DNA from: Trichoplax sp. H2
Taxonomy: Eukaryota
Direction: 5' to 3'
Assembly: GCA_003344405.1 (NCBI GenBank)
Contig: NOWV01000159.1
Span: forward strand, 124,001 to 181,153
Length of the DNA stretch: 57,153 nt
Every line of letters begins with the position of its first letter. Within the stretch, counting starts at the first letter, position 1. Position numbers and translations under genes: made by a program. The notes under the pieces were generated by a model. That model was not told the DNA's origin, did not search any database, and saw only the letters and a list, made by a program, of their open reading frames with translations. Shown here piece by piece: positions 1-57,153 of the stretch.

Positions 1-263
1 TACTGTAATGCAGCAATAGCAATGTGTGTAAGGTGTAGACTACACGCGAAGTAAAACCTAACGAGAGAGTTATCTAATCTTATGAATTACTTCTTCTTGA
101 CTTTCTGACTTATTATAAATTACTGTATTTATCGGTTTCACTTGCGTCTACTCGTGCATATTAACCTTTAATAAGAGTGTACAATTTTACTGTCCTAGCG
201 CAAAGAGGAACCGAAAAAGAAAATTGTGCAGCATACTGGTGATGTACTGGTGTTACACTGTAC

Positions 264-339
264 CTTTAATTTCGACCTCATCTTCGTTAGTGGCGTTATC
301 TAGGGAATCCAACAACCTATGGTCGATATTGTGTTCCAT
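264..339 (-). CDS. Possible first coding exon of a gene running off the left edge (MEHNIDHRLLDSLDNATNEDEVEIK...)
   Basis: ATG at 339, 25 open codons, then an AAAG|GTACAG donor. A phase-compatible acceptor at 58/57 continues open to base 1. Divergent from TMEM258 across a TACAG-rich block. No family recognised. Confidence 0.3.
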
Positions 340-494
340 ATTTGTGATGAACTGGATTGTAAAAGTTTTACTGCAAAATTATTCACATTTGTATTTCAAG
401 TAAGATTATTGTTTTAATTTTACTTTAGTTTATTTTATTTTTTATTTTCCCATCTTTCGAGATTTACTGGAATGGCATAACATCAGTATTCAGT

Positions 495-1070
495 ATACAG
501 TACTGTACAGTACAGTACAGTACAGTGCAGACTTTTCGATCTTTTTTATTATTAAATTATTATTATTACAGTATGATCCGATGACTGCGCTGGTGCTACA
601 GTACCGTGTTAAATGTACTGTACTGTACTGTACAAACTCGCCACGCCTGAGAACCTCTAATTTGTATGGTGGTCTCTAGTGTCCTGTACACTAGAGACCC
701 TTAGTACAGTACTGTACAGTACAGTATACTGTAGTACATTACGTATCGGAATTTCAGTGCAGTAAACCGTTCTGTAAAAACGTGTCACTGGATCAGGTTC
801 CGGTAAATTTCGCGGTTTAATCTTAAACTGTACTAGTTAGTCTAGAAATAACCGGACCCGCTGTCCAGTAAAAAGGCCAATTTTTTAACTTTTCTCCGGT
901 ATATTCTGAAGCCGGGGTTGGTTGAGGAGTCCCTGCAGCTTTCGTGATATCCGTGTTGATACGGCTTGGCCTACTGTACTGTACAGTACAATTCGAGCAA
1001 GTGAGCATACTGTAGTGAGTAGATACTGTACAATACTGTACACTGTACAGGACAGTACTGTACATGTAGT
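495..1070. repeat. (TACAG)n/(CTGTA)n pentanucleotide clusters upstream of TMEM258
   Basis: Arrays at ~495-530, 598-633, 703-737 and 972-1070, in both orientations, joined through AGTACT/TGTACA palindromes. Confidence 0.9.
671..699. repeat. Perfect 12-bp inverted repeat (hairpin)
   Basis: GGTCTCTAGTGT (671-682), 5-nt loop CCTGT, ACACTAGAGACC (688-699). Confidence 0.9.
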
Positions 1071-1211
1071 ACTCTAGATCCCTCGCTCGTGTACATTACG
1101 CGTAAATACTGCTGAGAACTAGAATTTAAACGGTCGCCATCCTTATTACATGAACAAGAAAATCAACTAATATCTATACATCTCTTTCCGTCCCTAAAAA
1201 CTAACATCATC

Positions 1212-1879
1212 ATGGTGAGCTTGTCAGCTTGTTATCTAGCGTATATTATATATCTATATCTACATACCGCATTTGTACTTTAAGATGCTTTGTGCTGTGG
1301 ATTGAGCTACAGTTTAACTTAACTGAACACTGCAAGTGCACATGTAAAATTTTCCTCATGCTTTCTATTTTATACGTACACTCAGGATACTGCGAATACG
1401 ATGATAAGATATGTCAGTCCTATTAATCCAGCATCATTTCCTTCGCTCAGCATTTTACTTCTGGCTATTGGAATATTCTTCATGTCATGGTTTATTGTGT
1501 ATCTTTCATTTTCCTGTCGATTTTATTTAAGCCTTTTATTCTTTATTCATGAGACTTACGAATCAGCTTCAAATGATTGATAACTTGTAGAAAATGAAGA
1601 CGCTATGGCTTCGTCAGATGTTTTACGATACTGTACTGTACCATGACTTTTTTTATCATTTACGTAAATTAGTAAAAGCTTTCTTAATTTATTAATACAC
1701 AAGTTCGAGTTCGAGTTTGATATTTCTTGACTATGTTTTATATCATCATCAGATATGAGGTCACTTCTAACAGGTTCACTAGAAATCTCAAGAAAGAGCT
1801 ATTGGTTTCCTTCTTTGCTTCCCTTTTCTTAGGTTTTGGGGTTCTTTTCTTGGTTTTATGGGTTGGACTGTATGTATGA
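1212..1879 (+). CDS. TMEM258: Transmembrane protein 258 (OST5-like oligosaccharyltransferase subunit), 80 aa
   Basis: Exons 1212-1214 (ATG only), 1386-1498 and 1753-1879 give [80 protein letters not shown]. This matches human TMEM258 motifs RYTSPVNP...YEVTS...[20 protein letters not shown]. Confidence 0.96.
1499..1752 (+). other. Probable U12-type (minor spliceosome) GT-AG intron in TMEM258
   Basis: Donor GTATCTTT (U12 consensus RTATCCTT). Branch-like TTTCTTGAC at 1723-1731 (consensus TTCCTTRAC), ~20 nt before the AG. Weak polypyrimidine tract. Confidence 0.65.
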
Positions 1880-2280
1880 AAGCAATTCCTATTCGGATGG
1901 TACTTACTCTTAGTCAACAAGATATTGTTCAGAAAAGGAATTCTACAGAGAATCCAAGTAGAGCTGTATTAAAACTAACTTCGTTAAATTAGTGTTACAG
2001 TCCTATTAGCTAAAAACCAATTATATCTGAATGATGATTCGATTAATACTGAATGCGTAAACGTTGTTCCGCCGTTACTTGCACAGTAACGCGTAAATGT
2101 AAAGTTTCTATCTATTAGAAAATTGCTAGTCATTGTTAGCAATCAATTACCTACAATATGAAATAGCGATTTCTGGTGTGAGATTTCGCATATTATCAAT
2201 TGTATCTTAAGAAAATAAAACTAATGCTCGATAACTAGAAGTCCGTCAACGACACAAAGGTTACTAGCTCTGCCAACTTA

Positions 2281-5200
2281 CCGCAACACTTCCTGGTGGG
2301 TGAAAAGTCAGTTTTTCTGCTAATTCGTGCATACTAATACAGTATTGCGTACAATTACGTGAGCTTCTGGTATTTTAACCTACCATAATCAGGTTAGCAT
2401 ACATGTTATAATTTACAAGATATTGCATAAGTTTACATGCTTATTAAATATTAATTGCCATAATTTCGTTGATGGCGTTAATTACTCTACAAGATAACTG
2501 ACTGGCCTATCGACATTTATATCAGACCTTTTGAATTCATACCAGATATCTCACGAATAGTTGAACATACTCTCATGTACAGTAAAGAATTTAGAGATGA
2601 ATCAGAGACTGATCCCTTACCAATTCAGCAATCATCTCTTTTAAACACTACTGTTGCCCAAAACAGTAAACTGTATTTTATGTTATTATAGCGCCAATCC
2701 TATATCTCTGCATTGTTATTAAGTACTAGTTGATTCCTCGCTCGTTTTACTTCACGTGCTACACTGTACCAACTGTACTGTACTTATACCTTTTGCTTTG
2801 CAGGTTATCACTAACTCACTGCACTGTAATGAAATGATACAGTATTTATAATTAATTAAGAATTGAAATTGCAGATTTAAATGTACGCATAGTATAGAAT
2901 CATAGTAGAACAGCGCAGTATGTTTGAGTAAATATGTATATCGTGATCTGTAAAATTAACAAAAACAGTTATAGCTTAGCTTGTTCATTAACCCTTAATA
3001 AGGAACAATATTTGCTATTTTTGAAGAAGGCTAGTAGATAAAATAAAGATTCCATACGCGGTTTTCTTGCTTCTATTCGAAGTCTAAAGATCAATTGTAA
3101 TGCTGACAAATGCTAGTAGTAAGAAGTTCACTATCAAAAAATTGGGCGAAAAACGTTTATTTACAAAATTGATTACAAAGCCATATTCATGATACCACAC
3201 TAGATCAAACAAGGGTTATTTTCTTACTCCACTTGCGGAATCGTTATGGCATTAAATTTCTCTGCTACGAGGCTAATTTATCTCTGTGTCATCTCCTAAC
3301 TCCAATCGTAAATATGAGTAAATGCTATCTACCCTGAACTATCTTATCTTCGTCTCCATCTAAATCGCACATCACTTCACCAATATTGTTAAGTCTTTTC
3401 ATGGTTCTGATCTTGTGCCATTAATTAGATCATATACGCTTAATTATCTTTACTTGAAATCAGGATGCACCTTAGTAACTAAATCAAGCTACTATGAATG
3501 ATTGCGATATCAACTAGGTTCATACTCACTGGCATTAAAGACTGTCTAATTCTACAATAAAAGTAAACGTTGCTCTTATGGATATAATTTTATAGTTTTT
3601 TATAGTTTTTCTCTTGTGAAATTCGCAAATTATGCATGTCGAAGTAATGAATTTCAAGGTTAATGGAGTGACGACTTATAATTAGTTGTTATACTCTAAC
3701 TCGAAATCCGCTTCTAAGTGTACACGAATTATAAATCGAATTGTATTTATTACCCTCCTATACTTACATATTGGTTGGGATGATCGAAGTCTATCATGAA
3801 GCAGCTGATTCAAATTCATACTATAATTTAGCAAGGAATTAAGTGCAACGTTCAATCCACACTTACAGCTTCAATTAAAACTGATACAAGACAATCAATA
3901 AAAATAACTTTCCTTAGCAAACATATAAATACTCAATAGTATTTATAGTACTACACAACTTCATTTCGACAATCTTCCAAATCTTATCTTGAAAGATTAA
4001 TATGAATAATTAATTAATGAATGTACCACCTGGAATTAACTTAAATCTATAAATTTGTATTTAATGTAAAAAGAGTAAAAATGCAAATTAAATTATTATA
4101 ATAAGCAATCTCATGGGTTAAATCATGTTCACAAAATTTTTATAGTTTTGTCACGGTACGAACTAACGTGAAGAAATAGCTATCTAAATTTGGTGAATAT
4201 AATATAGTGATAATATATTACAACTACTTACTTACAATAGGAATTACTCTAATTATAAATGTGTTACAGTAAATTTAATGCGTGCTGTAATGTGCACTGA
4301 AATGATTCTGTGAATGGACCTATTGTAGTCCGACTGTGAAAAATTAGTTAGTAGATGTTCTCACATAAGTATTTTTATAAGATGACTCATGAATGTTAGC
4401 TGCTGTAGAAGGGTATATAAGCCCGTCAGATAGTTGAATAAAGTAGTTCTCAATTATCTAGTTAAGTTTAACGTAGAAGCAAAGGCGTCTAAATTCTTGT
4501 GAGGTAGTTAAGGGATACTGAATCCCGGAGACTGTAGTAATTTAGAGATTTGTTTTACGTTATCCTTGTCACGAAGCTGGTTTGTGACAAGTTTACAACC
4601 AGATTTTGATAAGTAATCACACATAATCGATCGCTTTAATTAAGGAATAATTAATTTCCCGTCCCGAATCACCTTATGCCATTATTTAAAGGTCGATTTT
4701 ACAGTTCTGCATTATCGCCAAAATTCCATCGACAATGATTATTCATGTTACGTACACTGTTACACTCTACCATACCAGCATGAAAACGATATGAGATTCA
4801 GCCTCTACTAGCTTAGGTCAACTACAGTCCTATATATATATACACTACAGTATGCATAGTATTCTATATTAATAGACTTTTAATTAATATGCAGTGCTCT
4901 ATTTAACTGCACATTCTGTATGTGTATTGTAATCTCTATGGAACTCTACAGAATTATGGTAAACTGTTACGCGAACTGTATTTGTAAGCCTATTATAATC
5001 TATGGGATTAGATTGCAATCATTGATAAAAGTGGTGCGAGTTATTTCAGGACTTTTACATAAGCTGGATATGTACCAATATCACTGAAAGGTATAAGTGG
5101 ACTGTGTAAGAATTCAATTTGAGACCTACAATAATTAATTGTTAGCCATTGCTTCAGGCAGTATAATAAGTTTCCCAAGAATATAAATGATAAATTAATT

Positions 5201-6366
5201 ATTAACCGTGCATATGCTAAAAGTAAGGTGGGTAGTAGGCAGCGTTGTTAATAATATAATGTTATAAAATAGGGCAATCGCATGTCAGCCTTGGGAGATT
5301 AGCAATCACATTCGTATGATATTGATTCGTAACATGAATCGTTCTATATATAAGTCTACCGGGTAAATCAAGAAGGAATTTCGGTACTCGCAGCAGAGAC
5401 TACAACAGAATCGTTTATATTAGTACATACAGATTATGAAGAGATTTTGAGATAAGATTATTCCATCAAATAGTTAAACTACGCATATTCTGATAGTTCA
5501 CTCAGAATGCCTTCATAATAACGTGATGTCATAATTTAATAATACTAGTGCAAACTCCCGTCGCTTTACTGACGGTTTACGATAATGTGCTCATTTAACA
5601 GAGGTTCAGTAACTTTATACCGTGTACTGTGTATAACAATAACCAAACTGTGATTAGTCATACTTTCTTTCATTCGTCTCAGTAGTGAAATTTTCGATTA
5701 CAAAATTTATTTTGTATTCATACGCGTAATATCTACTAAGAAAGTAAGTATTAGGCATTTCTTGATAAAAGACTGGTCGCTCAAATAAATATATATAATT
5801 AATAGTAACAATTAAAGTTAAGATTAGCACTCTTAAGTGTGGCCAAAATAGTTATTAATTTGTTTTTGAATTCGAAGAGCTAAGAAGTTTTTGTGATTTT
5901 CCTTCTTTCTTTTTTAGTGTTAGTGGTAAGTTACAGATTTTTCAGGATATCAATCAAATAATTATTCAATAAACTAGTTACCAAATTGGTCATCAGATTT
6001 GCTTAAAATACGTCAGAAATTTGTACACATATTAGGTGTATAAGATTTAAAAAAACAATTAAACTGAGTATAGATGGTGGTTGCAATTACATTGATTACA
6101 ATAAGTAGAATGAGAAGAAATATCTAGATTGGATCACCAAGACTGTTCTTAGTTTGTCATATTCAGTTGATATTTTTCGACACGTTGAATTATGATTCTA
6201 TTGCCATAGTTATATTTGGAAAGTCAGAAATGGTAATAGTGCCATATATGTCACTTTATCAATTTTCAGGTCCTGTGACTAAAAGATGATACGGTTAGTT
6301 GTAGTGATCTACACTGAAAAGAGGTTTAATTACATAACAAAATTCCTGCGGTATGTTCGAATATTT
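2281..6366 (-). other. Scattered minus-strand exon-like segments (3' part of the EF-hand gene or a separate gene); not assembled
   Basis: Short AG...GT-bounded open segments with good splice sites near 6366, 6197, 5399, 5101-5041 (PLIPFSDIGTYPAYVKVLK*), 3804, 3551, 3262 and 2316. Phases could not be chained unambiguously. Confidence 0.3.
3272..3359 (+). repeat. Dispersed ~85-bp repeat, copy 1
   Basis: GCTAA..TATCTCTGTGTcATCTCCTAACTC...GCTATCT...ATCTTATCTTCGTCTCCAT, shared with 49933-50014 in the same orientation. Confidence 0.85.
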
Positions 6367-6740
6367 CTGTAAAAATGATAGCATTAGTGTGCAAATTTCT
6401 AACGGTATCAAAGGGTTATTAATTAATACAATTGACATATAGAAATTACAAAGTTACTTTTAGTTAATTATGCTCTAATGCTTGAAATATCTAATTGCAA
6501 TGATTTGTTAGCAATCATCATGCATTGAATCCTGTAAAAGTTGTTAAACTACATTAAACCATATAGTTATAACTTTCGTAAATCGTTATAACGATTATTC
6601 TGGTTATACTTTATGTCAGTATCCCTTCCTTTGAACAAGTATGTTTGCAAGTACATTTATACCTCTGATCTTAATTATGGACAGAACCTACAAGTGATAG
6701 TGATTTTTAGATCGCTTATAATTAGGATTGCATTACTTAC

Positions 6741-9700
6741 GATCGCATAAAATAACCCAAGTTTTTCTACGGCGGCCTGTATTGAAACTTTCAGCTTTCT
6801 TTCAGTAATTAAGCATCGCTAAACAGAATTAAGCAATGAACTAAGGCTCAATGCAATATCGTACTTATAGACACATAATTGTCTTTATGACTGATTGTGT
6901 GAAATGCGCTGAAGACAGATAGTCAGCCGACGATTTAGCATTTAAGTAGTATTATTCATTTACTCAGAATGGTAGCGAGTAATTCTGATGTTATAAATCA
7001 ATCAATCAACCGTAACTCACTTCTAAGGTGATTATGGCAACCCTGCCGCTTCCGTTGTCTAAATCTTCATAGATTTTCTGTAAAGTGGACATGTCATTGA
7101 AATCATAAAACACGATACGAATAGTCAAATATTATAGAAGAAATTTACTGTTTTGGAGTATCTGAGTAGCACTTACTCTAAGCGAAGAATTACCTGTATA
7201 TAATACAGTACACTACATGAATAAAGTAGAATCAGCTTAGAATCCCAATATAGCATACTTAAAGATATTATTAACAATTGTTACTCTGCACCGTAAAAGT
7301 GCACACTTATTAACATCCTGACCATCTTGAAGCAATCACATAACTATATATAAGTTCGTAAACTAACTTTGTTCAACTATCGATGTGTCGATGAAATTCA
7401 AATATTCAATACGTGGATTTCGCTAAAAAATGTGTGGTGAGAATATAGTGCATAAAGACTACTGAAATGTTATAATATATTACATAGAGTGATATGAAGC
7501 AGTGAAATGAGAAATTTATACGCTGTTCACCTTACAAACAAATTATTGCAATTAATGTAATGGGTACAAAAATCACGGTTACAATACAATATGCAGTTGA
7601 GTTGAAAATAAGCAAAAATCGAAGATAAAAAAAGGGAGTGTTATTTAGATTTACGTACGATCAATGCTGCATAATTCTCTTTATCCTCAACTTCACAATA
7701 ATCTAAGTTTTCGTAGCACTGCTTTGCCATCGGACTGGAAAACCGCGATTAAACTTTAATATACCACAATATTAATCGAGTACGTCAGTCAGAATAAATA
7801 TCATATACTCGTACCTCATTGCTGCTAGGCAATCGCATAGACACTTAAACGTGTAATACTCCGCAACGCCAAAGAACGTGGTATTGTCCGAAATCCAGTG
7901 AATCTATTGTATTGTAATAGCAGTTTTCAGGACGTATGCGCATAAATATTAAATTATTAAATTAAATTAATTAATTAAACCGTGCTTAATGAGTTATATT
8001 ATAATTACTATTTATACTGTACTGTACGTACTGTATATTTGAACACAGAAAATAAAATTATCGACAGATCATTACTTATAGCAGCGATACGAAATGTTCA
8101 GTGTTAAGTAATACAAATATATCGCTGTGGAATTGCAGTACTGTACTAGACTGAGTAGACCTGCTTACTTTAATACGGCGTAGGCTACGAGTGAGACTCT
8201 TTATGCTAAAAGATATATGTACGTATGCTCATATTTATAAAATCTTATGGTTAAACCTTTTTCAGAAAGTTTCTTTGTTTGGAAGACAGGCTTCTAGGCA
8301 GTATTTTTATAATGTCGTTAAATCCTAGTCTCCTTATTGAGTTGGATAAAGATTTACATGGTAATTAGTAACCTTTTTCATTGATTGCTGTAGGCAACAG
8401 TATACTTCCTAGATACCTACCCGTCTAAATCAGCATCTAAAGATTTAAATTCGTTTATTATCGAACCTAACTTCTCATTATTGATAGTTGGGCTGGAAAT
8501 CTGTGGCTAAATATATATATAGTACGCGAGATGAGTGGAAAGATTACTAATTGCTTAAGGAAATTAATTAAAATATTTGAAGGTAAAAGTTGTCTCAGTT
8601 TTATCGACTATGATTAATCATCACCTATCTCTTACACTCTGCAACCTTTCTAAATAAATAGAAACACCTATAAAGAAATTTTGTAGTTTTATAGCGATGA
8701 ACTTACCTCTAACGGATTCTCAAGTTGAGAAGATTTCGGAGACATACTAGGATTTAAAAAATTACGAATCTATGTGGAAATCTATTCTCTTAAGTATTTA
8801 TCAGTTCCTTTTAGATCATATTATTAAAATTACATAAAGACAACTAGGTATGTCATGGTGCATAGGATAAGTGCAGTAAATATGACATAATGAATTCCAA
8901 TGTAGCAAGCCAACATGCACGAGTAAAAGTTAAATCATAATTTTGCGGAACTTCTTACTTTATATTTTCCGAATTTTTATCTTCTCCTTCTACGTCGTTC
9001 CTATATGCAATTATTTATTTTAGAACATCGCACACAAATGCAGCATACAGATCATAGATTTACTTCTAAGCTACGTAAGCTTATTAATATTTTCGAGAAA
9101 GTTTTACTGCATGTATTAGTCGCTTTTCTACCATTTTAATAAATCCAAAATTAAAAAATTTTAACAACATTTTGCACGATTTCAAAGGTGTTAATCCTAT
9201 ACTAATTTTTATATATAATGCTCGTATATCACACAATCTCTGTACTGAATGACATGGGTCATATACTGCCCATTTTATACTGCTACCGTGAAAAAGAAAT
9301 ACGATATGGGTTAAATGACTAATTTACTGTACACTGTACAGTGTACATGTACAGTATAGTATATTGCCAACCTTTCGATACTGCTGTCTTCCATTATTGG
9401 GCTGTTCGTGGACAGATGCAAAGTAGCAGACACTACTATGGATTGCAATGGCATTTTTACAGTTTCCACAGACCGCACTTCCTTATTGTCCGCAATAGGT
9501 GGTTGAATATACGTCTCACTATCTTTAGCGTTATTTTTCTTCGAGTAATGCTTACGAGGCAGCCTGCTATACATTCGTTTACCAAATCGCTGACTTTTGG
9601 ACTTGTCGTCAATTGCCTATAATCAAGTACTATGAGATGGGAAAATAGAATCACGCAAAACAGATTTGTATAAGCCTTCATACCGTTTTCCTTGGTGATT

Positions 9701-11425
9701 TAATAGATTGCAGAGGTGTTAGTTGCTTGTGTTCCGGCAGGTACTTAGAACTAAAATTTTTGAATTTAGTCAATATGATAAATAATACTCAGAAACGACA
9801 TCAATAAACAAATATAAATTGTTGGGAAGGTCATGCTTAAAAGATAACCATTATATTCAGTTGATCTATTCTTTTTGTAGCAACGACTTCACGAAAAATT
9901 TTTATAAAAAATAATTTCTTTTTTGAGAAGTCCCTATCTGCAGTTAAACTAGAAGCTACGTAAAACAGGTGTGACATACTTGAACCCTTTTCCTAAATAC
10001 ATATCTTTCGCTATATCGCATAATTCTATAGGAAATTTCGTCAGTCTTCTGCGGCCGAAATTACTTGCGAATGAAATCTCTCTAAATTTTGTAGTTTGAA
10101 ATCATGATGTATTGTAAGCATGCTTGTAAGCTGTTTTAATCGTAAAAATCATCATCTAATTATATTGTTAGCGGCAGCTAATATTGCTAACCTATTCAAT
10201 AGTTTCGCTGGTGTAACTCTCAATCTAATATCTTCACTGCTAGGCCAGCTATAAGTTGATGGATTCTTCAGATGATGAAGTTTTATTTGTAAAAGTTGAG
10301 AAGAAGCGCATGTACAGCATATCAATGCCTCTAGTATACAGTAGCTATGAGATCTCTTGTTAAAAAACTTATTTCTTATGAAATAATAACCTGTAAGGAT
10401 GTGATAATTTTCTTATTTCGTAATTGCTCTTTCGTTATTTGGTGTTGTGAAATACTAGACAAAAAAACAAATACGTTCATTGCCTACAAGGGTAAGAAAA
10501 CGAATTTGGATTCTAGAATTGTTATTAATCAGCCACATTGTTAAATTTTTTACTTAATTGTTTGTTAAAAATGAATCACGAGAACGCAATTCTTTAACTA
10601 CGCTATTACATTAGGATTTTATCCGTTGCAGATCATATATAGTGTAATTTACAGCATCTCTACCTTTATCCGTATCACGGGTTATTGAAAGCACAGTCAT
10701 TTATTCTACAGCATCAATCGAGATATCAACTTTATGTTAGAAACTATAACACACATTCGTACTGTACTTACTGCAGAAACTGGAATACTAGACCAAGCGA
10801 TGCACCCTGTTTACTGTGTTTATAGGTACTAGTTATTAAATGTAATACGTAACACTCATTGAAGCACTAACTAGTTACTCTTGCACTACTAGTATTGATA
10901 ACGCAGAGAAAATACAGTACAGTATTAAATGCCTAAGTTACGGTATTACAATATCGGCGATGAAATGACAAAATCTACAATGCTCGTCAGTTAATGCACC
11001 TAAGTAATTCTGTTTCAAGATGTGTTAATATTCTTGAAGATTTCAGTGATGGACGTAAACGTAGGTACAGTTATGTTTTTACATACGAAAATTAGTTAAA
11101 GAAATACATAAATTTCGTACTGTACTTAATAGAATAGACGCAAAAACTTTTAAATTTGTAAAAAATCACACAATTTTCACAGGCTGAAGTACATAGCCAT
11201 GCTGCTGTACCTGTTTAAGGATAGGAAAGGACTGTTACAGGCTTTATATTCCCACTGGTTCATTGAGAAAAGATAAATGAATTGAGGTTGTACCATAGGT
11301 CAATAAATCTACGTATATTCAATATCTTTGACATACCATAAACTTAGTTCTATGCAATGGCATAATTTCGCAGTTCTTAGATATGTCTTCCGCTTTTTCA
11401 TGTTTTGGATTAATTTTCTCTATCG
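6741..11425 (-). CDS. Uncharacterised EF-hand-containing protein (partial model, 15 exons, ~409 codons)
   Basis: Phase-compatible GT-AG exons: 11425-11337, 11254-11211, 10454-10391, 10265-10192, 10081-9980, 9750-9684, 9616-9372, 9000-8959, 8746-8707, 8506-8421, 8332-8257, 7903-7815, 7734-7659, 7077-7021, 6818-6741. The translation contains an EF-hand IINEFKSL-DADLDGRLGFND-IIKIL and a degenerate second loop IYEDLDNGSGRVAIITLE. The four 5'-most exons are less certain than the rest. Confidence 0.78.
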
Positions 11426-12321
11426 CTTTAGGTGTAAAGTATGTGCTAAATCGATCACATCAACATTTATAGCAGATTTAATTGAATTTTGTTAGCTTTC
11501 ACAGTATCTTTAGGTGCTTTAATAAATTATAATGTAGTTTGAAAGATTAAGAAGGTACGACAGTAGTTGTAAGTTCTCCGTCATATTTCGTGTACAGTGT
11601 TCTGTTCTTCTGATCAATGATGATTGGGGCCGCTAACACCATTGAATGTTCCCCGGGACTACTTAATCGATCGCAACTCATAAAGAAAGGTTTTGCTTTG
11701 CTAATTTTCATGCTTATCAGCTGTCCCATCTATTTTCACCGAGAAAAAGTAATTGCTCTACTGTAGAATTACTTAAATACATTAATACTTAAATTCTTTC
11801 TCAGTTGTTACTTTCTCTCCTATGCACAGTAATGTTGCGTCTCGAGCTCATGAAGATTATTAATTAATAATAGCTAAGCAACGAAAAAAGAAGTTTTATT
11901 AATAAGGTAAATGTGGGCGTTATTATTTAGCACCCCAGGTTAGTTCGCAACGGAATATACTAACTGTAGAGAGTAGTGTAAAATAAATTGATAAGAGCAA
12001 GATCGAAGCTTGACATTCATATAACCGACACTAAATGGTTAGTGATACTTCGTGTATAGAAAATCTCCACTGCTGTTTAGGATCATTTAAGTGTATATCA
12101 TACTACGTAAAGTATCAGTTAGATAACTTAGATTAGCTGAACCCGAACCATCGCTCTTTGGTTTGATTATTTGCATACTTATAATTCCGTAGTGTCAATA
12201 ATTAATTAAATGATATTTCGATGTTGATAGTGCTTAGGTAAATTGTACTACATTCTAACAGTTTATTATTCACATAAGTCGTATGTATTATAAGTAAAGA
12301 TATATAAGTAAGTGTAACTAC

Positions 12322-14540
12322 CGCAATACTCTTTATGTTTGTGTGCGCGTGCAATAATAAATCCCCTTCATCTGCCTCATTAGAACAGAGTGATGCGCGA
12401 AGGGTATTTATACGTTCTACAGGATGCATAGTGATTTTATACTAAGTATCTTGAGTGAAAGCTAATTACAGCTGGGCATATTGGTTACATGCAATTAAAT
12501 TAGGTGAAACTAATATTTTGTGCAGCGTCTATCGCATCTGTCTTTGAATTTTGAAATATAGAAACATCAAGGTATTCGATATAGTACTAGTACAGGGCCA
12601 TATGTTCAACTTATATTGCTGTAATCGGTAAGAATAGCCAGAAAAAAACGTGGAAAATTTTATGAGATTTAGTGCGAAGATAGGTCAATTAGTAAGTTTC
12701 ACCTCTTCGTACAGAGTACATTTGGTCTGAAGTTAGAAGTCAAATTAAAACATAGCATTACAGTAGAAACTAGACGTTCAAGTTGATAACGGTGTAATTA
12801 AAAATGAGATAGCGATAGGAGTAAACTCTTTTGGTGGAATACACAACAACTCATATCTACGAATACAATAAGAACGATAATATGAGACCTGCAATAATTA
12901 TGCTTAATTATGAAGTCTATTTAATTGGTATTGATTAAGTTCATGAAATATAGGATATTACAGGATAGTTATGGATGATACGAAGAGATTCCCGGAATGA
13001 GAAGGATATGTTTAAATACGAAGTAGTACAATTACAATTTAAGCCGAGTATTTTCTGTACAGTACATAGGTTGCTTTGTATCTGAATTGATGGTACCTGG
13101 AGTTTAGTAGATTCGGCAATATTGTTTTCTAATATTTGGGTTAAAGACGTTTGCACGATTTATTAGTAATAAAGTAGTACTGAACACCTTTATATAGAAT
13201 GTATTTTCCAATAGTGTTCTTACCTCATCACCATAAACTTTGTCAGTTTTCCGTAGCTGATACTCACTATTGGTTGTTGATGACCGTTGTAGCGATAAAA
13301 AATGCCTTCTTTTATTCATTAGTCCAGAAATTCTAAATTTGTATCATACTTTTCAATTCTCATCGTAAACTGAATATCATTGCATTTCATGTATACTAGT
13401 ACAGTTTCAGGAATTTAAGAGGTATATCTAGAGATTTTTAGATATACCCATTCTCCCTAGTATACATAGTGCTGTAGTTGAAATGATAAAATCATTTTAG
13501 TCGTACTTACTGCTATGTATCACGGCTGAGCGTGGCTTTTGGAAAATATAGAGTTCGTATATGGAAATTAGGCCAAAAATAAAACGAAATTTCTTAGGTA
13601 CCAGCAACCGGCTTCTTATACACAGTAGCATATCTGGCCAGTCTGCTGTAATATTTTCGGATATCAGGTTCAGTTAGTAAAGTGAGAGATGGAAATTGAG
13701 GAGAGGATCAATTTATTAGAAGCAAGTAGCAAAGAGGCAACTAAACATGAAAAGCAGAAGTCATATAAGAGGATTGCAATAGAACTGAATTCTCAATTGA
13801 TTATGCAGCTTATACCGTATATTTTCGAAGTTGCTGTATAAAGTATGTAGTGAGAGGTTATACTAACATTATACTTTCTATGGTATTAATATGTACTCTG
13901 TATAGTCAGTATGATGAGCGTTAGAGGTTCCGGTTCGGTATTAGTGAATGTGATAAATCGCTAATTGTCGATACGCGTACGTAATATTACGCTAAAAGTA
14001 AAGTAGCAGGCTTTAATGAATAAAGTTTAAATCGAATATAAATCAATAACGATTAATTGATTGTTAAATAAGTATTATTTTCTAATTTTTATTAATTTAG
14101 TATTCTAGTTAACTAATCTCTGGAAGAATATTTTTAAAATGGTAGAGTTATATCTGTTTCTTAATCGCAGCGGATGTGTAATATGATCTTGAGAAATATC
14201 TGCGAGTTCTTCAAAGGAGGGTGGACAGGATTCTGCACATTGTCTATGAAATAATAATAAGGGCTATCCATAGTTCCTGTCTATTGCTAGTACTAGTAGC
14301 TGTTTACCGTATAAATACTTTGTCAAGAGTGAGTTATGAGTTAATAACAGAGTGTTAATTCTTATTCTTATCAGCTTTAATTTGATCATGTAAAGAGATA
14401 GTAGAAAACTTGCTAAAACTCATAGAGCAAGGTAATTTCTTATGCACATACTGAAACATGCAGATTTATGTTTGTTATATTCCATACATATTAAATAACG
14501 AATTAAAATAAATTTAATAGCAGACAATCGTTCTTACCAT
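12322..14540 (-). CDS. Probable 5' exons of the EF-hand gene (order and phase uncertain)
   Basis: ACCATG|GTAAGA first-exon-like donor at 14540-14537. Open exon 13332-13224 (ISGLMNKRRHFLSLQ...YGDE|GTAAG). Further candidates at 13128-13097, 12727-12704 and 12416-12322. The start codon could be 14540 or 13319. Confidence 0.42.
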
Positions 14541-14589
14541 GGTCAGTAGCTTTTGAAGTTTAAATTAAAGGCATGGACATGCAGTATTC

Positions 14590-15670
14590 AATGTCTACAG
14601 TACAGTATAGTACTATCCAGTTACTTGTTACTATAGCAACAGAATCTGTTTATGAATCTGACAGGCTATACACACAGTATGCTGTACAGTACAGTATACA
14701 GTATCACCGGCTGATTCACTGCACGATTTTAATGCAGCATGGAGAAGTTATAATAGCTGAACAAGGCCCAGAAAAGTACAGTATAGCGCTGAAAGGGTAT
14801 TTTAACTTTAAACACTACATTAAAGGGTTAAGATGAGATACTGTACTGTACAGTACAGTATGCTCAGTTGAATACAAGTACAGTACAAGCGTGATCCTTT
14901 TCTTTTTAGATAAATCAACACTAATGTTTTGCGATATTTTGTATGAACTGTACTTACGGTATAAGTAGTGTACAGTACTGTACTGGAATAATTGACACCT
15001 CTAGTAACCTAGTACTGTACCATGCTAACAGAAGCGGAAGAGGGAGGGACGGAGCACTCATCTTTACACAAAAATGTGTGGCTTGAGTCAGGTAGAGCGA
15101 TATTATTTTTGTAAAGGCACGCCTCTACGCTATGTACCGTACAGTACAGTATGGCATACACACAGTTGTTACCTGTGTAATGTTACCGGATTGTCTACAG
15201 TACTCGCAAAGGATGCTTCTGATACGTGTACAGTAGAGGATAAGATAGATATTTTTTTTATTTATTAGTATCTCAGATAGAGAAAAGAAGACTCAGAGGA
15301 AGGTTTAGGTTGAAGTACAGTATGTAGCAGACTGAGCGTATTCAGGATATACACTATACAGTACTATACTGTACATACTAAGATATTTATGATATGATAT
15401 TTATTCATAAACTGTACATTTTACTTCTAATTCTTGAGTTTATGAGTTTATGTACATGTACAGTATGATAAAACGGTAACGCGTAATATGGAACGCCTGT
15501 ATCGTACATTCACTGTACGTGCGGTGCTATACGTTCGATATGATACTTCATTATGCTACAACGTGTATTGTACAGTACAGTGTGGTAGTATGCAATCTGT
15601 ATCGACTGTGCACTGTTCAGTGTACAGTACCGCATTGACATTGTTAGCTTTGCAGAAGTACAGTACATTA
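14590..15670. repeat. (TACAG)n/(CTGTA)n-rich block; likely divergent promoter region of the EF-hand gene and SYT1
   Basis: Repeated TACAG/CTGTA arrays at ~14595-14612, 14680-14703, 14838-14888, 14968-14985, 15135-15150, 15355-15375 and 15568-15668. Confidence 0.85.
14627..14640. promoter_or_regulatory. RFX X-box
   Basis: GTTACT-AT-AGCAAC fits the 14-bp X-box consensus RTHNYY-WT-RRNRAC. It lies ~90 bp upstream of the EF-hand gene's putative first exon. Confidence 0.7.
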
Positions 15671-17870
15671 TAATAATAGTGCAATGTTCGATTGCTCTGT
15701 TACTGTTACCTATTTTTTCTTGTCTGTCTGTGAATGTTGCCTACACTATCTCACTTCTGCCTAAAGCTTCCTTGTGATCAATTCTCCGCAAGAATAAATT
15801 CTTCCTTTGCTCTAAGATCTAAAGTGTATCTCATTGATTTCACTGAAGGTCTATCTACTATATCTTCATAAACATACTAACACTTGTTAAGGGCCAAGTC
15901 TTGACGCGTGCAATGTTGGGAAAACTATTTCTTTCTTTTTATAAAACTAAATCCTAACCTTTTCCACTTGCCCCAAATAAAGGAACTACATATAGGTCAA
16001 CCTTGTACTACAAAAAAACGCGTTTTTCGTTTTTCTAATGAAAGTAAACCTACCTTATTACGATAATGTGTATACCCGTTGTTATAAGCAGCGTGTGTAT
16101 TATCGTTAATTTAAGACGGTTATGATTGCTATACATTTCAACTTGAAGTTATATCGTTTATTTATTAGATTAACGGGGCCAATTTGTGATGTACCATATA
16201 CATGAATAACTCATTAACTAGTCATTTGAATTAATATAGGAGAAAAGTGATATCTAGAACTGGAAGCGCTCATGCCCATGTACAGTTACATACAGTAATA
16301 CAATTATCGTAGTTCCATGCTTGGCTAATATATAGAAATGTACCTTGTATTTGTGTTTTCTCTCTAACATTATGATTAATTATTAATAGTAGGATGAGCC
16401 CATTACGGTACTTTAACACGAATCAGTAATGATTTCTTGGTAACAAAGAAATCGATCTAAATTTAGATTATTCATTCATAGAATTCATAAATTATTGGGC
16501 GGGTGCAGATGAAGTATATAAATAATTGACGTAAGTAGATCTTTTGTCAGCGAATGTGCGTTGCTAAGGCTGACTTTATAAGTATCTACGCAGGTGTTCA
16601 GAGTTGCCGTACTGCTGTACTGTATATCAATCGCAAGAGTATAGACAATTCCATTCTATTTATACTTCGACTAGAATCTTTTAAACAAAGGTCGCTGTCT
16701 TATTATCGTCTTGTTTTAAAATTTAGCAAGTCGGCAACGGCGTAAAATGTCATATCTGAACGATAACGTTTTCCCAGTTATCCAATCGTTGTAACGGCCA
16801 ATGCTATCACCAGGTCAAAGTAGTTAAAAGCACTTGATAAACCAGTATTTGGCGAAGTAAGTAAAGGTAACAAGTTTGTTCCTTAAAAAAATATTACCCG
16901 AACGACGTTCTAATATTATTTATAAAACGTAGCAAGGTCTACGTAAGAACAACACGGTAAGTTAGAGTGATTTTGATATTGACTAACTAAAGCAAATTAT
17001 TGACATTAAATGTGTATACTCTCGCCGGTTCATAAATTTGAGATCCTTCGCAAATAGCAATTCCTGATTTCACTTGCGACTTTTTTATTTCAATATTTAA
17101 TCTCAGAATGTGATCATTGATCAAAATTCGTATAAAAACAGCGTGAAAAAACTTTAAATCCTACATTTTATTGGAAAATTATTATTTAAAGGAATTGAAA
17201 GCAAAAACATTAATTTATTTTAAGAGAAAATGATTGTAGTTGTTACTGTGAATGATAAGGTAGAAAGAGTTATATCTGTTTCTATTCAAAGACATATAGC
17301 CTAAGTCACTTTACAAAATCAGAATCACTGAGTTAGTAATATCAAAATAATAACGAAATAACCAAAAATGTAGATAACTCGCAATGATCTAGCGCTGTTT
17401 ATTAATTCAAAATTTTGTCCCGAAACACTACTTTAGCTAATGATTACGTACGATATGTATGGATAAGTTTCATGTAGTATATCTATTCGGCAATCTGTAT
17501 GAGAAGCAGTTATGTATACGATAGTATACCATTTATCAACTTTAAATAAATGAGAAGCTGTCATAGACATCAAGTAACGAATGCTATGTAGAGCAAAATT
17601 AGAAATGAGAAAATATTCGTATATCAATTTAGATGTCGAACAATTTTAGGAGCAATATAGAGTATTATTAGTGTCTAATCGTCCGCGGAATATAAATCCT
17701 TTGCTTATTTTGAAAGATAAGAATGACGATGTTACGGTAGTTCGTTATCTTGATCCTACAGTATTACATGAAAAGCAGATTATATTGATTAACATTTAAA
17801 ATATACTTTCCTTTGATAGTTCTAGATTTTACTCTCAGCGTACTGCGAGAGATAGCCTATCTGTTGTAGT

Positions 17871-19536
17871 ATGGTCTCTACAACTAGCAGCATCTATCAA
17901 ACTACAACGTCTACGGGGCATTTACCGCAGTGGTTAAAAAATTTTCCATGTAAGATAACTTATTGCATACTTATTTTACGAATGTGTAGATTTGTGCTTT
18001 ATAAATATTAAATGTGCTGGCCTGTTTAGATTCTTGTATGTATCACGATACAGTACAATATTTCGATTAGGCGATTTGGATGTTAATGCCGATATCATTT
18101 TTACTTCGATAAATACATTTTAGTGCCATTGCCAGCAATAATAGCGATAGCCGTAGCATGTGCTGTGCTTGTGTTCGCTTTAGTATTATGTATATGCTGT
18201 AAATGCTGTTGCAGAAGAAAAAAGCCAAAAAACGATAAAACTAAGCAAGGTTTCAAAGAAAAAGTTAGTTTACAGTCAGCGCAATCTTTGGGAGTAAGCT
18301 TAAAAGAGCGAGTTCAACCAGAAGTTGAAGGAGTGAATAAAGAAATGGAATTAGAATCAAAGCAAATAGACCCTTCTGAATATGTTGGGGAATTAAAATA
18401 TGCAATGGAATACGACTTTCAATCTTCCGAGTTAACTATTACCGTTTTGGAGGGAAAAAATTTTCCAGTAATGGATATAGGTGGAGCTTCAGACCCTTAT
18501 GTTAAAATTTATCTTTTACCAGATCGAAAGAAAAAATTGGTTACTAAAGTTCAGTACAAAACGCTAAATCCGATATTTAATGAATCAGTAACAATTAAAG
18601 TACCATACAGTGAATTACAAAATAGAACAGTACTATTCTCAGTATATGATCATGATAGATTTTCTAGACATGATGTTATCGGCCATTTACGTATTCCAAT
18701 CGCAGACGTAGATTTGTGCGAAAACTTAGAGCAATGGTCTGCACTGGAAAAGGCAGACTCAAGCAAGGAGGTATGAGTTTTAGCTGTCGGTTAGAACAGA
18801 TGTTCATATTGACTCTTTGCAACTTACATTCTACTAGCTCACACCGCTAAACGTAGGGTTATTATAATTAACCGCTATTTTTATTAACCCTAACCCAATG
18901 ATTGACACAGGGGAAATCGGAACTTGGTGAGTTATGTTTCTCCTTACGATATGTCCCAACCGGTGGAAAATTAACTATTGGAATTATGGAAGCTAAAGGA
19001 TTAAAAAAGATGGATGTCGGAGGATCGTCGGGTAAGACTATACATAACCAGCTATAGGCGCGTTCGACATGCGACACTTTTTTTAATCTTAAACTGTTAC
19101 AAAGCCTGAATTGTATTATAGCTGCATTGTCGATACATAATGTAATACGAGTATACGAGGTATTATAATTTAAGTAAAATCACAACTTCTTATAGAAATT
19201 ATGTTCGTTAACTGAAAAATTACATATCTAGATCCATACGTCAAAATTTCGTTAATTATTGATGGTAAGAGGATAAAGAAGAAAAAGACTATTGTAAAGA
19301 AGAGAACATTAGATCCTGTTTGGAACGAAGCGTATATGTTTAAAGTACCTTTCGAAAAAATTAAAGACACAAAAATTGTCTTGGCAGTAATGGACCATGA
19401 CAGGCTTGGTAAAAGTGACCTTATAGGGCAAGTCGTGGTAGGGGGGTCTGAATCAGGAGCTGAGTTGCGTCATTGGAGTGATATGCTGTCGTCTCCTAGA
19501 AGGCCGATAGCTCAATGGCATGTTCTCGTCGATTAA
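17871..19536 (+). CDS. SYT1: Synaptotagmin-1-like Ca2+ sensor, 383 aa
   Basis: Exons 17871-17949, 18124-18770, 18911-19031 and 19232-19536. Ser/Thr-rich luminal N-terminus, TM helix and Cys cluster CICCKCCC. C2[13 protein letters not shown]...[14 protein letters not shown]2B: MDVGGSSDPYVK...KKKKT...[14 protein letters not shown]-terminal [20 protein letters not shown] is typical of Syt1. Confidence 0.93.
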
Positions 19537-20619
19537 ATGGTGTGAATTTTAGGATTAAAGTAAAGTTAAAATTATAGTCGCTATCTGGAGAGTTGCAAAT
19601 ATTTAATTAATAGACGCTCTAGTGCCATTAATAAAATGATAATTTGTTGATTGAAGAACTTTAATTTTGAGTGGCAAAAATAAACACAATACGATAGAAT
19701 AAATGAAAGAGATAGTATTCTGGATGTTAAAGATTTTCAATCAAATACGTATAATAAAATCAGATATCACAATAGCTTTATTGAAACGTATAAGAAAGTA
19801 CATGTAGCTTGAATGTTACACAAATGCTGCTTGTAAATATGCAGTTATCGAATTTAATTCCGATCACACTTAAAACTAAGACAGCACGAGGTCCCATTTC
19901 ATTTACTGTGCGTAGATATCTGAAATTCTGAATTGATTTACAGTTAGTTATCGTTTTAGTGTAATGACTTCGATATGTTCGTTATAAACTGTCATACAAA
20001 CAGCTCCAACAAATTGTTGTATTAACTATATGCTGTAGTATGGCATGAGTATTATAATTAGATGTGTAATCGTAAGACTCACTATACATAAAATTACGAA
20101 TGTATCACATTTTGGAGAAAGAGGTGGGTTTTGTCACTAGTAAATGCAGTCTAGTATTCTGATGCGAACATCAAATTTACGATTTACGACACGTTAATAT
20201 CACTTACTGAATACAGTATTGTTGTAAATGGCATTTACGGAGCAGTGCCACAAACAACTAGCATATCTACTTATTTATTTATTTATTATATAACAGTGTA
20301 CAGAATAGCGACTTCGTGCACGATTACGTTATTGATCATGTGATTAGAAATAATCTATCATAATATAAGGATCTGTGCCTCTGGATCTTGATAATAGAAA
20401 CGTTTAAGGTGCAGCTTCACTAGTGGATATGCATGCGACTTCATACCAATAAGAATAAAAGAACTCAGAAAAGCTTATATAAACAACAACAATCCTTGCG
20501 TAAATGAGCTTAAACGAATATGTGTTTTTGGCTTCAATTAATAAATGAAAAAGAATAGGATTGACAATTTCCACGATATGTAACGATTTAAGGTGTATTT
20601 ACCGGTGACTAACTACGCC

Positions 20620-20880
20620 AAGTACTGTACTTACGCTGTACCTTGACCTGCCTGCTGCCTGTACCTGTATTGAGATCATATTGATTCTGACAGTTATAAC
20701 TGATATCAGCGCAACTGGCGCAACTCTGGTTCGTAATTTACTGTACAGTACTGTACTGTACTGTATACTGTACAATAGTCTTTTGCAGCAGTACAGTACA
20801 GTACTGTACAGTACAAGTATACTGTACTATACTGTACTGTAGGCTCAGTATCGTACTGTACAGTACAGTACAGTTTACGA
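20620..20880. repeat. (TACAG)n/(CTGTA)n block upstream of CEP290
   Basis: Dense head-to-head pentamer arrays at 20738-20873, ~300 bp upstream of the CEP290 start. Confidence 0.9.
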
Positions 20881-21180
20881 ACGTACGATATAGCGGAGCT
20901 CGGCATGCGCATCTGCGATTATACAGTGTACATTTTTATTTACAATAGTGCACTCCGATGAGCAGGAGCAAAACGAATTTACTACTGTATTTCTGCAGTT
21001 CGGGAATTTGCCAGTGAAGGCTGAAAACTATTTAATTAAGCTAGGTAAAAAAGCCTGATTTACGATGTAAAGAAAACTGGCATTAGCATACCGATTGAGA
21101 TTATTAATTGCCTAATTGAAATGCGAAATTAATTTACCAAAGTAGCTATGTATAGATTTTAATTAACATACTGTTACAGA

Positions 21181-24100
21181 ATGTCTTCTAGGTTGCGGCC
21201 AGGTAGAAGAAAGCGAGCAGAGGCCCCTAGTACTAGCGGTCAGCCACTCAACGAAAATACTGAAGCTGTGCAAGATGGAATTATTAACTGGGGAAAACTT
21301 AAAAAAATACGTTCTGAAACGTTAACAGCTGCGGACGAATTATTTATTAAAGATATGTTGAAAGTATTGGTGTAGTATTTAGTGTCATAATCATACAAGA
21401 TTTTAAAGTAATATGATAAGACTCGATTCACATCGACCCTTATTTTATAATATTTCTATTTACTGTATAGATCCAATTTACAGAGAGTGAAATAGAAGCA
21501 ATTAACATCAAACAAACGACCCTCTTACTGAACGTACTGAAAACATTTGCAAGGGTATCAATTACTTGATCGTAAATTTTGTAAAATATAATTTGATATG
21601 TATGCATAGTGCTCTAAGTTACTCATGTTTATACTATACGGTGGTTCTATTGGTAGTATCAACAACCGTAAAACTCTCACACTCTTTCATTATATACTCG
21701 TATTAGAATAAATTGGAAAAAGTTACAGAAACTGAAAGAGAGACTGAGAAATGGATTAGCAAATTTAGAACTACAGGTTGTGCATTTTGTAGAAGTATTT
21801 TTATGAAATTTAAATAGCTAACCAGTGAATACGACATAAAGATTAGCTGTGTTATAATCTGCTTATATCGTTACAGAACAGGAATTACTCAAGGAGCTTC
21901 ATCAACTTGAGAATGAGCGTGATGAAATACAGGTGGTAATACATATGTACAGTAACTCCTACATCAGTAGGTAGTCTCATGTCCTTTATCATTTATAGCA
22001 AGCTACTGTAGCACAAGCGGGAAGTGGTCGCGAATTAATATTGCTTATCAGTGAAAAAAAAGAATTACAAAGGAAAATTCAGGTTTTATTTAGAATCATT
22101 TCCTTATTAAAAAGCTCAGTAGGTTCATTTTAAAGTTTATAAGCTCTGTAATTTGTAGTCACTTGAACTTAGACTAAGAGAAACAGAGAAACAATCTAAT
22201 GATTATCAAGAAATCAACAATAGGGTAAACAAGTGATTGATAATTGTAAGATTTCTAGCTTAAATATTTTTAGGGCTACACGGCTAGCAGTCAATCATAC
22301 TAGCAGTTAATGTATATGAGCTGATGTATACACATACATATACATGTATGTTTATATGAATATATATGTTATACGGATATTGCATACAATATATATATAT
22401 ATATGTGAATAGTTCTGAAATCCTCAGCGAGAATTATCAACAAACAGTTAACCAAAATTATCAATACTTTTCAGTTGCAAGAGGATCTCACATTTTCTCA
22501 GGATCGAATAACTGAACTCAAGCTTGAAGTAGGTGACTTAGTCATGTAGGACTCTGTACTGCCTTTCTCTCGATTTGATACCGTATTTTTACAAGTGTGA
22601 TAGGCTTCATTCGGATGTCAGAGAGTACCAGCAACAATTGCAAACGCAGGTATAAAATCATTTAAATTGCCGAAGCAATGCTTTAAATCATAAGACTGAT
22701 GTCTAATTATCCAATCTATTTAAATGTGTATATATAAATACACAAAAAATTTATACTGCTACATACTCGTATAGGGTAATAGTCTGCAGCTGAAACATCA
22801 TGGAAGTGATATTGAAATCAAAGAAAAAATGAGGACTAGAAACCGTGAACTTTCGCAAGCTCTCGATGAAAATAACGTAAGCAACTATTAGTACCAGTAT
22901 AGTCTCTTTGACAAAATTTTTGATCACTTCTTATATATATAGTTAGATAATATGCAAATAATTGATATACAGTTTGCTTCTCAAATACTGTTTTTTACGA
23001 ATCTATATGCTATACTGTATTTATATTTCTTAAACGAAAGAGACTGCGCAATGAAAATTTGGAACTCACTGAAATAATCAGAAAATTAACGAAGCAAGAG
23101 GAGCAGTATGTTCAAGAAATGGACAAAACTACAATTAAAATCAATAACTTTAAGGTATTTCTAGATGCGTGTTCTTGGGTTGCACACGGTCGCTAGTAGA
23201 TTCCGATCGTGATTATAACCGCTTTAATATTGTTCTTAAATTAAAGTAAACTTTATCTTGAGTAGGAATCAATACTGAATACTAATGCGCTTCTTGATAA
23301 AGCTGCGAAAGAAAGAGATTATTACAAACTAAAGGTTACGTTAAAGCCACATGAACTACATGTGCTATTATACTTGGCAGGCTAATCAATATTTTATTAG
23401 GATTTAAATTATCATTAAGTATCATTAAGATGCTGTAATACTGAACGATATAGTACAGTAGACCACTACAGTATGTTATGGAAGCATTGGTTGATTACAA
23501 TTAAAGTTTCGATCTTTTTTTGAATTAATAACGGTTTTTAGAAGATTGTGAAACTTACAGGATTCATCTATACGATTTAATACAGGTGGAAGAATTATTA
23601 CAATTTTCCAATAAGAAATCAGACCTAGAGAATGAAGTTATGAAAGCTGTTAGTCTGCGAGCGAAGGAATGGCAGGTAAATTCATATTAAACCGATAAAA
23701 CCATGTATGTTTATACTGTGATTGATTATATTACTTTAATATTACTGGAAAGTATCGGTTAAAAACCATAAAATGAAGTGATAATTAATATACGATCGGC
23801 TGTAAATCTGAGATTCAATACATTAAGAATTCACGTACAGAAGCCTAGTATCAGCGAATATTGTAATTGCAATGTATCTACTATACGTTGGGTTACAAAG
23901 AATGCTTGGAATACAAGAATTTTTTAATTCATCTTTTTAGGATGAGATTAACAAAAAGGATGGAGAAGTTTTGAAGTCTGAAACGGTAATTAAAGAACTT
24001 CGAGAACAACTAACAGCTTACCAAATGGACACAGATCGTGCATCGGTTACGGCGCTTACGCAAGCATTGGTAGAAAAGGACCAACAAATTCATACTATGC

Positions 24101-27100
24101 AGAAGGAAATAACCGTAATGACAGAAGAATTAAACGCAGTTGCAGCCCAAATGGAAGATCTAAAAGAAGAAAGGGGTAGCTACCATTGGTAGTGTAGTTT
24201 GATTACAGTTCTAAATATTATACATTAAGATTGAAATTGTATTTTATTGAATTAAGGAAGCGCTTTTCAAGTAAAGCATATTGATCAGATAAACATTTTG
24301 CAAAAAACGAATAAAGAATTGGAAAGAAATTTGAAACTTGAGCAAGAACGCTCTAGAAAGGCCGAGGAAGAGGCTTACGAAAAGGATAAGCAATTAAATG
24401 ATGCTTTGAGTCGAATGTTGCAATATGAAACGGTAACGACATTTAATTACTTTTGTATTAGTCCAATTTGGTAATAGTTGAATTTAATTTTTGCAGGGTG
24501 AATACGGTTTGACGGACGCCGTTAAAGAGATTAAAGACTGCAAACAACAAATACGTTTGAGGGATGCGTAAGTTGATGGGCCCGTAACGTTAAGGTCTTC
24601 TTTTTATCTTTTCTTTAAGCTTCAACAATTCTCAACAGAGACATACAAACACTAACTCAAGACGTAAATAAACTCATGATGGAAATTAATGACATAAATG
24701 ACGAAAATGAAGAGTTAAGAAGCAGAATTGGCCTTAGCCCAAGAGAGTACGTGAACGTAGAAGAAATTATGAAGAGAAAGGCGAATCAAAGAGATCAGGA
24801 AAAGGCACTAAACAGAGTATTGACAGGAGAGGTAAATTAAAATTAAGCAAAGTGCGTCGTCTTACCATTCTGACTTTAGTATGTCTTTTTGGTCAAAAAT
24901 GACAGATTGAACGTCTAGAGGAAGAAAGAATCCAACTGAAGAAGAGATTGCGTTTGCAAGCAATGCAAGCAATGCAGAAACAAAATTCGTTAGAAGGGTT
25001 TGTCCGTTTTAATTATCTTAGAAGATGTATGAGAAATCTAGGATTTACTTTTTGCTGAAATGCAACGTTTTAAGGGCTAATACAATAAAAATAAATTATC
25101 TTAGATATGAAGTCAATAAATTGTTACCTGATGAGCTATTACCGTCTGAAAAATCAGCAGAAATAGCTGCGAAATCTTTCAATGATTCTACGACAGAACG
25201 AAATCAAGGACAACTCGATTTAACCAGTAAGGTAAATTAGAGCTTTAAATTAGTGATAGTCTCTTCTCTGTAGTTGTTATTACATTCAGTTATTTAAAAT
25301 AATATAAAAGTTGATGGTATCGTCGAGGGAAAGGTTATAACGATATAGCGCAAAAGCGTTTACATTTTTGCCCTATACTGGATTACATGTCGTAACGAAA
25401 ACTTTCGATTATAATTACAACTATACAATGTCAGTGCTCACAGCAACAACAGGAATTGATCACGAATGGACTGCTTATCAAAGAATTAAAATCTAAAACA
25501 ATTAATTACACCTCTCAGATAAAGGTATCAATTGCTAGTGATTAGACTGCTTTGTCTGACTTTCATTGAAATAGACATTAGCAGTCCTTCTGAATTATGC
25601 GGTCATTATATTTATCATCAGAAATTAGAAGAAGACTGTGAAATATTATTAACTGCCCTTAAGGAGTTGTTACAAATAATACGGTCAAACAAACACTGTA
25701 AGTAAATTTTAACACAAGTTGAAATACGCTGATTACTATCGTTAACTGTTTGAATAAATATAATCTAATTTGCTGATTATATATGATATGTAGCTGAAGA
25801 GATTTTAAATCACGATAGTGTTCCTCAAATCCTAAAGGTAACGCGTATGCTTGTATGCATGAGTAACTTTAAAAGGCAGTACTTTCTATAAGAATATTTT
25901 TGCATACTGACTATGTTACATAGTGACCTCGTTGTTGTGCCATACTGTACAGAGGTTTTCTCTAGATGTAATATATATAGACCATAGGAAGTATTAGTAT
26001 GACGAGACGCCGATGTAATTACGGTAACAAATAATAATTAACTATACCAAAACTATCATACATCAAATAGTCTTAGTGGATTATATAAGTAAATGCATAT
26101 GCTGTATATAGGTATCTGTATGGTATATATGGCCATATAATAGATAGCTTTGAAAGTTTTTAACTGAACTTATGTTATCTATTTAGCTATTAGAAAGTAA
26201 TAACCTCAAAGACAGTCGTGATTTAGACTCTAAATTTCAGCAATTGCAGGTGACATCAGTAGGAAAAGACAGGTATAAAATTCAATCTTAATAGGTAACA
26301 AATAAATATACTTTTTACTCAACACACCCTTTAGATTGCGCATCTTAATGGGCATGTAGAAGAGCTTAGAACGCAAGCTGAAAAGATTCATGCTCAAAAC
26401 AGATCGTTAACCATGCAATGTGACAGGTTGAAGCTAAAAGTATGTACATTTATAGTACATAAGAGAGTCTCCTGCTTGTAAAATATGCATTATTCAATCG
26501 GTGTGTTAGCAATACGAATACAATATTAAGCTCTTCTATCCACATTGCACAATTAGTATACAAATTTGGAGAAGGATTACGCAAGTTTAATGGAAGAAGG
26601 TAGACATTTATAAGTGTAGTAACGGTACTATTGTATTTATACATATATTGTAGTAAAACATTATAAGATTAAGTAATTAAAGTACTTACAAATTTATATA
26701 TATTCATTATATATGCATTTTATAAGTTCCATCAAATAAGCAGCGAACGAAGCTCTTTCCTGAAGGACTATCACGATCATCTACTTCATTAATAGGGACA
26801 CTATCAGAATATTTATTAATTCTATTGCAGGTCATTGAAATAAACGAAGTATTGAACTGGAGTCTTACAAAAATATGTGCAATTTTTAAATTTAACAATT
26901 TATTAATGTTTCAATTTGTTTTAAACAATATCGATATATATTCACCATACTTTATTGTAGGAATTATCCTTATGCCAAGGGAGGGAGGAAACTCTACGTA
27001 TTCGCTTGGATAATTTTAAAAGAATTATACAACTCCATAAAGAAAAGCAGGTTCTTAAGATCTAAATAGAGTAGGTTAGAAAATGTAACTATAAAAGTAC

Positions 27101-30100
27101 CAACATAAAACCTACTTACTCTGTTTAGAAAACTCTTTATAAACTTCATCTCGATGAAAAGCGAAGCTATAAAACTGTAGTAGATCAGATGAAGATTGAG
27201 TTAGAGTTAGCAGAGCGGAAGTTGAAAACTGCTGAAGTTGAATTTAATAGTTTACAGGTGACATTATTCTGGTTTTAAACGTTTGCCCTACCACTAAATT
27301 AAGATTTATTTCAAATTTTGAATTCGTGTCCATACAAGTAGAAAATAGTGAATGAGCTTCATGAAGGAAGCAGCGATAAAACAATTATCCAGCAACAAAG
27401 GGAAATTTTAAAACTTCGCATAAACGAAGAAAACAACTTGCGAAACATATCAGTTTTAGAAAAGCAATTTGAGAATGAAGCAAAGGTTATTACAGTACAT
27501 TGAATTATTCTATATTAAAATCGTAGCGATTCTTTTGTGTATATTTGACATTCGTATGAACAACGTATAAAATATACATCTATCGACTTACGATGAAATA
27601 ATAAGCAAATAGAAACTTTAAGACGCGAATCTACTTTATATGAAAAATTTACGTTGGACAGAATTTCTTACTTGCAACGATATAAAGTAAGGCGTGGTGA
27701 ATGAGTGTTTTTGGTTATCTCATTAACGTATTATTAAATCCGTTCCTATGCTGTATAACTAAAATGCAAGTATATAAATATAAATAGGAAAGAGCAAAAT
27801 ACAAAATTAAGCGTCTTACAGACTATTGTTCAAGTGACAACCACATCGAAGACTATGAATTGCTGAGTCGTCAATATTCGGAACTCATGAACAAATACAG
27901 GCACTTATTACAGAAAGATATTACCCGAAAACGTTTAGAAGAAGCGATTGCGGAAGTAGGTTTATAATAATTAGGTCGAATACCTTTATTTTAATTTTGC
28001 AACAGATTTATTAAAGAATCGGTTTTTACGTAATTAGGTGAATGCAAACATAGGCTATAAACAAAATGAAGAAATGAGAAGATTAATATATATTCAACGA
28101 CAGCAAATAAATGAAAATGCCCACATCCTAGACTCCTTGATAGCAGATGGTAAACTACTGAAAAATTCATACTACTCATAACCTCTGGCAACCTGTCCGA
28201 ATAGTAGAGTAGGAAAGAAAAATACTGTAAGAAATATTGCTAATGTCATTTGTTTATAGGTCTACTATCTAAAGCCGAATTTGTTCAAATGAAAGAGAGT
28301 GTGGAAACGTATAATGTAACTACAAAACTGACTTCTGTGGAAAACAAAGTAATTTAAGGCATTGAGGGTTTAAGCGATAAATCAATTCAAGAAACCAAGC
28401 AACTACATTAATAAAATTTTTTTGTTTAGCTTCAAACAGAAACTCAGCGGTCTGACTTCCTAGATGCACAAAATAGAAAACTGAAACAAATGGTTGATTT
28501 ACTCGAAAAAAGAAATTGCAATTTAGAACAAGAACTGGAAGAAGTAAAATGCGGCATTACAGCGCTTTAAGTCTACACTGTTGTATACTGTATATTGTAT
28601 AGTATACTATTGATTAGTTTACTCTTTCGTACAGTGGCATGTCACAATTAATATCCATAAATTCAAAGATGGATGTTATTTTAAGGTTTGCCTTTCGGTT
28701 ACAGGTATCACAATTGAACCTAAAGTTACGAATTAATATCGAGAGCTCAGAAAAAGATGCATGTAATGTTCACTATTTACTAATAGTAGTTAGATAGAAC
28801 TTACTGTAGGTGTTCAACTTACGCGTGTAATGTGAGGCATGTTATTTAGATTAATAAAATAATCTGTCCGAGCTATTGGAATGACTTATTCTATTCCATT
28901 TCTACAAAAAATTGCACACTAATTTGCTGAACAGTGAATCTTAATGAGCCGCTACCAGGAAATCGCGAAAAAGTAGAAAGCATAGAGTTAGCTGAATGCA
29001 AGCTTAAAGATGAAATTATTCGTCTAAGAAACGAAGTTGAGATAGCAAACAACCAAACCGAATGTATGAAGACTTTATATACTGCAAGTCAAGCCGATTT
29101 ATCGTCTCTTCAAAAACAACTTCGTGATGGAATCCAATTTAGTGATGATAAAGCTTTAATAGGTTTAATTATGTAATATATCGTTGGCCTGCTAATTCTT
29201 TAGAACTTCGTAATCTTGATTTATGCCGATAATAAAATATTAATCATTCTTTTCTGTTAAATTCTAGCCAAATTATATCATCAACTTTCAACCGTACAAC
29301 TAAGCGACGCTGTTACAAATAAGAAATTAGAAACGATGCAGCAGAGAGTAAACTTGATTTACCTTTAAACTGGTTAACCAGTTGTGAGTCTTTTAATAGT
29401 CATCTTTATAAAAATGTAATTATTGATCAACAGATATCAAAGTCGGAAGGAAAAATTTTAGTGCTTGAAAAATCTCTTGACGATAAAGATGATGTAATAA
29501 CTACTATGCAACGTACTTTTAAAAGAAAGCTAGCATTTTACAGAAAACGAATAGTAGTAAGTTACCCTAGAATTTTGTCAGTGGCTTTTCGTGCCAACTG
29601 TTAATTCCTTTCATTAATTAATTTAAAAGGATATGAAAAAAAACGCAGGTTCAGTTTCGATGCAAAAACTAGAACAGCTTCATGAAACATTGGATTCAAC
29701 TATACAGGAGAAGGTTACCTTTAGAAAACAGCTACAGAATGTCAGTATATTGGCTTCTTCATGACACTTCATGTCCTGTAAAAAATTTTCCGGTTTTTGT
29801 AATATTAGTCGTAATTTATTGTAGGAATTAGAAGCAAATAAGCAATTAGAAGAAAAAATTGAAGAATTAAACATAAAATGTTCACTGCTTCCTGAAATTG
29901 GGAGTAATGATCGTGCATTTGATAAAGTACGGCTACGGCTATTTGCGTATTATTATAATGTAACAATTAAGTTAAGATAGCCAAGTTATCAAAATGAAAT
30001 TTGTAACGCACCCACTTAACACAGCTCCGAAAAACTGATATCCATATTTTTCATTTATTTTACAAGGTAAATAAGTTGAACAATATTATAACAGAATTAC

Positions 30101-33100
30101 GGCTAAATGAGTTTAAGCAGACTAGAGTGCTTGATGTTCTACAAAAAAAGGTATCTGTGATGGAAATCGGAATAATAGAAATAACATAGAGGCTTAAACG
30201 GCAAAGCTTATTCTTGCTTTATTGGTTTCGACACAAGAATTAGTTTTTTCGAAAATCTAACATTCTATTGCTTTGTGAACCCTTTTGTATCTACTCTTAA
30301 CTTATCTAGCATATTATACTGTACTGTACTGTATATTGTGAGCTATCTGAGAATATTTGTCATAATTATGTCATTAATTGTATTACAATATAAATACATA
30401 GTTCGAGACAATGCTAAGAGCCATACTAGAGCAAATGATATTTAGTCTACTTTAACTAATTCAAGACAATATCTGTAAAAAATTTCTTTTTGTGCGCATC
30501 ATTAAAATTTGGATATTTTCGGAATAATTTGTGAACAGGATGCATACCAATGCAAATTACTCGAAGACAACGAAAAGCAATTAGTTAAGATGGGTGAAGA
30601 AAAAGCAGAACTTCAAAATGTTAGTTTATTGGCTTTACAAAGCGTATATTGAAATGTGTTAAATGCAAATATTTTAAACGGTTTTGTTTATAGCTTTATT
30701 AAAGGAATTCATGTAGTAACGATCACTAAATAAATTTATGTAATCCTTTAGTATATTAATATACTTTTAGCGTTAGCTTGCTGCTATTCATACATTATGT
30801 AATGTGGCATTTTAATTGTTCGCTTGGAAAAACAGAAACTTCAATATGTTTGGCTTGAATATGAAGATCGTGAAATTGCTTTGGAAAATAAAATTCAATC
30901 GTTGGAAAGCAGGATAGAATCCTCTAACGAAGCAGCAGTACATATGCATGAAGAATCAGCTATATTAAAGATTGATAGATCCAAGCCTATCTCAGAACAA
31001 TTAGATCTTGCCTTGAGACAATCTAAGAATTATATTACCATTATTTTACAGTTGAAATCTCAACTAAAGTCACAAAAGAAGGTATGAATGTTGCAACAGT
31101 AACAGTAAATTTATTAAATCGAAGTAATTACTTGACACGAAACGTAACTTACTTTTTGAAGGAATTCGATACTTTAACAAAAGATATGAAAGCGTGTAAC
31201 GAGAAGTTACTTCAAAAAGAACAGGTGATTTAGGGAGAGTTTTGAGAAGACAACTATTAAATATTGTCGTAACCAAGAAGATAACTCCAGTATTTTAATG
31301 AGATTTAATTGATTTGAAAATTAATTAAAAGTTTTGTCCGGTAGGAATTAAATGAAATTCGATTACAATTTCCATCGAATTACCGTACTTCCAACTCAAG
31401 ATCAGGTAACAAAAACGACAAAGAACTAGATATACAGCAAAATTCCGAAATAAATCCAGCCATAGAAACGATATCTGCCTTGCAGGTGAGCTATTTCTTT
31501 TAAGTGGTATGTTGGCAAGAGCTTAACTGTGAGGTATCTTATTTATCTGAAGACACTATTGAAACAGAAAGATATAACGATCGAAAAATATAAAAATAAA
31601 CTAAAAATGATTAGAGAGGTAAGAAATACTTGGTTTACAAAGTGCTCTTCACAAATCCGTTACAATCAATTTCAACTATTTCTTTTAGGGTAGAGAGAAT
31701 AACAGTAGTATTTCCCATACCGACTCGAATCCGCAGGAAAATTTTAAATCACCTCTAAACTTGCAATTTGACGTAAGCCTATGACTGTTAAATTTTTTTA
31801 AATAAAACTTTATATAAGACTTATTTAATATTCTTATTTTTTGCGTCAGCCTGAAAAACCTTTTACTAGTGATCAAAAGCAGGTAACTATGTTATAATCT
31901 ATGCGTAAATTATAGTAAATAAAAACGCTTTAACGCATATGGAATATACAAATTGAGATAGGAAGACACAATACTTCAACAAGAAGATTCTCTGAAAAGA
32001 ATGTCAGAACGCTTATCAACTGCACTCAATGAACTGTCAAACCTTAAAGTAGAAATGAATCAGAGCCGTGCTGCTTTCGAAAAAAAAATCAAAGAGTAAG
32101 ATTAAAGTAGTACATGTACAGATATATTATTAACTGCACATAAAACTGCTACAATATTTTTCGTAAAATTTTAGCAATATTCTAATATGATTAGATTATC
32201 AGATATATGGTCAGAGCTACTTCGATGTATGATTTAATGCAAATAACAATATGCCACTTTCACATTTTGTAGTACACAGAAGGACTATGAAATGAAAATA
32301 TCGGAACTAGAAGAAATTTTACAAAGAAAAGATGTTGCTTTAAGATCTAGAATACAAGAAATAGAATTGTTGAAAGGAGAGGTTAGCAGATTAAAAGCCA
32401 TGGATGCATCCCAGAAGGCAAAAGACATGATTGATAAACTCCGAAAGGAAATTATTACAAAGGAAAAACAGTTAAAGGTGGTGCACCTAAATTAATTATA
32501 TATTTTACTAGCGATAAATGTAAGGGTAAGAAGTTAATATTGATAATATACGTATGTACATGAATAAGCAAAACTTTTGCATTAAAATTTTTAGTCTCTC
32601 AGCAAGGCACTGATGGAACTAAAGCATGAATTAGTTACCTCTTCCGAAAACGACGCAAAATCGTCACCGGTAGAAAGTACTAATGTACAGCAGTTAATTG
32701 AACGTGAAACCATGCCATTAAAAGAGCAAATTGAAGATAAAAATAAAAAAATTATCCATTATAAGAAATTATTGAATGATAAACAAGAAACTGAAGTGCT
32801 CTTAAATTCTGAATTAAGAAAGTACCTGGAGGTATCGTATAATTTTAAAATGTAGGTAATGTAAACTTTAAAAAATTAACTATAATTAAAGAATGGTCAA
32901 ACTTCATTTAGCAATGCAAGTCAAAGGATTCTATGATTGAAAGGCTTCGAAAACATGGGCAAATTAAAGCAGACTTTAAAACTAAACAGGTTACGTCAAA
33001 TATGCTCCGTAGTCGACTGCTTAGCTTTTTTGTCGAGCGAAGAAAAATATTTTAGTGGTCTTGCTCTATCTCTTTTTCGAAAAGTGGAAAATTTGCTATT

Positions 33101-34637
33101 ATTTTGTTTATAGAAAAAGTCTGATCAAGATGAAAGCCCAGACGCCGTCGGAACTTTAAGATCAAACTTTGTTAGTGAAACCGATGCAGCTGTAAGTCTT
33201 AAATTTAAGAATACTTTAAAGAATAAAGCATGGTAAAAACGAACTTAGTTTAAAAATTTAATGGTTTCTCAGGTTTTGAAAAAAAATCGGGATTATTGGG
33301 AGGATAATAAAAACTTGCAGAAGCGAGTTGATAAATTAAAACTAAAACTCGATGAAAAAGACTTTGAATTAAAAGCGGTTATTAAACGAAACGAAATGCT
33401 AACTGAAGCATTTAATAGGTAGCGTAATCTTAATTGAAATCGTCGAGCATTTTTATTTAAAAAGTAATTCTTACGAAACAATACAGCAATTTTTTTTTTT
33501 ATTCTAAGAATAAATCGTGAACGATCCGTAAAATTATCCAGTAAAGATCAAAATAAAGAAATATCGTTACTGCGAACCACCCAGCCGAATAATTCAGCAT
33601 TTACGTACGCCATTTATGCGTAGGAGAAACCAATTTTATGCTATAATGATATGTGCATCACTTGGAAAACATTAACTTGAAATTTTGAAATGTATAATAT
33701 TAGACCAGAACCAAATGAGAACTCTAATAAGGCTATCAACTCAATGAAAAGGATAATTCAAAAGCTGCAGTCTGAAAATGCATTTCTGAGAACTAGATTA
33801 GAAAATCATGAAATAACTTCGGTATAAAAGCTTACCTATTCATGCTGTGCTCGTCATAAAATTAAACGATTAGTTAGGGTTAGCGTTACGACGAGTCTGC
33901 TACAATGTTACATTATTTCAGACTACTACGAATATTTCTTCGCCGACTGTAAGCCCTAAAAAACTGGAAAATTCTTCTTCAGTAGCAAAAATTGTTGGAG
34001 AGAACAATTCTTTAAGAGTTGACAAAAAAAAGGTTACTCATATCTTTAAAATAATACTCTCATCAAACAAAAGTGAATAATTTCTTTAATAAGATTCTTA
34101 GCTGTTGTCAGTTTTTATTGGATATCATTAGATTTTTAAAAATGAAAATATAGCTTAGAACGAATTTTTCATCATAGAAAAATACTATAAATGTTATCTC
34201 GGAGTTTGAGTCACATTGAATTCAAATTTGAAAATTTAAAAAATTTTTAAATATATTTGCGAAATTTATTTTATTAAAAGGAGGTATTAGTGAAATGTCA
34301 GTGCTTTATATCGTTATTTAATATATCATTACCGTTACTACTATGTGTATGAATTGATACAGTCAATTAATTCAATTGAAGAGAAAATTTTTTCTGGAAA
34401 TAGCTCCAAGAAAAATGTACGAGATTATCAGTAGAAATTGGCAGACTAAACGTTGAAAGAGAAGAACTCCAAAATGATTTGAAGCGAATCGTAAGATGAA
34501 AGAAATTCTTCGTTAACATGCAACACTTAAAAACTTTGATATAAATTATAATAAATACTTTTTTGTTTCACTTTTACCAGAAAACAAGATTATTCGATCA
34601 AAACAATTTTGGTCGATCAGGAACCAAAAATGCCTAG
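21181..34637 (+). CDS. CEP290: Centrosomal/ciliary transition-zone protein CEP290 (~55 short exons, roughly 2000 aa, coiled coil)
   Basis: First coding exon 21181-21363 (INWGKLKKI ~ human INWKEIMKV). Diagnostic segments: [30 protein letters not shown] (~24410-24567), INDENEELRSRIGLSP and ALNRVLTGEIERLEEERIQLKK (~24690-24945), SDDKALIAKLYHQL (~29140-29290). Last exons 34404-34490 and 34581-34637 (TAG). Internal boundaries were not all verified. Confidence 0.92.
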
Positions 34638-35339
34638 TAAATCAGATTTGTAATCTATCTGAATAGCCTGGCTATATGACTGTACAGCTACTTTGGATGT
34701 ATTACAAGAATACAGAAAAATTTTTTCGTACGACTTCTTTTAGATTAAAAAAGTATTTAAGAAAGTACACCTTTTACGTCAGTAATTTCTAAAAATTTCT
34801 CACTTATACTGTAACTGATTAAATACAATTAACTTTCATTTCATTTATACATAGTTAATTCTAATTTTAATAACAGTTATGACATCGCCGTCAACATGTT
34901 TATTTTCTGATCATTTCAGAATTTTGACCAACTATTACAAATTAATATTTTCTAGTATTGATATTGCTACGTTTTTAATATCAAATTTAAGCAAGCATCA
35001 GCATTTACAGAAAGCATTTATGACAGAAAATTTTAAGGTACGAGTACATGTACGCATCGTATCTTAGTTTTAAGGCTTTATAGTATACGTATCTCAATTT
35101 TATTCAAAGTTGACATTAAGCACTTAAGGTGACAACACTCGAATATTTCCTAATAGCCATTTAATTCTCGTATGTAGAAGTTTCTATTATCATCTCAATT
35201 ATTAAAATTCTTATAAAAGCCAGTTTTATCTCAATTTGATGCAATTTTTTAAATTTATAGCTTTCCGAAGTAGTATCTTGAGACTTACATTAATGATTTT
35301 GACTATTTTATTTATTTACATATAATGGAGACACAGTAT

Positions 35340-36250
35340 CGTACGTATGACATCAACGGTTCATGCAGGGTATGCCAACGAGTGTTGCTTTTTTAGGATT
35401 TACAGGCTGATCACGATTTCCTTTGAAGGATCAGTGATGGTGTTAGTAGTACTGAAAAGACTAGCTTGTTTCTAAAAGTTGACAGGACATAATTTTAAAG
35501 TAAACTGTTTAATGATTAATGGAAGTACCTATTCACTGTTCTGAAAGTAGCCTTCAATTCTCGACTTCTGGTATAAATGGAGAAATTATAGACTTATTAC
35601 AATCTCTCGAATAATTCCGTCAATACTTGCGTTCGTCTTTATCGATGATAAAACCGCAATAAATAGTAATGCTTATTAGACCATTACCACAAAATCTTCG
35701 TAAAACTCTGGATTGATAGTCTTTGTAAGTTGTAGTTCTTTAGATTTCTATTTTCTCTGGCAAGTATGAATCAAAGTGTAGGTGTCTAGCTGGTTAGTCC
35801 AAACGTTCGGAAGTTTTGATGCTCGAACTATGGTTACCTTTTGGTATTATTCCGCATATTCATATTGAACATAGAATGTCGTATTTTTCATCAAGCTGCA
35901 CATCGACTGATACTATGAAAAATTTAGAGAATTTTTAGTTTCCGGTTGTAATGCGATTATTGTTAGCAGCTTCATTGCAGTCTCCTTATGCATTAATAAG
36001 TGATGTTATAATTATTAGTGATTTCTACGTCCTGACCTAAAACGTCGACTACCTAACCTAACATGAAGGCGCGAAACTGTTGCGATTTTCATAGTGGGCG
36101 TTCTTCCACGAATTTCCAGCTATATATATATAACTATAGTACAGTACTTTTATTTTCTTTTTGAATTTGCAATTCGCATGCAGGAAACCACAAAATATAA
36201 GAAAAGATCCGATTACTGTATAATTTAAATTCAGCCGTTGTCAACAACAA
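35340..36250 (-). pseudogene. Decayed synaptotagmin-like gene (TM + C2A, possibly start of C2B)
   Basis: From 35876 the minus strand reads FYVQYEYAE*YQKVTIVRASKLPNVWTNQLDTYTLI/YLPEKIEI*RTTTYK/TINPEFYEDFV.../FIIDKDE/SIDGIIREIVISL*FLHL. This aligns with the C2A pattern of neighbouring SYT7 ([23 protein letters not shown]...DPF...LLPDK...NLNP...DYD...IGEV) but carries several stops and frameshifts. A hydrophobic+basic stretch VIGSFLIFCGFLHANCKFKKKIK lies at ~36216-36148. Confidence 0.62.
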
Positions 36251-37667
36251 GGCTAAATTTATCTCCTTTGTTAATACCGTTAACATAATGACAAAATAAA
36301 GTTTAAAAAACATTTTTCAAGTCATGTATGCATTAGGTAAATTTATGGGACATCTTAAGAGATACTAGATGATTCGGAAGAATAAACAACGGCAAATTAA
36401 ATTTTGCTATCGGTGTTAATATACCGTTGTTAAGGTTTTTAAGAAGCTTTTTACGTAAACTACAAAGCCGAATCTGAATCAAGCGAATAAAAGTACGAAG
36501 ATAAACTATTTAGCAGTTTAAGTAGACACTACTATAAAGATATATTTTGATACACGATATAATCCATAGCACTTTTCTGAGCAGTGCATATTTAAATACT
36601 CACATGTACTATAGTATATTACGTACAGTATAACACAGCAACTACCTACTATATTAATTCATGGCCAGGGCTCGTAAATATAGTAAAATATAACCTTTTA
36701 GTACCTAACTACGCACACGCAAGTTATGCTAGAAAAATCTTTCCAACGAATATCGCGGGCAGCACAGTACTATCGTGACTTTATAAAATTATTAATGATG
36801 ACTATAATCACGCTCCTATGGGCCCTTTAAGAAGATGTAAACAGTGACTCGGTCAATCAAGAAGTTACGTCATCGCTACAAATATAATCTTTAAATGAAA
36901 ATGATTTGCCATTATAGCTATGACCACCACTACTACATGTCTTACGGACAAACTTGCGAATATACTGTACTTTAAAGAATTAGGAGGAAAGTACTGTACA
37001 GGTACATCGGTATTAATTTATAAAGGTGGTCTATTCATTAATTCAATACTTAGCGTTAAGGTGCTCTTATTATTAATTAGTTCATGAGTATTATTTTACG
37101 TATGCTGTACTAATATTAGGCAATGCAGTAAAATACGTTTAAAATAAGAATTCTTCATCTGGCAAAAATTATGTACACAAATTAAATTTAATTTACTGTC
37201 AACCTTTATTAGGATCTGTAAAGTTACAGTCGGAAATTTTTAATTTTTGAACATTTGGTCAAAACAAGGTGTATCGATAAGGGTAATCGGTGGTCAAGTT
37301 TAGTTATAGAAACCCTGGCATTACATTCTCTGAAATATGAACATAAAAAGCCACATGTTTCAATATTTATTAAATAAATCGCAGTTACGAAACTGCTTTT
37401 TCTAACATAGCTCTCCCTTTCAGAAACATAGGGCGTTATTTTTTATGTTGTACTGTATGATGTGTATGATTTGTAAACTTTTCTGTAGATGGAACATTTT
37501 GATCAAAATTCTCTGTTTTAATTAAGTGTAACAGCAGAGAGGAAAATAGCGAGCAGAGAAAATCGTAAAATTTGATCTATAGGATTGTTAAACAAACGAA
37601 GGAGTATCTACAAATTTAAAATAATAAATTAATATTTATTAACATTGCTGTAGTCATATCGAAGTTT

Positions 37668-40600
37668 TCAAGTATGTATCATATGCCATTTTGCAACTGG
37701 TCGCCTAGGAGATGCTAACATTTCTTTCCAATGTTTTAACTCGTAACCCGTCGCTCGAGTTCCTAGCGAGATATGTCCAAGGCAATCGTTTGCTGATAAC
37801 TTATCATAATCCATCACATGAATAATTAATGAAATATCTCTTAGACGTTCAAATGGTATATTGAACATAAATGATTCATTAAATACGGGATTTAGACTTC
37901 TTCTTTTCACTGTAGTTTTCTTTTTTTCTAATCTTTTATCCCCATACATTAAAGATAGCTTAACGTACGGATCTGTGTGCAAATAGAAAGGTTTGCATTA
38001 CATTTTTACCACATTCCAGCTTTTGAAACTATTAATGACGTACCAGTATAGTGCTTAAGCACCTACCTGTAGACCCTGAAATATCCATGATCTTTAGATT
38101 TCTGCAGCGCATTACAACTATTGTTAAGTCACCGGTGGTTGGATGATAGCATAGCGACAGCAGCAGATCACCTAATTTGCCCTAAGAGAGTGGGTTTTTA
38201 TATGAAAACTGTAATACCATAAATTACTTTGGCATTAAAGGAACTGATAATGAAAATATATTACCAAAACAATGAATACTAACTGAGATCAGTCTACAGA
38301 CAGGTGCTGCTAATATTAATCCGACTTTATAGTTTATATCTAGGGTAATATTTTTATATGCGCCAACAGTATATTAAATAAATGTAGAGTTCAAATTAAT
38401 GGTATGGGGCCACGGTGATGTATACGTATGAGTGAGTACATACTCCATGGCTATGAAAAAAGCGCAGCATAAAATTAATTGGAAAGAATATCTTGTGTTA
38501 TTATAAATAATACCTCAAAATTTTATCGGTAAGCCTCGTTTGGACCGACCATTATAGTGTCAAAAGTACGAATATTTGATTATTAAGGATGACTATGTAA
38601 TTTATTTAATGATACTCTGAAATATATCAAATTAAAAGTCAAAAAATCTACGGACCACTTTTAAAATAACTAAAATTAATTTTTGACTTAAGCGCTATAA
38701 CCACGGAACAGCAGTGCAAGCGTTATTGCACAGTATTATAGGATTTTACAGAACATTATCTCTAAATTAATAATAACGATAATATATCGGCATTATAGGT
38801 ACGGTCATGTTAACGATTATAACAATAAGTATTTTCAATATGATAAAGTAATAATTTGAAATGGCTCACTTACAGAAATTGTAAGACATTCTAAACTATA
38901 TTATGTAGACGCGCTTTCCAATATGTTCAATCTACATAAAGTCATAATTCACGAATAAACTCTTTTTACGAGTATTAGTTATTATGTTATTATATATATA
39001 ATATTCAGTAAACTTAAAATTATACTACGTATCTAAAGATGGCATAACACGGTATCTAATTATTAAACGAATCTGTATGATCCATATAGAAATTTATATA
39101 TAACTGTTATATGATGAAAAAATTTGATTTAGCTATTCTGCGGTGAAATCAATGACTGAGAAGAGTAGTAGCTAAGTTTTCAAGTACAGATTATTGCTAT
39201 CTGCATTCATTTTTAAACACTTCTGGCATTTGAAAAGTGCTATGATGAACGTACGATATAGAAGAAATCGCAATTTGTTACTGGCGTTAAATCTTTATCC
39301 AAGATAACGCTACAGAAAACAGTAACGATTTTATTGTGCTTGGATGGATTAGTTATATAATTATTACTTTAACTTTTCCTTTTTGATAAATACCGAAGGA
39401 GCGTTTTCTAGCAGCTAGATGTTATTTTGATACAGATTTGGCTCTTTGCAAGATATATAGACTTATTACCTGTTATTCCCTAGTGCATAAAGTACATAAG
39501 CCAGGATTGAACGGTTTCGGGAATCTATCAAAAAAGTTGGCCATCTACACCTTGCAAGCAGTTGCTAAAACTTTTGGCTCCATTTTATGTGGTATTCGTG
39601 TGATTATAATCTCATTCTAAAAGTACTATAGGGTTTTGTCATAACTTACTTTGATAATATGTGCTAATTTAATTAGTTCATTGCAGCTGCCAGTGATTTA
39701 TATTGGGCAAATGAATCTACATTCTTGTATACAAGCCCATGAAAATACATAAAGTGTTGCTAAAAAGCAAGTGACAGTAGCAAATTTAACCATTTTTTCT
39801 TGTAAAGTTCTTCAAACTGTGAAGTAATTAGTAGAATTTCTTTTGATCTCGTACGTATGACTCCTACCTAGTAGCGCAATCCCCATTAATAGATATGATG
39901 CTGGAGAGTAACATTTTCAACAGTTGCTGAAGCTGTAATCCGATATTACATATCTTTAAGGCTTTATTATCAAATCTTGAGGAGAAACAGCTTAAAGAAA
40001 TCTAGCGAAGTTAGGTGCATGCAAGCTAATGGATTTCTTTTCTTAGTTTATAACTTATTGATACTACTTTTCCTTCTTTACTTACGCCTATTTATTGAAA
40101 ATGTGTATTTTGGGGGTAAGCAATAGTACCGTGCTTAAACGAAAATGTTAACTTGCTTCTTCGTAACACGTCACTCTTTTAATACTTTCCTGTATATAGT
40201 ATAGTTATACTAATGAAATTGTAAATTGTAATTTTCTGCTTACCAAAATAATTAGTCAGACTTATTTTAGAAGACAGAAAAGTCCGGCTTTATGTCACAA
40301 GTAATGAAAGGTGTTCAATTCATTTATTTGAACTTACCGTTATTAATAGATTCTATAAATTTTATGAGCAATAATCTACGACCTACCGCGTAAATAGGTC
40401 TTTAAGAACTAACAAATCTTTGAAAGGGTTTTTAAATCGCTTACCCGGGAATTACATGGCTGCAGGTCTCTTTTAAACATTACTTCGTCTCCTAATTCTA
40501 TTTCTCCCATATCGAGATTTACTTCACCAATTGGATCATTTCTGGAAAATCTATCATAATCTAAGACCTGCAAGTGAAGTATTCGACTTTGTAACTTGTT

Positions 40601-41271
40601 TGCTGGGAAGCCTTCAAAGGCAAATGTTTCGCCCCACACAGGATTTAAGTTTTTTCTTTTGACTTTAGTAGTGAGTTTATGCTTTTTATCTGGTAACAGC
40701 ATTGTTTTAACAAATGGATCAGAAGTACCACCGAGATCTTTCGCGGGTAAATTAAATGCTCGCATAATTTTAACGATCAACGTCATTTTAGAATAATCAT
40801 AACTTAAAGAAAACTGTATTGAGCCGAGGTCTTCTGATAAAGTTTGTTCTTCTGGCTCCTCTTCTGTTACTTTTGTTACGGTTGGTGCTTGACTGTCGCT
40901 TCCAAGTTTGGCGTATCCTAGCGCTAAATTACAGAGTGTTGAATAAATTTACAAATTATTCTATACAAATAATATTTTCATTAAAAGTGAAACTACATCG
41001 ACTAATCTAATATTGAAAGATAAGCAGCAGTAACTCGTTATTTATTACCTTTCACGGATTGTGAACTTAGTTGCGTATTATTTGAAGAATTTGTAGTATT
41101 GTGTATTTTTTGATATTTTACTTTATTCATAAAATTTGTCGTAAAATTTTGACGCGATGATCCACGACTGCTATTTGACTTTCGTCGCTTAAAACACCAA
41201 GTGCATGACACTAATAGAATTAACATAACAGCAGAGCAGCTACCACTGATGATAACGGAGAGAGCATTCAT
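37668..41271 (-). CDS. SYT7: Synaptotagmin-7, 371 aa
   Basis: Exons 41271-41049, 40917-40445, 38181-38067 and 37972-37668. C2[38 protein letters not shown]...FEGFP...[18 protein letters not shown] is near-identical to vertebrate SYT7. C2B: MDISGSTDPYVK...[14 protein letters not shown] probable 5'UTR exon ends at the donor near 41511. Confidence 0.95.
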
Positions 41272-43070
41272 CCCTATTTTTGGATAAAATCAAGGGCAAA
41301 GTTATTGAAGGAATCAACCGTGCAATTATAGGTTTTTGTTTGACACTCGAAGTCATTCAATCAACTTGACTTCACAGAGAAAATTCAGTGTCCACTGGTG
41401 GATCCACTATACACGTAACAATTCTTAATTTTCCAACTTGTCAGCCAGATTGGTATTTCACTAAGATCTTATCTAATGTACTTTATGAGCATTGAGAGAT
41501 AAGAAAATTACCTTCCGTGCGACTACCCTCTGATTACTTCCACAGCCCTTGTTTAATTTCTTGCAATGACTTTACAACTTATAAGAAACGTACCATCACT
41601 ACGAAAATTTCATAAATTTTCTTTGTTCGTTCTATTGTTTCAATAGCACGTATTGTTAAAGACATTCTCTGATATTAATATCAACGTTATTGATTTCTTA
41701 CAGTTAATTATAATTATTACTCTATTGTGAGCCATTTGCGTCACGAAGTTTGATTCTGAGTTAGCAATTTTTTTATACAGCACAATCTACCGATCAAACT
41801 TGAGAAGTAACGTATATCGAAGTACTAACAGTATTCAAGTGTAGGAATTGCACCTATACGAAAAGAAAAGCACTAATATGTGCGTAAATAATTCGTACAA
41901 AATTAAATAAAGGGCAGTACTTTGCGACGGCACTTTTTCTTTTCCTTTGACATGATCGATAATTATAATCGTTAAGCTACATTGGGGCAGTATTTTGTTT
42001 ACTATCAATCTTTATTCTTAGACCAGGTGCTTTGGGATCCTTTGTTGATTCACTGAAAATCAATATAGCAAATTTCAGGAATCTACAGTCGAGTAATACA
42101 CGCCAATTTGAGAACAGTCGCAACAGTATTACGCGTTATCTCCATTCGCAACAGATCATAATGATCATATACATGTTAAGTCCGTGCACTGTCCGTTACA
42201 TGCATGCGTGACAGTCTGCGGCATTTACAGAATTAGATTCTTGGTTATGTTCGAGTTGAGGTAGAAGCAAAGTAGGTAATGATGGCGATGACTTAGTAGA
42301 GATAACCCATTCAGCATTACTAATTACCGTGCGGTACGAGCGGATAGCCTAGTAGGAATTCGAATCTTCACTTGCTATACTGTATGTGCAGTACACTGTA
42401 TAGTACTCTAGCGCTATTACAATGACAGTAATCATAATCTTTCGAGACACGATGATTTTATAAATATAATTTCTATGGGCGTCAAGAAAATACTACTTTT
42501 ATGTACGAGAGTATACCGGCTAAACTTGTCACAGTGAGTTGCGTGAGCAGTATAATGCAACGATGAGGTTTCGTAAAACAGTTACTTAAATTTATGTACT
42601 TGGCAAATACAGCAGTTTAAGCAATCATGGGAACGCTAAAGTCATTAAGAATTGATTGATCTATTAATAATAATGAAATTTAACAATAACTTTCTGGTTT
42701 ATATTATTTCGTGCTTGGTAAACATTTTACTTTAAAGTAGGTTTGCAACTTTATTTACCAATAATTATAATTATATCTTCTACTTTATAGGAAAGAAAAT
42801 GAATCTATTGCGTCAACCTTCCGTAATTTATGGCGAAAAATGCTATAATGTCATAGTTCTACAGTAACAGAAGTATAATTCAATGTTACGTTTAATTTAG
42901 TATTTCGCATAATCTTATTGATCGAGAAGTGAAGGTCTCGGACACGACTAGTGCACATTCTACAGTACCCGCTGACTGAGCGAGTACGGTTTGCACATTT
43001 TTTGAATAGCCTCGTAAACTGCATCTCCAGCATGTCCTGTTCCTAGTGCTGGTGATAGAAGTTTTTCAGG

Positions 43071-43480
43071 TCTACAGTACTGTACTGTACAGTACAGTAG
43101 TGTAAGTAAACGGTACGTTACAGTCTATTATTATTACGGTATTGTACAGGATAGTACAGTACTGTACTGTACAGTAAAGTACAGTACTGTACTGTATACT
43201 GTACAGTACTGCACAGCGACAGTACTGTACAGTACAGTAATGTACAGTACTGTACAGTATACTACAGTATACAGTAACGTACTGTACTGTACTGTACAGT
43301 ACAGTATAGTAGTATAATGTCCCAGTACTACACTACTACAGTATAGTACAGTACTGTACAGTATAGTATATAGTACAGCATGTTACGTACTGTATGTATA
43401 TATACAGTATACAGTATATACTATAATACAGTATGCCCATGATAGCCATATGATAACAGCAATACAGTACAGTATATAGT
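43071..43480. repeat. Largest (TACAG)n/(CTGTA)n block; between divergent SYT7 and BTBD10
   Basis: ~400 bp made almost entirely of TACAG/CTGTA/TATAG variants with repeated AGTACT and TGTACA inversion points. It ends ~100 bp before the BTBD10 ATG. Confidence 0.92.
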
Positions 43481-43576
43481 AAATAAAAAAGTCTAAAAGA
43501 TACGTTATTGCATAAAAAAATGAGGTATTTTTAGTTTTAGCGAAATTTTACATCATTATCAGACGGTGATCGTAAA

Positions 43577-46634
<3,058 letters not shown>

Positions 46635-46937
46635 CCGAAAGCAGTCATCGAACAAATTTTTAATTTAGCTCTTAAGCAGTTTGTTTACTGTACGTAAGTA
46701 CAGCTAATATTTAAAGTAATGTCCATATATTTGTATTATATAACCTTACTTTTATTGTCGAACATTATCAAATAAATCTGTTCGAAGAAAATTCTCTGAA
46801 TCATTATTTAAAAATCTTACAAATATCTCGTTTGAGACGATGATTTGATAGCCAGTATCGATGAAATATCCGGTTAGAATACAGTGCAATTAGTTATTGA
46901 TTAAAATAGACGAGACAATAGCTGATTGATCCGATTG

Positions 46938-49900
46938 CTATCTCTTTGGTGTAACATTTACCGAATCTGTATCAACGTTAAAGTCCCAAATTTTGATTTC
47001 GTGGTCATATGACGCGCTAGCAATTCTAAGCTCATCAAAATGGATAGAATTAACCACGTCCATGTGGCCTCGTAAGGTCTGAATACATGTGCCCCTGAAT
47101 AATTTAAAGGTGTTAATTATTTAGTACTTGACTTTAAAAGGAATATCACTAAATGAATGAATATCTTAGTTGTCATCATACGCTGTGATACTTTATGAAA
47201 CAGATTTCTTACTCTTTTATGTCCCAATACTTGACGAAGCCATCTCTTCCAGCACTAACAATGTAGCCAATCACATTATCTGGATCAGTCATTCTCAGCT
47301 GCAGACATTCAATTCTAATTTGCAAATCAATAAGGTTTATCTCATAATTTACTTAAGGGAAGGAAGTAAGTTAAAAATCAATTGTACCTTCTGCTATGAC
47401 CAAGGTATTGACGAACCTTATCGCCAGTTTTGGCATTCCATAGCGTTATAATGGTATCAGAAGAAGATGCTATGAATCCCTATAGTAGGTAGAAGATCAC
47501 TATATCACGGTAGCTATTTACGAAACAGATATCTCAAAGTTTTTCATACCATATTGATATTAACGGCCATGACGGATGAGGCATGACCAGCCCAAATAAT
47601 TCGGTGACAGTCTCCGTTAATAATATTCCATAGACGAATACTCTGTAAAATTAAAGCGGTCAACTGAAGAATTTTTTCTTAGATAGTATTGCTATATCGT
47701 AATGACAATTGTGATGATATTCATATAACGATGTGCAAAAATGGTAGCGATAGAAGAAAGGAGCTTTATTAGTACAACAGCTAGATCCAGTGAACACGGA
47801 GATCAATGACAACACGAAGGTAACCCCTCAATGCAACAACTGACTTTAATTATATCTAACACATACTTATATAAGTGCATGCAGTACAATCGTAGCATAC
47901 AGGATAGTGCTTGTTAACAGCTCTTGACGGTACTGCAATATGTACATATGTATGAAGCAATATAGTAAGTATAACTATCACGCGATTGACGTCAATCGCA
48001 GCGCTAAACAACATAAGAAACAATCAACTATCGTGCATAAGTAGGTGCACGGTAGTCATATCACAACAATCATAGTAAAAATAGCCTTCAAACTCTATTG
48101 CCTAGATAATATATATATAAAAGCATACATATAGTGGTAATTGGAAACCTAACTCAGTAATATCGTACAGTAGTTTGGCATTACAGTAATAGATTGGATA
48201 ATAATTGATATATACAGTACACTGTCGCGCAGATAAACCGTAGTATATTATCGATTGAATACAGCAAATGTTTCGAAATAAAGGGCTAGAGAAAGATCGC
48301 AGTTTAAATTCTTGGACTTTAATTAGTGAAGATTTAAGCTAAACATGCTTGCTTATTTGCGGATTCTAGCATAGATCTTGATATTTTTAACTGCTATAAA
48401 GGTGTACTTACCCTGTCTGCCGATCCTGTAAGAGCAATCGAAATGCTATCATCAATATCGACAGCAAAAACTGCAGCAGTATGACCAGATAATGTTAAAA
48501 GCAGCCTGTGTCTTCTGATATCCCATAACTTTGCAGTTTTATCCTGAGAACCACTAAGCAGCAGGTCACCTTTTCTTTCAATCGCCCAAACTGGCCCATT
48601 ATGACTATATAAAGTTCTACACGAGGCAAATGTGATTCTTTAAGTACGCGTGTAATATACACTTTCATAATATGTGCAATTTAGGAATCTAGCAAATTGT
48701 CAGAGTCAAATCATCACAAATCAGTGATCTAGAACGTCAGGATTGTAATAAATTTTTGGGCTTCTGCAGGATTAAGAAATTAAAGAGAACTTTACAATAC
48801 ATACTTCAAGCAAGCACCAGATTTTATATTCCAGATCTGCAGATGTCAGAGAAGATGTCAGTGGCCATCAAAAATAATTGTGAACTGAATTGATAGCTCA
48901 GGAGTTAGTAAGTCTATTATATCTTTAGAATAGCATGACAATCATAATGTTCTGCGCAGATTTTACTAATACTTGTGAAGTAGTGAAAGTGCTAAATGCT
49001 CATATTAGCGATAAAGTACATAAAAAGCAATACATATGATTGTGCTGTACTAACCTTGATAGAGCCATCATATGATGAACTCACTAGTGAATTTCGGCCA
49101 TAAAACCTTATTGCCCAGATACCACGCTAAAACGAACAATGCAAGCATAATGTCAATACAAATTTAAAGGTTTATTAATAGTTATTATCAGTGAGTAAAT
49201 CGCCAATAGTGCAATAAATATATAATATATTTACACGTAGACTTGGCTGGTACAGCTTTAATGCTCATGTGTAGCACAGCAATTACTGTAGTAATATTGT
49301 AGGACGAAATGATTGAGCATTGATTGCCTAGCTAAATATACGTTTGCAGTTCATAATACCGTATGTCCTTTAAGTGTCTGGAGCAGCATTCCAGTCGAAG
49401 AATTCCATATTCTACATAAAATGTTAATATTTAAATAAGAATATTTTTTCGTTATTTTTGGAAATACAACTATGCAACCTTGACTGATAACGTGTTAATA
49501 CCGAAGTGTCCGATCTAAGCTTCCACTAGCCATTCTTCGGCCGTTAAAACGAACACACAAAACTCTAAGATTTTCAAATTGTATTCAGTTTTACAATCAA
49601 TAGAAATATTTATATCATCGTTCGTAAAGCAAAAATAATTTAAGAAAAGTAACTAAATATGCTGCACACAATTACGCACCGATTGGAATGTCCGGATACT
49701 TCTAGTACTCTGCAACGACCTCGTTCCCAATTTTTTCGTAAAGTTAGATTGGTTTGAAATATTCTTTTCCAGAGAGCCTGAGCACTTGCTGAATGCGTTA
49801 GTGTTGTTTGGACTGGAATGTCTTTAGAGAATATTTATGGTTAGTGTTACGAGATCTAACTAGTCACTTACTGTACAATGATTCGTTGAACCTGCGGTAG

Positions 49901-52900
49901 TAACATTGCAATAGATCTACAATATTTATTACGCTAACCTATCTCTGTGTTATCTCCTAACTCTAACTGTAAATTAAAGCTATCTGCTCTCAATCATCTT
50001 ATCTTCGTCTCCATAAAGAATAGTTAACATTACAGTTATTAGTAGTTGTAACTGTTATGTATATTACGCGCATAATTTTACTGATCTTGCTAGCATGAAG
50101 GTACTATCCAACCCTCAGTTACATGCTGAATCCACAGCTTATGCGCATATACGTTGTATGTAAGCATATATTAATTAATCTATATAATACCATGTTAGAC
50201 TGCAATACTGCATCTTAACAATACGGTAGTAGTATTACATTTTAATTATACATATAGATGATTATATCATATCTAATTATACAATTATTACCACATATGA
50301 ATTACACTACATGTATAAGCATATATTTATACAGATTTCAGTAACGCTATTCAATGCAACTCTTTTGTGATATGCTCTTTGATTAAACGGCTACGTACTA
50401 AAGACATGCATTTCTAAAGCTCGCAAATAAACATTGCAATAAAAGTTGTTCTAATAATAATCCTATGCGCTGTTTCAATAGAACATAACATATCTCAAAT
50501 ATGCTATTGTAGATAATATGTCTAGGAATTGTAGCCGTATAATAAATATATAATTATAAACAGAGAACGTTACAATTACGACATACATCATATATCATAT
50601 ACTACAGATGGTTCTGGATAAGAAAGTTACTAACGGATTTATGTACCGTTACAAATGTAGAATCTTGCAATGTGGCTTCCTTGATTGCTATATGTATTAG
50701 CTTTCACCTACCTACGATTTTACTTTCTTTACATTTCAGCTTCCATAGCTGATCATTTTCCGCCAACATCTGCCATTTCAGGCTCACCTATAAACGTTAT
50801 GTAAGGCATTACTAAAGTTTCTACTGGCGTCATACAAGTATCCCGTACTGGTAGATAAGCTTATACTGTATTTTTCTTTACGTGGGATATTCTATTCTAT
50901 CTACATCTGATAAACGCCGCTAGATTATGATTGGAGCAATAACCGAAAAGATAAATAAGGTGTAGCTAACTTTAATCTTGCAATCAACTAATAATTAATT
51001 ATACAAGATACATTTATTGATTTTGAAGTTGATGCGTACAATTAAGAAGCACATGAGTGATTGTTGCGTTAGCTTTATGATTTGTAGTAAGTGAAATATT
51101 ACTGAAAGTTAGCTTCACTGAACATAACATACTTAATTTAAAGGGACACCTGCAGTAGACTATTTTTAGTAATGAATTATGTTATTATGAGATGTAATAA
51201 TAAGCACTTCAGAAGGCAAGATTATTTCGTGATGTTATAGTTCCATTGGGATAAATTCAAGATTCGAGAATTTACTACAAAATAACTGATCAAATAGTAA
51301 TTTACTATCTAGTAGCTGCTGCAATATTTCTTTTATTAATTATCTGAATAGAAGCCGATTTAAGCTGATATATTTGCGTTCTATTTGGTATATGTGACAA
51401 AAAATACTAGGGAAATAGTTATAGTTTTTAGAGATCACAGTCATATTAGAGCAACTACTTTCGTATCCTTGAGTTTTTCAAGATGTGTAAGTAAGTAAAA
51501 CTATTATTTCGGATTTTCGGTTAAAAATTTCATCTTTTGATTAAGTCATTCATGTTATTGATTAATTATATATAGTACTGTAAGACAGCAAAACATTAAT
51601 CGGATATAAACCTACTTTCTCAAATATTACGAAACGATGTGACCTTGAATGCGAAAGGTTAATTTAATAAAATTGCCGCTAACTGTAATATTGTAGTGTA
51701 CTGTTCTGACCTTGTGTAAAATGTTGCGAATACTTCATGTAGTACTACTGTTCTGTGAAAATTAGTATATACTATAATGTTGCCTACGTAAAGATAGTTT
51801 ATGAGATATGCTCAACCTTACAACAGTATTATTAAGTACTGTACTCAAGGGTTAGATTATGAATCCGTACCATGCAATATATTGATACCTCTGGCATGCT
51901 ATCAGGTTGTGATATACCCAATCTATGCATGCAAGGAGGTAGTGCCATAATGATAAAAGATTATGACTCGAAACTTTAAGTGTCGTATGAGGTGTATCTT
52001 TTGTTTTATTCGCTAAGAATAAAATCTTGTTTTTCCTTAGATCCCTTAAGAGAGTGTACTTTTATACATAGACATATTTCTTTAAGCCGCAATCATAATA
52101 ACTCATCTTGCTATATTGAAATAAGCCTGAACACGCGTGAAGGGATATATGCTTATCCTCATTTATAGCTATTTGCAGATCTAACTGATCGAGTTTACAT
52201 ATACCAACTGTTTAGACAACGTTCTGTTGTAGTAAGTTAAGTTTATAAATATACTATTAACGAGGAGCGTGAAATCTATAACAGTGTTTCCAATCGTACA
52301 ATTCAGTTATCGAATAATATGAGCAAATTTCAGCATTTTTTACATATCAGCTTGCATGCAACTTTAATAGAGTAATTAGTGTGAATACTAACTCACCATG
52401 CTAGCTATAAATAATTCTCTTGCATCTAGGAAGGTAAGAATTTTTAGTGACAAATTCTGAGGTAGTTCAGCAATGAAATCCCTGTGAAGACGGACCTATA
52501 ATTTTAATTAATGCAATTCGTTATAGTTTTCTGGAAAGTGATTCAGTACAACACCTCATGCGTTTCATACTATAGGCAACATGTGAGTAAATGTAACAGT
52601 ACTATAGTCTCTCTCAATGCGTCTAATACACGTATGTTGAATTACAATACCGTACTATGCAAGATATACTAAAAATAGTATATTTATAAATTGATAAGCT
52701 TTATACAATCTCAATTTTTCTACGAACCGATAAAAGTCCTGCTAAGTCATACATTAATGGTGCATTTAAAATTTTAACGAGCTGCTTTAAGAATTCATGT
52801 CTTTGAAATGTATTCCATACGTTCTGAAACCAGTTAATTACAGTTTCCTCTTCATCTACGTTTGAAATTGTGATGTTTTGCTAATAAAAAATATTGATAA

Positions 52901-55900
52901 AAATAAAGAATTTAATCATCAGTACGATTTTTGGAGTATCACTTTTAAAAAAATTGATTGATATAAATTGATCGGTTTTATTGCTAATCTTTAAAATAAG
53001 CTATCGTATTACTGCCGTGCACCTACTCATGCACAATCGTTCATTGTTTCTTATGTTGTTTATGCTACGAGTATACAACATGCAGTTATATACAGTATAT
53101 ATATGTGTTAGATGTAACTAAAGTCAGTTGCAGCACTGAGGGGTTAGCTTCATGTTGTCATTGATCTCTCTATGTTAGCTGGATCTGGCCGTTGCACTAA
53201 TTGTAACGGAACTGTAATATTGTAAACATAGAATTATTAAGCTACGGTTAGTAAACCCTGACGTGATGTGTTCGAGTTTTAGTGATACAGTTACAGTAAT
53301 CGCCTTGTATTGTAAACACTGTACGCTAGCAGCGTACTGCAATTGTAATTGATGTATTGCATAATTATTGCATACAGTATACTCGTATGCGACATAGACC
53401 GGCTATAAATACTAATGTATCGTGAGCAAACAGACAGACGCGAGAGCAGTGGAATAGGAATAAAGAGCATGTTGAATTGCAGCCTGAGGGAATATCAAAC
53501 TGCTTGAGACTTATATAACGATACACTAATAAAGCTCCTTTCTTCTACTGCTACCTTCTATATACACATCGTTATATTATTTGAACATTATCACATAAGC
53601 TATGTATCACCATAGTCTTACTGACATACTCGATAATGACTGATGCAGTAATGGTACGCATTACATGATGCATATGTATAATTAATGCTCAAAAAGCATT
53701 CGAATAAGAAACAACTTGCTTATTATCATAAAGCACGTACTATTATTTTTTGTTTTACTGTCAATCCTAAGGAACGTATAAGTCATACATTATACACATC
53801 TATCCATCCGAAATAGTTTAATTGTAATGTCATAACACGCACATTTATTCTTACTACGAATCTGTGGCGTTCATTGCGAGACAAGCAATATCTAGCAGGT
53901 TATGTGTAAGATAGTGTTAATGAGAAGATGTTATTACGAGATATTATAATACTATAGCACATGATGCGGTATACAATATTATGTAAGAGGTAACGATGTA
54001 ACTGTAACTTGTATGCCAATGTATGTTGATGAGTTATCGGGTTCAGCACAGCACGGTACTATATTACTTCGACTGTATATCAGAAGCTAGTATTGAATAA
54101 ATTCGGCATTATTTTGTTGGCCTTATTCTGTATTTCTATAAGCTATTCTAAGCTGGATACATAGCATAACTGATGTATGCTTACAGCCCTGGAATATTCG
54201 GGATTAACTTAGATATTTCTTAGGATTATCCAATTCTAAGGGTTGACACTACCAGTATTATACAAGCATAAAGCATAATACGGTAGCCTATGCCTAGTCT
54301 GAAGTTAGGAGCTATTGTATAACACATACCAAATAATATTCAGTATATACAATGCTGTACCTGTAAAGGAACACATTCGCGTCCTTTCATAATCGATATG
54401 CGTCTATGATGGTCTCTATTATCAGAAGAAAAACTTCCAGTTAACAGATAACAAGATAATAAAAAAGATTACATGTACAACAATTAGGCTAAACTGACCC
54501 GGTTCTCGCCGTAATAGTTGGAATTTCATTTTTTTGCATATGTCTACGTAAGATATCACCATCCGTAGATCTGATAGTAGACCTTTCTATACCTTTAGAG
54601 CTTAAAAATAATGTTGCTATTTAAAACGCATTACTAAACTTAATATGTGCCAATTCGCAGTACTGTATTAAATTAAATTTTATATTTTCCTTTATTTATA
54701 AATTATATAATGGAAGTTTGGTGAACTTATAGTGCAATGATCTGTTTGATTTTTATTGCATGACTATCTTAGTCTGTTAAGTGTATATTTATTTCAATAA
54801 TTTCTTTATCAAATATTTCATCGTGGTATTTTTGAGAGTGCAGTAATTATAATCTTACTTGAAAAGATAATCCCTTCCTGGATTAGCGTAAATTGTTGGT
54901 AACACTGATTCTTTTTTGAGTCCTTCTGGAGCGTTGTTACTTTGACACAACTGCTTTATATCGGTCTGATTTTTACAAATACAATTAGATATTGATATAT
55001 TCGTATTTTCTGTGCTATTTCGAAATCAATTAAACATACAAATATTGTAACTTACCATACTTCTAAGCATCGCACTTTGCATTCTGTGAATGGTTTTCTC
55101 ATTCCCCTAAGTAGTAATAACTGTAGTTTCAATTGCTTATACGTTAGGGTGGCAAGAACTAAATTGGCTACTGGGTACATCTTTTAGTGACGAAGCTATT
55201 TATGCCTAGTAATACCTTCGACCGAAGCCTTCTTTCTTCTAATCTACGTCGTATTTGTCTACTCCGATGGGTTGATATGGGCATAAAACCGTGATAGGGA
55301 TGGTCTAGACTGGAGCTGTAAAGGAAATCTCGATGTAAAGCCGGTTCAGAGACCTACAATTAACCCAGGACACATATATCATAAAATTAATATTATTAAC
55401 TGCTAGCATTAATAAGTTTGGTGCAGTTGACCAAAGATACTGTTTAGAAAGAAATATTCAAACAGAGCTTGATTTTAGTATGCATTGAACTGAAAAAGAC
55501 AAATCAGCAATGTCGTTTACGTTATACTTTATGTAGCTGCATTGCACACATTATATACTGATCATTCATAAGAGTTATGTTGTACAATCATGTGTGATAT
55601 GGTTTATATAGTAATAGCTAGGTAATAGCCTTTATTATAGCACTTTATGTTTCACCTTTGTTGTAACTTAGATCACAGCATGTAATTATTATATATTCTC
55701 TATTTAAGAACTTACGCTCCAAAGAAAATTCATTTCATCCAGCGTACAAATCCGTAGTAGTTTTTGAAGAAAGCCGACGCACTGTTTTAAAATGTTAATA
55801 AACCAAATGAAATTCGAACTACTCTAAGTAATGTCCTTATTTAAGTATCACAAAATACTATATTAAACTCGTGTATTAACTATATTTAGATTATTTACAT

Positions 55901-56090
55901 ATCTTAAAATGATATACAAGTATATTAAACTACTTCGATTGAATTCGTCGTACATTTATAAGTTTTGATGACTTACTAGCTCATGCGTCCAGAAAGTTAA
56001 CCACCTAGCTACATGGTCTAGCTGTTGTTCGAATTGTATGCTAATTTCGGTCGTAGGTGACGGCCTTGGATATTCCTTAGACACGGACAT
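46938..56090 (-). CDS. F-box/WD40-repeat protein (FBXW7/beta-TrCP/Met30-like architecture) with two D-domain-like segments, ~656 aa
   Basis: 20 phase-compatible exons: 56090-55977, 55781-55716, 55353-55216, 55106-55056, 54965-54859, 54600-54499, 54415-54361, 52880-52728, 52495-52397, 50787-50712, 49821-49680, 49564-49502, 49411-49360, 49126-49055, 48836-48805, 48616-48412, 47642-47550, 47479-47388, 47314-47213, 47094-46938. F-box: RDFIAELPQNLSLKILTFLDARELFIASMVSLKWQMLAENDQLWK. About 7 WD40 repeats (e.g. ASGSLDRTLRIWN, LSGSQDKTAKLWD, ASASYDHEIKIWD). Confidence 0.88.
49933..50014 (+). repeat. Dispersed ~85-bp repeat, copy 2 (in F-box/WD40 gene intron)
   Basis: Shares TATCTCTGTGT-ATCTCCTAACTC and ATCTTATCTTCGTCTCCAT blocks with 3272-3359. 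Confidence 0.85.
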
Positions 56091-56697
56091 TGCGATGTTC
56101 GATAAGGTAAGCTGCTGTATATTTACGAAAAAAATTGTTCTAATATATGTCAGAGTTTGTTTCTTGCATCTTACAATCTACTTAAAAATACAAATTGAAA
56201 TGTACGATATCTGATCACTATGTATCTTATCTTAACATGTACTGTACTGTACAGTATTTCATAAAAATGTAATAAATTTTGCGCTGTATTTTAATGGTAC
56301 TCTACGGACTACGGAAAGATTTTCTGGATAAGTCTGAAAGCTAGCTTTATTACTATCAGTTCCAATGCAGGCTGCAGTACTTTAGCGATTAAATAGTTAC
56401 CTGTGGTAAATGTACGGTATATTATGTATATAACATATACATATGCTGTATATACATACGTATATATTCTTACGGTATATTAGTGTAACCCACGCCTGTT
56501 CTACTTCGCAAACTGTATACAGCCTGTACGCACGTACTTGTACTTTTTACTTTGCATGATATTAATTATATTATTTATAATAGTATTGTATACTGTAGCA
56601 ACGTCAGTACGTTACGATAGAGGGTGTCATCTGATATTTAAATATTGTATAACAGCAGAAAAGTACAGAATTGATAAATCAATTAAATCTTCAAACT

Positions 56698-56711
56698 GTT
56701 GCCATGGTAAC
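56698..56711. promoter_or_regulatory. RFX X-box
   Basis: GTTGCC-AT-GGTAAC, a near-perfect palindromic X-box, ~610 bp upstream of the F-box/WD40 ATG. An acceptor just before that ATG suggests an upstream 5'UTR exon closer to the box. Confidence 0.78.
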
Positions 56712-57153
56712 GGGAAGCATACCGTATCGGGCTGTGCTACAGTATACTGTAAGGTAATGTAAAGTAAATCAGATAAACACTGTTAGTAAAATGGAATAAA
56801 ACAAAATAAACTAGTGCACGAAATCATAGCAATATCTACTTTACCATAGTTAATTAACAATGATATTATTGTTAGGATTGCTAGATAGGTGTACGTGTAC
56901 ATGCGTCGAGTTTAGTTAATTAATCACTAACGTGTAGAGTCAGTTAGTGCAGTACCATAACCTCACTTCTATCATATCATTGTAGAAGTGCAATCAAAAT
57001 GACTCTTAAGTCTAAACTCGACTGCGTGCATTTATGTAATGGTATAGTGCAGGACATACTACCATATCTTATTAAAGCGTAGATAAAAAATAAAAATTAA
57101 ATTTGATTCCTATCCTCCACACGATTGACTAATCTGTACCCTACTACTGTACA

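Follow-up and report, generated by a model that had tools for sequence, protein, structure and literature searches.

Synaptotagmins (Syts) act generally in vesicle fusion. Among 7 of the 8 Trichoplax entries in supplement 1 of Craxton (2010, PMC2823689), only Syt1 and Syt7 of Trichoplax adhaerens lie on the contig concerned here, and conserved intron positions and phases are described in that work as diagnostic for Syt genes. The T. adhaerens Syt21/22/23 of the same source, which are our loci L002, L004 and L007, were taken together with the metagenome locus L051 as a comparison group of divergent invertebrate Syts, and human SYT14L is described there as a Syt-family pseudogene. Najle et al. 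(2023, PMC10580291) tabulate gene numbers for Syt1, CEP290 and Syt7 that are consecutive in three placozoan gene sets (TrH2 007645/6/7, Hhon g03362/3/4 and HoiH23 007130/29/28), with an F-box/WD40 gene and BTBD10 next in two of the three. If this numbering follows position, the Syt1-CEP290-Syt7 block is conserved, and these tables place no annotated gene between CEP290 and Syt7. Our literature search found no published description of a Syt remnant at this place and nothing on synaptotagmin, CEP290 and synteny together.

The window analysed here is the whole stretch of 57,153 nucleotides of Trichoplax sp. H2 (contig NOWV01000159.1, positions 124,001 to 181,153), which is AT-rich (32% GC) and contains a long plus-strand coiled-coil gene between Syt1 and Syt7. 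The name CEP290 for this neighbour comes from the tables of PMC10580291, and Pfam searches with nine of its single exons gave weak coiled-coil matches only. Low-complexity repeats of the TACAG/CTGTA type at 20600-20950 and 43000-43400 produced spurious frames rich in Tyr, Cys, Thr, Val and Gln. The features, in window coordinates, are as follows.

18123-19537, plus strand: intact Syt1 from its TM exon on (context; SYT1 below), matching T. adhaerens Syt1 of PMC2823689 supplement 1 by eye.
34581-35909, plus strand: last exon of CEP290 (stop near 34637) and contiguous RNA, likely 3' UTR, antisense to the C2A remnant, from a contig of sequencing run X18.
35320-35420, minus strand: possible first C2B exon of 101 nt bounded by AG..GT, with similarity at chance level.
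35421-35529, minus strand: candidate C2A/C2B intron, with a donor AG|GTACTT at 35528, fitting in position.
35530-35876, minus strand: decayed C2A domain, from profiles, PDB matches and six aligned pieces.
35877-36153, minus strand: former linker, unalignable and possibly an intron, placed by position.
36154-36219, minus strand: TM remnant, Cys and basic cluster as in a Syt-type N-terminus, from a pattern test.
37668-41270, minus strand: intact Syt7 (context; SYT7 below), matching T. adhaerens Syt7 of PMC2823689 supplement 1 by eye, with the last intron spliced in RNA.

We read the stretch between CEP290 and SYT7 as an old, unannotated, non-processed synaptotagmin-type pseudogene, with a probability of roughly 85%. 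The remnant shared with T. adhaerens Syt7 and Syt1 (Craxton 2010, PMC2823689) the TM-Cys-basic N-terminus and the order of the C2A motifs, and among its neighbours it had the Gly-to-Trp spacing of Syt1, a donor-like site just past C2A and the strand of Syt7. It differed from both in its low identity (22-26%), six stops, five frameshifts, lack of the first Asp ligand (D1), undetectable C2B and lack of DNA similarity. With the divergent invertebrate Syts it would share the character of a lineage-restricted, fast-diverged Syt gene, although the C2A frames of L002, L004, L007 and L051 are open and the grouping of the remnant with L002 was weak and changed between trees. The likeness to SYT14L is that of a disabled Syt-family copy, but SYT14L is a retrocopy with a known parent (PMC2823689), whereas no parent can be identified for the remnant, in which an intron position seems to have been retained.

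Homology to the C2 domain was carried by profiles. Run against the whole genome in six frames, PF00168 matched the minus strand at 35643-35840 in uncorrected frame with 24.7 bits (E 0.0017), above the curated cut-off of 22 bits, and three stops lay within the match. The same frame with its stops written as X was assigned to the C2 domain by hmmscan at E 3.1e-5, and all 21 of its PDB matches counted at E<=10 were synaptotagmin or Doc2 entries (best E 1.7e-4). With a frameshift-aware profile built from six C2A domains the remnant scored 68.8, the shuffle maximum being 52.6 (0/300 shuffles reached it), and the best of 120 window tiles without Syt scored 53 against 69. Both checks proposed in the sequence-only reading, the C2 HMM and a frameshift-tolerant comparison, came out in favour of the homology it had claimed. 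The peptides that it quoted were all found on the minus strand and in the order given. Its 23-residue match to SYT7 (35876-35808, minus strand) does exist, with 9/23 residues identical, but was weak alone (tblastn E 2.2 within the window; reached by 16/200 shuffles), and the identity of the remnant to any Syt C2 domain in our panels was 17-26%. Judged at the level of sequence by the profiles, which settle the point, the C2 homology of the remnant is genuine. A chance resemblance arising in AT-rich 3' UTR DNA would account for the weak single-sequence matches to SYT7 and SYT1 of the window, as well as for the chance-level C2B claims described below; against it stand the whole-genome Pfam match, the shuffles and tiles, and, independently of these, the TM motif that precedes C2A on that strand. 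We give this explanation almost no credence, and for C2A it is already refuted.

Structural anatomy of the remnant was that of a Syt-type C2A domain behind a single N-terminal TM segment and a linker. The six pieces of C2A, from 35876 to 35530, aligned across the whole domain, in frames that were hand-picked to fit the profile and are least certain at 35690-35650 and 35545-35530. They contained six stops (35849, 35742, 35678, 35675, 35556 and 35535), of which well-aligned columns hold only three (35849, 35742 and 35556), and five frameshifts (near 35765, 35721, 35651, 35625 and 35587). The TGA at 35556 occupies the position of the C2A-terminal Trp of SYT1, with equal spacing. About 280 nt upstream of C2A, the TM-Cys-basic motif sits inside a 60-codon stop-free frame (36240-36061), which is the longest stop-free run across the remnant. 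The TM-like stretch noticed earlier was borne out by a pattern found in 3/228 window tiles, those of SYT1, SYT7 and the remnant, and in 0/500 shuffles; this pattern was written after inspection of the sequence and its passing thresholds (2.0-2.4) were chosen post hoc, the first threshold of 2.3 having missed the remnant at an observed 2.26. In the linker stretch, a pyrimidine-rich acceptor-like site was present near 35912. Taken with the C2 profiles, the TM pattern upholds the earlier description of a divergent synaptotagmin-type paralogue that adjoins SYT7 on the same strand.

Downstream of C2A, a donor-like site was located 25 nt past the Trp position (8 codons and 1 nt), the corresponding distances being 27 nt (9 codons) in SYT7 and 33 nt (11 codons) in SYT1; the phase of this candidate donor is off by one, and the RNA contig was unspliced across the candidate intron. 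The candidate C2B exon measures 101 nt against 103 nt in the corresponding stretch of SYT7, and its GC content of 41.6% was reached by 2/50 non-coding tiles, both of which are hints only. The C2B start suggested earlier at 35425-35345 did not rise above chance, since 629-640 of 1000 shuffles scored equally in local alignment, as did 411 of 5335 control segments for the AG..GT-bounded exon. A second C2B exon was not detectable (372-451 of 500 shuffles), though there is space for one. Because C2B could not be demonstrated, the tandem-C2 architecture of the former gene can only be presumed; decay or deletion could explain the missing domain.

The reality of the lesions was examined over 34300-38300 in four of the 24 listed sequencing runs (X1, X2, X18 and X19). 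The X1 DNA contig was identical to the window over 35214-35857 with 0 differences, although the window itself may derive from the X1 sample, and the X2 DNA contig, from another study and under another organism label, matched 35214-35909 with two substitutions and 0 gaps (among the substitutions listed, one is at 35777). The X18 contig showed the shared frame breaks and an extra 1-nt deletion at 35765. Second alleles differed in length by 4 nt near 35880-35989 and 36195-36312, the C2A haplotypes carried at least three listed substitutions (two silent, one replacement) in addition to the 1-nt deletion, and no lesion-free haplotype was present among those sampled. The stops and frameshifts are real, and an assembly artefact is ruled out. 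Skipping a single intron of at least 55 nt did not restore the frame, as only 4/137 such skips were stop-free and the longest gave 14 codons. Disabling mutations shared by X1, X2 and X18 therefore bear out the earlier claim that the gene is pseudogenised. The opposite reading, in which the gene is live and its stops and indels are assembly errors or are spliced out, would draw on the RNA cover from X18 (to 35909 and at 36012-36312) and X19 (to 35544 and at 36207-36429), but the DNA contigs of two studies are gapless across C2A, the RNA contig has the same frame breaks plus one and is unspliced there, and no single intron rescues the frame. This reading is largely refuted, and its probability is close to negligible.

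An alternative exon of SYT7 was also considered and set aside, as neither RNA run covered 36444-37113, though the DNA runs did, and the SYT7 RNA contigs ended at 37187 and 37312; the missing RNA cover is no proof against such an exon. Separately, at 38184 in the SYT7 intron, an X18 contig passed from the exon that opens C2B into letters matching the window at about 39870-39895, as compared by eye, suggesting an alternative, unannotated exon in the large SYT7 intron.

The age of the loss was estimated with a simple neutral model (kappa 3, 30% GC in the simulations), with the indel rate taken from the figures of 1% SNPs and 0.1% indels in Kamm et al. (2018, PMC6057997). For six stops in about 113 codons, P was 0.007 when 0.1 substitutions per site were assumed and 0.03 when 0.15 were, and the indels, at most nine, would be unlikely above about 0.45, which places the death of the gene roughly 0.15-0.45 substitutions per site ago. 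The three best-aligned stops alone would allow about 0.05-0.1. Since dS between two Trichoplax lineages is 0.024 (Kamm et al. 2018, PMC6057997), death would have come well before the sampled haplotypes split, and the three-stop estimate is still older than that split. The earlier word "recently" does not hold, given a P below 0.01 for the stops at less than 0.1 substitutions per site and the fact that no haplotype repairs the lesions. The mean CDS distance between Trichoplax and Hoilungia is 28.5% (PMC6067683), and death may have come before or after the split of these two.

As for parentage, the remnant scored 40 against its own SYT7, 47 against SYT1, 57 against mammalian SYT7 and 60 against the Syt21-like L002; the closeness to Syt7 expected of a Syt7-subfamily member was thus not seen. 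The top single scores were those of L002 (60) and L051 (35 bits). Decayed copies were simulated under a simple model (kappa 3, 30% GC), with the parent held fixed. At d<=0.5 the parent was outscored in 0-5% of the runs, and among simulated dead copies matched on profile score the observed score gap appeared in 0/363 of SYT7 and 0/319 of SYT1. Because simulated dead copies never showed this gap, divergence at the protein level would have preceded the death of the gene. A C2 phylogeny, which had been proposed earlier, was run: the remnant, as the longest branch, joined L002 weakly in one tree (84/77) and SYT1 in another (51/39), while a clade with SYT7 was not rejected (p-AU 0.379 and 0.122). 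The best trees differed between runs, the placement was unstable, and no parent could be assigned. No DNA-level similarity to SYT7 or SYT1 was detected by blastn, a word-based first look revealed no second copy of the remnant in the genome, and there was no close relative among 26 C2 stretches (of 77 genome matches) and 59 metagenome loci, the best reaching 35 bits. Of the description "tandem to SYT7", the position and strand stand; for descent from SYT7 the trees gave neither proof nor rejection (p-AU 0.12-0.38). A duplicate of SYT7 or SYT1 that never functioned and decayed for a very long time would agree with the place beside SYT7 on the same strand, with the SYT7 clade that was not rejected and with the tree that joined SYT1. 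However, decayed copies stay nearest their parent, and the gap was absent from all 682 matched simulations, which makes such an origin very improbable.

D1-D5 denote the Asp ligands of a C2 domain. Asp codons were present at 35786 (D2), 35643 (D3), 35637 (D4) and 35621 (probable D5), so that three to four of the five C2A positions survive. D1 is missing, as stated earlier for loop 1: the loop is one codon short and the aligned codon is GTT, a single change from GAT. The conclusion once drawn from this, a probably Ca2+-independent protein, does not follow, because at 0.2-0.3 substitutions per site of neutral decay only 2-8% of intact five-Asp sites would still have every Asp, and the missing D1 is thus no evidence for a Ca2+-independent ancestor. 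The three to four surviving Asp lean mildly towards a Ca2+-binding ancestor, although the ancestral state of the site is unreadable because decay removes Asp codons.

The RNA over the remnant appeared to belong to CEP290, a point absent from the sequence-only reading. A 2747-nt contig of X18, a run taken as RNA by guess and showing two spliced joints, was spliced on the plus strand from 34490 to 34581 (GT..AG) and then ran unspliced to 35909 over the whole of C2A; X19 shared this joint, with sparser cover as far as 35544. The last CEP290 coding exon adds only about 18 codons. Low-depth contigs covered the TM region in both runs, ending at 36312 and 36429, and plus-strand AATAAA signals occur at 36295 and 36381. 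CEP290 RNA thus appears to extend 1.3-1.8 kb beyond the stop codon. A 35-nt stretch at 34843-34877 was common to another locus in all four runs, with loose ends on both sides, and is a short repeat. A long CEP290 3' UTR antisense to the remnant is the simplest reading; because the contigs are unstranded, the cover may come from more than one transcript, and a residual minus-strand transcript is possible. The DNA might instead have been kept for a role at the RNA level, as an element of the CEP290 3' UTR or as an antisense minus-strand transcript from the old promoter. The contigs over the TM region fit this, as their ends would agree either with the AATAAA signals or with a minus-strand start upstream of an ATG at about 36284, but indels segregate freely in the region, Rfam gave 0 matches at E<=1, the contigs are unstranded, and there was no sign of conservation. 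We regard such a role as improbable.

The intact orthologue for which the sequence-only reading had called did not appear in protein searches that cover placozoans poorly. A phmmer search of 1.84 billion representatives returned one match, a 1124-aa multi-C2 protein (E 1.1e-4), and a word search yielded 0/22 candidates. These negatives are weak, for when the C2A exon of SYT7 was searched as a control, the best 120 of 1205 matches contained no placozoan-named protein and nothing above 64% identity. A metagenome scan with the last exon of SYT7 gave 59 loci with a best segment identity of 32-57%; as none was placozoan-like, no syntenic region was available in the metagenomes. One of the metagenome contigs (Ga0307391_10000868, frame +3) contained an open frame of 1719 residues in which at least eight Syt-like C2 domains stand in tandem, most of them with the full set of Asp ligands.

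Returning to the pseudogene reading, we propose that a Syt gene would have been duplicated at the DNA level within or into the Syt1-CEP290-Syt7 block, and that the copy would have functioned as a protein while drifting about equally far from all present paralogues. The living gene probably encoded a membrane-anchored tandem-C2 protein of vesicle fusion, whose C2A could have bound Ca2+. Function would then have been lost, and neutral decay of roughly 0.15-0.45 substitutions per site would have erased C2B. Today no protein would be made, and the remnant DNA would serve as the 3' trailer of CEP290. Being long dead and without a protein product, the remnant counts as an ordinary pseudogene whose evolutionary interest is modest, and since function is untestable without an intact orthologue, it has little import beyond annotation.

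A larger claim can be put forward only as a doubtful one: the remnant may be the last trace of a separate placozoan Syt lineage whose C2A was Ca2+-competent and which gave the conserved Syt1-CEP290-Syt7 block a third sensor. Such a gene would survive intact in a placozoan that is early-branching or has so far escaped sampling, and would have been lost in Trichoplax, perhaps as the 3' end of CEP290 extended over the third Syt. If this were true, the nerveless placozoans would have shed part of an ancestral toolkit of regulated exocytosis. Apart from this larger claim, placozoan Syt1 and Syt7 serve as evidence on the secretion machinery before neurons, and counts of the repertoire are drawn from intact genes alone. 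With a further, decayed Syt in the same conserved block, the family is seen to have turned over in the Trichoplax lineage too, and the remnant provides one concrete locus to compare across placozoan genomes.
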